Positions 1 through 64,000 of a stretch of DNA of 64,000 nucleotides are shown here, in pieces (position 1 is the first letter of the stretch; each line of letters starts with the position of its first letter). Below the pieces are notes generated by a model, which saw only the letters and a program-made list of their open reading frames with translations, had not been told where the DNA came from and did no database searches. Source of the stretch: Gammaproteobacteria bacterium (lineage in GTDB: Bacteria; Pseudomonadota; Gammaproteobacteria; Eutrophobiales; Eutrophobiaceae); the NCBI GenBank assembly GCA_965243205.1, contig CBDEUK010000002.1:1088001-1152000 (forward strand), written 5' to 3'. The position numbers were made by a program, and so were the translations under genes.

Positions 1-1002
1 AATTTCAGCGATTTGAACACTATTTAATGCCGCACCTTTGCGCACGTTATCAGAAACAACCCATAAATTGATTCCACGAGGGTGAGATATGTCTTCTCGG
101 ATACGTCCGACAAAGACGGGATCAGTACCTGCTGACTCAGTTACCGCTGTTGGATAGCCACCATCTTCATGCTGATCAATAACCTCAATACCAGGGGCAT
201 TTTCAAGCAATTCACGGGCTTGTTCGGCAGTAAGCTTGTTTTTGGTCTCAATATGTACAGCTTCTGAGTGTCCAAAAAATACTGGTACACGAACGGCGGT
301 AGGATTCACTAGAATCGAATCGTCTTCCATAATTTTCTGAGTTTCCCACACCATTTTCATTTCTTCTTTGGTATAACCGTTATCTTGAAATGCATCGATA
401 TGAGGAAGCGCGTTAAAGGCGATTTGCTTTGGATATACCGCCGCTTTGTATTCTTTGCCATTCATTAAAGCCGCAGTTTGCCCAGCTAGCTCTTCAATCG
501 CCTCTTTACCCGTGCCTGATACCGCTTGATAGGTACAAACATTTAATCGTTCTATCGTCGCTGCATCATGTAACGGTTTTAAAGCCACAAGCATCTGTAT
601 AGTTGAACAATTTGGGTTTGCTATGATGCCTCGGTTTTTATGATTAGCGATTGCATGAGGATTCACTTCAGGTACAACTAATGGAATATCATCGTCATAA
701 CGAAACTGTGATGTGTTATCCACGACCACACATCCAGCTTCAGCAGCACGAGGCGCGTGAATTTTAGAAACCGAAGCACCTGGAGAAAATAAACCAATAT
801 CCACCCCAGTAAAGTCATAGCTTTCTAAATCTTGAACCATGAGTTCTTCACCTTTGAAAGGAATTTTTGTTCCAGCTGAACGGCTACTAGCCAAAGGCAC
901 GACTTCTGAAGCAGGAAAGTTTCGTTCTTCTAATATGGACAACATGGTTTCACCCACAGCCCCGGTCGCCCCTACCACTGCCACTTTATATTCTTTACTC
1001 AT
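1..1002 (-). CDS. asd: Aspartate-semialdehyde dehydrogenase (3' end runs off the window)
   Basis: Not in the ORF track. Manual translation from ATG at 1002 gives MSKEYKVAVVGATGAVG..., with the catalytic ANPNCSTIQM motif and C-terminal LWVVSDNVRKGAALNSVQIAEI. Lies directly downstream of leuB. Confidence 0.96.
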   Translation of the reverse strand, partial: MSKEYKVAVVGATGAVGETMLSILEERNFPASEVVPLASSRSAGTKIPFKGEELMVQDLESYDFTGVDIGLFSPGASVSKIHAPRAAEAGCVVVDNTSQFRYDDDIPLVVPEVNPHAIANHKNRGIIANPNCSTIQMLVALKPLHDAATIERLNVCTYQAVSGTGKEAIEELAGQTAALMNGKEYKAAVYPKQIAFNALPHIDAFQDNGYTKEEMKMVWETQKIMEDDSILVNPTAVRVPVFFGHSEAVHIETKNKLTAEQARELLENAPGIEVIDQHEDGGYPTAVTESAGTDPVFVGRIREDISHPRGINLWVVSDNVRKGAALNSVQIAEI

Positions 1003-1028
1003 TCTTCAAATACCTACTAAATTTTTAT

Positions 1029-2105
1029 TTATTGTAGTTCTGCAACAACGGCATCACCCATTTCTGAAGTACTAACTTTCGTCATACCATCAGAATAGAT
1101 GTCAGCTGTTCGAATTCCTTTAGCTAATACCGTTTTAACGGCATTATCGATTTTATCTGCCATTGCAGATTCACTTAATGAATAACGTAACATCATAGAA
1201 GCCGATAAAATCGTCGCCAAAGGATTCGCAATATTCTGTCCTGCAATATCAGGTGCTGAACCATGAATCGGTTCATACATGCCTGCTCCAGTTTCATTCA
1301 AAGAAGCTGAAGGTAATAAACCAATAGAGCCTGTTAACATGGAAGCCGTATCAGACAGAATATCTCCAAACATGTTACCCGTAACAATGACATCAAATTG
1401 TTTTGGGTTACGTACTAACTGCATCGAGGCGTTATCAACATACATATGTTCTAATGTAACCTCTGGATAATCCTTCGCAACGTCTGACACGATTTCACGC
1501 CATAATTCCATGACCTCCATCACATTGGCCTTATCAACGGAACATACCTTCTTGTTACGCTCCATTGCGATCTCAAAACTCATATTAGCAATGCGTCGAA
1601 TCTCAGATTCGGTATAGGTTAAGCTGTTATAACCTTCACGTTCACCATTTTCCAAAGTACGAATGCCACGAGGTTGTCCAAAATAGATACCGCCGGTTAA
1701 TTCACGCACAATCATAATATCCATATTTTCAACCAGCTCGAATTTTAGACTGGAAGCATCGGCTAATTCAGGATAAACAATAGCAGGACGTAAATTACCA
1801 AATAAGCCCAATTCTGAACGTAATGCCAAAAGCCCTCGTTCCGGCCGTAAATCTCGTTCAATTTGTTCCCACTTAGGACCGCCGATCGCACCAAACAAAA
1901 TTGCATCCGCGGCTTTAGCTTTTTCTAATGTTTCTTCTGGTAATGGTTTTCCAACCGCATCATAAGCTGCACCACCTACCAATGCTTCTTCCATCTGGAT
2001 ATCTAATCCATGTTTTTGTTGTAAGACTTCAAGAACCTTCACAGCCTCAACGGTAATTTCTATGCCGATGCCGTCACCAGGCAATACCAAAATCTGTTTT
2101 GTCAC
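1029..2105 (-). CDS. leuB: 3-isopropylmalate dehydrogenase
   Basis: [32 protein letters not shown] and [12 protein letters not shown] motifs. Confidence 0.97.
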
Positions 2106-2198
2106 AGTTAATTCCTAATAAATAGTATGATTAATATGAATGTATTCGGGCCAAAATGTTGCGACCGCAAAAAAGCGCTAAAGCATACCTTAATTTTA

Positions 2199-3083
2199 CT
2201 AATTTCGGGAATGCTTAATTGTTGATCTGGCCGATAACCAAGCAGCCAATAAAACTAATATTCCACCAATCCACTCTCGACCTGTCATAACTTCATTACT
2301 CAGAATAGCTGCTGACACAGCACCAGCAGGTACTTCAAATAAAAATAAGGTCGCCGATTGATGCAACGGTAAATGCGTCACCCCATATTGCGCACAATAC
2401 GTCATTAATAACATCCCCAAAATACCCACTAATGCGCCAATTAACCATGCTGACGGTTCTGGATGTGGAATCGGATTATGCATTATCAATAAGCCGATAA
2501 TTGATAATGCTATAACGCCTAGAAATGCTGCTGACATTTTATGTGCGATAGGAATATCACCAATTTTTCTGACTAACACATTCGTTAGAGCAAAACCAAA
2601 ACCAGATGTAATCGCTAACCAATCTGCTTTGCTAAATACAAAATCAAATTCTTCTGTCCATAACAAAATGATTGCGCCTATGAACGCTAAACTTAGATGC
2701 AAAAAAGCTGAACGGCTAATCGGTTCATGAAAAAATAATCGACTTAGTAGAATTGTCCATACTGGCGATAGATAAAATAATAATAAGACTCGAACAACAG
2801 TTCCTTCTAGCATTGCCAATATAAAAGCCAAATTTGTCCAACCCGCCGCTAAAGCTAAACACAGTAATAATCCATGTTGTTTCGGAATAGTAGTTCGTTT
2901 GAATAAGATATAACTAATTACAAAGACACTTGCAGGGACATAAATTGCCAATGTAGCCCATAGCCCTGGCAACCCTTGTGCCTCCATAATTCGTAATGGA
3001 TACCATAATAATCCCCATAGAATGGCAGCATACAAACAGGCTGAAACTGCTAAGATGGACTGAGTATTATTATTGGAATTCAT
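2199..3083 (-). CDS. DMT/EamA-family transporter
   Basis: 294 aa with about 10 hydrophobic helices in two repeats; LLFYLSPVW...FFHEPI and FLFEVP...LSNE patterns. Confidence 0.85.
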   Translation of the reverse strand: MNSNNNTQSILAVSACLYAAILWGLLWYPLRIMEAQGLPGLWATLAIYVPASVFVISYILFKRTTIPKQHGLLLCLALAAGWTNLAFILAMLEGTVVRVLLLFYLSPVWTILLSRLFFHEPISRSAFLHLSLAFIGAIILLWTEEFDFVFSKADWLAITSGFGFALTNVLVRKIGDIPIAHKMSAAFLGVIALSIIGLLIMHNPIPHPEPSAWLIGALVGILGMLLMTYCAQYGVTHLPLHQSATLFLFEVPAGAVSAAILSNEVMTGREWIGGILVLLAAWLSARSTIKHSRN

Positions 3084-3163
3084 TTTGGTTGCTGAATAAG
3101 TTCTCTTATAATCGACAGCCTTTTAACCTAAGACGCCATAAAAGTACACGTAAAAACTAAAAT

Positions 3164-4360
3164 ATGAACCCAGGATTAAAACAACTTCATCCATATCCGT
3201 TTGAGAAATTAGCCAAACTAACAGCAGATATAGAAAGAAACCCTAATCTTTCACCCATCAGTTTGGGAATTGGTGAGCCTAAACATGCTACACCGTCTTT
3301 TATCGTTAATGCCATCAAAGAGAATTTACAGACTGCGGCAAACTATCCAACGACTAAAGGCATCCCTGAACTACGTGAAGCAATTGCTTATTGGTTAAGC
3401 CAACGTTTCAATTTATTAGAATCAGCCATCGACCCGAATAAAAATGTGCTGCCTGTGAATGGCACACGCGAAGCCTTATTTGCGTTTACTCAATGTGTGG
3501 TCGACTCAAGCCAAGATTCAAAAGTATTAATGCCAAATCCGTTTTATCAAATTTACGAAGGCGCTGCATATTTGGCTGGTGCAGAACCTGTTTATTTGAA
3601 CTGTGAAGAAGACAACAACTTTCTTCCTAATTTTGACAAAGTACCGCAATCCGTTTGGCAGCAATGTCGCTTGTTGTTTGTTTGTTCTCCAGGAAATCCA
3701 ACTGGTGCGGTTATTAATCAATCGATCTATAACGATTTATTCGAACTGTCTGATCGTTATGGATTTATTATCGTTGCTGACGAATGTTATTCTGAAATTT
3801 ACTTTGATGAAAAAAAACCACCTTTAGGTTTATTAGAAGCTGCCTCAGTCTCTGGTCGTGATGATTTTAAAAACTGTATGGTATTTCATAGCTTATCCAA
3901 ACGTTCAAATGTACCAGGCATTCGCTCTGGTTTCGTGGCGGGAGATGAAACACTCATTGCTGAGTTTCTGCGCTATCGTACTTATCATGGTTGTGCCATG
4001 TCGCCTTATACTCAAATCGCCAGTGTTGCCGCTTGGCAAGACGAGGAGCATGTAAAAGATAACCGAAGACTCTACAAAGAAAAATTCACTGATGTATTAA
4101 AAATTCTGCAACCTCATTTAGAAGTTGAGCAACCTGATGCCAGCTTTTATTTGTGGCCAAAAACCTCGATATGTGACCAGGAATTTGCAAAAATCTTGTT
4201 AAAGCAAGAGAATGTCGCTGTTCTACCCGGCAGTTATTTGTCCCGAGACGTCGAAAATATCAATCCAGGTAAAAACCGAGTTCGTATGGCACTGGTTGCG
4301 GATTACAATGAATGCATTGAAGCAGCCAACCGTATCACCCGCGCCCTACAAACACTTTAA
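3164..4360 (+). CDS. dapC: Succinyldiaminopimelate transaminase
   Basis: PYPFEKL, GIGEPKH, CSPGNPTG, DECYSEIY and SLSKRSNVPG (PLP lysine) motifs; adjacent to dapD. Confidence 0.93.
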   Translation: MNPGLKQLHPYPFEKLAKLTADIERNPNLSPISLGIGEPKHATPSFIVNAIKENLQTAANYPTTKGIPELREAIAYWLSQRFNLLESAIDPNKNVLPVNGTREALFAFTQCVVDSSQDSKVLMPNPFYQIYEGAAYLAGAEPVYLNCEEDNNFLPNFDKVPQSVWQQCRLLFVCSPGNPTGAVINQSIYNDLFELSDRYGFIIVADECYSEIYFDEKKPPLGLLEAASVSGRDDFKNCMVFHSLSKRSNVPGIRSGFVAGDETLIAEFLRYRTYHGCAMSPYTQIASVAAWQDEEHVKDNRRLYKEKFTDVLKILQPHLEVEQPDASFYLWPKTSICDQEFAKILLKQENVAVLPGSYLSRDVENINPGKNRVRMALVADYNECIEAANRITRALQTL

Positions 4361-4388
4361 TTTAATGTTACAAGACTAGGAAATAATA

Positions 4389-5219
4389 ATGAGTAATTAC
4401 GAAGCGATAATTAACGAGCACTTTGAAAACCGTGCAAATATCAATAAAGGCAATGCCAGTGAAGAATTAAAAGAAGCGGTTGATAACACTATATGGGGAC
4501 TGGATTCAGGGCGTTTACGTGTTGCAGAAAAGAAAGACGGTGAATGGATTACTCACCAATGGATTAAAAAAGCGGTTTTATTATCATTCGTGCTTCGTGA
4601 TAACAGCGTAATTCAAGGTGGTATTACGAACTATTTTGATAAAGTACCTTTGAAATATTATGGCTATACCAAAAGTAACTTTTTAGATAACGGTGCACCA
4701 CGTATTGTACCTCCAGCAGTTGCACGTCAAGGTAGTTTCATTGCTAGTAACGTGGTCTGCATGCCTTCTTATGTGAACATTGGCGCTTATGTCGATTCAG
4801 GTACTATGGTTGATACATGGGTAACCGTAGGTTCATGTGCTCAGATCGGTAAAAACGTACATTTATCAGGCGGTGTCGGTATCGGTGGTGTTTTAGAACC
4901 TTTACAAGCTAACCCAACCATTATTGAAGACAACTGCTTTATAGGAGCTCGCTCTGAGGTTGTTGAAGGCGTAATTGTCGGTGAAGGTTCAGTGATTTCA
5001 ATGGGTGTATACATTGGTCAAAGCACAAAGATATACAACCGTGCAACTGGCGAAGTGACTTATGGCTATATTCCACCTGGTTCGGTTGTAGTGTCTGGTA
5101 ACCTCCCTTCAAAAGATGGTAGTCACAGCTTGTATTGTGCAGTTATCGTCAAACAGGTGGACGAGAAAACTCGAAGTAAAGTTGGAATCAATGAGTTATT
5201 AAGAGAAATAGACGAGTAA
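4389..5219 (+). CDS. dapD: Tetrahydrodipicolinate N-succinyltransferase
   Basis: [14 protein letters not shown], hexapeptide repeats, [25 protein letters not shown]. Confidence 0.97.
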
Positions 5220-5238
5220 GTCATTACTTACTTTATAT

Positions 5239-5263
5239 AAAAGGGCCTCATGGCCCTTTTTTT
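5239..5263 (+). terminator. Rho-independent terminator after dapD
   Basis: AAAAGGGCC-TCAT-GGCCCTTTTTTT. Confidence 0.85.
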
Positions 5264-5283
5264 ATATCCATACCCAACAAATC

Positions 5284-5325
5284 TAAATGAGAATTATTTG
5301 CATTTAAGAAAATAAAGGTTATACT
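5284..5325 (+). promoter_or_regulatory. Fur box overlapping a sigma70 promoter
   Basis: TAAATGAGAATTATTTGCATTTA (5284-5306) resembles gammaproteobacterial Fur boxes. It overlaps TTGCAT (5298-5303), 16 nt upstream of TATACT (5320-5325). Confidence 0.72.
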
Positions 5326-5371
5326 TCTATTTAATTATTACTGAAAACTTTATTTAGTAAGGAAATCTAAA

Positions 5372-5605
5372 ATGCAATCAGTCATGACCTCAGAACAACT
5401 CATAGCAGCTATTTTATTTTTAATGACACGCTATTCATTGAATCAAGAAGTAAGTATTGCAAAGATGATCGAAACTCATCTCTCCATGTTAATCAGCCAC
5501 CCTGAAAATCAAAGCGAACTAATGCAAGAAGTCTCCATTAAATTGCAAGAAAAATGGCAAGCGATAAGTGATTATCAAGAATTTAATTTAAAACTCGTAG
5601 GTTAG
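5372..5605 (+). CDS. Small hypothetical protein, probably Fur-regulated
   Basis: 77 aa; AAGGA RBS; helical LFLMTRY...HL...HP pattern. Confidence 0.75.
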   Translation: MQSVMTSEQLIAAILFLMTRYSLNQEVSIAKMIETHLSMLISHPENQSELMQEVSIKLQEKWQAISDYQEFNLKLVG

Positions 5606-5614
5606 GGGAACAGA

Positions 5615-5836
5615 ATGTCCGAACACAAAACATGTAAAACTGAAATTATTAGTGAATCATCCGCTTGCACCATCACACGCTGTAAATCATGTAATACCTA
5701 TCACTTACATATAGGCCCAATGAGTTTACGACTAAAAGAAGAAGTATTTAATGATTTAAGTAATACAATTTTGAATGCTCAATGGATGATCCTACAAGAT
5801 AATGAACAAAATCTAAGTCCGTCATTAGCGCATTAA
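5615..5836 (+). CDS. Small Cys/His-containing hypothetical protein
   Basis: 73 aa; GGGGA RBS; CKSCNTYHLHIG motif; 9 nt after the previous ORF. Confidence 0.75.
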   Translation: MSEHKTCKTEIISESSACTITRCKSCNTYHLHIGPMSLRLKEEVFNDLSNTILNAQWMILQDNEQNLSPSLAH

Positions 5837-5846
5837 AGGAAAATCC

Positions 5847-7256
5847 TTAACGGGTAATTCCAAACTTATCCAATTGCGCTGTAGCTGCATAATAGTTGGC
5901 AATACTCATATAATAATTTTCTAGTGCTTGAAGCTGACGAATTTCTGCATCTGCCGATTGTTGTTCACGTAGATTAATCAAAAAGAAATCGCTTTCGCCT
6001 GCTGAGTAGCGCACTTTTTCAGCTTGCTCTAGTTTTAACGCTAAACCATATTCTTCTGATGTGAGATCAATAAAAGTGACGTTGGCTTCGATTATCTCAA
6101 CTAGCTTTCTAATCTCTGCATCGATTTGATCTTTTAATAATTGTCGTTCAAAACGTAACTCACTTTGCTTTGCACGAATTTTAGAAAGCTTTCCTCTTTG
6201 TGTTCGAGTACCAATCGGAACTTCAAGACTTAACTGAAATAAAAGTTCGTTTTCATCAAGTGTACGTGATCCGTTACCGAAATCTCTTGAAGCTTTAACA
6301 CCCACATCAAGTTGAGGAAGTAAAGAATTCTCAGCTAATTTTTCAAGATTTTCTTGTTGTTTTAATTGTTGATCAATTGCAGCTAAACCTGGTTGATTGT
6401 CAGTAACCGTTGAAAAATCATAATTGACTTGAGCTATAACTGAATTATCAATTTGTGGAAATACTTCAGGTAAAACATCATTCTCAACCAATACCGGAAG
6501 ACCCGCGGAGCTACGATAATAGAGTGATAAATTCGTTGCAGCGTTCTGAAATTGTTGGATAGCATTTCTTACTAACGATTTACGAGTAAGTATATTCCGT
6601 TCGTTTTCGACCAATTGAATATCTGCTACTTCACCGAGACGATTTTTTTCTTCTAATGCAGTTTGTCTCTTTTCAGCTAATTGTAATAGCGATTGGTAAA
6701 TATGTAGTCTTTGTCCTTCACCTAACCATTTCCAATAGGCGTGCGTTGCATCAAGTAATACTCTCATCTTAGTAAGTAAGACTTTGAACTCTGCTTCTTC
6801 TAAAGATAAAACTTGATTGCGAACATTGACTCTACGAGAGTCGATATCACGATTGCGAAGAAGTGAAAACCAAAATTCTAAATTAAATTCGCCAGCAGAT
6901 TGAGTAATAAGCTCATCTTGATAGATTGGAAAAATACCATCGGAAACTCTGTAACCACCCGCAATACGCGCATTGAAAGACTCAATGGGTTTTATGACTT
7001 TTGTATCAACTTGTGCTCCATCATAAAAACCATTAGCCCAGAATAAACTTTCTTGTTTTATTTTCGAATCAAATGCGCCTTGAGCTTCTAACAACTCAGC
7101 AGCCTTAGCTGATCGTCTTGCAAGTTCTGAATTGATTCTAGGGTAGTGTTGTAAAGAACTTTGTAATACCGAATCTAACGATAAAACATCAGCTTTAACA
7201 TTACTGAAAGACAATAGGAAAATAAATATAAAAACTCGATAAAAAATTATTTTCAT
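5847..7256 (-). CDS. TolC-family outer membrane efflux protein
   Basis: Signal peptide, two OEP repeats, C-terminal GESDFFLINLRE; last gene of an ABC-HlyD-TolC operon. Confidence 0.9.
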   Translation of the reverse strand: MKIIFYRVFIFIFLLSFSNVKADVLSLDSVLQSSLQHYPRINSELARRSAKAAELLEAQGAFDSKIKQESLFWANGFYDGAQVDTKVIKPIESFNARIAGGYRVSDGIFPIYQDELITQSAGEFNLEFWFSLLRNRDIDSRRVNVRNQVLSLEEAEFKVLLTKMRVLLDATHAYWKWLGEGQRLHIYQSLLQLAEKRQTALEEKNRLGEVADIQLVENERNILTRKSLVRNAIQQFQNAATNLSLYYRSSAGLPVLVENDVLPEVFPQIDNSVIAQVNYDFSTVTDNQPGLAAIDQQLKQQENLEKLAENSLLPQLDVGVKASRDFGNGSRTLDENELLFQLSLEVPIGTRTQRGKLSKIRAKQSELRFERQLLKDQIDAEIRKLVEIIEANVTFIDLTSEEYGLALKLEQAEKVRYSAGESDFFLINLREQQSADAEIRQLQALENYYMSIANYYAATAQLDKFGITR

Positions 7257-7311
7257 AGAAACCTATAGCCTTTTGACTCGATACCTTTTACTACTCAAGT
7301 TATATAATGAT

Positions 7312-8355
7312 TTATTGTTGTTTATTTAAACCAATTGGATTAGGTGGAAATCCATTTATCTTACGCCATATTTCATAACCTAATTTTACCGTATCCAATG
7401 TTACCCATGCTCTGACTTTAGCACCAATTCTTAGAAATTTTTTATCCGGCCATTCCAAATCATTTTCATCCTGAACAATTAAAACTCTAAATCTTCCATT
7501 CGTTGAAACTGCAGGATCAACAGACTGTACTACACCTCCAAATGTACCGATTGCATGACTTGGCCAACCGCTAATTTGAATAACTGGCCAACCCTCAAAT
7601 TCCAAACGTACTTTTCTACCGGGAACAACCAATGCAGCATCCAATCCACTTACTGTAACCTCAACTGCATTTTGCACTTTTTCAGGAGCGAAGGTTACTA
7701 ATGGATCACCCTGTTTAACTAATGAAGAAGTACCAGATTGTAATAATTGGAAAATGGTACCATCTCTTGGAGCAGTTACAATTTGTGATGACTGCCTTGC
7801 AAGTTTTACATCAACTTGATTAAGTTCAGCTGCAACACTAGCCTCTTTGGATAACATTTCTTGAAATTTTATTGAAGCCTTTTCATATTTACTGCGTGAT
7901 ACCAATCCTTGTTCATATAAACTTTCCTGACGTTTGTAATCTATTTGCGCTGTTGCAGTTGCAGAACGAGCGGCGTCTAACTTTTTACTGATAGCTAATC
8001 TCTCTGCAGAAAGTCTTTCAAGTAATTGTGGATCCAAATCAATAATTTGAACGATTGGATCGCCTTTCTTTACAGCATCACCATCACTCACATACCATTC
8101 ATTAATACGACCGTCAGATAGCGCTTGAATTGATAATACTTGATCAGTTGGCTTTAAAACTGTTACTTGACCTTCCCCGTAAGCTGTTTGCACCCAAGGA
8201 GTAAAATATAATACAGCTCCTATCACTAGAATTAAAAATATGATCAAACCTAACAAACTTCTTAAAAATTTCGGAGCATTAATAGAGCGCCAAGTCGATA
8301 GTTCATTCAAGTGAGAAGGTTTAATCACTGAAGCAATTTTTTCAATATGCTTCAT
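7312..8355 (-). CDS. HlyD-family membrane fusion protein
   Basis: N-terminal TM helix, split lipoyl motifs (GRINEWYVSDGDAVKKGDP; APRDGTI), coiled coil, RLEFEGWP...SGWPS motif. Confidence 0.9.
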   Translation of the reverse strand: MKHIEKIASVIKPSHLNELSTWRSINAPKFLRSLLGLIIFLILVIGAVLYFTPWVQTAYGEGQVTVLKPTDQVLSIQALSDGRINEWYVSDGDAVKKGDPIVQIIDLDPQLLERLSAERLAISKKLDAARSATATAQIDYKRQESLYEQGLVSRSKYEKASIKFQEMLSKEASVAAELNQVDVKLARQSSQIVTAPRDGTIFQLLQSGTSSLVKQGDPLVTFAPEKVQNAVEVTVSGLDAALVVPGRKVRLEFEGWPVIQISGWPSHAIGTFGGVVQSVDPAVSTNGRFRVLIVQDENDLEWPDKKFLRIGAKVRAWVTLDTVKLGYEIWRKINGFPPNPIGLNKQQ

Positions 8356-10058
8356 ACGTCTTCTCCCTTAGCGCGTAGATCGTAAGATAATAATTGATCC
8401 ATGTTTTCGAAACGATGCGTTTGATTCGATTCTAAATAAAAATATTGATCAAAAAGATCTAAATCCAAACGATTAGATAAGTGGATTAACGTTAATCCAT
8501 TAATGTTTTTCAATTCATTTAAAATCTTAATTCGATGTTTTACTTGTAAGACATCAAATAATTGCGAAAGTATCAGGATCTTAGGCTTGGATAGAATTGC
8601 CTGAGCAATTTTCAAACGTATTACTTCATCACTTGATAGTGGATTACCATTAGGCATTAAAACTTGTTCGAGTTTTAATGGTAAGTTATCAACCACTCCT
8701 TTCAGCTCTACTTTTTCTAATACATTGATGATATCTGCATGAGTAATATCCTTATCCGATATTTTTAGATATTCAGATATTGTTCCCTCAGGTAAGAATA
8801 AATTATCGACCACTACAATATCATCACGTAAGTTCTGAATATCTAAATCATTCTTTTGTAAATCTCCATACCATATATGGCCTTTCTCAGGTTCTTGAAA
8901 ACCTAAAACCAGATCAATAAACAGTTTGGAAATAATACTTTTATCGATGGTCACTAATGAAGCAGAACCTTGAGAGAAAGTGAAATCAAAATAAAAAGAT
9001 TGGTTTCGATCATTCACAAATAACTCTTCAAACTTTAAAGAAGAATTCCAATCCTTATAAACAGTAGTGGTATTATTTTTTTCAAGTTCTAATTCAAAAA
9101 AGGCTGATAATTTCTTAAGTGCCGCGCAAATTTCATAATAAATTTCCAAATAAAAACCTAAGCGCGAAAGCCCAAAAAATATGAAAGATAGTACTAATTC
9201 AGCAGCAACTAATTGGCCTATGGTTAATTGATTTTGAATCACTAATAGACCACCCAAACCAAGCAAACCCGCACTGGCTATTGCATATAAAATAAGAAAA
9301 CCAATATTTTGAAAAATAATGTAATTGAAATGTCTACGATGAGAGTCTAGATATTGATGGTTCAATTCTTGAGATTTTTTAATCGCATAATTTAGTTTTT
9401 TTTCACCTCGGAAAAAACTATTGTTTTTAGCCAATGTTTCTAACCAACTTGCCATAGAATATTTATCAGTGGAATTTTCTAATGATGTTCTTAATGCAGC
9501 TCTATGAACTACAAGCCAAATTAGAAAAATTAATAAGGAATAACTGGCTAGAAATATCAAGAAAAATGGATGATAAAACGAGACAATTAAAAAACCTACA
9601 ACCGTCGTTTCAACTAAAGTTAAACCACCAATCAGTAATACTGGCAATCTGCCTTGAATGGTCATAATTTCAAAATAACGGTTTTGTAGTTCTTCTACGT
9701 TAAAACTTTGAATCTCTTTAGGGTTGGCATGTAATGTTCTTGCTGTAATCTCAGAACAAATCCTGGAATAAAACCGTCTTTCAAATAACTCTACGATATA
9801 GAGTTGTAAGCTAGCAAAGACGGCAGATAACAATAGTAAGCCCAACAATAAGATTGCTAGTGTAATTACCGCATTTTGACTGCCAGTATTAGTAACTGTT
9901 TCGATCAGCATCTGCACAGATAGCGGCACAGACAATGTCAATATACTTACAACAACACCATACAATAATATGATGAAGGCAAATTGCTTATCGTCAGATA
10001 ATAATAATTTTACTAACTGGAAGATTGAAAAATCACTTAACTGATTTTTCATACGCAC
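8352..10058 (-). CDS. ABC exporter (TMD-NBD fusion) with degenerate ATPase motifs
   Basis: About six TM helices with LTIGQLVAAEL. The NBD fold is recognisable, but Walker A, Walker B and the H-loop are degenerate. Start may be 10052. Confidence 0.85.
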   Translation of the reverse strand: MRMKNQLSDFSIFQLVKLLLSDDKQFAFIILLYGVVVSILTLSVPLSVQMLIETVTNTGSQNAVITLAILLLGLLLLSAVFASLQLYIVELFERRFYSRICSEITARTLHANPKEIQSFNVEELQNRYFEIMTIQGRLPVLLIGGLTLVETTVVGFLIVSFYHPFFLIFLASYSLLIFLIWLVVHRAALRTSLENSTDKYSMASWLETLAKNNSFFRGEKKLNYAIKKSQELNHQYLDSHRRHFNYIIFQNIGFLILYAIASAGLLGLGGLLVIQNQLTIGQLVAAELVLSFIFFGLSRLGFYLEIYYEICAALKKLSAFFELELEKNNTTTVYKDWNSSLKFEELFVNDRNQSFYFDFTFSQGSASLVTIDKSIISKLFIDLVLGFQEPEKGHIWYGDLQKNDLDIQNLRDDIVVVDNLFLPEGTISEYLKISDKDITHADIINVLEKVELKGVVDNLPLKLEQVLMPNGNPLSSDEVIRLKIAQAILSKPKILILSQLFDVLQVKHRIKILNELKNINGLTLIHLSNRLDLDLFDQYFYLESNQTHRFENMDQLLSYDLRAKGEDV

Positions 10059-10171
10059 AATCGCTGCAATTTTAAATGATAGATATTCATGTCTATGACA
10101 TTAACGGCAAAATCGTTACAGACTAATGATTATAAAATTAAATTTATTTAATTTGTTAATTTAAATTTAGA

Positions 10172-10675
10172 CTATTGGTAAATTTCTACCATTTTAAGTA
10201 ACTGAGGATAGTGAGGGGACTTTTCATTAATATTAAGTTCGCCATTGGTGAGTTTGGCTTCAAAATCTTCACAAGCTACAGTTTTTTCTTGTGTGTTACC
10301 TGTGATGATTTCTCGGGTAATATTCGTGCCGCGCATTTCGATGACACTTTTAATTTTTTGCTGCTCATATTGAGCAACTCCTTCACCACTGTGGTTTCTG
10401 ATTCTATTTAAATAAAAGTTTGTCCATTGATCAACTGCCTCTACATATTCCTGATTGTTCTGTTGCCATTCTTGGACTAGATTTTCTCGCCATGAATCAT
10501 CTTGTTGTAATAATGTATGGCATTCAGTTGTCGCCTTTTGAACAAATGACTGAAGCATATTGACATAGCCTGAAGCTTCATTATTCAAAGAGGTTTCTGT
10601 AAAGTCATCAGCGGATGTAAGAGTAGCAAAGAAAAGGATGAAGGCACTAAACAACTTTTTGAATATTACCTTCAT
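10172..10675 (-). CDS. Secreted hypothetical protein
   Basis: Signal peptide, helical domain with two Cys; 5 nt downstream of glmM. Confidence 0.7.
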   Translation of the reverse strand: MKVIFKKLFSAFILFFATLTSADDFTETSLNNEASGYVNMLQSFVQKATTECHTLLQQDDSWRENLVQEWQQNNQEYVEAVDQWTNFYLNRIRNHSGEGVAQYEQQKIKSVIEMRGTNITREIITGNTQEKTVACEDFEAKLTNGELNINEKSPHYPQLLKMVEIYQ

Positions 10676-10680
10676 CGTAT

Positions 10681-12021
10681 TTAAGCAGCTAAAGCCGTTT
10701 TAACTTGTTCGGCAAGTTCATTTGCAAGTGTGTTAGCAACTTCTGAATCTTCGGCCTCCACCATAACTCGAATGAGTGGTTCTGTTCCAGATGGTCTTAA
10801 TAACACTCGACCACTATCACCTAATTTTTCTTCTGCATTTTTAACTGCAGAGTCTATGTCAGGGTAATCGGTAAGATTCACTTTGTTTTGAATTCGTACA
10901 TTAACCATTGTTTGAGGACATTTGATCATGCCTTTCTTTAAATCATGTAAAGATTGCTCATTTAAAGCAATACTTTCCATCACCTGTAAAGCAGAAATAA
11001 TTCCATCGCCAGTTGTTGTCATATCTAAATTAATAATATGACCAGAAGATTCACCACCAAGTTTTAAATTATCGGCCAAGAGTTTTTCTAAAATATAACG
11101 ATCTCCAACTTTAGCACGATGAAATTCTAAGCCCATGTTCTTGATCGCAATTTCTAAACCTAAATTACTCATCAAGGTACCAACAACACCACCATTAAGT
11201 TCGTCCTTACGAGATTTACTGATGATGTATAAAGCTTCGTCTCCATCAACCACTTCACCTTCATGGTCAACTAAGATCAATCGATCAGCATCGCCATCAA
11301 GCGCGATACCTACATCAGCTCGGTGTTCTAATACCGCTTTTTGTAAAAGATCTGGCTTGGTCGCACCACACTCAGCATTGATATTTAAACCATCAGGTTG
11401 ATGACCAATATTGATCACATCAAAACCGAGCTCATCAAAAATAATGGGAGCCAATTTATAAGCAGCACCATGAGCGCAATCTAATACAACTCTAATTTTC
11501 TTATAATTTAATCTTGGGTTAATTTTGTATTTACAAAATTCGATATAACGTCGACCAGCGTCTTCCATACGAATCGCTTTACCAAGATGTCGTGAATGAA
11601 CGGTCTCTAAAGGCTTATCTAATTCTGCTTCGATTTCTAATTCAACTTGATCAGGTAATTTCAAACCTTCTGATGAGAAGAATTTAATACCATTGTCATA
11701 GTAAGGATTGTGAGAAGCACTGATGACGATACCACCGAGTGCGCGTGTCGTTTTTGTCAGGTAAGCAATTCCTGGTGTTGGCATGGGTCCTAATAGGCAA
11801 ACATCGATTCCAGCCGCGGATAAACCAGCTTCGAGTGAAGACTCAAACATATAACCTGATATGCGCGTATCTTTACCGATAAGAATTGGACCTTCGCCAC
11901 CTTTAGAAAGAATACGGCCAGCTGCCCACCCAAGTTTCATTACAAAGTCTGGGGTGATAGGTCCCTCACCTACACTGCCACGAACCCCATCGGTACCAAA
12001 ATATTTACGTTCTTGAGCCAA
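10681..12021 (-). CDS. glmM: Phosphoglucosamine mutase
   Basis: YFGTDGVRG, VISASHNP (phospho-Ser), DGDADR, GGESSGH, RPSGTEP; TTG start. Confidence 0.97.
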   Translation of the reverse strand: MAQERKYFGTDGVRGSVGEGPITPDFVMKLGWAAGRILSKGGEGPILIGKDTRISGYMFESSLEAGLSAAGIDVCLLGPMPTPGIAYLTKTTRALGGIVISASHNPYYDNGIKFFSSEGLKLPDQVELEIEAELDKPLETVHSRHLGKAIRMEDAGRRYIEFCKYKINPRLNYKKIRVVLDCAHGAAYKLAPIIFDELGFDVINIGHQPDGLNINAECGATKPDLLQKAVLEHRADVGIALDGDADRLILVDHEGEVVDGDEALYIISKSRKDELNGGVVGTLMSNLGLEIAIKNMGLEFHRAKVGDRYILEKLLADNLKLGGESSGHIINLDMTTTGDGIISALQVMESIALNEQSLHDLKKGMIKCPQTMVNVRIQNKVNLTDYPDIDSAVKNAEEKLGDSGRVLLRPSGTEPLIRVMVEAEDSEVANTLANELAEQVKTALAA

Positions 12022-12083
12022 AACTCTACTCCTTATCCAATTAAATTTTCTGTTTTAAAAAATAGATAGAGTGTGGTTATGAA

Positions 12084-14018
12084 TCAAGCTGGTTTCGCAT
12101 CACCATCGATTGAAGGATCCGAATCAGATTTTTTATTTTTATTTTCATTCGATGAATTTTCGATAGAACCATTATTATCGTCATCATCGTCCCATCCTGA
12201 AGGTTTGCGAGGCACTTTACCTTCCATGATGTCATCGATCTGGCCAGCATCAATGGTTTCATATTTCAATAATGCCTCAGCCATTAAATGCAGCTTATCC
12301 ATATTTTCATTCAGGATCTGCTCCGCACGTTGATAATTGCGATCAATTACCGATCTTATTTCTTCATCTATCGCATGTGCCGTGTCATCAGATATGGCTT
12401 TATGTTGTGTAACGGAACGTCCTAGGAAGACTTCTCCGTCTTCTTCGGTATATGTTAATGGACCAAGCTTATCGGACAAGCCCCACTTGGTAACCATGTT
12501 GCGAGCGAGTTCAGTCGCACGTTCGATGTCGTTACTCGCGCCAGTAGTCACACCATCTTTACCTAACGTTAACTCTTCAGCGATACGACCACCAAATAAA
12601 CTGGAGATACGACTTTCCAATTCTTGTTTACTTTGGCTATAACGATCTTCTTCAGGCAAATACATGGTGACACCGAGTGCCCGACCACGTGGAATAATCG
12701 TAACTTTATAAACTGGATCATGTGAAGGCACTAATCGTCCAACAATAGCGTGTCCGGCTTCATGATAAGCCGTATTCTTTTTCTCTTCTTCACTCATGAC
12801 CATAGAGCGACGCTCCGCCCCCATCATAATCTTATCTTTAGCGCGTTCGAAGTCTTCCATATCAACTAACTTCTTATTTGCACGCGCAGCGAACAACGCT
12901 GCTTCATTTACTAAGTTCGCTAAATCAGCACCAGAAAAACCTGGCGTTCCTCGAGCAAGTAAGTTTGGTTTGACTGAATCAGCTGCAGGCACTTTACGCG
13001 TATGCACTTTTAAGATTTGTTCACGACCACGAATATCTGGTAATGGCACAACCACTTGGCGATCGAAACGACCTGGCCGTAATAAGGCAGGATCTAACAC
13101 ATCGGGGCGGTTCGTTGCGGCAATCACGATGATACCTTCATTACCTTCAAAACCATCCATCTCAACTAATAATTGGTTTAAGGTTTGTTCGCGTTCATCA
13201 TGGCCACCACCTAAACCAGCACCACGATGACGACCGACCGCATCGATCTCATCAATAAAAATAATACAAGGTGCATGCTTTTTAGCTTGCTCAAACATAT
13301 CGCGAACGCGTGAAGCGCCTACACCCACAAACATTTCGACAAAATCTGAACCAGAGATAGTAAAGAAAGGTACTTTCGCTTCACCAGCAATGGCTTTTGC
13401 TAATAAGGTTTTACCAGTACCTGGCGAACCTACCATTAAAACACCTGATGGAATCTTTCCACCCAGTTTTTGGAATTTTGAAGGATCACGTAAAAATTCT
13501 ACGAGTTCTGATACTTCTTCTTTCGCTTCTTCTACACCCGCAACATCGCTAAATGTCACTCGGACTTGGTCTTCGCCTAAGAGACGTGCACGTGATTTAC
13601 CAAAGGAAAGCGCACCACGGCCGCCGCCGCCGCCTTGCATTTGGCGCATGAAATAAATCCAAACACCGAGTAATAATAAGATCGGAAACCATGAAATAAA
13701 TGCATGAGTCCAAAATGAGCTTTTATTCGGTTGTGCGGCTTTGATTTGAACGCCACGATCTAATAATAATGAAATCAATGGATCGTTATTGGTTTCAGGG
13801 CTATTAACCGTGAATGGAGAGCCATCATTACGTACACCATCAATGATGGTTTTGGTTTCATCGAATGTGACCGATTGAATTCGTCCTGATTTCACTTCCG
13901 ACAGGAAATCAGAATAAATAAGATTCTGCGATGGTGGTGTCGCAAAGTTTTTAAACACCATCATTAATGCCAAGGTGATGACAATCATTAACACCAGAGT
14001 TCTGGCTGTTTCGTTCAA
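12084..14018 (-). CDS. ftsH: ATP-dependent zinc metalloprotease FtsH
   Basis: Two TM helices, [27 protein letters not shown]. Confidence 0.98.
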
Positions 14019-14085
14019 AGTAATTACCTCACTATTGTTACTTTAAGCCGGCAATGCCGGTATTTTTAATCAAATATTACTATAA

Positions 14086-14706
14086 CTATAGCGTAAAGCC
14101 TTGTGCGAGCATATAAAATTCTCGTGAGCTTTCACGCGAAGCCTTCGGTTTTATGACCGTGACTTTGTCAAAACTTTCCTTCACATCCGACTTGTATTGG
14201 TCGATTCCAGCGCCCTGAAAACACTTCATTAACATCTGTCCTTGAGGTTTTAAGGTGTTTCGAGCCAGATCGAGAACCAGCTCCAGCAAATACACACTTT
14301 TGGCCTGATCGGAGGCCTTTATACCTGACATATTGGGGGCCATATCAGAAATTACAATGTCTACTTGCTCATTATTTAATCGTTCCAGGCACTGATCGAA
14401 TACTTCCTGTTCTGTAAAGTCACCTTGGATGATATCGGCACCGACAATCGCATCCATTGCTAAAATATCGACTGCAAGTAACAGGCCTTTATTACCAATT
14501 TTTTCAACCACATACTGCGACCAACTACCCGGCGCGGCCCCAAGATCGATTACCCGCATACCTGGTTTGAATAGACGGTATTTATCATCGATTTCAATCA
14601 ATTTATAAACCGCGCGCGAGCGATAATGTGACAGCCTCGCCTGTTTTGTGTAAACATCTCGATTCTGGCGATCAAGCCATTGGCGTGAACTGGGGCGTCT
14701 ACTCAT
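14086..14706 (-). CDS. rlmE: 23S rRNA Um2552 2'-O-methyltransferase
   Basis: YRSRAVYKL, DLGAAPGSWSQ, SDMAPN, KPKASR; upstream of ftsH. Confidence 0.96.
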   Translation of the reverse strand: MSRRPSSRQWLDRQNRDVYTKQARLSHYRSRAVYKLIEIDDKYRLFKPGMRVIDLGAAPGSWSQYVVEKIGNKGLLLAVDILAMDAIVGADIIQGDFTEQEVFDQCLERLNNEQVDIVISDMAPNMSGIKASDQAKSVYLLELVLDLARNTLKPQGQMLMKCFQGAGIDQYKSDVKESFDKVTVIKPKASRESSREFYMLAQGFTL

Positions 14707-14745
14707 GGGTCTTATCTGTAGGAATTCATTTCAGGAATAATAAAT

Positions 14746-15246
14746 ATGACTTATAAATCAAATAATTACAAACTTACATTTGCACTTTTCAGTCTATTTT
14801 TACTCAGTGCCTGCACCAATTTTACCAAAGAATCACTGCCTCCGACTTTTTCTTTAGTCAGCATTAATGTGGTTGAATCAACGCTATTTGAACAAAAACT
14901 CGAAATTGGGTTACGCGTGAAAAACCCAAACGATCATTCCATCAATGTCCGTGGCGCCAATGCCTTAATGGAAATCAATTCCATTCCGTTCGCTGATGGT
15001 TTTATTAATGAAGGAAAACGTATCGATGCCTATAGTGATGAAGTGTTTACTATCACTGCAACGACTAATTTATCTCGGATTTTAAAACAAATCGGCAAGA
15101 TTGCTGAAACTGGTGTGGTTGACTACGCACTCTCAGGCGGATTAAAGCTGGATAACCTTATTACGCCAATTCCATTCAACGAAACAGGGGAATTATCTCT
15201 TAATGAGTTATTTCCTACTTTTCAGCAATTCAACCAGGGAATTTGA
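14746..15246 (+). CDS. LEA type 2 / WHy-domain lipoprotein
   Basis: Lipobox LSAC; LRVKNPN motif. Confidence 0.85.
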   Translation: MTYKSNNYKLTFALFSLFLLSACTNFTKESLPPTFSLVSINVVESTLFEQKLEIGLRVKNPNDHSINVRGANALMEINSIPFADGFINEGKRIDAYSDEVFTITATTNLSRILKQIGKIAETGVVDYALSGGLKLDNLITPIPFNETGELSLNELFPTFQQFNQGI

Positions 15247-15287
15247 TTTATCTTAGATACATTCTAAGTAAGTAATTCGAAACAGAC

Positions 15288-16193
15288 TCAAGGATGATAA
15301 CAAGCCAAATCTTGCGCCACGCTTAGCGTGCCAAAAAAATTTTCTTGGATAGACTGTTTACTTTTTTCCAGCACATTAATACTTCGTGACATTAAATGCG
15401 ATAACACTAATTGTTTGATGCTGGCATTTGCTGCAAGCTGACCGATGTAACGAGGAGTCGCGTGTAATTTTTTTGCAATTCTTCCTGCATTATCAGGAAT
15501 CGCATGTGCCATAATCAATAAATCTGCATCTTGAATCAATTTAGCAAATACTGGATTGTGGTTACTTTGATCACCTGAGATCGCAATCCGTTTATTTTGA
15601 GTTTCGATCAAAACGGCTATCGCAGGTACTGGACCATGATGCACACCCACTGCAGTTAAGGTTAAATCCTCATTTTGAAATAACAACAAAGGATCTTTTG
15701 AAACCGAGTCAACATCACGGGCGTCAATTTGATATTTGCCAGAGCCATCGACAAATTCACTTAGGTATCGATAGATACCCACTTTGGGATCAAATAAGCC
15801 TGTTATAAATTCGGTAGTACTGGGCCACTGATTTCTTCCAGTTGGACCATAGATTTTTAATGGTTCTGTACGGTCAGAAAAATAACTGCTTTTTAATAAT
15901 GCAGGTAAGTCCGCTGAATGGTCTGCATGTAAATGTGTTAAAACAATCGCATCCAAGTCTTCGAAGTCAGCACCACTTTGTGCAAACCTCAACATTACAC
16001 CGCCACCAGTATCGACTAATAGTCGCGCTTTATTATCAATCCATAATAAATAACCACTCGAAGCACGATTATCATCAGCAATCGGCCCACCCGAACCTAA
16101 TACTTGCAAGGTCAGGTTTTTATTACACTCAGCAAACGAATAAGAGGAATAAAAAAAACTGAAAATAAATATAAAGTAGAAAATTAATCGCAT
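15288..16193 (-). CDS. Secreted MBL-fold metallohydrolase (RNase Z/arylsulfatase-like)
   Basis: LGSGGP, DTGGG, THLHADH, SGD and SHL motifs. Signal peptide from the ATG at 16193 (the ORF track starts at 16226). Confidence 0.85.
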   Translation of the reverse strand: MRLIFYFIFIFSFFYSSYSFAECNKNLTLQVLGSGGPIADDNRASSGYLLWIDNKARLLVDTGGGVMLRFAQSGADFEDLDAIVLTHLHADHSADLPALLKSSYFSDRTEPLKIYGPTGRNQWPSTTEFITGLFDPKVGIYRYLSEFVDGSGKYQIDARDVDSVSKDPLLLFQNEDLTLTAVGVHHGPVPAIAVLIETQNKRIAISGDQSNHNPVFAKLIQDADLLIMAHAIPDNAGRIAKKLHATPRYIGQLAANASIKQLVLSHLMSRSINVLEKSKQSIQENFFGTLSVAQDLACYHP

Positions 16194-16251
16194 ATTTATC
16201 AAAGACAATAAGAATGAATAGATCAATTTTAGTACTTTATTTATGACTAGG

Positions 16252-16316
16252 AAAACGTAGTTTGTCCCCTATTAAATACATCCGTGGTCGACGAGGCATA
16301 GCAAACTCCTTTTGCT
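16252..16316. repeat. Degenerate REP-like fragments
   Basis: AAAACGTAGTTTGTCCCCTATT followed by minus-strand CACGGATG and an AGCAAA-AGGAG-TTTGCT hairpin. Confidence 0.35.
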
Positions 16317-16415
16317 GATGTAGAAAAGATTAATTGTAATCTAATAACTAGAAAAAATAGTGAAACATAATCACTCTATATAATGATTGGTCAAAATTAA
16401 ATCACTCCGACACCT

Positions 16416-16820
16416 TTAGCCGTTCCTTTTTAAAATAACCGTGACATAAATAATGGATAAAAAATAAATTATAAAAAACACTAACATCATTGATAAATTT
16501 ATATAACGAAACTGTCTAGAATGATCTAGATGAAGTAGTATTTGATTTAGCAAGCAAATTACAAAATAAGATGAATTTACTAAAACAAACCATTTATTTA
16601 ATTTAAGAGGTAAGTCTTCAAAAAATAATTTTCTTTTTATCCATGAATAGAGGATAACTAATTCGACAAGAAGTATGCCAGGTATAGCATCTGGTATTTC
16701 ATCTCCTATAGATAACAAAAATGGAGGCATCATTATTAATACATTTATACCAACAGAACTATAAGTACAGAGACCAGTTCTATTTTCTTCAGCCTTATTA
16801 GTTTTGCTTATTTTTTCCAT
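16416..16820 (-). CDS. Hypothetical membrane protein (possible orphan immunity protein)
   Basis: 134 aa, about four TM helices, very AT-rich; its ATG overlaps the stop of an upstream start-less frame (TAATG). Confidence 0.6.
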   Translation of the reverse strand: MEKISKTNKAEENRTGLCTYSSVGINVLIMMPPFLLSIGDEIPDAIPGILLVELVILYSWIKRKLFFEDLPLKLNKWFVLVNSSYFVICLLNQILLHLDHSRQFRYINLSMMLVFFIIYFLSIIYVTVILKRNG

Positions 16821-17014
16821 TATCTGTTATTTATATCATTTAAGTGAATATCTGCACTATGATTCATTAGTTCTAAACCAAGGACCAACGGCCTAGCTTG
16901 AGGTGCCACTTTGAGTATATCAGTACCAACGTAGTAATTTGTTGCGTCTAATATTCCTTGTCCTGCTCCTAAAGAATCAAACTCACTTAAATAATTTAAA
17001 AGTGCCGGAGTAAT
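16820..17014 (-). pseudogene. Start-less C-terminal gene fragment (64 codons)
   Basis: Open frame ITPALLNYLSEFDSLGAGQGILDATNYYVGTDILKVAPQARPLVLGLELMNHSADIHLNDINNR*, bounded upstream by a stop and coupled to the next ORF. Confidence 0.45.
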
Positions 17015-17060
17015 TTATTTTTAACCGATTATCTTTTTAGTTCAACATCAGTTGCTATGA

Positions 17061-17537
17061 CTAAATATATTGAACTTCAACGATCTCGTATTCGATATTG
17101 CCGCCAGGGGCATTAACATCAACAACATCGCCTTCTTCTTTACCAATCAATGCGCGAGCAATAGGTGATGTAACAGAAATGAGTTTTTGTTGGATATCGG
17201 CTTCTTCTTCACCAACGATTTGATAAGTGACTTCTTCTTCGGTCTCTAAATTTTCAACACTCACTGTTGCACCAAATACTACTTTGCCGTTGGCATTTAC
17301 TTTAGTGATATCGATCACTTCGGCTTCAGCAAGTACACCTTCGATATGTTGAATACGACCTTCGTTAAAACTTTGTTGTTCACGCGCAGCATGGTATTCC
17401 GCATTTTCACTTAAATCACCATGCGCTCTTGCTTCTGCAATCGCTTCGGTTATACGCGGACGTTCGACAGTTTTTAATTCTTTTAATAGAGCACGTAGTT
17501 TTTCTTCACCTTTCATGGTTAAGGGAGCTCTAGCCAT
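17061..17537 (-). CDS. greA: Transcription elongation factor GreA
   Basis: [28 protein letters not shown]. Confidence 0.97.
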
Positions 17538-20500
17538 GTTGTATTTCCTCGTGTAAATCTTGGATACGGTTTACCGTAATATGTTTCTCTTGTTGCAGAC
17601 CTTCAACGGTTGCCTTCGCCGCTGCAATGGTCGTTGTATAAAATACTTTATGTTGTAGCGCAGTTCGTCGAATCGAATAGGAATCAGCAATTGCTTGTTT
17701 ACCTTCTGTCGTATTAACAATCAAAGACACTTCTTCGTTTTTAATCATATCCACGATATGCGGTTGACCTTCACGTACTTTATTAACGCTTAAACATTCA
17801 ATGCCTAACTGTTGGATCACTTTGGCAGTACCATGTGTAGCGCATAGTTCGAATCCTAATTCAGATAAATCTTTAGCAATTTTAATTGCATCATCTTTAT
17901 CATCATCACGTACACTGATGAACGCTAAACCTGATGAAGGAACGATCGTACCCGCAGCCAATTGAGACTTCATAAATGCACGACCGAAGTTTCGACTGAT
18001 ACCCATGACTTCACCTGTTGATTTCATTTCAGGACCTAATAAAGGATCAACGCCTGGGAATTTTATAAACGGCAATACAGCTTCTTTAACCGAATAAAAT
18101 TGAGGTATCACCTGCTTAATAATACCTTGCTCTGGTAAAGTTTTACCAACCATACATAAAGCTGCTACCCAAGCTACAGAAACACCTGTTGCTTTGGAAA
18201 CAAACGGTACAGTACGTGATGCTCGAGGATTCACTTCTAAGATATATATATCATTACCTTTAATAGCAAACTGTGTATTCATTAAACCAACGACGTTTAA
18301 TGCCTTAGCCATTAACTCAACTTGTGCTGTGATTTGTTCTTGAATGTCTTTGCTTAAATGATGTGGCGGTAAACAACAGGCAGAATCTCCTGAGTGAACA
18401 CCAGCTTGTTCGATGTGTTCCATAATACCACCAATAACAACATTCTCTCCATCGCAAATGGCATCCACATCCACTTCCACGGCATCACTTAAAAAACGAT
18501 CTAATAAAACTGGTGATTCATTCGATACCGAAACCGCTTCGTTCATATACCTTCGAAGATCTTCTTCGTTGTGTACGATTTCCATCGCTCGTCCACCTAA
18601 TACATAAGACGGTCTTACCACTAACGGATAACCAATTTCTTCAGCTAATTTTACCGCTTGTTCCACTTCGCGCGCTGTTCGGTTCGGTGGTTGTTTTAAT
18701 TTGAGTTCTTCTAATAAGTGTTGGAAACGTTCTCGGTCTTCAGCAAGATCAATACTATCAGGTGTTGTTCCAATGATCGGCGCACCTGCTGCTTCTAAAG
18801 CTCTTGCTAGTTTTAATGGTGTCTGACCTCCGTATTGAACAATTACACCTTTAGGTTTTTCAAGTTCAATTATTTCCATTACATCTTCGAAGGTCAAAGG
18901 TTCGAAGAATAAACGATCGGAAGTATCGTAATCAGTTGAAACGGTTTCAGGATTACAGTTCACCATAATGGTTTCATAACCGTTAGCACGCATCGCTAAA
19001 GCCGCTTGCACACAACAGTAATCAAACTCGATACCTTGGCCAATTCGATTAGGACCACCACCTAACACCATGATCTTTTCTTTATTACTAGGTTCAGCTT
19101 CGCATTCTTGATCATAAGAGGAATACATATAGGCTGTTGTAGAAGCAAACTCTGCGGCACAAGAATCCACACGCTTATAAACTGGCCTAACGTTTAAGCC
19201 ATGACGTTTACCACGTACTGCGGATTCACTGGTGTTTAATATTTTTGCTAAACGTGAATCTGAAAAACCTTTTTGTTTTAAGCGAAACAGTGTTTCTTTA
19301 TCAATATTTTCTAAATTTTGGCTCGCTAAGTTTTGTTCTTCTTTAATGATGTCTTCTATTTGCGCTAAGAACCAAGGATCAATAAAACAATTATCAAATA
19401 CTTCTTCGATAGACATGCCGCGACGAAAACCTTCAGCAACATACCAAAGACGATCAGCACGCGGGACACGTAAACTTGATTTAATTTTTTCTATTGCATC
19501 GTCATCATCAGGACTTAGCACTTCACTAAAACCATCAACGCCAATCTCTAAGCCGCGTAATGCTTTTTGTAATGATTCTTGAAAAGTGCGACCAATCGCC
19601 ATCACTTCTCCCACCGATTTCATTTGTGTGGTTAAACGATCATCGGCTTGAGGAAATTTTTCAAAGGTAAAACGAGGAATTTTGGTAACGATATAATCAA
19701 TAGAGGGTTCAAACGATGCCGGTGTCACACCACCCGTAATTTCATTCGCTAATTCATCTAAGGTATAACCTACAGCCAATTTGGCTGCGACTTTTGCAAT
19801 TGGAAACCCTGTTGCTTTTGATGCTAAAGCAGAAGAACGTGATACACGCGGATTCATTTCAATAATGATTAGTTCACCATCTTTTGGATTCACTGCAAAC
19901 TGTACATTTGAACCACCTGTATCTACACCAATTTCACGTAACACGGCTAACGATGCATTACGCATGATTTGATATTCTTTATCGGTCAATGTGATCGCAG
20001 GAGCAACAGTGATTGAGTCACCTGTATGTACTCCCATAGGATCCAAATTTTCAATCGAACAAATAATGATGCAGTTATCTTTGTTATCACGCACCACTTC
20101 CATTTCATATTCTTTCCAACCAATGATCGACTGCTCAACCATGATCTCAGTCGTACGTGAAGCTTCTAAACCACGTTCAGCGATCTCTAAAAATTCTTCT
20201 TTGTTATAAGCAATGCCGCCACCTGTTCCACCCATGGTAAACGAAGGACGAATTATGGTTGGGAAACCGATATCTTTTTGTACTTCGATCGCTTCTTCGA
20301 TGCTATGAGCAAAAGCCGCCTTCGGCATACCAAGCCCTATCTTTTCCATGGCCCTACTGAATTTTTCACGATCTTCGGCTTTATCGATCGCTTCCTTCGT
20401 AGCACCAACCATCTCAACACCATGTTTTGCTAAAACACCTTCGCGTTCTAAATCCAAAGCACAGTTAAGCGCGGTTTGACCACCCATAGTAGGCAACACC

Positions 20501-20754
20501 GCATCTGGTTTTTCTTTTTCGATAATCTCTGCAACGTTTTGCCAATGAATGGGTTCAATATACGTCGCATCCGCCATACCCGGATCGGTCATGATAGTCG
20601 CTGGATTTGAGTTGACTAAAATGACACGAAAGCCTTCCTCACGTAACGCCTTACAGGCTTGAGCACCTGAGTAATCAAACTCACAGGCTTGACCAATCAC
20701 AATCGGTCCAGCTCCAATGATAAGTATGCTTTTTATGTCGTTACGTTTAGGCAA
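17530..20754 (-). CDS. carB: Carbamoyl-phosphate synthase large subunit
   Basis: [17 protein letters not shown], two ATP-grasp halves, MGS domain; 1074 aa. Confidence 0.98.
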
Positions 20755-20771
20755 TGTCGTTACTCTTTAAA

Positions 20772-21899
20772 TTATTTATTCGCATCCATTAATGCGGTGA
20801 ATTGTTGAAAAAGATGTTGGATATCGTGCGGCCCTGGGCTTGCTTCTGGATGGCCTTGAAAACTAAATGCAGGTATATCGGTTCGCTTTACACCCTGCAA
20901 TGATTGATCAAATAAAGAACGATGGGTTGCCTCTAAGTTATTAGGCAAACTCTTTTCATCTACTGCAAAACCATGGTTTTGACTGGTGATCATCACTTCT
21001 TTTGTAGCTAAATCTTGTACTGGATGATTCGCTCCATGATGACCAAATTTCATTTTGATGGTTTTAGCACCAGAAGCCAATGACAATAATTGGTGGCCTA
21101 AACAGATGCCAAAAATTGGGACTTTAGCTTCAGCAATTTCTTGTATGGCTTTGATTGCATAATCGCAAGGATCCGGGTCACCTGGGCCATTCGATAAAAA
21201 TACCCCATCAGGTTTTTCAGCTAAGACATCTTTTGCGGAAGTTTTAGCTGGTACAACTTTAACGTCGCAACCGGCTTGCACGAGTAACCTTAAAATATTG
21301 CGTTTAACCCCAAAGTCATAAGCTACTACTTTGTATTTTGCAGTTGGTGCTTTTTGATGGCCTTCTCCTAGCTCCCAAACACCTTCATTCCAATCATAAG
21401 GCTCAGATGTTGTAACGACTTGTGCAAGGTCAGCGCCCTCTAAGCCTGCAAATTCTTGAGCCGCTGCTATTGCTGCTGCTTCATCAATATTATTGCCGGC
21501 AACAATACAGCCTCGTTGCGCGCCTTTCTCTCTTAATATACGTGTCAACCGTCGTGTATCAATCCCTGCTATGGCAACAATATTATGTTTCTTTAGATAA
21601 TCATCTAAACTGACTTCTGCTCGCCAATTACTCATTTGCAAAGGTAAATCTTTAATCACCAGGCCACTCACACGCACTTTGGAAGATTCTTCATCTTCTA
21701 AATTACATCCAACATTTCCAATATGGGGCTGGGTTAAAGTAACGATTTGTTTACAGTAGGAAGGATCAGTGAGAATTTCTTGGTAGCCAGTAATGGCAGT
21801 ATTAAAAACGACTTCGCCTACGGATTGTCCGTCAATTCCAATCGATTGGCCGTAAAACAGGCTGCCATCTTCAAGTGCGAGTAACGCTGTATGGTTCAT
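20772..21899 (-). CDS. carA: Carbamoyl-phosphate synthase small subunit
   Basis: [31 protein letters not shown]. Confidence 0.98.
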
Positions 21900-21938
21900 A
21901 AACTCCTTGGGATGTTGAGCAGATAATAACTACGCTTG

Positions 21939-22001
21939 TTACATACAAAACGGGAGCAATCGAATGATTACTCCCGTCTGTGGCATTTGCGAGGTATTGT
22001 A
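21939..22001 (-). promoter_or_regulatory. carA leader: -10 box, 15-aa leader peptide and attenuator hairpin
   Basis: TACAAT (22001-21996). ATG at 21986 encodes MPQTGVIIRLLPFCM*. Hairpin ACGGGAGTAATC...GATTGCTCCCGT is followed by TTTGT. Confidence 0.65.
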
Positions 22002-22025
22002 CTTTAGAGCACACTTGTATGTCTA

Positions 22026-22394
22026 ATGGCTAATGACATAAATCGTAAAAATTTAGAAAAAAAATTTATCGCTGACATCAGTAACCTTACTGAAGGTGAG
22101 GCATTATCGTTTGAGTTTCAAAAAGACGAGCAAAAATTACGTGGATTTTTGATCATGCAAAATGCAAATGTCCATGCCTATGTAAATCGCTGTCCTCATA
22201 CTGGCGTGAATCTAGAATGGCAACCAAATCAATTTCTCGATCGAACTGGACAATTTATCCAATGCGCGACCCATGGCGCACGATTTAACATTCAAGATGG
22301 ACTTTGTATCTACGGGCCTTGCCAAGGTAGATCACTTATTCCTATTCCAATAGAAATTTTTGAATCTAAGATATTTCTCAGAGATATAAATTAA
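22026..22394 (+). CDS. Rieske [2Fe-2S] ferredoxin
   Basis: CPH...CATHGA ligands; GLCIYGPC. Confidence 0.9.
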   Translation: MANDINRKNLEKKFIADISNLTEGEALSFEFQKDEQKLRGFLIMQNANVHAYVNRCPHTGVNLEWQPNQFLDRTGQFIQCATHGARFNIQDGLCIYGPCQGRSLIPIPIEIFESKIFLRDIN

Positions 22395-22400
22395 AAACAT

Positions 22401-22429
22401 AAAAAAACCCCGCATTTGCGAGGTTTTTT
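22401..22429. terminator. Bidirectional Rho-independent terminator
   Basis: AAAAAAACCCCGCA-TT-TGCGAGGTTTTTT between convergent genes. Confidence 0.8.
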
Positions 22430-22448
22430 CGAAATGTAATAAATCTAA

Positions 22449-22673
22449 TTATTTCATTTTACGTGCAGCAACTAGACCAGCTACACCAACACCTAATAAT
22501 AACCAAGCAGCTGGCTCTGGAACAGATGGATTACCACCGCCATTTGGATTACCGCCGCCATTTTGCATACCGCCGCCATTTTCATTGCCACCATTGGTAG
22601 CGACACCGGCAATAGTTGCACCAGAAAATCCGAATAAAGACATTAACAATAACAACGCACTTAATTTTTTCAT
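22449..22673 (-). CDS. Minimal PEP-CTERM sorting-domain protein (74 aa)
   Basis: ATG at 22673 with GAGG RBS; signal peptide, NGGG repeats, then VPEP-AAWLLLGVGVAGLVAA-RKMK. Confidence 0.88.
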   Translation of the reverse strand: MKKLSALLLLMSLFGFSGATIAGVATNGGNENGGGMQNGGGNPNGGGNPSVPEPAAWLLLGVGVAGLVAARKMK

Positions 22674-22721
22674 AGCATTTGACCTCAAAATATACGAATT
22701 TAAACCGCCCTGCATGACATT

Positions 22722-22736
22722 GAAACCACTATGCCA
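22722..22736 (-). promoter_or_regulatory. Probable sigma54 promoter of the PEP-CTERM gene
   Basis: TGGCAT-AGTGG-TTTC; the -12 element differs from TTGC at one position. Confidence 0.45.
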
Positions 22737-23010
22737 AATTTATATAAGCTCTCCTGAGAATAACTCTCATCATTCATGAGACATCAGAGCGATCACCCTT
22801 CAATAAAAAACCGAAACAATGTAGACGTAAAATGTAACGATTTTCTAGGATAATTATCAATTAGAGGCAAAATAAAATCAATGTAAAATTGGATAGGCTT
22901 TAATCAACTAGGATATCCATGATGTTAAAGAATAATTTTATCATTTAAGGCGAAATTATTACTCTATTTACTTGATTTAGTTTAAAATATTTGTATATAA
23001 ATAAGAAAAT

Positions 23011-24732
23011 TTGAAATTTACAGTACCAATGTCTGAAAAAGATCCATCACAATCAAAAAATGCCTTACCCATGGGTTATCAGCTGCATTGGTATACTATT
23101 AAGGATATCTTAGGCCATGGCGGGTTTGGCATCACATATCTTGCTTATGATCAAAACCTTGCCCATGAAGTTGCCATCAAAGAGTACATGCCCTCAGAAT
23201 TATCGGTTAGAGATTCTGATGATCATAGTGTTCATCCCTTAAGTGATCGCAAAAAATCACGTTATGAATGGGGGCTGGAAAGATTCATATCTGAAGCCAG
23301 AACAATTGGGCGCTTTAAACATGCCAATATTATTCGGGTACGCAACGTCTTTGAAGATAATAATACTGCTTACATGGTAATGGATTATGAGGTTGGTGAA
23401 AGTCTACAGGATATATTGACTCGGAAAAAAATACTAAACCAAGATGAATTAATGAGTATGATTTTTCCAATCATTGAAGGAGTGAAATCTATCCATGCCT
23501 CAGGGTTCATCCATCGTGATATTAAACCAGCAAACATTTTTATTCGAACTGGTGGCGAACCTGTTTTACTTGATTTTGGTTCAGCAAGAAAAGCTGTTTC
23601 AAAGCATAAACGTACTATAACCAGTTTATTCTCCAAAGGTTATGCACCGATTGAGCAGTACGAATCCTCAGATGATAACGATACCCAAGGCCCTTGGACT
23701 GATATCTATTCTTTAGGCGCAACTATGTATCGATGCATTTCAGGCATGGCGCCAACTGATGCTATTGACCGTAGTTCTGCAATTATTCATACCGGCCAAG
23801 ACACTTATGTCTCTGCTGTTGAAATTGGAGAAGGCCGATATTCAAAATCGTTACTTGAGGCGATTGACTTCGCTATGAATTTTAAACGCGACGAGCGTCC
23901 TGGCGATATAGCAGAATGGGAAATCGGTTTACATAACCTAGCTCCTCCAATGGGTGATATCACTATTCAAAATAGTATTTTGGAAGTTGAAAATAAAAAT
24001 CGTTTCATGACGGCAAAAAAAGCCGCGACTGAAGGTGATGTCAAAGCCCAAGCAGAATTAGCCTATTACTATGTTAGAGGCGTTGGCACCGAAAAAGATG
24101 ATTCAATGGCATTTAATTGGTATTTCAACGCCGCACAACAAAACAATATTAACTCACAATACAATTTAGGTGTGATGTACGCCAAGGGTCGGGGCGTGAA
24201 GCAAAATTTTGCAGAAGCGTTTCGCTGGTATAAGCGTGCCGCGGAGCAAGGCGATCCAGCTGCACAAGCTACCATCGCTATGATGTGTGAAAAAGGCATC
24301 GGCACTGATAAAAATATGCAAGACGCTGTCAGTTATTATTTGTTAGCAGCGGAACAAGGCAATGTGAATGCACAATATACGTTAGGTACTTGGTTTGCCA
24401 AAGGCACTGGCGTTGAAAAGGATTATCCAAAAGCTTTTTCTTGGTTTCAAAAAGCAGCAGAACAAGGCCACATCAATGCACAACTTAATCTAGGCTATTT
24501 TTACGGTAAAGGTAAAGGCATTGAACGAGATGATAGAAAAGCCTTTGAATGGTTTCAACAAGCAGCTGAGCAAGGCAATTCAAATGCTCAATATAATTTA
24601 GGGGTTATTTATTCCAGAGGACGAGGAATAGAAGTGGATCTGACTAAATCCAGAGAATGGTATCGAAAAGCTGCTGATCAAGGCGACGAAGGTGCGAAAC
24701 AAGCACTTAAAAAATTACCGCCAGACGAATAA
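23011..24732 (+). CDS. Ser/Thr protein kinase fused to six Sel1-like repeats
   Basis: GHGGFG, AIKE, HRDIKPAN, DFG and APIE motifs; six 36-aa SLRs. Start may be the ATG at 23029. Confidence 0.92.
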   Translation: MKFTVPMSEKDPSQSKNALPMGYQLHWYTIKDILGHGGFGITYLAYDQNLAHEVAIKEYMPSELSVRDSDDHSVHPLSDRKKSRYEWGLERFISEARTIGRFKHANIIRVRNVFEDNNTAYMVMDYEVGESLQDILTRKKILNQDELMSMIFPIIEGVKSIHASGFIHRDIKPANIFIRTGGEPVLLDFGSARKAVSKHKRTITSLFSKGYAPIEQYESSDDNDTQGPWTDIYSLGATMYRCISGMAPTDAIDRSSAIIHTGQDTYVSAVEIGEGRYSKSLLEAIDFAMNFKRDERPGDIAEWEIGLHNLAPPMGDITIQNSILEVENKNRFMTAKKAATEGDVKAQAELAYYYVRGVGTEKDDSMAFNWYFNAAQQNNINSQYNLGVMYAKGRGVKQNFAEAFRWYKRAAEQGDPAAQATIAMMCEKGIGTDKNMQDAVSYYLLAAEQGNVNAQYTLGTWFAKGTGVEKDYPKAFSWFQKAAEQGHINAQLNLGYFYGKGKGIERDDRKAFEWFQQAAEQGNSNAQYNLGVIYSRGRGIEVDLTKSREWYRKAADQGDEGAKQALKKLPPDE

Positions 24733-24829
24733 TTTCTTTTTTATATAAAGAAACAAAAAGATTTTTTCTATATATATTTTTTTATTATTTTTTCAAAAAA
24801 TTTAATAACGTTTCCGTCTTTATGACGTC

Positions 24830-25227
24830 ATACTTTTCTTTGATGAGCAAAGAAAAGTATCAAAAGAAAGCTCACCCCGAATGACATAGCCTAAAGGCTT
24901 CCTTCGTCATTCGTTGTCACAACGGGTCGCTTTTACGCGATGTCCTATCGCGAAAAGCTAAGTTTTACTTCCTGTAAAACTTACCCTGTTCAAACTCATT
25001 CCTCAGCATGTCATACGGGTTACTGTAAAGTTTTAATTTCCCGTTGAGACTTGCCGATTGAGGAAGCTGGCGTAGCGGAAAATTCACAGGGATGTGAATT
25101 TTAGCGAAGCGAAACAGGAGGTTTCGACTGAGCGACGTGTTATGACAGATTACTCATGAGGAATTACAAGGCGAACGGGTGTCTTTGTCTTTGGTTACTT
25201 TCTATTGGACAAGCAATAGAAAGTAAC
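24830..25227. repeat. Non-coding palindromic MITE/REPIN-like element
   Basis: Related terminal hairpins in inverted orientation, internal nested stems and four GGA-loop hairpins; lies between convergent genes. Confidence 0.75.
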
Positions 25228-25268
25228 AAACATAAATTTTGAATACTTTTTAAAAAAAGTATTATTAA

Positions 25269-25805
25269 CTACTCTGTAGTTAATTTCTGAAGATCCGCAA
25301 TAATCTCATCACTATGAGACGATGGATTTACCTTACGATAAATCTTCGCCAACTTACCTTGCGGATTGATTATAAAACTATGACGTTTCGCTAATTTTAA
25401 TGGCCCAAGTGACATTAACGAACCATATGATTTAGCAACTGCTCCATCAGCATCGGATAACAGTGTAAACGGTAAACCATGTTTCTCTGCAAATTTTGCA
25501 TGACTTTCAGCATTATCAATACTCACTCCTATAACTTCAGCACCTAATGCTTTTATCTCAATAATGTCATCACGAAAATTACACGCCTCTGTTGTACATC
25601 CTGGTGTGTCATCTTTGGGATAAAAATACAAAACTACCCACTTATCTTTATAATCTATTAATTGGTGTGTTTTTTGGTATTGATCAATTAATGAAAAATC
25701 AGGTGCATCGTCATTAATAGAAAGTTCATTTGCAGATAAGAACTGACTGAAAAAAGTCATCATGATTATTGAGATAAATAATAAATTGAGTTTCGATAAT
25801 TTCAT
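25269..25805 (-). CDS. bcp: Peroxiredoxin, Bcp/PrxQ family, with signal peptide
   Basis: YFYPKDDTPGCTTEAC motif; N-terminal signal sequence. Confidence 0.92.
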   Translation of the reverse strand: MKLSKLNLLFISIIMMTFFSQFLSANELSINDDAPDFSLIDQYQKTHQLIDYKDKWVVLYFYPKDDTPGCTTEACNFRDDIIEIKALGAEVIGVSIDNAESHAKFAEKHGLPFTLLSDADGAVAKSYGSLMSLGPLKLAKRHSFIINPQGKLAKIYRKVNPSSHSDEIIADLQKLTTE

Positions 25806-25872
25806 GCGGTTGAGTTTAACGCAACTTTGTTTCGTTTTATTCCATTAACAAAATTTGTTCAAAACAAAGTTC

Positions 25873-26100
25873 TGTCTTAAAAATACGACAATTATCACAT
25901 TATTTATTCAAACTAGCTGTTTGAACGTTGCTAAAAACTGCGATTTAAAATAATTCACATACAAATCTTGCTTAGCAACATAAACTTTTATTGGTCTTTT
26001 TAAATCAAGTACTTAATTAGAAAATCTAGAAGCTTTATCTGCAAAAAAACAAAGCAAACTAGTTCACGAATCATAAAATTAAAGTTGGCACTCAGTTTGC
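25873..26100 (+). promoter_or_regulatory. Sigma54 promoter with IHF site and candidate enhancer
   Basis: TGGCAC-TCAGT-TTGC (26086-26100); IHF consensus AATCAA-GTAC-TTA (26003-26015); palindrome TGTC-N10-GACA (25873-25890). Confidence 0.75.
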
Positions 26101-26167
26101 CAATAACATTTATGTAACAGAGAGTTGTTATGGTTTAAATAGAAATGTATTTATTGGTTTTTTAGCA

Positions 26168-26320
26168 ATGAGTCTTGAAGAAAAAATTCATCAACATAAA
26201 AGTTTAAAGCATTACAGTACCGGTCATTACGCAAGTTTATTGCGTGATAAGTATCAAGATAGACCATCGATTCCCCAGAAGCACTGGGTAGGCCAGTACA
26301 AAAGCTTTAAAAAAGCTTAA
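26168..26320 (+). CDS. Putative 50-aa small protein downstream of the sigma54 promoter
   Basis: MSLEEKIHQHKSLKHYSTGHYASLLRDKYQDRPSIPQKHWVGQYKSFKKA*; ends 7 nt before the typA stop; weak RBS. Confidence 0.45.
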   Translation: MSLEEKIHQHKSLKHYSTGHYASLLRDKYQDRPSIPQKHWVGQYKSFKKA

Positions 26321-26327
26321 ACGCCGC

Positions 26328-28145
26328 TTAAGCTGATTTACGCGAGGCACTTTTCCGTTCGTGTTCTTTTAGATATTTCTTACGAACACGGATAGCACTT
26401 GGTGTTACTTCTACCAATTCATCATCATCAATAAATTCTAACGCTTGTTCTAATGTCATACGAATGGGTGGCGTTAAGATAATATTTTCATCTGAGCCTG
26501 AAGCACGAACATTGGTCAGCTGTTTCCCTTTCAATGGATTCACTGTTAAATCATTATCTCTTGAGTGAATACCTACTACCATCCCTTCATAAACTTCATC
26601 GCCATGACCAATCATTAATTTGCCACGTTCTTGTAGATTAAATAAGGCATAACCCAAGGCCTTACCTTTGCCATTCGCAATCATAACGCCATTGATACGT
26701 TGACCAATCGCCATGTCCACAAGCGGCCCATAATGATCAAACACGTTGTACATTAAACCAGTTCCTGAAGTCATGGTTAAAAACTCTGTACGAAATCCAA
26801 TTAAGCCACGAGCAGGAATGATGAAATCTAAACGTACTCGCCCCTTACCATCATTGGTCATATTTTTCATATCACCACGACGTTCACCAATCTTTTCCAT
26901 CACAGAACCTTGATGTTGCTCTTCAACATCAATGCTTAATTGCTCATAGGGTTCTTGAAGTTCACCATCGACTTCTCGCACAATCACTTCAGGGCGTCCA
27001 ACAGCTAATTCATAACTTTCTCGACGCATGCTTTCAATTAATACTGAAAGATGTAATTCACCTCGACCAGATACACGATACTTTTCAGCGTCTTCAGTAC
27101 GCTCAACTCGTAATGCAACATTGTGTTTTAGTTCCTGTTGCAAACGCTCCCAAATGTTTCGTGAAGTAACATATTTACCTTCTTTACCGGCAAAAGGTGA
27201 TGTATTAGGTTGAAAAGTCATACTAATAGTCGGTTCGTCGACTGTTAGCATTGGCATGGCTTCGACATTTTCAGGATCACAGATCACCTCAGAGATATCC
27301 AAAGGATCGATACCTGTCACTGCAACAATATCACCAGCGCTGGCTTCATCAACTTCGACTCGCTCTAAACCGTGGAAACCAAAGACCTGCATTATTTTGC
27401 CTGAGCGAGAGTTACCGTCACGATCTAGAATTTTAACCACTGAATTACGCGTAACCTTGCCACGTTTAATACGGCCAATACCAATCATTCCAAGGAAGTT
27501 ATTGTAATCCAGAGTCGAAACTTGCATTTGGAATGCACCATCCAGATCCACATCAGGCGGTGAGACATGTTTCAAAATCGTATCGATTAAATACGACATA
27601 TCACCTTCACTGACTTCAGGGCTATCACCACTAAAGCCTTGTATGCCCGATGCATACACGACAGGGAAATCTAACTGTTCATCGGTTGCGCCGAGCTGAT
27701 CAAATAAATCAAAGGTCTGATCTAATACCCAGTCTGGTCTCGCGCCATCACGATCAATCTTATTAATAACAACAATCGGTTTAAAACCCATAGCAAAGGC
27801 TTTTTGGGTTACAAATCGAGTTTGTGGCATAGGCCCTTCAACTGCATCGACTAATAACAGTACACAATCCACCATTGATAATACACGTTCAACCTCGCCA
27901 CCAAAGTCTGCGTGTCCGGGCGTATCAACAATATTGATTCGATAATCTTGCCATTTTATTGCGGTGTTTTTTGAAAGAATGGTAATGCCACGTTCTTTCT
28001 CTTGATCATTTGAATCCATTACACGCTCATGCGGCACAGAACGTTGATCCAAAGTACCAGACTGTTGAAGTAGTTGATCAACTAAGGTGGTTTTACCGTG
28101 GTCGACGTGAGCAATGATGGCGATGTTACGAAGCTTTTCTATCAC
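26328..28145 (-). CDS. typA: Translational GTPase TypA/BipA
   Basis: [38 protein letters not shown]. Confidence 0.98.
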
Positions 28146-28386
28146 TTAGGGAATCCTGCAAAACAAAAGCGCGGCATTATACAGATTAATTGTAAGAGTG
28201 CGATGAAAGCGATGGAAATTTACTCACTTTTCATCCATATGGGTGAGTAACAGCGGGTTTTTGACTTATTATGTTGTAAAATTTTCTTTAAATTTCATAG
28301 TTTTACTTGTAAATCTTATCAAATTAGTAGAAGATGCAACTCGATAATTAATCTTACTCGTACATAAACTAGTTCCTGGTATTAAT

Positions 28387-29121
28387 ATGGCTTCATCAAA
28401 CAACACAGGAATTGACGATGGAAGTCGTTCCGCATATGACCGTGAACAATGGCAGCAATGCCAAGATGCCTTGGAAAGGATCTATCTTTTCTTTAATGAA
28501 GTTACTTATTCTCTAAAACCGTTACAACTCTCAGAAACTCATGACTTCAAAATCACGAATACTGTAACGTTGCATGAGCTAAAAAAAACCAATTTTGTTT
28601 GTAATACCAAACGTAAAGAGTTTGGCGAAATTAGTGCCTTTACATTTCGATACCACTTAATTGGAAATAACCATTTCAATATCAAAGTGGTCAGCCAAGA
28701 AGAAGCTGAATTTTTAAGTAAGATACTTAGTGAGCGTAGAATTCGTTATCGACGCTATGATGAAAATCCTAATGTTATTCCACGGCACATATTGTTTGAT
28801 ATAACACCGAAGATAACGACTCGCTTTGTATTTACCCCATCACCTGACCGTAAATATATTTTACTTAAAGTGTCTAACTACGATGGTAAGTGGGATCAGA
28901 ATTTGAAATTCAAACCTGAACGCTTAAAAGATCAATTATTAGATGAAATCGCTAAATATGCTTTACATCAAAATAACGAATTCTTAGAGATTACTGGTAA
29001 CCGTCTAAGTTTAAGCATGTTAGAAAAACTCAGAGCACAATTACACGGCGAGGAAAACAAAAAACATCCTGAACCGGATAAGCACGGCTTATTGGATATT
29101 TTTAAGCGTCATGTACGCTAG
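28387..29121 (+). CDS. Hypothetical cytoplasmic protein
   Basis: 244-aa ORF that fills the intergenic space; no recognised motif. Confidence 0.7.
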   Translation: MASSNNTGIDDGSRSAYDREQWQQCQDALERIYLFFNEVTYSLKPLQLSETHDFKITNTVTLHELKKTNFVCNTKRKEFGEISAFTFRYHLIGNNHFNIKVVSQEEAEFLSKILSERRIRYRRYDENPNVIPRHILFDITPKITTRFVFTPSPDRKYILLKVSNYDGKWDQNLKFKPERLKDQLLDEIAKYALHQNNEFLEITGNRLSLSMLEKLRAQLHGEENKKHPEPDKHGLLDIFKRHVR

Positions 29122-29134
29122 AAATACAGTATTT

Positions 29135-29938
<804 letters not shown>

Positions 29939-30063
29939 TTATCTCTCTAATTTAATAATTTGCCTGAGTATACATCAGAGCTCCATTAAATAAGATCATG
30001 GATTTTAAAAATATTTGCTTTAAGATCCGCTGCATTTTTGCTGATGTCCTTCTGGAGAACTTC

Positions 30064-31083
30064 ATGTATCACCCAATTTTAAAAAATTATTTTTTATTAG
30101 GCTGTCTATTATTGATTAGCTTTAATAGCTTTGCTGATGTGATTATCTTAAAAAATGGCGACCGACTTAGCGGCACAATAAAAAACAAACTGGGCGATAA
30201 AGTTCTTTTTGAAAGCAGCTATTTAGGCGAGGTCAATATTCCTTGGTCTGAAGTCGTTTCGTTAACTTCTGATAAAGACTTAAGAATACAATTAAGTGAT
30301 AAAGTAATTACAGGAACATCTATCAAATCTGAAGATGGCACAATAAAGCTTGCCGCCGATGAGTTATTTGAAACCAAAGCGATTCCTCTAGCTGAAATTG
30401 CAGCCATTAACCCGCCTCAACACGATGGGAAAGTAAAACTTAAAGGTAATGCTAACCTAGGTGGCGCTGTTTATGATGGAAACACCGATAGAAAATCTTT
30501 ACATATTGACGCAGAACTCATAGCACGTTCATTAAACAATCGTATTACCTTAGGCGGTGCTTATAACTATGGAGAAGATACTGGCTCAGAGTCAACAAAT
30601 AATGCAATTGTGTACAGCAAGTACGATCATTTCTTCACCGAAAAATGGTACGGCTATGCCAATACCACTTTTGAAACCGATAAATTTCAAGACCTAAAAC
30701 TACGTTCATCACTGGGTGGTGGTATGGGTTATCAGTTTATTGAAAATGAACGTACTCAATTATCACTAGAAGGTGGTGTCAGTTATGTAAATGAGGATTT
30801 TATATCTGCAGCTAGTAATTCATTTGCTGCAGGCCGTTGGGCGTTTCGCTTCGACCATTGGTTACTCGTAGAGATGTTGCAGTTCTTCCATCATCATGAG
30901 GGTTTGTTATCGTTCGATGATGTAAATGATGTGTATGTACGCACACGTACTGGTTTAAGGTTGCCTTTATTTCATGGCTTAGCCATTACGGCCGAAGTCG
31001 ATGTAGATTACGATAATGTTCCAGCACCTGGTAACCAAGAAACAGATACAGCTTACTTATTGAATATTGGATATGGATTCTAA
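30064..31083 (+). CDS. DUF481-family outer-membrane beta-barrel protein
   Basis: Likely ATG at 30064 after GGAGA; signal peptide, LKNGDRLSG N-domain, GNTD strand, terminal YGF. Confidence 0.85.
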   Translation: MYHPILKNYFLLGCLLLISFNSFADVIILKNGDRLSGTIKNKLGDKVLFESSYLGEVNIPWSEVVSLTSDKDLRIQLSDKVITGTSIKSEDGTIKLAADELFETKAIPLAEIAAINPPQHDGKVKLKGNANLGGAVYDGNTDRKSLHIDAELIARSLNNRITLGGAYNYGEDTGSESTNNAIVYSKYDHFFTEKWYGYANTTFETDKFQDLKLRSSLGGGMGYQFIENERTQLSLEGGVSYVNEDFISAASNSFAAGRWAFRFDHWLLVEMLQFFHHHEGLLSFDDVNDVYVRTRTGLRLPLFHGLAITAEVDVDYDNVPAPGNQETDTAYLLNIGYGF

Positions 31084-31087
31084 TTTT

Positions 31088-31618
31088 TTAATCCGTTTTC
31101 GAAGCTGATTGCAAACGTTCATAATCAATATACTGTTCCATTTCCTTTTGCGCATAAACCTGTTGATTATGAAAGATGCGTTGTTTTTCAACTAACATTT
31201 TTAAATGCTTTTCAGCTTCTTGATTACCATTCTCATAAGCTACGTAGTACCACTTATAGGCTTCTATATGGTCTTTCGATTCTTTGGCTAACTCTTCTAT
31301 AACTAACGCATAGTTTAATTGAGCACCTGGATGTTTTTGTTTTGCAGCCTTTTCAAACCATATACCCGCTTTTTGTAAATCCCGTTTACCAACCAGACCT
31401 AAATAATGCATTAATCCTAAATAAGCTTGGGCATCGGCCTCGCCAGCTTTTGCACGTGGTTTAAATAACTCATATGCCTTTTCATAATTATGACTCTGAA
31501 AATAATCCTCAGCAGTTTTGTTACTACCTCCACAAGAAGCTAAAGAGACTATTATCAATAGATAGATAGACTGAAATAAACTGTTGAGTTTATTCAGGCT
31601 CATCTTCTTCATCTTCAA
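31088..31618 (-). CDS. Sel1-repeat lipoprotein
   Basis: Lipobox LASC; AQAYLGLMHY...WFEKAAKQ repeats; overlaps the upstream gene. Confidence 0.85.
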   Translation of the reverse strand: MKMKKMSLNKLNSLFQSIYLLIIVSLASCGGSNKTAEDYFQSHNYEKAYELFKPRAKAGEADAQAYLGLMHYLGLVGKRDLQKAGIWFEKAAKQKHPGAQLNYALVIEELAKESKDHIEAYKWYYVAYENGNQEAEKHLKMLVEKQRIFHNQQVYAQKEMEQYIDYERLQSASKTD

Positions 31619-32558
31619 ACTCTACGAGTTCGAATAACTCTTCTTGTGACGATAAATAATCATCTAAACTTAAGTCGCTTTGAAACTTAAACATGGGTGG
31701 TTGTAAGTTGTTCATATAATCGGCTCTTCGATCATATGAATCATATTCAAAATAATATATTCCATAAAAGAACGCCAAGATAGCTCCACTCATGAGGCAA
31801 GCTGCGCGTAATGGCTTTCGTAAATTCGTCGCTATGGAATAATTAAAATACAATAATATTGCCATAGTGAAAAAGCCTAAGCTCCAATTCAATATAGTCT
31901 CTAATGTTTGGCTATTCGTAATATACGAAATTGGTCCAAAGATTATCTCAACCACACTCGCCAATAAAAAAACTAAGGAAGTTCCCGTAAATTGAATAAT
32001 AAACTGGTTCTGATGCCTAAGTAATTTACCGACGATAGCCCAGATAAATGCCCATACCACGATAAAAAACTGAACATAAAGTACCGTAGACAACATCCTT
32101 TCCCAATCGATTTCAGAATAGCTCTCTAACCACTCCGCTAATATCGTTATTCCAGAAACCGCTAAGGTGATTAGTAAGATAGGAAATAATAATTGCCAAA
32201 TACTTAAATGATAAAAATTTGAAAACGCTAATTTACGTGTCTCTTGAACTGCATGTTCATCTGCAAAAAAACGCAAAACAGTTCTACCAACCGTTACCCA
32301 ATCACCCGATTGAATTTTCACTTGTGAATGTCGTAATACCTTACCGTTCACAAACACTGGGTTAGTATTATCTAAAACATCGATATACCAATCGTTGCGT
32401 TTCTTACGTAAACGTAATTGATTAGGTGCTAAGAAAGGATCGGATAACACCAAATCATTTTTAAAGGAACGACCGATATTGAAAATAACATCATCGCATT
32501 TTAAGGTATTAGCTAACTGCCCACTTTTTGGGCCGACTTGAATAATCATGGAATCCAT
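31590..32558 (-). CDS. FHA-domain membrane protein
   Basis: IGRSFKNDLVL...VFVNG...GDWVTVG FHA fold followed by about five TM helices. Confidence 0.85.
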   Translation of the reverse strand: MDSMIIQVGPKSGQLANTLKCDDVIFNIGRSFKNDLVLSDPFLAPNQLRLRKKRNDWYIDVLDNTNPVFVNGKVLRHSQVKIQSGDWVTVGRTVLRFFADEHAVQETRKLAFSNFYHLSIWQLLFPILLITLAVSGITILAEWLESYSEIDWERMLSTVLYVQFFIVVWAFIWAIVGKLLRHQNQFIIQFTGTSLVFLLASVVEIIFGPISYITNSQTLETILNWSLGFFTMAILLYFNYSIATNLRKPLRAACLMSGAILAFFYGIYYFEYDSYDRRADYMNNLQPPMFKFQSDLSLDDYLSSQEELFELVEFEDEEDEPE

Positions 32559-33796
32559 CGAATCGACTCCATCATTTTTTTGAACAGCAATTGAATATTT
32601 TCCTTGCTCACACCTGATACTGCTGTTTTGATAACACCTGCACGGTCGTTTTCATCAACGGATGCTAGCATTAACATCGCATCATATAATTGGTCATATT
32701 TCGCGTAAGCTCGCACGCATGTTGAAGTTCGCCATGAATGATCACTGACTTCAACAAATTCCGTCGTACATTCATAATTACTCACATCATCTTCACTATA
32801 AGCATTATTCAAATCGCGGTGATGGAATCTGTATTCCAAATAATGATAGAACTGAAAACGATTTAACTCATCTGTTGTAACCCATTCGAAATCATAACTG
32901 AATGAGCCCGTGTAATGATTCGGATGAATGTAAATTTCATCTTGTGACTGACAATGTTTATGAACAGCCTTATACAAAATATCTTCTTCATCATCCGTGT
33001 GTCCCCAACACTTTAAAGAATCACTGATTTTATAAGGTACTTTTAATTTCCCTAATTCTGTTAACTTCCATTCTTTAGCAAACAACGCTTTATAAAACTT
33101 ATCCTGATCCTGTAAAATTTCATCCTGTACAACGACTTCAAAATCCTCTGGCTTGCCTTCACTCAAAGTTTTATCAAACAAGGCTTTTAATTCTTTAGCA
33201 GGTACTAAAAAGCTCAACTGCTCTGGCCCTTTTGAAACATTCACGCCAATTACCTTGCCATCTTTATCAAACGCTGGCCCACCGCTCATACCTGCATTTA
33301 ACGAACCTGAAAATAAAATCTTGTGATAACGAGAAGTTTCAAGCAGACCATTATAATTACCTTCAATAATCGTCATGCCTAAGTCATGAGGGTTACCCAT
33401 TGAATAAATACGATCACCATTGGAAAGTAATTGCGTATTTAACTCGAAATAATCTTTTGTTACTGGACTGATTTTTAAAATTGCCAAATCATGAACTACA
33501 TCAATACCTACCAACTCAGCAGGCCCAGTGATATTTTCAAATGATACAAATTCCAGTCGGTACTTATCAGGCTCATGAATAAAATCCGAGACTACATGGT
33601 AATTCGTGCCTAAATAACCATCTGCAGTTAACTGAAAACCAGAACCAATGGATGACTTATCACCCGACCCTTTATCAATCATGCGGATTTGATATACCTG
33701 ATCCTGTACTTGATTGAATAAGGAACTGGCAGTGCCTTCACAAAAAGATTTTGTATTGAACAATACAAGGACTAATAAGATTATTTTTTTATACAT
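32546..33796 (-). CDS. Secreted trypsin-like (S1) serine protease with Cys-rich C-terminal domain
   Basis: Signal peptide; intact triad TNYHVV / HDLAIL / GMSGGP; no PDZ domain. Confidence 0.88.
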   Translation of the reverse strand: MYKKIILLVLVLFNTKSFCEGTASSLFNQVQDQVYQIRMIDKGSGDKSSIGSGFQLTADGYLGTNYHVVSDFIHEPDKYRLEFVSFENITGPAELVGIDVVHDLAILKISPVTKDYFELNTQLLSNGDRIYSMGNPHDLGMTIIEGNYNGLLETSRYHKILFSGSLNAGMSGGPAFDKDGKVIGVNVSKGPEQLSFLVPAKELKALFDKTLSEGKPEDFEVVVQDEILQDQDKFYKALFAKEWKLTELGKLKVPYKISDSLKCWGHTDDEEDILYKAVHKHCQSQDEIYIHPNHYTGSFSYDFEWVTTDELNRFQFYHYLEYRFHHRDLNNAYSEDDVSNYECTTEFVEVSDHSWRTSTCVRAYAKYDQLYDAMLMLASVDENDRAGVIKTAVSGVSKENIQLLFKKMMESIRWIP

Positions 33797-33844
33797 AATA
33801 CAAACAGTCTAAATTATTTTTATAAAAAATACTTTTAATTTATC

Positions 33845-33880
33845 TGTTCATTTTCTTTACTTGTCCAAAGAAAATGAACA
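33845..33880. repeat. Solo hairpin related to the termini of the 24830-25227 element
   Basis: TGTTCATTTTCTTT-ACTTGTCC-AAAGAAAATGAACA; shares the CTTGTC loop with the right terminus. Confidence 0.6.
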
Positions 33881-33935
33881 AATAAATTTTAAATAAAATA
33901 TATTAATAAGAATCCCTCTTAATTTAAAAACCGTT

Positions 33936-35072
33936 TTAGTCGGTCATACTATCAAAAAACCTTTTAACCCCATCCAACCACGAAGTAGCTTGTGGACTAT
34001 GCTTAGTCCCACCTTCACTCATGGTCTCTTCAAACTCTTGTAGTAACTCTTTTTGACGACGTGATAAACGTACAGGCGTTTCTACTATGGCACGGCACAT
34101 TAGATCACCTTTGGATGTGGAACGCACAGTCCCTACACCTTTACCACGTAAGCGAAATAACTTACCTGATTGTGTTTCGGCTGGGATTTTTAATTTAACA
34201 CGGCCATCTAAAGTCGGAACTTCGAGTTCACCGCCTAACGCTGCAGTCGTAAAGCTAATAGGTACATCGCAATACAAGTCATTACTATCACGAGTGAAAA
34301 TAGGATGGTCTTTAACAATGACATGTACGTATAAGTCACCCGCTGGCCCACCGTTTTCGCCAGCTTCACCTTCGCCTGATAAACGAATGCGATCACCTGT
34401 ATCGACACCCGCTGGTACTTTAACGGAAATGGTTTTGTTATCCTGGATGCGACCTTTACCATGACAGGTATTACAAGGGTCTTTAATGATTTTGCCTTGG
34501 CCGCGGCATTGAGGACAAGTTTGTTGAACAGAGAAGAAACCTTGTTGCATGCGCACTTGGCCTACGCCATTACAGGTAGGACAATCAACAGGAGTAGAAC
34601 CTTTCTTGGCACCTGAGCCATTACAAGTATGGCAACTAACCATTTTCGGCACGCGGATTTTAATGGTAGCACCATTGACAGCGTCTTCTAATGACATCTC
34701 TAGGTCATAACGTAAGTCAGCACCACGATACACACGTTCACCGCCTCGACCACCCATACCACCACCAAAAATGTCTCCAAACACAGTATCGAAGATATCA
34801 CCAAAACCCGCACCTCCCGCGCCAGGACCACCTGCACCCGCTGAATTACTAACAGCATCGTGACCAAACTGATCATAGGCTTGGCGTTTTTGTGCATCCG
34901 ATAAAACATCATAAGCCTCTTTAGCTTCTTTGAATTTTACTTCGGCTTCTTCATTACCTTGATTGCGATCAGGATGGTATTTCATCGCGAGACGTCGATA
35001 CGCTTTTTTTAGTTCATCATCATTGGCGCCTTTTTGCACACCTAAGACATCGTAATAATCACGTTTTGCCAT
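33936..35072 (-). CDS. dnaJ: Chaperone DnaJ
   Basis: HPD J-domain, G/F region, four CxxCxGxG repeats. Confidence 0.98.
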
Positions 35073-35132
35073 GTTTTTATATCAACCTAATCTTTTTATT
35101 TTTTATAAACGGTACAAACTTTTTATACAACG

Positions 35133-35163
35133 AACCCGGGAAGTGTAAAACGCTCCCCGGGTT
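35133..35163. other. Intergenic stem-loop between dnaK and dnaJ
   Basis: AACCCGGG...CCCGGGTT inverted repeat. Confidence 0.55.
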
Positions 35164-35190
35164 ATTCATTAACAACAAAAAAATAATAAA

Positions 35191-37131
35191 TTATTTTTTA
35201 TCGTCGTCGACTTCTTCAAACTCCGCATCAACAACATCATCCGCAGTCGAGGCAGTGCTTTCAGCGTTAAGGTCTTCAGGATTAATATCTGGAGCGCCAT
35301 CACCTTCTGCAGCTGCTTTTTGATAAGCACGTTCAGCTAGCTTACCTGCTGCTTCGGTTAAGACTTTAACCTTATCTTCAATCGCTTCTTTGTTATCGCC
35401 TTTTAAGGCTTCTTCAACATCAGCAATCGCCGCTTCGATATCTTTCTTTTCTTGCTCTTCCACTTCATCAGCAAGTTCTTCTAAAGACTTCTTGGTTGCA
35501 TGCACCATGTTTTCGGCTGAGTTACGAACATCGATCAACTCTTTCGCTTTGCGATCTTCTTCCGCGTGTGCTTCCGCATCTTTGATCATGTTGTCAACTT
35601 CTTCATCCGATAAACCACTTGACGCTTTAATCACAATCGACTGTTCTTTACCAGTGGCTTTGTCTTTCGCTGATACATTCAAAATACCATTGGCATCGAT
35701 ATCAAACGCGACTTCAATTTGCGGTACACCGCGTGGCGCAGGAGGAATATCACCTAAGTCAAAACGACCTAATGATTTATTACCCGCCGCCATTTCACGT
35801 TCACCTTGTAGTACATGAACGGTTACTGCAGTTTGATTATCTTCTGCCGTTGAGAAAGTTTGTTCAGCTTTGGTTGGAATCGTGGTGTTCTTATCAATTA
35901 GCTTGGTCATAACACCACCCATCGTTTCAATACCCAGTGAAAGCGGCGTGACGTCTAATAATAAGACGTCTTTTACATCGCCACCTAATACACCTGCTTG
36001 AATCGCTGCACCCATTGCGACGGCTTCGTCTGGGTTCACATCTTTACGTGGTTCTTGACCAAAGAATTCTTGCACCTTGGCTTGAACCATTGGCATACGT
36101 GTTTGACCACCGACTAAGATCACATCTGTAATATCAGTGGTGCCTAAACCTGCATCTTGTAAAGCGACACGACACGGGTCGATAGTACGTGAGACTAAAT
36201 CTTCGACTAACGATTCTAATTTCGCACGTGACAGTTTGATATTTAAATGTTTAGGGCCTGAAGCATCCGCAGTAATATATGGTAAGTTCACATCGGTCTG
36301 TGAGCTTGAAGATAATTCGATCTTCGCTTTCTCTGCAGCTTCTTTTAAACGTTGTAATGCAAGTGGATCGTTTTTAAGGTCAACACTTTGGTCTTTCTTA
36401 AATTCATCACACAAGTAGTCGATGATGCGTAAGTCAAAGTCTTCACCGCCTAAGAAAGTATCACCATTGGTAGATAATACTTCAAATTGGTGTTCGCCAT
36501 CGATCTCAGCAATTTCAATAATGGATACATCAAACGTACCACCACCTAAGTCATAGACTGCAATCTTGGCATCGCCACGTTGCTTGTCCATACCATAAGC
36601 CAATGCCGCAGCAGTAGGCTCGTTAATAATACGTTTTACATCAAGACCAGCAATCTTACCTGCATCTTTAGTTGCTTGACGTTGTGAATCATTAAAGTAA
36701 GCAGGTACGGTAATGACAGCTTCTGTTACTTCTTCGCCTAAGTAGTCTTCGGCGGTTTGTTTCATTTTCATAAGTACACGTGCAGAGACTTCAGGTGCAG
36801 CCATTTTTTTGCCGTTAACTTCTACCCATGCATCGCCGTTATCCGCTTTAACGATTTTATAAGGGACTAACTCAATGTCTTTTTGTACCGCGTCTTCTTC
36901 AAAGCGACGACCGATTAAACGCTTAACAGCATACAATGTGTTATCTGGGTTAGTAACCGACTGTCGTTTTGCCGATTGACCAACTAAGACTTCATCGCCA
37001 TCTGAAAAAGCCACAATCGAAGGAGTTGTTCTTGCGCCTTCGCTATTCTCAATGACTTTTGCTTTGCCACCTTCTAGCACAGCTACGCAAGAGTTAGTGG
37101 TACCTAAGTCGATTCCAATAATTTTGCCCAT
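35191..37131 (-). CDS. dnaK: Chaperone DnaK
   Basis: [14 protein letters not shown] (ATG at 37131 after GGAG), DLGGGTFD, C-terminal DAEFEEV. Confidence 0.98.
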
Positions 37132-37195
37132 GATGTTGTTCTCCAAAATACCTATCTATTTAATATGTTTAATTTAAAAAAATCTTAATGTTCAA

Positions 37196-37221
37196 ATGGG
37201 GTTGCAGGCCATTTTTTCAAG
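37196..37221 (-). promoter_or_regulatory. Sigma32 promoter of dnaK
   Basis: CTTGAA-N14-CCCCAT. Confidence 0.9.
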
Positions 37222-37230
37222 TAACTATAC

Positions 37231-37854
37231 TTATTTCGCAACCGCAACCATTGCTGGCCGGATCAAACGACCATTGAGTTCATAACCTTTTTGCATAACG
37301 GCTGTAACAGTGCCAGATTCCGCGCCTTCGAGTTCTTGCATAGAAACCGCCTCATGGAATTCTGGGTTAAATTTTTCACCTTGAGGATTCACTTCGTGAA
37401 TACCAAATTTTTCCATCACTGAACTAAATTGTTTTAAGGTCAAATCCATGCCTTCACGCAGGCTTTCAATATCTTCAGCACTGCTGGCAGCATTCATACC
37501 AAGCTCCATACTGTCGAGTACGGGTAGTAAATCGTTGAGAAATTTTTCTAGGGCATACTTGTGGGCGTTTTCTACGTCGCGAGTTGCACGCTTACGCACA
37601 TTATCGAGTTCGGCCTGAGCTCGCATCGCCTTATCAAGATTATCTTTAACCTGCTGTTCTAAAACGGTGATTTGATTTTGTAAGCCATCGATATCATTAA
37701 TAGGTACTTCCGTACTATTTTGGCTTTCTTTAGTGGCCTCATCGCTAGACATTTTTTCTACTTCATCAAATGCTTGCGCCTGGTCGGTGTTTTTTTTGTT
37801 ATTTTTTTCATCATCCAGTTGTTCTGGCTGAACAATCTCGTCTTTATCAGACAT
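37231..37854 (-). CDS. grpE: Nucleotide exchange factor GrpE
   Basis: RAQAELDNVRKR, FNPEFHEA, QKGYELNGRLIRPAMV. Confidence 0.97.
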   Translation of the reverse strand: MSDKDEIVQPEQLDDEKNNKKNTDQAQAFDEVEKMSSDEATKESQNSTEVPINDIDGLQNQITVLEQQVKDNLDKAMRAQAELDNVRKRATRDVENAHKYALEKFLNDLLPVLDSMELGMNAASSAEDIESLREGMDLTLKQFSSVMEKFGIHEVNPQGEKFNPEFHEAVSMQELEGAESGTVTAVMQKGYELNGRLIRPAMVAVAK

Positions 37855-37904
37855 ATTTACCCTCTAACTTATTGAAATGTAGATAAAAAATATTTTGAGG
37901 GTAT

Positions 37905-37930
37905 ATGGGGATTAATTATTAGATTTCAAG
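37905..37930 (-). promoter_or_regulatory. Sigma32 promoter of grpE (overlaps the end of hrcA)
   Basis: CTTGAA-N14-CCCCAT. Confidence 0.88.
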
Positions 37931-38973
37931 ACCTGACCTAACATTTTTGCTGTGACATCAACAATGGGAATCACTCGATCATAATTCATACGGGTAGGAC
38001 CAATCACACCGAGTACACCGAGGATTTCGCCATCACTGGATTCGTAAGGAGACGTGATCACACTGCAATCATCGAATACATCATAACCAGACTCTTCGCC
38101 GATAAAAATTTTCACACCGCGAGCATGAATGGATTGTTCTAATAAATGCAGAATATCGCGCTTTTGATTGAAGCTTTCAAACAGACGTCGAAGCTTTTCG
38201 ACATCACTTAATTCACCAACCCCCATAAGATTGGTCTGACCACTCAAGACATAATCATCATTGGCTGCACTATGGCTACTTAAAAAAGCTTGTTGAGCGA
38301 CTTCAATCGCCATTTGCATCAAATCATTCACATCTCTTTTCATCGTTTCCAAATCTTTAATGATCTGACTACGAATGGTTTCTAATGATTTGCCAATGAA
38401 TTTTTCATTTAGATAATTGGCAGCTTGTTGTAATTCTGAAGCAGAATATTTTCTTGCAGTATTAATTACGCGATTTTGCACATCATTATCATTGGCCACC
38501 ATAATCACTAAAATACGATGATCGGATAAAGCCACGAACTCAATATGTTCAATAGCATTGTGCTCTGCCCTTGGTAACATCACTACACTGGCTAAACTAG
38601 TGATTTCAGACAATGCTTCGGAGGCCTTAGACATCAAAGTTTGCTTGTCTTGGGTAATATCTAACTGTTCCGAAATCCGCAATATTTCAGCTTCGGAAAG
38701 TTGTTTTGTCTTTAATAATGTATCTACAAACAGTCGGTAGCCTTTGACAGTAGGTACTCGACCAGCTGAGGTATGGGGAGAAGCGATTAAACCGATATCT
38801 TCTAGATCCGACATGACATTGCGAATGGTCGCCGAACTTAAATCCAGATCGCTATCTCGAGCAAGGGTTCTGGAACCCACTGGTTGCCCATCTTCGATGA
38901 AATGCTCAACTAACGCTTTGAACAAATGTAAGCTGCGTTCATTAAGCAGATTTTGATTATTCTTTTTAACCAT
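37912..38973 (-). CDS. hrcA: Heat-inducible transcription repressor HrcA
   Basis: PVGSRTL, SSATIRNVMSDLE, PHTSAGRVPT, GVIGPTRMNY. Confidence 0.97.
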   Translation of the reverse strand: MVKKNNQNLLNERSLHLFKALVEHFIEDGQPVGSRTLARDSDLDLSSATIRNVMSDLEDIGLIASPHTSAGRVPTVKGYRLFVDTLLKTKQLSEAEILRISEQLDITQDKQTLMSKASEALSEITSLASVVMLPRAEHNAIEHIEFVALSDHRILVIMVANDNDVQNRVINTARKYSASELQQAANYLNEKFIGKSLETIRSQIIKDLETMKRDVNDLMQMAIEVAQQAFLSSHSAANDDYVLSGQTNLMGVGELSDVEKLRRLFESFNQKRDILHLLEQSIHARGVKIFIGEESGYDVFDDCSVITSPYESSDGEILGVLGVIGPTRMNYDRVIPIVDVTAKMLGQVLKSNN

Positions 38974-39004
38974 AGATGTCTAATCGACCAATCGTGAATT
39001 CAAT

Positions 39005-39031
39005 TTAGCACTCTATGCTATTGAGTGCAAA
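39005..39031. promoter_or_regulatory. CIRCE operator upstream of hrcA
   Basis: TTAGCACTC-N9-GAGTGCAAA, one mismatch to consensus. Confidence 0.92.
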
Positions 39032-39099
39032 AACCGATTTGGTGATTGTGAACGGTCATGATAACGTTGCTATCATTATAATGAATCTTCTAGTTAGCC

Positions 39100-39966
39100 A
39101 TGTTTCATAGAATTGGATTAATTGCTTCTAAACGCTTAGGCAATGGCGTCCGTGACACCTTAATTCAGACCACAGAATTACTCCGAAAACGCTCTGTAGA
39201 AATTGTATTTTGCAAAGACTGTGCGGAAATCTTGGGCGAACCTGATGTAGAAGTTCAGGAAATACCGGACTTTGGTAAGAACTTAGACTTAGTCATTGCC
39301 ATTGGCGGTGATGGCACTATTCTGAACGCCGCACGCATTATTCAAAATAATCCTGTGCCATTACTTGGTATCAATCGTGGCACCTTAGGTTTTTTAGCCG
39401 ATGTACCTGCCGATCGAGTTGAAGAGGAATTAAGCAAAATTCTCGATGGCGAATTTGTTGAAGACAAACGTTTTATGTTGCATGGTGAAGTTTATCGCGG
39501 GAATGACTTACTGGTTAGTAGCAATGCCTTTAATGATATTGTGGTGCAAAAGTGGAACATTGCGCGCTTAGTACAGTTCGATACCTTCATTGACGGTGAA
39601 TTCTTATTGACTCAACGATCTGATGGCATGATCGTTTCAAGCCCGACCGGTTCAACCGCTTATGCCTTATCTGGTGGCGGGCCAATTTTGAATCCTTCCA
39701 TCGATGCGATGTTATTGGTACCTATTTGCCCTCACACATTGAGTGTACGCCCTGTGGTCATTCATTGTGATAGTAAGATTGAGATCATTCTAGGTAAGCG
39801 TAAAATTGATCAGGCAGGTTTAACTTTTGATGGCGATATTCTAGCTGAACTAGAACCAGAAGATCGAATTATCATTCAAAAATCGAAACAAGCGGTGAAA
39901 TTAATTCATCCGATTAATCATAATCATTTTAGTATCCTTCGAGCCAAATTAGGTTGGGGTTTATAA
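39100..39966 (+). CDS. nadK: NAD kinase
   Basis: GGDGT, GTLGFL, ND, SPTGSTAYALSGGGP. Confidence 0.96.
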   Translation: MFHRIGLIASKRLGNGVRDTLIQTTELLRKRSVEIVFCKDCAEILGEPDVEVQEIPDFGKNLDLVIAIGGDGTILNAARIIQNNPVPLLGINRGTLGFLADVPADRVEEELSKILDGEFVEDKRFMLHGEVYRGNDLLVSSNAFNDIVVQKWNIARLVQFDTFIDGEFLLTQRSDGMIVSSPTGSTAYALSGGGPILNPSIDAMLLVPICPHTLSVRPVVIHCDSKIEIILGKRKIDQAGLTFDGDILAELEPEDRIIIQKSKQAVKLIHPINHNHFSILRAKLGWGL

Positions 39967-41646
39967 ATGCTAGCTGAATTACATATTCGCGACTTTGCTG
40001 TAATTGAAAGTTTGGATATTGAATTTACTAATGGTATGACCGTGTTCACAGGTGAAACGGGTGCTGGAAAATCCATTATTGTTGATGCAATGGGCTTAAT
40101 ATTGGGTGAACGCTCTGATTCTAGTGTGATTCGTGCCGAGCAAGATAAAACGGAAATCTCCGCTCGCTTCACAGTAAATGAAGGTTCTGAATTAATTAAA
40201 ATTCTTCAAGCTCAAGAGATTGAGATCGATGATGAGGTCTTTGTTCGCCGTGTTATCAATCAAGACGGTCGTTCAAAAGCCTTTGTTAATGGAACACCTA
40301 CTCCGATTCAATTCTTAAAAACCATTGCAGCGCACCTTGTTGATATTCATGGCCAACATGCACACCAATCTTTATTACGCAAAGATTCACAACGTGATTT
40401 GCTTGATACATTTTCTAAACATCCAGGGCTAATTAAAAAAGTAAATGATCACTATCAATTATGGGTTGAGATACAAAGACAATTAAATCAACTTACAAAC
40501 AACGATGATAGCCGTGAAGCACAACTGAATTTACTAAAATATCAAGTTGAGGAATTACAGGCCTTAGCACTTAAAGAAAATGAATACCAAGAATTATACC
40601 TTGAGTTTAAGCGTTTAAATAATGCTACTTCATTATTACAAACCGTACAAAATGCGATCGATGCAGTCAGTGAATCAGATGAATCGATCTTATCGATGAT
40701 TCATCATCATAAACAAGCATTAGAAAACTTAACCGACAACGACTCATCGTTAAAAAATATTATCGAATATTTAGACATCGCTATTATTCAGTTAGAAGAA
40801 GCATGCCAGGAATCTCGTACTTATATTGATCAAGTTGAGATTAATCCTGAAAAAATGTCCAGCATTGAAAATCGAATCACAGATATACACGAAACTGCTC
40901 GTAAGCATCATATTCAGCCACAAGAATTAGAAGAACATTTTGAAAAATTAAAATCTCAGCTAGAAACACTTGAAGGTGGAGAAGCAAGATATCAAGAATT
41001 AATGTCGTTATCAGAAAAGGCTAAAACAGCTTATCATAAAGCGGCTGACGAACTGCATATCGCAAGAGAATTACAAGCTAAAAAATTAGACCAAGCTATT
41101 GTCTTGAAACTACAACAACTGGGTATGGCAGGTGGTCGATTTGAAACTCAAATTAGCTATGATAGTGAAGCCGATCCACAAAAACATGGCTTGGATAAAA
41201 TTGAATTTTTAGTCAGTGCTAATCCTGGGCAACCTTTAAAACCAATCGGACGAGTCGCATCAGGTGGAGAATTATCTCGCATATCGTTAGCCATACAAGT
41301 TGTAAATCGAGAAGATAATAGAATACCTACTTATGTTTTTGATGAGGTCGATGCAGGGATTGGTGGAAACACCGCCGATATCGTAGGACAGTTATTACAC
41401 AGTTTAACTGAGTCTAATCAAATTTTTTGCGTCACCCATCTTCCGCAAGTAGCTTGTTATGGTGACCAACATTTTTATGTTAAGAAAATCACTGCCAATG
41501 ATTCTACGCATACTGAGTTAATAGAACTCGAAGAAAAAGCGAGAGTTTCTGAAATAGCCCGGATGTTAGGTGGTGAATTAACTGATAAAAGTTTAGCTCA
41601 CGCTACGGAAATGTTAGCTAGCAAAAAACGCGTAACAGCTGCATAA
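39967..41646 (+). CDS. recN: DNA repair protein RecN
   Basis: TGETGAGKS, IHGQH, ASGGELSR, FDEVDAG, THLPQVA. Confidence 0.97.
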   Translation: MLAELHIRDFAVIESLDIEFTNGMTVFTGETGAGKSIIVDAMGLILGERSDSSVIRAEQDKTEISARFTVNEGSELIKILQAQEIEIDDEVFVRRVINQDGRSKAFVNGTPTPIQFLKTIAAHLVDIHGQHAHQSLLRKDSQRDLLDTFSKHPGLIKKVNDHYQLWVEIQRQLNQLTNNDDSREAQLNLLKYQVEELQALALKENEYQELYLEFKRLNNATSLLQTVQNAIDAVSESDESILSMIHHHKQALENLTDNDSSLKNIIEYLDIAIIQLEEACQESRTYIDQVEINPEKMSSIENRITDIHETARKHHIQPQELEEHFEKLKSQLETLEGGEARYQELMSLSEKAKTAYHKAADELHIARELQAKKLDQAIVLKLQQLGMAGGRFETQISYDSEADPQKHGLDKIEFLVSANPGQPLKPIGRVASGGELSRISLAIQVVNREDNRIPTYVFDEVDAGIGGNTADIVGQLLHSLTESNQIFCVTHLPQVACYGDQHFYVKKITANDSTHTELIELEEKARVSEIARMLGGELTDKSLAHATEMLASKKRVTAA

Positions 41647-41650
41647 AAAC

Positions 41651-42307
41651 TTATTTCAAACGCCGACTTAATATCATTATCAAGACAGGCATTAGCACTA
41701 AAGACATAATTGTTGCCGGTAGTAAATGAAATAATAAATTATGATGTGCTTCATACATACAAGCATACTGCATGATAAAAGCAGGAATAAACATTGACGA
41801 AACAGCGATGAAAACCGCTGAAATAATAGGCTTTGTAGTGTATCTACGATAAACGAAAAAAGTCATAAATCCAGCTAAAGGAATACCATACAACATAATT
41901 TCAAGAAAACATAAGTCGCGTTTACCTACCATTGAACCTGGCAATACGGGTTCTGATAAACCTGAAACAATTATTCCAATCCAAACAAAAAATGAAGTTA
42001 TAGCTACCCATCGAAAATTGTAAGAAAGCCCTGGTATACTAGAATAAAACGCACAACAAGCTAATAATATGATAGCTATAAAACCAAATATTGTTTCGCT
42101 CATGAATAATGGCGACTCAAATATTTGCTGTATAAAATTTTCTCTAAAAGGTTCAATCCAATACATAATAATAGCTGTTAATAAAAAACAAACGATAAAC
42201 CATATAGCCATCAAACTTGGTATTGATAAAATCCTAGGTTGATGATTATCAATATCGGAAGTTAGTTCTTGTATTAACTGCTGATGTTTAATATCTGATT
42301 TATTCAT
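41651..42307 (-). CDS. NrsF/DUF1109-family anti-sigma factor
   Basis: About six TM helices with the two characteristic Cys (DLCF; YAC...HHNLLFH); overlaps the sigma factor stop. Confidence 0.8.
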   Translation of the reverse strand: MNKSDIKHQQLIQELTSDIDNHQPRILSIPSLMAIWFIVCFLLTAIIMYWIEPFRENFIQQIFESPLFMSETIFGFIAIILLACCAFYSSIPGLSYNFRWVAITSFFVWIGIIVSGLSEPVLPGSMVGKRDLCFLEIMLYGIPLAGFMTFFVYRRYTTKPIISAVFIAVSSMFIPAFIMQYACMYEAHHNLLFHLLPATIMSLVLMPVLIMILSRRLK

Positions 42308-42855
42308 ATACTGTTTGCTTGAAGTAAGTTTTTCGTTTTAGAAATAGCTCGTTTAACTCTTTGCTTTACTGCCGATTGAGAGATATTTAAACGCTCAGCA
42401 GTTTCCTCTACACTAAAACCCATAAATTTAGTACATAATAAAACTTCACTATATGTTCTTGGAATTTTATTTAACAATTGCATACCCGCTAAATGATCAT
42501 CGATAGAATAATTGTTTGTATTTTGTTGTAGTTCATTCTGCACAAATAAGTCTTCTATATCATAGGTTTCATATTCAGTATTATATTTTCTTAAGACATC
42601 AATCGTTTTATATTTTACTAAAGCATTCATCCAAGGTTTAAAAGGTCTTTCATGATTATAAGTATGACGAGCTTTATGAATAGCTATTAAAGATTCCTGA
42701 ACACAGTCGTCAATAAATGCAGCTTGACCAAACTGACGGCAAAGATATGCATTAATGACCTTTGACAACTCACAAAGCAGTTGATGATAAGCTTCCTCAT
42801 CACCTTTTTGAGTACGATGCATTAAATTAGACCAACGTTGTTCGTCGTCCACCAT
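42304..42855 (-). CDS. ECF sigma factor (SigF/ECF16-like)
   Basis: WSNLM...GDEEAY, DCVQESLIAIHKARHTY...RPFKPW; region 4 HTH. Confidence 0.9.
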   Translation of the reverse strand: MVDDEQRWSNLMHRTQKGDEEAYHQLLCELSKVINAYLCRQFGQAAFIDDCVQESLIAIHKARHTYNHERPFKPWMNALVKYKTIDVLRKYNTEYETYDIEDLFVQNELQQNTNNYSIDDHLAGMQLLNKIPRTYSEVLLCTKFMGFSVEETAERLNISQSAVKQRVKRAISKTKNLLQANSI

Positions 42856-42890
42856 GACCCTAAGATTTTTTTATAATATGAAATAAATAG

Positions 42891-42920
42891 TTTCTCGATC
42901 TAAAAAACTAGATCGAGAAA
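42891..42920. other. Perfect 12-bp stem-loop between the spondin gene and the sigma factor
   Basis: TTTCTCGATCTA-AAAAAC-TAGATCGAGAAA. Confidence 0.6.
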
Positions 42921-42944
42921 TCATTATTTAAAATAATTTATTTT

Positions 42945-43646
42945 TTAATAAACTCTTCTGACAACCACTTTTGCTACAGGGTTCCGCCAGTCATAAGTAA
43001 AAGGACCTAAAATCTCGTTGCCATCTTCATCCACATCACCTAAATCGTGAAAACCATTACTGATATGAACAAAGCCTTCATCGTTATCAGCAGGTGCAGA
43101 AACTGCTTCACCACCACAACGCGGCCCAGGAATATTGATACATAACTGGTCATTGAATTCAGAACCCGCATCATATGCTTGTAAATAGAATGTTCGAGAA
43201 CCAAAGCGAGGTAATCTAGCAGAATCTAATGCTACAAATGTATCATTGGTTGGGATTAACATTGCTCCAACGCTCAAACGATTGGTTCTGCGTGTAGTTT
43301 GCAAAATGGTTGAAGCTGACTGACCTGGTGCGAGTAAACCAGCAATCGTTTGCACATCGCTAACTCGGCGACCTAATGATGCCAATACATTAGTTAATGG
43401 TTCGGTATTCCCGGCCTCAGCTAAAATAGCTAACTCCTCACTAGCTGGCGCACCCAGTTCAAACAAAGCAACATTTGCACGATGGGAAACAACCAATTGA
43501 GGGGTGAAAGTTTGCCCTTTCGTGATATTCGTTATAGTAACTTCATAACCACGTGAATAATTATAATCATCATCCGCATGTGCTGTAGAAATAGACAAAG
43601 AAACGCCGAAAGTAATCGCGACGAGAGACTTCAATAATGCTTGCAT
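42945..43646 (-). CDS. Secreted spondin_N-domain protein
   Basis: Signal peptide; YEVTITNIT, LAEAGN, MLIPTNDTF and YDAGSE motifs; CINIPGPRC loop. Confidence 0.85.
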   Translation of the reverse strand: MQALLKSLVAITFGVSLSISTAHADDDYNYSRGYEVTITNITKGQTFTPQLVVSHRANVALFELGAPASEELAILAEAGNTEPLTNVLASLGRRVSDVQTIAGLLAPGQSASTILQTTRRTNRLSVGAMLIPTNDTFVALDSARLPRFGSRTFYLQAYDAGSEFNDQLCINIPGPRCGGEAVSAPADNDEGFVHISNGFHDLGDVDEDGNEILGPFTYDWRNPVAKVVVRRVY

Positions 43647-43704
43647 GGGTATTACTCCTATAGAAATTAATTGCCATTAAGGCAGTGATTTAACTAAGAA
43701 GTAA

Positions 43705-43730
43705 TTCGTAAGTGGGACTAAAAAAGTGAC
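43705..43730 (-). promoter_or_regulatory. SigF/ECF16-type promoter
   Basis: GTCACT-N16-CGAA, compared with the Caulobacter sigmaF consensus GTAACC-N16-CGAA. Confidence 0.65.
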
Positions 43731-43786
43731 AAAAAAATTATTAAGATTATGTTACATATCCAAGCAATAAATAAATCCTAAAGTAA

Positions 43787-44188
43787 TTATTCCTTAGGCC
43801 TTACATATAAAACTAAACTATGTTCCTCTAGTTCATAGCCATGTTCATTAGCAATTTCGCGTTGTAAACGCTCAATTTCATCATTATGAAACTCAATGAC
43901 TTTGCCAGTTTTTAAGCACACCATATGATCATGATGCTCACCTTTGTTTAGCTCAAAAACTGAATGTCCTGAATCGAAATTATGGCGAATCACTAAGCCT
44001 GCTGCCTCGAACTGGGTTAAAACTCGGTATACCGTTGCCAAACCTACCTCTTCACCGGCATCCATAAGCAATTTGAATACATCTTCAGCGCTTAGATGCT
44101 TTTCGTTCGAATCTTCCAACATTTGTAAAATACGGATTCTTGGTAAAGTGGCTTTCAAACCAGCTTCTTTCAATTCGGCAGATTTCAT
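43787..44188 (-). CDS. fur: Ferric uptake regulator
   Basis: GLKATLPR, GLATVYRVLTQF, HHDHMVC; divergent from bamE. Confidence 0.97.
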   Translation of the reverse strand: MKSAELKEAGLKATLPRIRILQMLEDSNEKHLSAEDVFKLLMDAGEEVGLATVYRVLTQFEAAGLVIRHNFDSGHSVFELNKGEHHDHMVCLKTGKVIEFHNDEIERLQREIANEHGYELEEHSLVLYVRPKE

Positions 44189-44329
44189 AATAGCTCCTAA
44201 ATATTGGTCAATTAGACCTAGTCATCTTATTTTTGGCGATTATACTGAATCCGCATTTGAAAGTCCCTGCTGTCGCGAATTAGTTTTTAGGCTAGAATGT
44301 GTCGTTTATAGAATTTTGGAATTTTACCC

Positions 44330-45115
44330 TTGAAATTACGTTTTTTCCTTCTGTTGCCCTTAAGCACCTTAATCGCTTGCACCTCTATTGAACAAGGTCA
44401 TGTGAAACCCCCATTGGTCTATCGTATTGATATTCAACAAGGAAATGAAATCACCCAAACTATGCTCAATAAACTCCGTGTGGGCATGGATGAACGACAG
44501 GTAAAATTTATCATGGGGACACCATTACTGGTTGATCCATTTCACCCTGAGCGTTGGGAATATTTGTATTTTAATCAAGAAGGCGGGGACGATGCGGAAT
44601 CTAGGCACATTTCTTTATACTTTAAAGATAAAAAACTCTCGCATATCAAAGGCGATGTCAAAGTAACTTATTTACCTATACTGGATGATGAAAAAAATAC
44701 CGAAAAATCGGTCAATGTCCCTGAAAGTTATGGTTATCGTGGCTTATTAGATCGTTGGTTTGATAACAAACCAGACCTGAATAAAAAAACCAAAGAAAAA
44801 TTTGAATCGATCGTGAATGAAAACATCGAGTCCGAAAAAGCCATCGAAGAAGAAATTGAGACGATCGCTGACTCTAGTGAAGACTCAAACATTACATCTG
44901 ATCTCTCTCAGTCAGATATTATTAATGATGTCGATTCTGCTTTGGAAATAGAAGATACAAAGACTGATGATGTCATATCCAGTGAAGGCCCTGTTGATGG
45001 AGACTACTCATTAAAGCCTGAAGATGAAGAGAGTGGTTTCTTTTCCAAAATGTGGGATAAGATCACCAATGATGAACCTGATTACGAATTTCTTGAGCCA
45101 AAAACTCAAGAATAA
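44330..45115 (+). CDS. bamE: Outer membrane protein assembly factor BamE with long acidic tail
   Basis: Lipobox LIAC, YRIDIQQGN, GM...QV.F.MGTPLLVDPFH..RW.Y; fur-bamE synteny. Confidence 0.9.
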   Translation: MKLRFFLLLPLSTLIACTSIEQGHVKPPLVYRIDIQQGNEITQTMLNKLRVGMDERQVKFIMGTPLLVDPFHPERWEYLYFNQEGGDDAESRHISLYFKDKKLSHIKGDVKVTYLPILDDEKNTEKSVNVPESYGYRGLLDRWFDNKPDLNKKTKEKFESIVNENIESEKAIEEEIETIADSSEDSNITSDLSQSDIINDVDSALEIEDTKTDDVISSEGPVDGDYSLKPEDEESGFFSKMWDKITNDEPDYEFLEPKTQE

Positions 45116-45138
45116 TTTATCTAATTAATCATTATTAA

Positions 45139-46053
45139 TTATTCTGGTAAAGAGATTTTCCCCTCACTGATTATTACTGCTGGCCCACCTACTCTCAGTG
45201 TTAATATGTCTTCGCCTTTATGATCCATCTCTATATTCAACACACTCTTACGAGTGTTTTTTTGCCCGCGATCAATTGCGAACGTGTGAGTACCTTGTTT
45301 AATATGTTCGTGATCACAAAGATAGGCCGTAAAAGCAGGCATTGCTGAAGCGATTGGAGGGTCTTCTTTCAAACTAATTTCAGGACCTAATAAGCGTGCA
45401 TGAAAATTCGAATATGCAATATCGCTTTCTTTGGTAAACAATAATATTTCTTTCGCCATACACATTGAAGCAATGCTTTGACTCCATGTTACATAATTAA
45501 ATTTCGCTTTTCGCACTGCTTGATAACTCTTCATCGGTACTATCAAATAAGCTTGATCGGTATACACCATTCGAGCCTTAAAATTTGAGTTATCTAAATC
45601 TTCTTCCTTGAGTGATAACGTTGAAGCAATATCTTTATCAACAGGCACGAAGCGATCGATTGTCGGTTTAGTTTGTCTGGAAAATTGAACTAAGGTTGCT
45701 TTGCCATCTTGTTGACTAATATTTGCTTCAATCACACCAATATTTTGTTCTAACGTTAATGGTGTATGGGGTTCTTGCAAAGTCAGTTCACCTTCTGCAA
45801 CTAATGCATAGCCAACAGCTATTATCGGATGACCTGCAAAATCAATTTCCGAATACGGAGTAAAAATTCGCATGCGTCTTTTCCCAGAACTATCTGCAGA
45901 AAATACAAACGCGGTTTCTGAAAGATTCAGCTCTCGAGCAAGTAATTGCATTTGAGTTTTTTCTAAACCATCTGCTTGAGGAAAAACAGCTATTTGTGCA
46001 CCATCAAATGCGTTTTCAGTAAATACATCGATTATATAATAGTTAAGTTGCAC
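45139..46053 (-). CDS. PhzF-family isomerase
   Basis: DVFT, ELNLSETAF, RIFTP..EIDFAGHP, EDP. Confidence 0.88.
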   Translation of the reverse strand: MQLNYYIIDVFTENAFDGAQIAVFPQADGLEKTQMQLLARELNLSETAFVFSADSSGKRRMRIFTPYSEIDFAGHPIIAVGYALVAEGELTLQEPHTPLTLEQNIGVIEANISQQDGKATLVQFSRQTKPTIDRFVPVDKDIASTLSLKEEDLDNSNFKARMVYTDQAYLIVPMKSYQAVRKAKFNYVTWSQSIASMCMAKEILLFTKESDIAYSNFHARLLGPEISLKEDPPIASAMPAFTAYLCDHEHIKQGTHTFAIDRGQKNTRKSVLNIEMDHKGEDILTLRVGGPAVIISEGKISLPE

Positions 46054-46075
46054 GGTTTTTTTCCAATTATTCTTA

Positions 46076-48748
46076 TTAAACTATAACTTCACATTTACTC
46101 ATTAAACATTTTAATTCTGGTTTACAACTACCACAATTGGTTCCAGCTTTTAATTCTTTACCAATAGCTTCTACATTTTCTGGATGATATGCATTAATAA
46201 AATCAATAATGGCATTTTCACCCACATTAAAACATGAGCAAACAATAGGGCCTGGATCAGGAATATCTGCTCCGGACGTTGCTACAACTAACTTCGCACG
46301 TTGTTCTTGCTCGATTGATAATTCCGTAAACTGTTCAGTTAACCATTCGCGTGGTGGTAAATTTTTATACTCTAATGAAGCAAAGATACAACCCTGCATT
46401 CCAGTTTGATCAAACCAAAAATAACGAGTTGAATCATTTAATTCATCGTTATATTCAATCCATTCATATTCATTATTACCAAGTAATGATTTAAACCAAT
46501 CTAAATCATAAATCGTTATATCAGAAAACTCATAGCGCCAGTTATCTTGCTCACGTAATTTAGACCAATAAGCCATTTCACTTATATCAAGTTCTTCACG
46601 TGCTAAGATAAAACCAAACCATTTATGTTCTATTGGTTTTATATTCACTGGTGTGTGTTTAAATTCTGGTTGGCCTGAAATCGGATCGACATGCGGGTTT
46701 ACCACCGCATCTACGCGAGCTTTTGCTGAAAACTGATTATTCCAATGCAGTGGTATAAACACTTCACCAACACGTTGGCGCTCTGTAACATCCGCTCGGA
46801 CAATCACTGTGCCCCATTGACTATTAATCTCTACCAAACCTTCGTGTTCAATATTAAATTCTTTAGCGGTAGTTGGATGACATTGAATAAATGGTTCTTT
46901 AATGTGTCGGGACAAACGTTGTGATTTACCAGTACGATTCATGGTATGCCAATGATCACGGACTCGACCCGTATTCAAAATCAAAGGATATTCATCATTT
47001 AATGTTTCAACAGGTAATCTTGGTTCAATAGGAATAAATTTGGCTTTTTTATCTGGAGTATAAAATGTTCCGTCGGTAAATAAACGTTGTGTACCCTCTG
47101 GATTACTTTTCGTTACTGGCCATTGTATAGGCATTAACGCATCGTAAGCTTCGTTAGTAATATCGGATAGTCCGCTGATATCAAAATCACGTTGTCCTGT
47201 ATTTTCAAACCCTGAAAGTTCTGCATGTTCACGAAAGACATCTGCAGCGTTTTCATAATCAAAGCCTTTAGAAAAACCCATGCGCTTAGCAACTTCTGCG
47301 ACTAACCACCAATCAGGTTTTGCATCACCCATTGGCGTTAGGAATGTTCGTTGTCTGGAAATACGTCGTTCTGAATTGGTGACGGTGCCTGATTTTTCCG
47401 CCCATGCATGTGCAGGTAATAAGATATCAGCATACTCTGTACTATCTGTTTCTTTAATGCATTCAGAGACGACGACTAAATCGCATTTTTTTATCGCTGC
47501 TTTTACTAAATCCGCATTGGGAATACTTACTGCAGGATTCGTTGCCATAATCCACACAGCTTTAACTTTACCTGCATGTACATCATTGAATAAATCGACG
47601 GCTTTTAAACCAGGTTGTTTTGCAATCGTTGGTGAATTCCAAAAACGTTGTACGCAATCGGTATCTGATTCAGAAAAATCCATATGTGCAGCCAGAGTAC
47701 TGGCTAAACCACCAACTTCGCGCCCACCCATCGCATTGGGTTGACCCGTAATAGAAAACGCACCCATACCAGGTTTACCAATCTTGCCAGAAGCTAAGTG
47801 TGCATTAATGATACTATTAACTTTATCAACACCACTTGACGATTGATTAATTCCCATTGAAAAGAAACTAATCACTTTTTCAGTTTTAGTGAACAACTCA
47901 TAAAAACGTTTTATAAGTTCGACATCTATTTCACAAACATTAGCAACCATTTCAATATCAGGTGCAGTTTGTTTAGCTATTTTTATAGCTTCAGCAAAAC
48001 CATTGGTATTCGTTTCGATATAATCTTTATCTAAATAATCATTGTCAGATAGATAAGACAATAGCCCATTATAGAGAACAGCATCTGTTCCAGGTTTAAT
48101 CGGTAGATGTTCATTTGCTGTATCACAAGAGCTTGTACGTCTTGGGTCAACAATCCATAATTGTAAATCTCGTTCTTGTCTTATCGCTTCAATACGTTGA
48201 AATAATACAGGATGACACCATGCTGGATTAGAACCTATCGCAATAATAACATCAGCTTGTTCTAAATCTTCATAACATAAACCGACAGCATCATTACCAA
48301 AAGCACGCTTGTGCCCTGCTACTGCTGAAGACATGCATAAACGTGAGTTTGTATCAATGTTTGCGCTGCCGATATAACCTTTCATGAGTTTATTAGCAAC
48401 GTAATAATCTTCCGTGAGGAGTTGGCCTGAAACATAAAAAGCAACGGCATCTGGACCATGTTCTTTAATAACATCACTAAAACCTTTTGCAACAGCGTCT
48501 AATGCATCATCAAGCCCAACATCTTCTTTATTAATAGAAGCTTTTAACAGTCGATGTTCAGAACTAACCGTTTCACCTAAGGCAGAACCTTTAGAACATA
48601 AACGTCCTAAATTTGCGGGATGGTTTTTATCACCTTCAACTGTAACCTGTCCATTAGCATCTTTCGTTGCAATAACACCGCAACCAACACCACAGTATGG
48701 GCATGTAGTTTTTACTTGTTGTGGAATATGTGATTCAGATGCAGTCAT
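46076..48748 (-). CDS. nasA: Assimilatory nitrate reductase catalytic subunit
   Basis: CPYCGVGC [4Fe-4S] site, NSRLCMSSA, GQPNAMGGRE, LNTGR..HWHT, C-terminal BFD-like CSC...CGSC. Confidence 0.95.
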   Translation of the reverse strand: MTASESHIPQQVKTTCPYCGVGCGVIATKDANGQVTVEGDKNHPANLGRLCSKGSALGETVSSEHRLLKASINKEDVGLDDALDAVAKGFSDVIKEHGPDAVAFYVSGQLLTEDYYVANKLMKGYIGSANIDTNSRLCMSSAVAGHKRAFGNDAVGLCYEDLEQADVIIAIGSNPAWCHPVLFQRIEAIRQERDLQLWIVDPRRTSSCDTANEHLPIKPGTDAVLYNGLLSYLSDNDYLDKDYIETNTNGFAEAIKIAKQTAPDIEMVANVCEIDVELIKRFYELFTKTEKVISFFSMGINQSSSGVDKVNSIINAHLASGKIGKPGMGAFSITGQPNAMGGREVGGLASTLAAHMDFSESDTDCVQRFWNSPTIAKQPGLKAVDLFNDVHAGKVKAVWIMATNPAVSIPNADLVKAAIKKCDLVVVSECIKETDSTEYADILLPAHAWAEKSGTVTNSERRISRQRTFLTPMGDAKPDWWLVAEVAKRMGFSKGFDYENAADVFREHAELSGFENTGQRDFDISGLSDITNEAYDALMPIQWPVTKSNPEGTQRLFTDGTFYTPDKKAKFIPIEPRLPVETLNDEYPLILNTGRVRDHWHTMNRTGKSQRLSRHIKEPFIQCHPTTAKEFNIEHEGLVEINSQWGTVIVRADVTERQRVGEVFIPLHWNNQFSAKARVDAVVNPHVDPISGQPEFKHTPVNIKPIEHKWFGFILAREELDISEMAYWSKLREQDNWRYEFSDITIYDLDWFKSLLGNNEYEWIEYNDELNDSTRYFWFDQTGMQGCIFASLEYKNLPPREWLTEQFTELSIEQEQRAKLVVATSGADIPDPGPIVCSCFNVGENAIIDFINAYHPENVEAIGKELKAGTNCGSCKPELKCLMSKCEVIV

Positions 48749-48750
48749 TA

Positions 48751-50004
48751 TTAAGCGGCTTGCGATTGTGATTCATCTGATGTTTCTTGAGGTATGTAAT
48801 CTGAACCAAACATGATAAAAGATTTATAAGGTGTGATATCTTCTTGCGATTGTATTAACTCTTGATACCAAAGAGATGAATTAATATCACCATATAACAA
48901 TGCACCGATGAGTAGATTTTCTTTAAACACTAATTTTCGATAAATGCCTTTTGCATCGTCATTTAAAGTGATTACTTTACACTGATCATCTTCAAGAAAT
49001 TGTCCTGCTGAAAATAAACTCACGCCAGTTACTTTTAAACCTGTTGCAGTAACTGAACCTTCATAACTTACATTTGTATTTGCACAAATATTTTTCGCGC
49101 AAATTTCCGCTTGTTCATACAATGGAGCCACTAAGCCATAGCATGTATCTCTATGCTGAACGCATTCACCTAAGGCATAAATATTTGGATCAGAAGTTTG
49201 CAAATAGTCATTGACTAAAATCCCACGTTCACATTCTAGTTCCGTAGATTGAGCTAATGAGATATTTGGTCTTATACCAACAGTCATTACCACAAGATCT
49301 GTTTCTAATACTGTTCCATCACTTAATTCTAACGATTCAACATGATCGTTTTTTCCATTGATCGATTTTGTATTCGCTTCTGTTAGAATTTTTATGCCTT
49401 TATCTTCAAGCGATCTAATTAGCATATTGGAAGCTGTAGCATCCAATTGATTTTCCATTAGAACAGGGCCAAGGTGTAATACCGTAACATTCATGCCTTG
49501 AGTCTTTAAACCATACGCCGCTTCAAGTCCTAATAGGCCGCCACCGATCACTACCGCATTGGATTTAGATTGAGCCGTTTCCATCATGGCATCAACATCC
49601 TCAATGGTGCGATAAGTTAAAACACTATTTAAATCAAAACCTGGAATGGGTGGGACGAAAGGATTCGAGCCTGTGGCAATAATGAGTTTATCGTAGTTGT
49701 AAGATCGGTTTTCATGATCAGTAACGAATTGCTTTTCACGATCAATCTCAATAATGGTTTTACCTGTCAGTAATGTAATATTATTTTTTTCATACCATTC
49801 AACTGGATGAGTAATAATATCTTCTAACGTTTGTTCTCCCGATAGTAAGGGTGACAATAAAATACGGTTGTATCCACCATGTGATTCACTACCAAACACT
49901 GTAATGTCATAAGGGTGGTTTTCTTGGTCTATTAGATGTTCTAAAAAACGAACACCAGCCATTCCATTGCCTATTAAAATCAGTTTTTGTTTGTCGTGTG
50001 ACAT
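48751..50004 (-). CDS. NADH/FAD-dependent diaphorase subunit of nitrate reductase (Klebsiella NasC-like)
   Basis: IGNGMAG, YNRILLS, GGGLLGLEAA, YGLVAP; NirB N-terminal half without the siroheme domain. Confidence 0.85.
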   Translation of the reverse strand: MSHDKQKLILIGNGMAGVRFLEHLIDQENHPYDITVFGSESHGGYNRILLSPLLSGEQTLEDIITHPVEWYEKNNITLLTGKTIIEIDREKQFVTDHENRSYNYDKLIIATGSNPFVPPIPGFDLNSVLTYRTIEDVDAMMETAQSKSNAVVIGGGLLGLEAAYGLKTQGMNVTVLHLGPVLMENQLDATASNMLIRSLEDKGIKILTEANTKSINGKNDHVESLELSDGTVLETDLVVMTVGIRPNISLAQSTELECERGILVNDYLQTSDPNIYALGECVQHRDTCYGLVAPLYEQAEICAKNICANTNVSYEGSVTATGLKVTGVSLFSAGQFLEDDQCKVITLNDDAKGIYRKLVFKENLLIGALLYGDINSSLWYQELIQSQEDITPYKSFIMFGSDYIPQETSDESQSQAA

Positions 50005-50012
50005 ATCAAAAA

Positions 50013-50366
50013 CTATTCCGAGATTTGAATCATGCCATCAATGACTCTGACTTGGTAAACAGGGAGCTTTACCGCTTCATCTTCAAGACATTGTCCATCC
50101 GCTAAATTGAAATGTTGTTTATAGATAGGCGATGCTACAACCGCTTGCCCTTTTAAATCACCACAGATACCGCGTGATATCACATTAGCATCACTGAACG
50201 GATCGTAGTTATCTATGGCGTAGATATCACCGTTATCATGTTTAAAAATTGCTACTTGATGTTCACCCAATAAGGCACATACACCAATGTTCTTAACTAA
50301 TTCGCTTTCCGGTAAAACCTCTAGCCAATCAGCTTCTACAAGATTTGCACTTGCTTCGCTCATCAT
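50013..50366 (-). CDS. nirD: Nitrite reductase (NADH) small subunit
   Basis: NYDPFSDANVISRG, ASPIYKQHF. Confidence 0.95.
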   Translation of the reverse strand: MMSEASANLVEADWLEVLPESELVKNIGVCALLGEHQVAIFKHDNGDIYAIDNYDPFSDANVISRGICGDLKGQAVVASPIYKQHFNLADGQCLEDEAVKLPVYQVRVIDGMIQISE

Positions 50367-50385
50367 AATTCAACCCTTAAATTAA

Positions 50386-52920
50386 CTATGCCGACTGGGC
50401 GTATTCTTTTTCTTCTTCTTTTGTTGCAGGACGTATTTGTTCACGTTCTTCAACAAAAATAACTTTATTATCTGTTTTATCGCTGTTTACAAAATGTCTG
50501 AAACGTTTCATTTTGACAGGATCCTCAATCGTTGTTTTCCATTCACATTGATATGTATCGACAATATGCTCCATTTCTTTTTCTAACTCTTCAGCAATAC
50601 CAAGACGATCGTTAATAATCACATCTTGTAAATATTCTAATCCGCCTTCCAAGTTATCCATCCATGTAGATGTGCGTTGTAATTTATCCGCCGTTCGAAT
50701 GTAAAACATATAAAAACGGTCAATGTATTTAACCAAAGTTTCATCATCTAAATCTGATGCGAATAAATCAGCATGACGCGGCTTCATGCCACCATTACCA
50801 CACACATATAAATTCCAACCTTTTTCCGTTGCAATCACACCAACATCTTTACTCTGAGCCTCAGCACATTCACGTGTACAACCTGAAACTGCCATTTTTA
50901 CTTTATGCGGTGTACGTAAACCTTTGTAACGATTTTCTAAATCTATTGCCATTTTCACACTGTCTTGTACGCCATAACGACACCAAGTACTGCCAACACA
51001 TGATTTAACGGTTCTTAAAGATTTTGCATATGCATGGCCTGATTCAAAGCCAGCATCGATTAACTCTTGCCAGATATGAGGAAGCTGATCAACTCGCGCA
51101 CCGAATAAATCAATACGCTGTCCACCAGTTATCTTGGTATATAAATTATATTTTTTAGCAACCTCACCAATTGCTATCAATGCTTCAGGTGTTAACTCAC
51201 CACCTGCTACACGAGGCACAACAGAATACGTACCATTCTTTTGCATATTTGCTAAGAAATGATCATTGGTATCCAATAAAGGCGCATGTTCATCCTTAAG
51301 AATGTAATCATTCCAACAAGATGCCAAGATAGAAGCAACTGCTGGCTTACAAACATCACATCCATGACCTGTACCATGACGAGCGATCAGTTCATCAAAC
51401 GTTTTTATCTTTTCTGAACGAATGATCATATATAAATCTTGGCGGGTATACGGAAAGTGTTCACAGATATCTGTATTGACTTCCACACCACGCTTTTCTA
51501 ATTCAGCATTTAATACTTGTCCAACCATGACCGCACAACCACCACAGGTTGTACCAGCTTTAGTACAATCTTTTAATTCACCTAAAGTTTGAATGCCTCC
51601 GTCTATGGCTTCGACCAAATCGCCTTTGCTCACCATGTTACAAGAACAAATCACAGCGCTTTCTGGTAAAGCATCAACACCTAACCCTATAGATGCGCTG
51701 CCTTCACGTTGAGGAAGAATCAAATCATCTGGATGTTCAGGCAATTCCATCGCATTTAAAGAAAATTGCAGCAAATTATTATAATCGTCTGCATCACCTA
51801 TCAGTACAGCACCGAGAAGTAACTTTTTATCTTCACTGACGATGATTTTTTTATAAACTTCATTTACTTCATCGGTGAATGAGTAAGACATTGAACCTTC
51901 AGTATTGCCATGAGCATCGCCGATACTACAAACATCAACACCTAGTAATTTTAATTTGGTGCTCATATCAGCACCTTCAAATGATGAACCTTCTTTACCA
52001 CATAATTGATCAGCAACAACTGATGCCATGTTATAACCAGGTGCGACTAAACCAAAAATTTGCTGATTCCATAAAGCACACTCACCTATGGCATAAATAT
52101 CATCATCAGATGTTTTACAATCATTGTTAATAACAATACCGCCACGTTGACCAATTTCTAAATCACAATCACGTGCTATTTCATCTCGAGGACGTATGCC
52201 TGCAGAAAAAACGATAACGTCTGTTTCTAATTCATCACCATCAGCAAACACCATTTTATGTTTATGATTTTCACCATCAATAATCTCTGTGGTATTTTTA
52301 GAGGTATGAACTTTAACGTCTAACGCTTCGATCTTACGGCTTAGCATTGAACCGCCTGCATCATCTAATTGAACAGCCATTAAACGTGGAGCGAATTCAA
52401 CAACATGTGTATCTAAACCTAAATTCTTTATTGCATTGGCGCACTCAAGTCCTAATAAACCACCACCAACAACAACACCAACACCACCTTCTTTACCTGC
52501 TGCGGTAATTTGTTCTAAGTCTTCTATAGTTCGATAAACTAAACAGTTATTTCTATCATGTCCTGGAACAGGTGGAACGAAAGGATAAGAACCCGTTGCT
52601 AATACTAGTTTGTCATAACCAATGGTTTCGCCTTTTTCAGAAATAACTTGTTTATTCTCACGATCAATTTTGATGGCTTTATCACCAAGATGAACAGTGA
52701 TGTTATTGTTTTCAAAAAAACCTTCCTTAACCATTGAGAGTTCTTCAGCGGTCTTACCTGAAAAATATTCTGATAAGTGCACTCGATCATATGCAGGACG
52801 CGGTTCTTCGCAAAAGGTAATGATATTGTATTGGTCTTGAGCATTTCGTTCGGTTAGATATTCAAGAAAGGTATGACCAACCATACCGTTACCAATAACG
52901 ACTAAATTTTGTTTATTCAT
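50386..52920 (-). CDS. nirB: Nitrite reductase (NADH) large subunit
   Basis: GNGMVG, two BFD-like Cys clusters, siroheme ligands KSCVGSTWC and SGCTREC. Confidence 0.97.
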   Translation of the reverse strand: MNKQNLVVIGNGMVGHTFLEYLTERNAQDQYNIITFCEEPRPAYDRVHLSEYFSGKTAEELSMVKEGFFENNNITVHLGDKAIKIDRENKQVISEKGETIGYDKLVLATGSYPFVPPVPGHDRNNCLVYRTIEDLEQITAAGKEGGVGVVVGGGLLGLECANAIKNLGLDTHVVEFAPRLMAVQLDDAGGSMLSRKIEALDVKVHTSKNTTEIIDGENHKHKMVFADGDELETDVIVFSAGIRPRDEIARDCDLEIGQRGGIVINNDCKTSDDDIYAIGECALWNQQIFGLVAPGYNMASVVADQLCGKEGSSFEGADMSTKLKLLGVDVCSIGDAHGNTEGSMSYSFTDEVNEVYKKIIVSEDKKLLLGAVLIGDADDYNNLLQFSLNAMELPEHPDDLILPQREGSASIGLGVDALPESAVICSCNMVSKGDLVEAIDGGIQTLGELKDCTKAGTTCGGCAVMVGQVLNAELEKRGVEVNTDICEHFPYTRQDLYMIIRSEKIKTFDELIARHGTGHGCDVCKPAVASILASCWNDYILKDEHAPLLDTNDHFLANMQKNGTYSVVPRVAGGELTPEALIAIGEVAKKYNLYTKITGGQRIDLFGARVDQLPHIWQELIDAGFESGHAYAKSLRTVKSCVGSTWCRYGVQDSVKMAIDLENRYKGLRTPHKVKMAVSGCTRECAEAQSKDVGVIATEKGWNLYVCGNGGMKPRHADLFASDLDDETLVKYIDRFYMFYIRTADKLQRTSTWMDNLEGGLEYLQDVIINDRLGIAEELEKEMEHIVDTYQCEWKTTIEDPVKMKRFRHFVNSDKTDNKVIFVEEREQIRPATKEEEKEYAQSA

Positions 52921-52964
52921 GTAGTGAACTTCTTAAGAAATGTTATTACTTGAAGGTATAAATA

Positions 52965-53101
52965 GCAGAGAATGTGCCATAATCGAGCATCAACTTAACT
53001 CATTGAATTAATTATAAAAATATAATTATTTTTGCCTAAGCTGATTCATAAAATGCTTCATTGTTGAGCGTCAAAAAATGACTGCGCACTAAAAAAGAGC
53101 G
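52965..53101 (-). promoter_or_regulatory. Sigma54 promoter of nirB with two NtrC-like sites
   Basis: TGGCAC-ATTCT-CTGC (52979-52965); TGCTTCATTGTTGAGCG (53054-53070); CGCACTAAAAAAGAGCG (53085-53101). Confidence 0.78.
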
Positions 53102-53102
53102 T

Positions 53103-54818
53103 TTATTTATTTGATAATAAAATCAATATTATAACGAATAATAAAAACGATAAGCCTTGCCAAAATCGAACAGGATTACGCTGCATTAGTGGACGATTAT
53201 CTTTTACAGAAAACTCAGGATTGGGTTGTCGAAAATCATACAAAAACTCAGAAAGTTCGCCATAGCGTTTTTTAGGATCGGGATCGATAGCTTTCTTAAT
53301 TGTCATGTCAATCCAATGTGGAATATCAGGACGATGATCTTTAACTGAACGATACTGTAACTTTTTAACAAAACTATCCGTCTTCCAGTTATCAGGCATT
53401 TCTCCATACGGCAACTCACCCGATAACATCTCGTAAATAATCACTCCCAAAGAATAAATATCTGATCGGTTAGTCCCTGGTTGATCATTAACGTATTCAG
53501 GTGCTGTATAATTTTTGGTTCCTAATAAATTCTGTTGTGTAATCGGCGTTGTTATTTCTGAAATACCTGCAACTTTAGCCGAACCAAAATCTACAAGCTT
53601 CACAGTTCCTTTACCATCAAGCATGATATTTTCGGGTTTAAGATCTTGATGCAGCATTTCTAAACGATGAAACGCTTGCAAACCTTTTGCAATTTGTTCA
53701 ACCAATAAACGTATTTCTTCGATACTTGGTTTAGGATGATCATTCATCCATTGTTTAATGGTATTTCCTTCCAAATATTCACTGATATGATATAAAAAAC
53801 GTCGTCTACGAGTTGGTTCATACACTTTTACGACATGTGGATTAACAATACGTCTCCCTATCCATTCTTCACGAATAAAACGATCAATATAAGCAGGATC
53901 ATCTTCATAGTTAACTGACGGAGTTTTTATCGCAACTTTTAAACCTGTTTCAGTATCTATCGCCAAATATAACTGTGAACGGTTACTTGTATGTAACTCA
54001 CGGATAATTTTATAACCATCTAAATTCACACCTTCAGATAGTTCAGGTGGAAACGGCAACTCCGTTATTTGTTGATAGATGTCATCAGGATTTTGATTGG
54101 GTATTTGAGTAACTTCTAAAATAAGACACGTTAAATTATCAATACTGCCATTTTCCTTAGCTTGGTACACCATGACTTCAGCAGCTTTAGGTAAATTCGT
54201 TCGACTGTCTTGAATAATCTTAACTATTTCATCTTCTGATAAGTATTCATGTACACCGTCCGTCGTTAATAAATAAATATCATTCTGTTCAATGCTTTCT
54301 TTACTGTAATCAATTTGCAAATGAGTATCTGCACCCATTGCACGACTCAAATAACTTCTATCGTTTGCAACCCAAGTTTTATGATCCGTTGTTAATAATG
54401 TGAGATAACCTTGGCGCAAACGATAAATTCGACTGTCACCAATATGAATCACATGACAAGTTGTTGATTTTAATACAAGAGAACTAAACGTCGTGACCAA
54501 ACCACGGTGTTTTTGTCGTTCAACCTTACCTTGGTTATATAACCAATTGTTTAGTGCAGTTAAAACTTGTTGTGATGATTTTTTGACTGACCAGGTTTCT
54601 GGGGTACTAAAATAATCAGCTAAAAATCCATTGATACATGCATGACTGGCTACTTTGCTGTGATCACTAGTACTAATACCATCAGCAATCGCAACAGCAA
54701 CACCTTTCGTTTCGATTAAATTATCTTCTGGTTGAAAATAACCACAACAATCTTGATTACGTTCTTTAACACCTTTATCAGAAAATTCACCAACGGAGAT
54801 GGATAACTGTTTCGTCAT
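53103..54818 (-). CDS. Bifunctional PP2C phosphatase / Ser-Thr kinase with C-terminal TM helix
   Basis: RNQD, ADG, HIGDSR, TDG and DN (PP2C); AIK, HQDLKPEN, DFG and APE (kinase). Confidence 0.92.
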   Translation of the reverse strand: MTKQLSISVGEFSDKGVKERNQDCCGYFQPEDNLIETKGVAVAIADGISTSDHSKVASHACINGFLADYFSTPETWSVKKSSQQVLTALNNWLYNQGKVERQKHRGLVTTFSSLVLKSTTCHVIHIGDSRIYRLRQGYLTLLTTDHKTWVANDRSYLSRAMGADTHLQIDYSKESIEQNDIYLLTTDGVHEYLSEDEIVKIIQDSRTNLPKAAEVMVYQAKENGSIDNLTCLILEVTQIPNQNPDDIYQQITELPFPPELSEGVNLDGYKIIRELHTSNRSQLYLAIDTETGLKVAIKTPSVNYEDDPAYIDRFIREEWIGRRIVNPHVVKVYEPTRRRRFLYHISEYLEGNTIKQWMNDHPKPSIEEIRLLVEQIAKGLQAFHRLEMLHQDLKPENIMLDGKGTVKLVDFGSAKVAGISEITTPITQQNLLGTKNYTAPEYVNDQPGTNRSDIYSLGVIIYEMLSGELPYGEMPDNWKTDSFVKKLQYRSVKDHRPDIPHWIDMTIKKAIDPDPKKRYGELSEFLYDFRQPNPEFSVKDNRPLMQRNPVRFWQGLSFLLFVIILILLSNK

Positions 54819-54852
54819 AGCCTTTATCTTAGAATCGATATGATGAATAGTA

Positions 54853-54894
54853 AACAGAGTAACGGTTTATAACGAATATTACCGTTACTCTGTT
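54853..54894. other. 14-bp stem-loop between narK and the kinase/phosphatase gene
   Basis: AACAGAGTAACGGT-N14-ACCGTTACTCTGTT. Confidence 0.6.
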
Positions 54895-54912
54895 GTTTTA
54901 AGAGATAAAGTC

Positions 54913-56376
54913 TTAACTAACCTCGATCATTTGTACGCTACCATCTGGCATTACTTCAGCAATAGCACCTTCAGGCTCATCAAAGAAAAGAACTGCCACG
55001 AAAGTCAAAACAGCAGCACCTGCGATGGTCATAAAAAATATTTGCGGAGAAACAAATGATAATACGGTTAGAAAACACACTGCGCCAACATTTCCATAAG
55101 CACCAGTCATCCCAGCGATTTGTCCTGTTAAACGACGTTTGATTAATGGAACAATCGCAAACACGGCACCCTCACCTGCTTGAACGAAGAATGAACAACA
55201 CATCGTTACCAGTACTGCTAATAACAATGGCCAACCAGAGTTAATTTGACTCATAAGCAAATAACCAATTGATAAACCAAATAACGTAATCAATAAGGTT
55301 TTCTTACGACCAAATTTATCACTGATCCAACCACCACTAGGACGCGCCACTAAATTCATAAATGCAAAACCAGATGCCAACATACCGGCATGGACTTGGG
55401 AGATTTCAAACGTATCTAAGAAAAATAGCGGTAACATTGAAACAACGGCTAATTCAGAACCGAATGTCACTAAATAGGATAAATTTAAAATAGCGACTTG
55501 TTTAAATTTATATCGATGGATTTCTGGAACAGGTTCATTAAAGACATGTTCGTTTACTTTATAAATTTTAAAACATTGATAACAATAAATAGCTAATAAA
55601 GTACCGTAACAAATCATAGCAGTATTATCTGCAAGCAAACCCAGGGTATTTAATTTCCAAGTTAATGTTGCTAAAGCTGCATACAAAGGAATATTCATGA
55701 TTAAATAGAAAATAAAATCACCTTTACTAGTTACTTCAAGACCACCGGTTTTATTCGGTTTGAAATACGTAGAACCTTCAGGCGTATCAGTCACACTAAA
55801 GAAATAGATGAATGAATAAATAAAGATCATTACGCCTGTTGTTCCAATTGCATAACGCCAACCTTCATCGCCACCATACCAAAGGGCTACGGTTGGTAAT
55901 GTCAAAGCGGCAGCGGCTGAACCGAAGTTACCCCAGCCACCATAAATCCCTTCAGCCAAACCCACTTGTTTTGCGGGAAACCATTCACTGATCATTCGTA
56001 TACCAATAACAAAACCAGCGCCAACAAAGCCTAATAAGAAACGAGCGATGACTAATGTTTCAAAACTATCGGCTAAGGCAAAAAACAAACAGATAAAACT
56101 GGATATAAATAAAAGAAATGAATACACCTTACGTGGACCAAAACTATCCACTAGCATCCCTATGATAATGCGAGCAGGAATGGTTAAAGCTACGTTCAAG
56201 ATTAATAAGATCTTAACTTGTTGATCGGTTAAACCGAATGTTTCTCGAATTGCTGCCATTAGTGGTGCATGGTTAAACCACACCACGAAGGTTAGGAAAA
56301 ATGCAAACCAGGTGAGATGTAAAATTCTGGTGCGCCCTCTAAAGGACAAAAGATTAATTGCTGATTGGCTACCCAT
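54913..56376 (-). CDS. narK: NarK-family nitrate/nitrite MFS transporter
   Basis: [10 protein letters not shown] and [11 protein letters not shown] nitrate signatures, [16 protein letters not shown]. Confidence 0.93.
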
Positions 56377-56418
56377 GGGTAATTGCTCCGTATTGATATA
56401 AAATTTGCACCAAAGATA

Positions 56419-56506
56419 GCAATCCGCTTGCCAGCAAATTCAAATCATAGATAAGCTATTGAATAACCGAATGTTTTTTATGAAATTATTGCTCTTATTT
56501 TGAGCA
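56419..56506 (-). promoter_or_regulatory. Sigma54 promoter of narK with NtrC-like site
   Basis: TGGCAA-GCGGA-TTGC (56433-56419); TGCTCTTATTTTGAGCA (56490-56506). Confidence 0.78.
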
Positions 56507-56586
56507 TAAGACTGAATCAAAATGGATCATTAAAAAGCAAAAAACATTCTTATGCTTCATAATGATCCATATTTTATTAATAATGT

Positions 56587-57432
56587 TTAAGCTGCTTTCG
56601 TATCGTCTTTTTTATCGTCGTTCTCAGTTTTAGCCTTTGGAATACTTTCTATTTTCCGCTGCTTTTCATACAAGAACTTCAAGACCTCTGAACGTAGATG
56701 CGTATATTCAGGATCTTCTACCAAGGCTAAACGATCTCGAGGACGCTCTAAACCAATATCCAAGATTTCACCTATGCCAGCTGCAGGACCATTTGTCATC
56801 ATAACAATACGATCAGAAAGTAATACAGCTTCATCCACATCATGCGTAATCATAATAACTGTATTATTCAATTCATTTTGAATTTCCATTAATGAATCTT
56901 GCATGTGTGTACGAGTTAAAGCATCCAAAGCACCAAACGGTTCATCCATTAATAAAATATCAGGTTGCATCGATAACGCGCGAGCAATACCAACGCGTTG
57001 TTTCATCCCACCTGAAATTTCATCTGGACGTTTATGCATGGCATGATCCATATGCACAAGCTTAAGGTTATGTTCAATCCATTCTTTCATCTCAGCTTTG
57101 CTCTTTTCACCTTTGAAAACTGCTTTTACAGCAAGCTCAACATTTTCATAAGCTGTTAACCAAGGTAGTAAAGAATGATTTTGGAAAACTACGGCACGTT
57201 CAGGTCCTGGTTCTGTCACTTCTTTACCATGTAAAACAATTCCACCAGTCGTTGCTTGATAAAGCCCAGCAACAATGTTTAACACGGTAGACTTACCACA
57301 ACCAGAGTGGCCGATGAGTGAAACAAATTCACCTTTGTTGATCTTAAGACTAATATTCTTCAAAGCCGTGAACGGGCCTTGTGGTGTTGGAAATACCATA
57401 TCAATATTATCAATGTTTAGTATTGGATCCAT
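56587..57432 (-). CDS. nrtD: Nitrate ABC transporter ATP-binding subunit
   Basis: GHSGCGKST, VFQNHSLLPW, ISGGMKQR, DEPFGALD. Confidence 0.92.
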   Translation of the reverse strand: MDPILNIDNIDMVFPTPQGPFTALKNISLKINKGEFVSLIGHSGCGKSTVLNIVAGLYQATTGGIVLHGKEVTEPGPERAVVFQNHSLLPWLTAYENVELAVKAVFKGEKSKAEMKEWIEHNLKLVHMDHAMHKRPDEISGGMKQRVGIARALSMQPDILLMDEPFGALDALTRTHMQDSLMEIQNELNNTVIMITHDVDEAVLLSDRIVMMTNGPAAGIGEILDIGLERPRDRLALVEDPEYTHLRSEVLKFLYEKQRKIESIPKAKTENDDKKDDTKAA

Positions 57433-57478
57433 AATTAAAATTCTCTTTAATATAATTTTTTAACATCAGTAAAAGTTA

Positions 57479-58477
57479 TTATCTTGCAGCCGACGATTTG
57501 TCCCATGAGACATATCGTTGTATCGCAAGCATTCCACGGTCTAAAAGAAATCCAATAAAACCGATCACGATAATAGCGGCCATGATACGGCTTAATGAAT
57601 TAGAACTTCCATTTTGAAATTCATCCCATACAAATTTTCCAAGTCCAGGATTTTGTGCCAACATTTCAGCGGCAATTAACACCATCCATGCAATACCTAA
57701 CGACAAACGCATGCCAGTAAAAATCATCGGTATGGATGCGGGTAAAACAATTTTTTGAATATGTTTTAATGAAGCCAGTCTTAACACACGACTAACGTTT
57801 ACAAGATCTTTATCAATTGATGCAACACCCACTGAAGTATTAATCAACATCGGCCACATACAACATAAGGTTACTGTTAATAAAGAGTTAATAAAGGATT
57901 TTGGTACAACGGGATCAGGTGTTGCGTATAAGGCACTCACAACCATTGTCACTAATGGCAACCATGCTAAAGGTGATACTGGTTTAAATATCTGTACGAT
58001 AGGATTTATTGCTGTATTTAAAGTTTTACTTAAACCAACAGCAATACCCGTTGGAATAGCAATTAAAGCGGCTAAGAAAAAACCACTCATGACAGTAATT
58101 AAACTCGTTACAATTTGATCCCAAAATGTTTCCTTACCTGTGTAGGGACGTTTCTTAACAACGTAATCTGGGTTCTTAGCTAATTTTTTAGCGTTACGTT
58201 TTTCTTGACGTTCATAAAATGCCGCTTCTTTCTCACGTTCTGTTTTATGTTCTTGATATAAAGCTTGGAACTGTTGAACTACAGCACTAGGACCAGGGAA
58301 TTTCCCTAATGAAGTATTAATTTGATTTGCTACACCCGCCCAAACTAATAGAAAAACCGCAATGCCCACTAAGGGCAAAGCGATTGTTTCAACAAGCTTT
58401 GAGATCAAAGCTTTTACTTGGGGGGAAAACTCTATAGCGGTTCCTTTATTTAAGTATGTTGTTGTTTCAGAACTCAT
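57479..58477 (-). CDS. nrtB: Nitrate ABC transporter permease
   Basis: KPVSPLAWLP, GMRLSLGIAWMVLIAAEML. Confidence 0.92.
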   Translation of the reverse strand: MSSETTTYLNKGTAIEFSPQVKALISKLVETIALPLVGIAVFLLVWAGVANQINTSLGKFPGPSAVVQQFQALYQEHKTEREKEAAFYERQEKRNAKKLAKNPDYVVKKRPYTGKETFWDQIVTSLITVMSGFFLAALIAIPTGIAVGLSKTLNTAINPIVQIFKPVSPLAWLPLVTMVVSALYATPDPVVPKSFINSLLTVTLCCMWPMLINTSVGVASIDKDLVNVSRVLRLASLKHIQKIVLPASIPMIFTGMRLSLGIAWMVLIAAEMLAQNPGLGKFVWDEFQNGSSNSLSRIMAAIIVIGFIGFLLDRGMLAIQRYVSWDKSSAAR

Positions 58478-58505
58478 ATGTTTTTTCCTATTAGTTGTTT
58501 CCTAT

Positions 58506-58545
58506 AAAAAGAGCAGGGGTAAGCTTAAAGCTTATCCCCTTGCTT
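58506..58545 (-). terminator. Stem-loop / partial terminator after the binding-protein gene
   Basis: AAGCAAGGGGATAAGC-TTTAA-GCTTACCCCTGCTC-TTTTT, overlapping the nrtA stop. Confidence 0.6.
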
Positions 58546-59895
58546 AAGACCAATAGGAAACTTATTAATATAATCATTTGGTTTTGAACCATCGAAAGCA
58601 ATTCCATCAATGAATTCAGTTTGCTCAGGCTTGAAACCAGTTTCAGTTGCAAAATCAGGGAAGTCTTCTGCTTTTGCTAAACCTTCTTCAATAAGTGATT
58701 TTGCAGCAGTGGTATAAATGTCAGGACGATAAACTTTTGCCGCCATGTCTTTGTACCAATCATCAGATTTATCTTCTTCGATTTGGCCCCAACGACGCAT
58801 TTGCGTTAAATACCAAATCGCATCTGAATAATATGGATAAGTCGCGTTGTAACGGAAGAACACGTTAAAATCAGGTACTTCACGTTTATCACCTTTTTCA
58901 TATTCGAAGGTACCAGTCATTGAGTTAGCAATTACATCGTAGTCTGCACCTACATAATTTGATTGCGATAAGATTTTTACTGCAGCAGGACGGTTCGCAT
59001 TATCATTTTCATCCAACCACATCGCAGCACGAATTAAGGCACGTACTAAACGAACAGTTGTATTAGGATATTTCTCTGCGAATTCTTTAGTGATACCAAA
59101 TACTTTTTCTGGGTTATCTTTCCAGATCTCATAATCAGTTATCACAGGAACACCAATGCCTTTGAATACCGCTTGTTGGTTCCAAGGCTCACCAACACAA
59201 TAACCATAAATTGTTCCCGCTTCTAACGTTGCAGGCATCTGTGGAGGAGGTGTTACTGAAAGCAACGCATCGGCATCGATTTGACCTGAGATATCACCTT
59301 TGTGTGGTGCATAGTAACCAGGATGAATACCACCAGCCGCTAACCAATAACGTAATTCATAGTTATGAGTTGATACTGGGAATACCATACCCATGTTGAA
59401 AGGCTTACCTTCTTCTTTGTATTTTTCAACAACAGGTTTTAAATAATCAGCTTTGATAGGATGAACCGGTTTACCATCATCCATTTTTGGAATATTGCCT
59501 TTCATTTGTTCCCAAATGTCATTTGAAACAGTAATACCATTACCATTTAAATCCATTGAGAAAGGAGTAATGATGTGCGCTTTTGTACCAAAACCCATGG
59601 TTGCGGCAATTGGCTGACCAGCTAACATATGAGCGCCATCTAGTTGGCCATCAATCACGCCATCTAATAACACTTTCCAGTTAGCTTGCGCTTCAATCGT
59701 TACATAAAGACCTTCGTCTTCGAAATAACCGTTTTCGTAGGCTATGGCTATTGGTGCCATATCGGTTAATTTAATAAAACCGAATTTTAAATCTTCTTTT
59801 TCTGGCTCACCAAGTTCTGCTGAGCTGTTAAAAGAAATAGACAAAATAGTAAAAAATAACAGTCCATTTGTTAGCTTATTCAATATGGATTTCAT
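58525..59895 (-). CDS. nrtA: Nitrate ABC transporter substrate-binding protein (NrtA/CmpA family)
   Basis: Signal peptide, [33 protein letters not shown]. Confidence 0.93.
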
Positions 59896-59938
59896 TGTTG
59901 TTACATCTCCAGGTTAAAAAAAGTTTTAAAAATTATTT

Positions 59939-60016
59939 AAAAAAAAACGCCCAACACCAATCAACCTATATTGATGCTGGACGCCTTTGTCCTAAATTAT
60001 GTATAACGACTTTGTT
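59939..60016 (-). promoter_or_regulatory. ANTAR (NasT) antitermination leader of nrtABD
   Basis: Two A1/G4 hexaloop hairpins, AAC-AAAGTC-GTT and GAC-AAAGGC-GTC. The second overlaps a terminator GGCGTCCAGCATCAAT...ATTGGTGTTGGGCG-T9. Confidence 0.85.
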
Positions 60017-60065
60017 ACACATAACGAGTAATTAATTTAATTTTTTAATTAATACTTGCTGTATT

Positions 60066-60201
60066 GCAACAGGCTTGCCAACTTCTTAAGCTGTTGTTAT
60101 TAAAGGAGTATTTAAGATTTTAAGTATAAGGTAAGAAATTTTTAGAAAATTTACGCTCTAGAATGATTCAGTTTTTTTAAGTTCCGCTCAATAATGGAGC
60201 A
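60066..60201 (-). promoter_or_regulatory. Sigma54 promoter of nrtA with NtrC-like sites
   Basis: TGGCAA-GCCTG-TTGC (60080-60066); CGCTCAATAATGGAGCA (60185-60201). Confidence 0.8.
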
Positions 60202-60210
60202 ACAATAAAT

Positions 60211-61515
60211 TTAAGAATTCTTTTTAGCTAAAGCATCCATATCAACTTGATTTGAATGGGTTTCAAAAGAATTGATGTAAGTAATGATGTCATCAATTGA
60301 AAAGATTCTGCCATCAATAAAATGATCCGCACCTAACTCAAAACTTTTTCCATTTTCATTAAATTGCCAAGTTGTAGCGTGTTCACCTTCTGTTTTGTAA
60401 TTTGATTGAGGGTAATCTAAACCAAGTTGCATAGCAGCCTCACGAAAAATATCAGGACGATAGATACTTTCAGCAACTTGTTTAATATTTAGAGGTTTCT
60501 GAAGTTGTCCCCAGCGATACATCTGCGATATAACCCAAGCAGCATCAGAACACCATGGATAATTAGCCAAATATCGATGAAACACATTAAAGTCTGTTAT
60601 TTCTTTTCCACCAACTCCAGGAGTCTGTTCATTGAATTTACCCGTTAAAGACTGCTTTATAATATCCTTTGAAATACCAATGTATTTTTCATCTGCTAAT
60701 AATTCAGCAACTTCTTCTCTGTTTTCCGTTTTATCTGCCCACATCGCTGCCTGAAGTAACGATTTAATAACCGCGAGGTGTGTAAGAGGATATTTCTCTG
60801 CCCATTCTTGTGTAACACCAAAAACTTTTTCAGGCGAATTATTCCAAACGTCATAACCAGCAATAATTATTTTCCCAACGCCTTCACTAACAGCATTACT
60901 GTTCCAAGGTTCACCGACACAGTAACCATCAATTTGTTGATCTTTTAAATTACTGACCATGTATTGAGGAGGAATAGGTCTTATTTCAACATCTGTATCT
61001 GGGTTGATACCCGCAGAACCCAACCAATAACGTAATTCATAATTATGATTTGAATAAGGATACACCATTGCAAAAGTTAACAATGGTTTACCATCGTTTT
61101 TATTCTTATCAATTAATTGTTTTAATGCTGGCGCTGTATTTTTAGGCTTTTTTGTAATCGTTGGATCAATATTGATTAATTGTTCGTAAAGCTTATTAGA
61201 AACTGTAATGGCATTACCATTTAAATCCATACTAAAACTGGCAAGCATATTTTTTTTCGTGTTATTCAAACCCAAAGTCATTGCTAATGGCATACCAGAT
61301 AACATTTGTGCGCCATCCAAAGCTCCTACAGATACTTTGTCACGGATATTTGCCCACGATGCTTCTTTAGATAATTCAACATTATTTAAACCTTGTTCAA
61401 TGAAGAATCCTTTTTCTTTTGCTATCACAAGAGCGTAACAATCAGTCAATGGAACAAAGCCCAAAGTGAGCTCGGTCTTCTCCGGTAAAATGTCATTACA
61501 AATATCAGTGCTCAT
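60211..61515 (-). CDS. nasS: Cytoplasmic nitrate sensor NasS (NrtA-like)
   Basis: NrtA-type fold with no signal peptide (LGFVPLTDC, SWANIRDK, CVGEPWN); follows the ANTAR gene. Confidence 0.9.
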   Translation of the reverse strand: MSTDICNDILPEKTELTLGFVPLTDCYALVIAKEKGFFIEQGLNNVELSKEASWANIRDKVSVGALDGAQMLSGMPLAMTLGLNNTKKNMLASFSMDLNGNAITVSNKLYEQLINIDPTITKKPKNTAPALKQLIDKNKNDGKPLLTFAMVYPYSNHNYELRYWLGSAGINPDTDVEIRPIPPQYMVSNLKDQQIDGYCVGEPWNSNAVSEGVGKIIIAGYDVWNNSPEKVFGVTQEWAEKYPLTHLAVIKSLLQAAMWADKTENREEVAELLADEKYIGISKDIIKQSLTGKFNEQTPGVGGKEITDFNVFHRYLANYPWCSDAAWVISQMYRWGQLQKPLNIKQVAESIYRPDIFREAAMQLGLDYPQSNYKTEGEHATTWQFNENGKSFELGADHFIDGRIFSIDDIITYINSFETHSNQVDMDALAKKNS

Positions 61516-61525
61516 TTTTTTAACC

Positions 61526-62122
61526 TTATTTATTTAATAGCTCTGCAGCGGCGATAATACTTTTCGCTAAATCTATCTGTTTCATGTTTCTGCTCATCGC
61601 TATTTTTTGCATTGCTTTGTGTGCTTCTGGTTCAGAATAATTTGATTGTTTCATCAATATAGATTTCGCTCTGGCTATTAGCTTTCTTTCTTCTAATGTG
61701 TTTTTTGCTTTTTCTAGTTCAGTTTTAATTGTTTGATAATCATTAAAACGAGCTATCGCTGTTTCTAAAATCGGCATGACTCTATTAGGTTGCATACCAT
61801 CAACGATATAAGCCGTTACTCCGGCTTTAACTGCTTTATTAATAGTTTCGGAATCATCATCATTGGTAAACATAACAACAGGCAGTGGGGTATCATTGTT
61901 GATGTTACGCATTTGTTCTAACGTATCACGATCAGGAGAGTCCATATCAACAATAATGACATCGGGCAGGTAACGATTGACTAATTGATGAAGGTCATCA
62001 CCCTTAGTTGCTTTACCAACAATAGAATGACCAAGGTTTTTCAATAATTTTTCCATCGCAAGCAAACGCTCTGGTTGCTCATCGATCAACATAATATTGA
62101 GTTGTTTAGATTCCTTGACCAT
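61526..62122 (-). CDS. nasT: ANTAR-domain antiterminator NasT
   Basis: Receiver-like domain (SPDRDTLEQ, AGVTAYIVDG) plus ANTAR domain (RKLIARAKSILM...EPEAHKAMQKIAM). Confidence 0.92.
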   Translation of the reverse strand: MVKESKQLNIMLIDEQPERLLAMEKLLKNLGHSIVGKATKGDDLHQLVNRYLPDVIIVDMDSPDRDTLEQMRNINNDTPLPVVMFTNDDDSETINKAVKAGVTAYIVDGMQPNRVMPILETAIARFNDYQTIKTELEKAKNTLEERKLIARAKSILMKQSNYSEPEAHKAMQKIAMSRNMKQIDLAKSIIAAAELLNK

Positions 62123-62212
62123 ATGAATTAGGAGTTGATGTTAAACACTAATAAAATAAAACAATAATATGTGTGGTTATTAACCACAGTAAAAATATAT
62201 CTATCAATATTG

Positions 62213-62245
62213 AAAAACTCCCTTGCTTATGAAGCAAGAGAGTTT
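62213..62245 (-). terminator. Rho-independent terminator after the porin gene
   Basis: AAACTCTCTTGCTT-CAT-AAGCAAGGGAG-TTTTT on the minus strand. Confidence 0.75.
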
Positions 62246-62276
62246 GTCAATTTATACAATCGTATAGTTTTTAAAT

Positions 62277-63590
62277 TTAGAACTTCAATGAGAAATAAGC
62301 CCAGAACTTAGTTAAGTCTGTTGATCTAGGATTACCATTAGTTCCATCACCATCACCAGAGTAATCGGCATATTTCAAACCAAGGGTGTATTTCTTATTC
62401 CAAGTCTTGGTAAACCAAACATCAAATTCATCACCATACTCATCAAAACCAGTATCGTTTTCTGGATCTAACATATGATAAGACAAGATAAGTTTGGTGT
62501 CATAAGCACCCGTTGCTACGACAGTGAAGTATGTATCTTCAATACCAGTACCAGGAGTAGCAAGGAAATTATCAGCCCAACCTTGATAAGCGTGGTTAGT
62601 ACCCATCGGCGTTCTAAAAGCAATACCCGCATCTTCGTCAGCTTCAAGTACTTCATAACTCACTTTTGCAAGTAAAGACTTTACGAAAGAATCTTTGAAT
62701 CCAAATTTGAAACCACCTTCTGCTAAATAATAATTAGCATCATAGTCTGTAGGCGCATCGTCACTCTCACTTTGAGTAGCAAATTCACCAGCGTAGACCG
62801 CTTTTGCAAATTCAGTAACAGGTACTGCACCATTAACACGAAAACCAGCCGTTGTTGTACCTAACTGTCTACCATCAACCGCAAAAGGATCATTAGTGAA
62901 GTTAAGATCATAATAGTAACCTTCTAACTTAGCGTATTTTAGACCACTGTATTGAACATTAAAGATTGGTGATTCTTGATCACGATCTTGGCCGTTAATA
63001 AAGTTATTGTTCCAAATATAACCTGCCAATATTTTGGTATCAGGCAAAGATGTATTAGTGATTGTAATCGCATCTTGTGTTTGCCAATTTTGACGCCATA
63101 GAATCGTACCTAAAAAACGGTGAAAAGGTGCTTTACGTGGTGTGATGATCTGACGACCAACTTTAATTTCAGTGTTAGGAAAAGGTTTGAACGCAGCATA
63201 TGCTTGGTTCACTTCAGTACCTTCCGGATCAATAATTGCTGGAAAGCCTGTAGCACCACCAGCACCTGAACCACCATTTGGACCATCAAAATATTCATCA
63301 TCGTCAAGTAACGCAGTCACATTTTCAAATTCAACGAAGAAATGCGTTTTATAAAATTCAGCAGATTTATAATGTAAAGTAAAACGACCAGTTAATGCTT
63401 CCGCTTCGTTATCAATTAAATTTGGTCTCTCATCTTCTACATTTTCATATCGGATATTGACGCTACCACCAAATGTACCAGCTTTTAACGCATCAACTAG
63501 GTCATCAGCAAAAACTCCCCCACTCGAAAACATTGTTGTAAGCAATACTGCTTTACTCACTAACGTTGTTTTATACAAATAATTTTTCAC
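62277..63590 (-). CDS. Alginate-export (AlgE)-family outer membrane porin in the nitrate cluster
   Basis: Signal peptide, RYENV, DPEGTEVNQAY, GRQ, WRQNWQTQD, FRTPMGTNHAYQGWADNF, terminal F. Confidence 0.85.
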   Translation of the reverse strand: MKNYLYKTTLVSKAVLLTTMFSSGGVFADDLVDALKAGTFGGSVNIRYENVEDERPNLIDNEAEALTGRFTLHYKSAEFYKTHFFVEFENVTALLDDDEYFDGPNGGSGAGGATGFPAIIDPEGTEVNQAYAAFKPFPNTEIKVGRQIITPRKAPFHRFLGTILWRQNWQTQDAITITNTSLPDTKILAGYIWNNNFINGQDRDQESPIFNVQYSGLKYAKLEGYYYDLNFTNDPFAVDGRQLGTTTAGFRVNGAVPVTEFAKAVYAGEFATQSESDDAPTDYDANYYLAEGGFKFGFKDSFVKSLLAKVSYEVLEADEDAGIAFRTPMGTNHAYQGWADNFLATPGTGIEDTYFTVVATGAYDTKLILSYHMLDPENDTGFDEYGDEFDVWFTKTWNKKYTLGLKYADYSGDGDGTNGNPRSTDLTKFWAYFSLKF

Positions 63591-63643
63591 AATATATTCT
63601 CCAATCTTAAGTATGTTTTAATTGTGTTGAAAAAAATTAAATC

Positions 63644-63744
63644 AAAAAAAAACCTCTCCAAGACACTCTATGATTGAGCATCATGAACAGGCTTCTTTAC
63701 CCAATTTTGATAATCTTTAAATTTGACTACGCCATTGCAATCAA
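63644..63744 (-). promoter_or_regulatory. ANTAR (NasT) antitermination leader of the porin gene
   Basis: Hexaloop hairpins TTGATTGC-AATGGC-GTAGTCAA and GGT-AAAGAA-GCC. The second overlaps a long imperfect terminator ending GAGAGG-T9. Confidence 0.75.
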
Positions 63745-63758
63745 TTGTTGGTAATGGA

Positions 63759-63885
63759 GCAATAAGCAGACCAATTTTTTAAGTAATTGATTTTAATATA
63801 AATATATCAATTAATTTTGTCTTTAGAATAAAATGCTGCACCACAATAGTTCAAAACTAATAATGCATTGTTCTAATTAAGTGCT
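63759..63885 (-). promoter_or_regulatory. Sigma54 promoter of the porin with IHF and NtrC-like sites
   Basis: TGGTCT-GCTTA-TTGC (63773-63759); IHF AATCAA-TTAC-TTA (63792-63780); TGCACCACAATAGTTCA (63837-63853); TGTTCTAATTAAGTGCT (63869-63885). Confidence 0.72.
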
Positions 63886-63949
63886 ACTTGTGATGTGACT
63901 TGTATGGGTAAGCGATATTTTTTATGCAAAAAATTATTATATGGAGAAT

Positions 63950-64000
63950 CTATTTAGCTCGGTCACGTCTGGCCTGTTTTGGATCAATTTTGATCGGTCT
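63950..64000 (-). CDS. Possible 3' end of an unidentified gene entering from outside the window
   Basis: Open frame RPIKIDPKQARRDRAK* at the window edge; too short to identify. Confidence 0.3.
   Translation of the reverse strand, partial: RPIKIDPKQARRDRAK

Follow-up and report, generated by a model that had tools for sequence, protein, structure and literature searches.

What kind of element occupies the space between two convergent genes of an uncultured gammaproteobacterium, and why does it present GGA-bearing hairpin loops on both of its strands? The element lies at 24830-25227 of a 64-kb stretch of DNA, the whole of which we call the window. To its left is a Ser/Thr kinase gene with Sel1 repeats (plus strand, ending at 24732), and to its right a Bcp peroxiredoxin gene (minus strand, ending at 25269), placing the element 97 nt and 41 nt past their respective stop codons. 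Ahead of the element, at 24742-24800, the kinase gene carries an AU hairpin with a long run of T after it. A sequence-only reading had described the locus as a single two-armed, transposon-like element with inverted terminal hairpins, offering paired CsrA sites to transcripts entering from either side. Every feature quoted in that reading was recovered where it had been placed, including the convergent arrangement of the flanking genes. The description of the element as GC-rich is correct relative to its immediate flanks (42% vs 28-35%), but not relative to the neighbouring genes (40-44%). The interpretation of these features has changed: the element consists of two homologous units, which probably belong, in a broad sense, to the TwoAYGGAY family of structured RNAs.

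Two homologous units in divergent orientation

The two units are each approximately 190 nt long and stand back to back. The left unit (24830-25019) occupies the minus strand, where it is read from 25019 to 24830; the right unit (25040-25227) has the same architecture and is on the plus strand. Their 5' ends are separated by an AT-rich spacer of 20 nt (25020-25039). Each unit is built from a basal stem, a pair of neighbouring hairpins that present GGA in their loops, another 2-4 GGA motifs and a module at the 3' end. The long-range stems that had been proposed to close each arm were confirmed: the 5' strand of the left basal stem (25008-25019, minus strand) pairs with its 3' strand (24876-24887) over 12 nt at 92% complementarity, a pairing that is present in the minimum free energy (MFE) fold, and the right basal stem is formed by 25040-25045 with 25174-25179 on the plus strand. 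All four GGA-loop hairpins are likewise in place, two on the minus strand (24960-24982, with loop CAGGAAG, and 24936-24952, with loop AGGAC) and two on the plus strand (25079-25102, with AGGGAU in the loop, and 25110-25126, with loop CAGGAGG). The terminal hairpins form 13 of 13 pairs on the left (24830-24860) and 14 pairs on the right (25194-25227).

Although the arms had been thought to share little sequence, they align with 107 identical positions of 196 (55%), and their divergence is concordant with folding. The consensus fold of both arms (RNAalifold) contains 47 pairs, 16 of which are changed on both sides. Three of nine pairs in the first GGA hairpin, and three of six core pairs in the second, are compensated between the arms while the GGA of each loop is retained, so the expectation that GGA loops stay constant while stems covary is borne out between the two arms by compensatory substitutions. 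Survival of the GGA loops through this turnover of their stems argues for selection on the loops. The hairpin loops are also real and enriched. A census of perfect hairpins (stem of at least 6, loop of 4-9) across both strands of the window returned 356, of which 18 carry a GGA loop; the 400-bp element accounts for four of these 18, where 0.11 would be expected (Poisson P ~6e-6).

Each arm is one-stranded in its motif content. The plus strand of the left arm contains no GGA and four TCC, and all left GGA motifs are therefore on the minus strand; the plus strand of the right arm contains six GGA and one TCC. Sense-strand GGA thus number 4 and 6 in the two units, vs 0 and 1 on the antisense strand. 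GGA loops occur on both strands of the element as the automatic outcome of duplicating a one-stranded unit in inverse orientation, and not by an 'orientation-independent' design. Nor is the element a single two-armed one with terminal inverted repeats, the repeating unit being one arm (body, linker and hairpin).

Both units fold more stably than shuffled sequences. The left unit reaches -64.5 kcal/mol (z -4.84) and the right unit -66.1 kcal/mol (z -4.95), values equalled by none of 200 shuffles in either case; a 408-nt region spanning the element reaches -145.1 kcal/mol on the plus strand (z -8.44) and -136.4 kcal/mol on the minus strand (z -7.33), with none of 100 shuffles equal. The sense strand of the right unit is 14 kcal/mol more stable than its antisense, and sense exceeded antisense in all ten units compared. 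G.U pairs in the window arms do not favour the sense strand (3 vs 3 and 3 vs 4, sense vs antisense). A scan of the 64-kb window for a further full copy of the unit found none, searches of a phage collection and of E. coli genomes gave no match, and a scan of genome contigs with Bcp as query returned no close relative among 80 loci (identity at most 59%). An 8,775-bp contig from one of the closest relatives encodes Bcp and TypA at 86% and 97% identity, respectively.

The 3' module and its predicted pseudoknot

The 3' module combines a U-rich linker with an AU hairpin of 13-14 bp, and our finding is that it is predicted to form an H-type pseudoknot with a covarying loop pairing. The bases immediately 5' of the linker complement the loop of the AU hairpin, over 5 nt in the left arm and 4 nt in the right. 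In the left module (24830-24874, minus strand) the first stem strand, S1, is at 24871-24874, the linker, L1, at 24861-24870 and the hairpin, S2, at 24830-24860, with loop bases 24844-24847 pairing with S1; in the right module (25180-25227, plus strand) the corresponding positions are 25180-25183, 25184-25193 and 25194-25227, with loop bases 25208-25211 as the partner of S1. Across modules the loop pairing changes in concert (UGAG:CUCA, UGUC:GACA, UGCC:GGCA, GCUGC:GCAGC, GCCGC:GCGGC). Register shifts between rows of the MAFFT alignment made column-wise pair counting unusable, and covariation was assessed by an alignment-free permutation test: over ten modules, the sum of pairings of each module with its own loop was 40, a value matched by 8 of 20,000 permutations and by none of 5,000 shuffles. 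The S2 stems of 17 modules contain seven G.U pairs vs one C.A mismatch.

The order of parts in the module invites a further comparison. Major-groove U.A-U triples are a feature of the telomerase RNA pseudoknot and the SAM-II riboswitch, and triple helices occur in ENE/MALAT1. The module resembles these types in its succession of S1, a U-rich L1, a U-rich S2 strand, a loop-borne partner of S1 and an A-rich S2 strand; the resemblance is a predicted one, and the module differs in that its S2 is unusually long (13-14 bp). Starting from the junction, L1 complements the S2 purine arm in parallel orientation, with C opposite G, and the linker places a G opposite inverted U-A or G.U pairs of the stem. 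Taken as a parallel third strand, the linker matches the purine arm at 88 of 120 positions, vs 92 of 120 for a rival Watson-Crick helix; both counts exceed all of 2,000 shuffles and counting does not separate them. A U.A-U / C+.G-C triplex may form in the module, a proposal that we regard as more doubtful than not. In the predicted pseudoknot itself, the pairing of S1 with the loop of the AU hairpin would force the linker into the major groove of the stem.

The module is widely conserved outside the window. BLAST against 7.3 Gb of sequence aligned the left module to Pseudoalteromonas chromids (86% over 59 nt, E 1e-6), and a BLAST match of the right module was found on pILYOP01 of Ilyobacter polytropus (90% over 52 nt, E 1e-7), such that conservation at 86-90% spans Gammaproteobacteria and Fusobacteriota; the hairpin of the module also occurs in Betaproteobacteria, with 85-87.5% identity in Burkholderiaceae (Caballeronia/Burkholderia). 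A model designated R1 scored the left module at 60.4 bits, although the left module is itself in the R1 training set. In other genomes the module is found at 7 to 19 places per record and in several arrangements: head-to-head units in Caballeronia and Ralstonia, as in the window, tail-to-tail units and alternating arrays in Pseudoalteromonas, and a single unit at the one Ilyobacter locus examined. The arms of Caballeronia doublets are 88% complementary over 93 nt. Some units lie between co-directional genes (aceF-lpdA) and others in arrays far from gene ends. Within the window, a solo module-like hairpin is present at 33838-33886, just past dnaJ and on the same strand as that gene.

Units in Burkholderiaceae and Ilyobacter possess the module and are not enriched for GGA, which implies that the core function of the module-bearing family may not be CsrA binding. 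In Burkholderiaceae, the Rfam family Bp1_Cand684_SIPHT (RF02421) has its start within the 3' arm of this AU hairpin and extends outward from there; the candidate sRNA is listed as validated by RT-PCR (PMC3521395). The window differs in having no RF02421 match and no counterpart of the GC-rich hairpin found after the module in Burkholderiaceae.

Relationship to TwoAYGGAY RNAs and CsrA sponges

The TwoAYGGAY description (RF01731) agrees with the MFE folds of both arms and with their RNAalifold consensus, in that two sequential GGA-loop hairpins are enclosed by a basal stem. We consider it probable that the units belong to this family in the broad sense, and we favour, with more reserve, the narrower identification of the element as a divergent head-to-head doublet of paralogous TwoAYGGAY-type units in their extended Pseudomonadota form. 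According to a 2026 preprint (bioRxiv 10.64898/2026.09.22.753630), Pseudomonadota TwoAYGGAY RNAs combine a long basal stem with additional hairpins and a pseudoknot at the 3' end; median copy number per genome is 11-23 across Pseudomonas species groups other than P. aeruginosa; and 2,164 of 3,166 doublets (68.4%) are divergent. The window units are similarly paired as a divergent doublet with their 5' ends facing, and a pseudoknot is predicted after the basal stem, which we assume to be the one of the preprint. The main text of Weinberg et al. 2010 presents TwoAYGGAY as a table row only.

A connection to the family comes from Pseudoalteromonas, where the module homologous to ours terminates bona fide RF01731 matches. 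In P. piscicida it closes each of seven alternating RF01731 matches in a non-coding array of 2.9 kb, three of which exceed the 43-bit gathering score (65.1, 65.1 and 51.8 bits), and in Pseudoalteromonas sp. NC201 an RF01731 match of 41.1 bits lies within a module-bearing unit; scores of the Pseudoalteromonas units akin to the left module range from 38.5 to 65.1 bits. Homology with the window units is limited to the 3' ~75 nt, the bodies being unalignable and the joint alignment poor elsewhere.

Certain differences from the family remain. The window contains no Rfam match at gathering level, and RF01731 itself gave no match to 24600-25400 up to E 10 (gathering threshold 43 bits). The window loops, CAGGAAG, AGGAC, CAGGGAUG and CAGGAGG, keep GGA but have a purine before it instead of the pyrimidine of AYGGAY, and read A(C/U)AGGA or AGGGA (ANGGA). 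The 5' ends are 20 nt apart, vs a median of 249 bp in Pseudomonas doublets (bioRxiv 10.64898/2026.09.22.753630). Arrays of the 5-6-nt repeat GMTBT(T) were not evident in the 200 nt upstream of each unit, which contain one and zero motifs vs a null mean of 0.93. Other weak Rfam matches (STnc300, Bacillaceae-1, 6A, InvR and others, E 0.3-7) were treated as chance. The 6A RNA match (19.6 bits, E 0.77) reflects a 17-nt run common with the antisense of the left module and absent at every other module checked; the literature retrieved for 6A RNA dealt with m6A or unrelated subjects only, and Weinberg 2017 is without '6A' or CsrA text.

Titration of CsrA by the units is a related proposal, to which we give a little less than even odds. 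As in the CsrB/RsmX/RsmY/RsmZ RNAs (clan CL00106), there are 4-6 GGA motifs in each unit of ~190 nt, and hairpin loops present two of these. One of the window loops reads ACAGGGAUGU, which we take to be close to a SELEX-type CsrA site. The units differ from these RNAs in that no model of the clan reaches threshold, the best being PrrB_RsmZ at 15.5 bits vs a cut-off of 44 bits. Inspection by eye revealed no upstream box of the GacA/UvrY type. With respect to csrA itself, a six-frame search of the window with a CsrA motif found no gene, and no CsrA family member was present among 52 window ORFs scanned against Pfam.

Signals for transcription were sought around the element. A consensus sigma-70 scan identified no outward promoter, the spacer at 25020-25039 included, its sole promoter-like site being inside the right arm and pointing left. 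A scan for G+C-rich intrinsic terminators returned no sites, and neither terminal hairpin is followed by a U-tract on either strand. We had entertained two divergent classical Rsm genes with terminators; since neither hairpin precedes a U-tract, the terminator part of that idea was dropped. Under the TwoAYGGAY-doublet reading, transcription would run outward, on the minus strand for the left unit and on the plus strand for the right one, and the GGA sites of each unit would titrate CsrA/RsmA dimers in the manner of CsrB/RsmZ-type sponges. The 3' pseudoknot, possibly with the U.A-U / C+.G-C triplex, might protect the 3' end from exonucleases, and the doublet itself would have originated by inverted duplication or by the spread typical of the TwoAYGGAY family.

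Alternative explanations and significance

The earlier proposal of a mobile family of CsrA sites is upheld insofar as the units belong to a repeated family, for which the preprint independently proposes Csr/Rsm sponging and mobile-like expansion (bioRxiv 10.64898/2026.09.22.753630); neither a transposase nor a target-site duplication was found in the window. Mobility might instead operate on the DNA, the element being a foldback or MITE-like element whose inverted modules are ends recognised, as duplex or as single-stranded hairpins, by some transposase or nuclease, with the GGA loops either incidental or themselves recognition sites. Like REPINs and MITEs, the element is intergenic, has inverted hairpin-bearing modules at both ends and belongs to a family that other genomes carry in many copies (7 to 19 places in a record); the arms of Caballeronia doublets are strongly complementary, the module, like the ends of IS families, keeps its sequence across phyla, and the mobile-like expansion noted in the preprint would suit this explanation as well. 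However, single units, tail-to-tail pairs and alternating arrays are found as well, and the doublet is therefore not the unit. The window arms are only 55% identical, yet compensatory changes have kept their internal hairpins intact, which points to selection on folding after duplication, while G.U pairs and the energy bias between sense and antisense favour a one-stranded, RNA-like fold. Moreover, the longest word common to the flanks is 4-6 nt of A/T, giving no target-site duplication, and a Pfam scan of 47 window ORFs showed no transposase, RAYT or reverse transcriptase. We consequently judge a DNA-level element unlikely.

Less likely still is the 3'-UTR role proposed in the sequence-only reading, by which read-through from the kinase gene or bcp would cross one arm antisense and the other sense, and so gain GGA hairpins and a protective 3' structure. 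The location in a convergent intergenic space, 97 nt and 41 nt past the two stop codons, would suit such a cis-acting cassette, as would the failure of the promoter scan to find a promoter of its own and the solo hairpin on the dnaJ strand; against it, an AU hairpin and T run that belong to the kinase gene come before the element, no U-tract follows the hairpins on either strand, and in other genomes units lie between co-directional genes or in arrays distant from gene ends. A modular RNA scaffold, in which the 3' pseudoknot is the functional core (protein-bound, engaged in RNA-mediated spread or otherwise employed) and the GGA hairpins are lineage-specific cargo, seems to us about as improbable as the DNA-level element. 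The module is far better conserved (86-90%, with 85-87.5% for the hairpin in Betaproteobacteria) than the bodies, which are unalignable and in Burkholderiaceae and Ilyobacter show no GGA enrichment, and the Burkholderiaceae flank beyond the module is the candidate sRNA Bp1_Cand684, listed as detected by RT-PCR (PMC3521395). Yet no partner protein is known or was seen, and the conservation of GGA loops under stem turnover in the window and in Pseudoalteromonas argues that the loops matter there. The scaffold overlaps with the TwoAYGGAY-doublet explanation and does not exclude it. A broader version, improbable in our estimation but less so than the scaffold as such, would make the module a bacterial triple-helix pseudoknot that caps spreading structured RNAs beyond TwoAYGGAY, in Burkholderiaceae and Fusobacteriota, with lineage-specific cargo hairpins that in Gammaproteobacteria bear CsrA-type GGA loops.

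TwoAYGGAY RNAs have been catalogued since 2010 with no demonstrated function, and the preprint shows them to be abundant, with a variable copy number and an odd pairing of units (bioRxiv 10.64898/2026.09.22.753630). To these, the window would add a doublet, diverged and missed by the Rfam model, from an uncultured gammaproteobacterium. The common 3' module, with its predicted pseudoknot pairing that covaries and its conservation from Pseudomonadota to a fusobacterium, provides a handle on the core of the family.

Two homologous units in inverted orientation

The element (window 24830-25227) sits between the stop codons of two genes that both face it, a plus-strand gene encoding a Ser/Thr kinase fused to Sel1 repeats (23011-24732) and a minus-strand gene for a Bcp-type peroxiredoxin (25269-25805). 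The sequence-only reading described it as more GC-rich than its flanks, which is true of the surrounding AT-rich spacers, although its GC content (42%) is equal to that of the neighbouring genes. The hairpins and long-range stems that it quoted were all confirmed in place. When compared with dinucleotide shuffles, a 408-nt stretch folds with z scores of -8.44 and -7.33 on the two strands, and none of 100 shuffles folded as well on either. GGA occurs in the loops of 18 of the 356 perfect hairpins (stem of at least 6, loop of 4-9) on both strands of the entire window, and four of these 18 fall inside the 400-bp element, where 0.11 are expected.

The strand bias of GGA flips at the centre of the element; on the plus strand, the left half contains no GGA and four TCC, and the right half six GGA and one TCC. 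Contrary to the claim that the arms share little sequence, the left half (24830-25019, minus strand) and the right half (25040-25227, plus strand) are identical at 107 of 196 aligned positions, and their common consensus fold has 47 pairs, 16 of them changed on both sides. Within the two GGA hairpins, 3/9 and 3/6 pairs are compensated between halves and the loops stay GGA, in agreement with the expectation that loops would be kept while stems covary. Folded separately, the halves reach -64.5 and -66.1 kcal/mol (z about -4.9), which none of 200 shuffles matched. Together, the strand-bias flip, the alignment and the separate folding argue for an inverted duplication of a unit of approximately 190 nt. 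Hence, what had been taken for a single transposon-like element with inverted ends is better described as a divergent doublet of one-armed units, and GGA loops on both strands, previously read as design, as a by-product of duplicating a one-stranded unit in inverted orientation. In each unit, a basal stem of 12 pairs with one mismatch (left) or six pairs (right) encloses two adjacent GGA-loop hairpins; the unit also contains further GGA in less structured stretches, and continues 3' with a pyrimidine-rich linker and a 13-14-bp AU hairpin.

A consensus scan found no outward promoter or terminator at the element, and no U-tract follows either of its AU hairpins. Upstream of it, at 24742-24800, an AU hairpin (arms 24742-24756 and 24762-24776) and the long T-rich run behind it probably form the terminator belonging to the kinase gene. 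The gene content of the window is that of an ordinary housekeeping chromosome, and the 52 ORFs scanned against Pfam include no csrA, gacA, reverse transcriptase or transposase, the last being a gene that the sequence-only reading advised looking for. The window is also dotted with eukaryote-like signalling and repeat proteins, namely the kinase-Sel1 fusion itself, a PP2C-kinase fusion (53103-54818), a small Sel1 protein (31088-31618) with an FHA protein beside it and, at 22449-22715, a PEP-CTERM protein.

A putative pseudoknot at the 3' end

Across 17 modules compared, the loop of the AU hairpin is complementary to four or five bases directly 5' of the U-rich linker, and the pairing covaries: UGAG:CUCA in the left arm, UGUC:GACA in the right, UGCC:GGCA in Ilyobacter and Pseudoalteromonas type B, GCUGC:GCAGC in Caballeronia and GCCGC:GCGGC in Paraburkholderia, with three pairs in Ralstonia and Pseudoalteromonas type A and no convincing pairing in the B. 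cepacia module. Over ten representatives, own-loop complementarity summed to 40, a value reached by 8 of 20,000 permutations of the loops among the upstream segments and by none of 5,000 upstream-segment shuffles. From its sequence, we interpret the module as an H-type pseudoknot, presumably the one predicted in a preprint of September 2026 (bioRxiv 10.64898/2026.09.22.753630).

Such a structure could form in RNA or, alternatively, in single-stranded DNA. If the sense strand is defined as the bearer of GGA loops and U-rich linker, all ten units, drawn from five taxa, have the lower minimum free energy on it, with margins of 0.5 to 14 kcal/mol. G.U pairs are commoner there in 8/10 units, the exceptions being the two window arms (3 vs 3 and 3 vs 4), and the AU-hairpin stems of the 17 modules contain seven G.U pairs against one C.A mismatch. 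The energy bias and the G.U pairs favour a model in which one strand folds, as RNA.

The pseudoknot topology would set the linker within the AU stem's major groove, parallel to its purine arm from the junction. Read in this direction, linker and purine arm are Hoogsteen complements; in the left arm, UUUCUUUU stands opposite AAAGAAAA, and the relation recurs in Pseudoalteromonas B, B. cepacia and one Ralstonia arm, in all of which, as in the left arm, the 5' arm mirrors the linker rather than repeating it directly. In the right arm and Pseudoalteromonas A, a linker G is opposite the sole U position of the purine arm. A triplex would account for the 88/120 parallel matches and a switch helix, in which the linker pairs in antiparallel Watson-Crick fashion, for the 92/120 antiparallel ones; both counts exceed all 2,000 shuffles and cannot decide between the two, so the triplex is offered as a hypothesis.

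Relatives of the module

The Rfam match that had been looked for was absent from the window at gathering level, and E-value mode returned weak matches only, the best from the Csr clan being PrrB_RsmZ (15.5 bits; left arm, minus strand). A match to 6A RNA (RF02925) at 24832-24880, plus strand (19.6 bits against a cut-off of 41.2, E 0.77), contains a 17-nt run equal to the model consensus, antisense of the left module; this link was rejected, being weak and absent at other modules.

In BLAST searches of PLSDB, the left linker and hairpin matched chromids of Pseudoalteromonas sp. NC201 and P. piscicida (86% over 59 nt, E 1e-6; 3-4 places each), and the right matched Ilyobacter polytropus pILYOP01 (90% over 52 nt, E 1e-7; seven places). 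Matches to the hairpin lay at up to 17 and 19 places per record on chromids of Caballeronia and Burkholderia, and others on Paraburkholderia and B. cepacia-complex replicons; a Ralstonia replicon was matched by a Pseudoalteromonas unit. A 281-nt Ilyobacter unit is present at 12 places within its own record, and other taxa match it in its module only. The idea of a repeated element is upheld for the module, at up to 19 places per record in other genomes. Nothing in the phage and E. coli genome collections matched the element ends. A crude module finder, applied to 88 sources (1.02 Mb, including 80 unrelated Bcp loci), was positive only in the window and the fetched relative loci, with one spurious hit among the 80. 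A covariance model built from nine module sequences, both window arms among them, recovers those arms by construction and finds one untrained window site (33838-33886, minus strand, 31 bits, E 9.4e-6). Here, just after dnaJ and on the same strand, an AU-rich hairpin with a perfect stem of 14 bp stands alone; its loop holds GGACAAG, resembling that of the right arm, and it has no loop partner or C-bearing linker upstream.

Head-to-head doublets measuring 480-600 bp and bearing the same AT-rich module occur in high-GC Burkholderiaceae, in Caballeronia sp. NK8 (locus L083, 1979-2585; arms 88% complementary over 93 nt), Ralstonia sp. RRA.1 (L088, 1208-1684) and Paraburkholderia (L089, 1198-1745); their bodies lack GGA enrichment. 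Bp1_Cand684_SIPHT (RF02421) has 14 matches in loci L083-L085 and L089-L093, three above the 44-bit cut-off (118.8, 92.9 and 51.3 bits). As it starts within the AU hairpin's 3' arm and runs outward over a GC-rich hairpin, this 'sRNA' family seems to be the flank of the repeated module described here.

Relationship to TwoAYGGAY RNAs

A 2.9-kb inter-ORF stretch of P. piscicida chromid NZ_CP074588.1 (locus L086, 19995-22953) contains seven matches to TwoAYGGAY RNA (RF01731, clan CsrB) on alternating strands, scoring 65.1, 65.1, 51.8, 42.8, 41.5, 41.1 and 38.5 bits, three of the seven above the 43-bit cut-off. Two unit types alternate and every unit is closed by the linker and AU hairpin that also end the window units. 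In those fully read, a long basal stem encloses two AUGGAU-loop hairpins, and its 3' strand is followed by this module; further AUGGAU-loop hairpins lie downstream of some units. NC201 has two tail-to-tail units, one with a 41.1-bit RF01731 match.

Its original description lists TwoAYGGAY as a probable RNA without a cis-regulatory role, with human gut, gamma-Proteobacteria and Clostridiales as its sources. The preprint (10.64898/2026.09.22.753630) reports medians of 11-23 copies per genome, and up to 202, in Pseudomonas groups outside P. aeruginosa, frequent doublets in Pseudomonadota (68.4% divergent, 2,164/3,166; median spacing 249 bp) and short pentamer arrays upstream; multivalent Csr/Rsm sponging and mobile-element-like expansion are proposals of its authors. 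The window element resembles that picture in being a divergent doublet, but it is missed by the RF01731 model, its loops read ANGGA or AGGGA where the family has AYGGAY, its units' 5' ends are 20 nt apart, against the 249-bp median reported there, and upstream pentamer arrays are absent. The bodies of the Pseudoalteromonas and window units are unalignable.

Most likely, the element consists of two TwoAYGGAY-like structured RNAs, each with several GGA sites and a conserved terminal pseudoknot. The sequence-only reading was right to recognize CsrA-type loops in a repeated and perhaps mobile family, although it misread the architecture. The GGA sites would titrate CsrA and the pseudoknot would protect the 3' end of the RNA. 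Since Burkholderiaceae and Ilyobacter keep the module on bodies that are not GGA-rich, the core of the family may lie in the 3' module and not in the CsrA-type loops.
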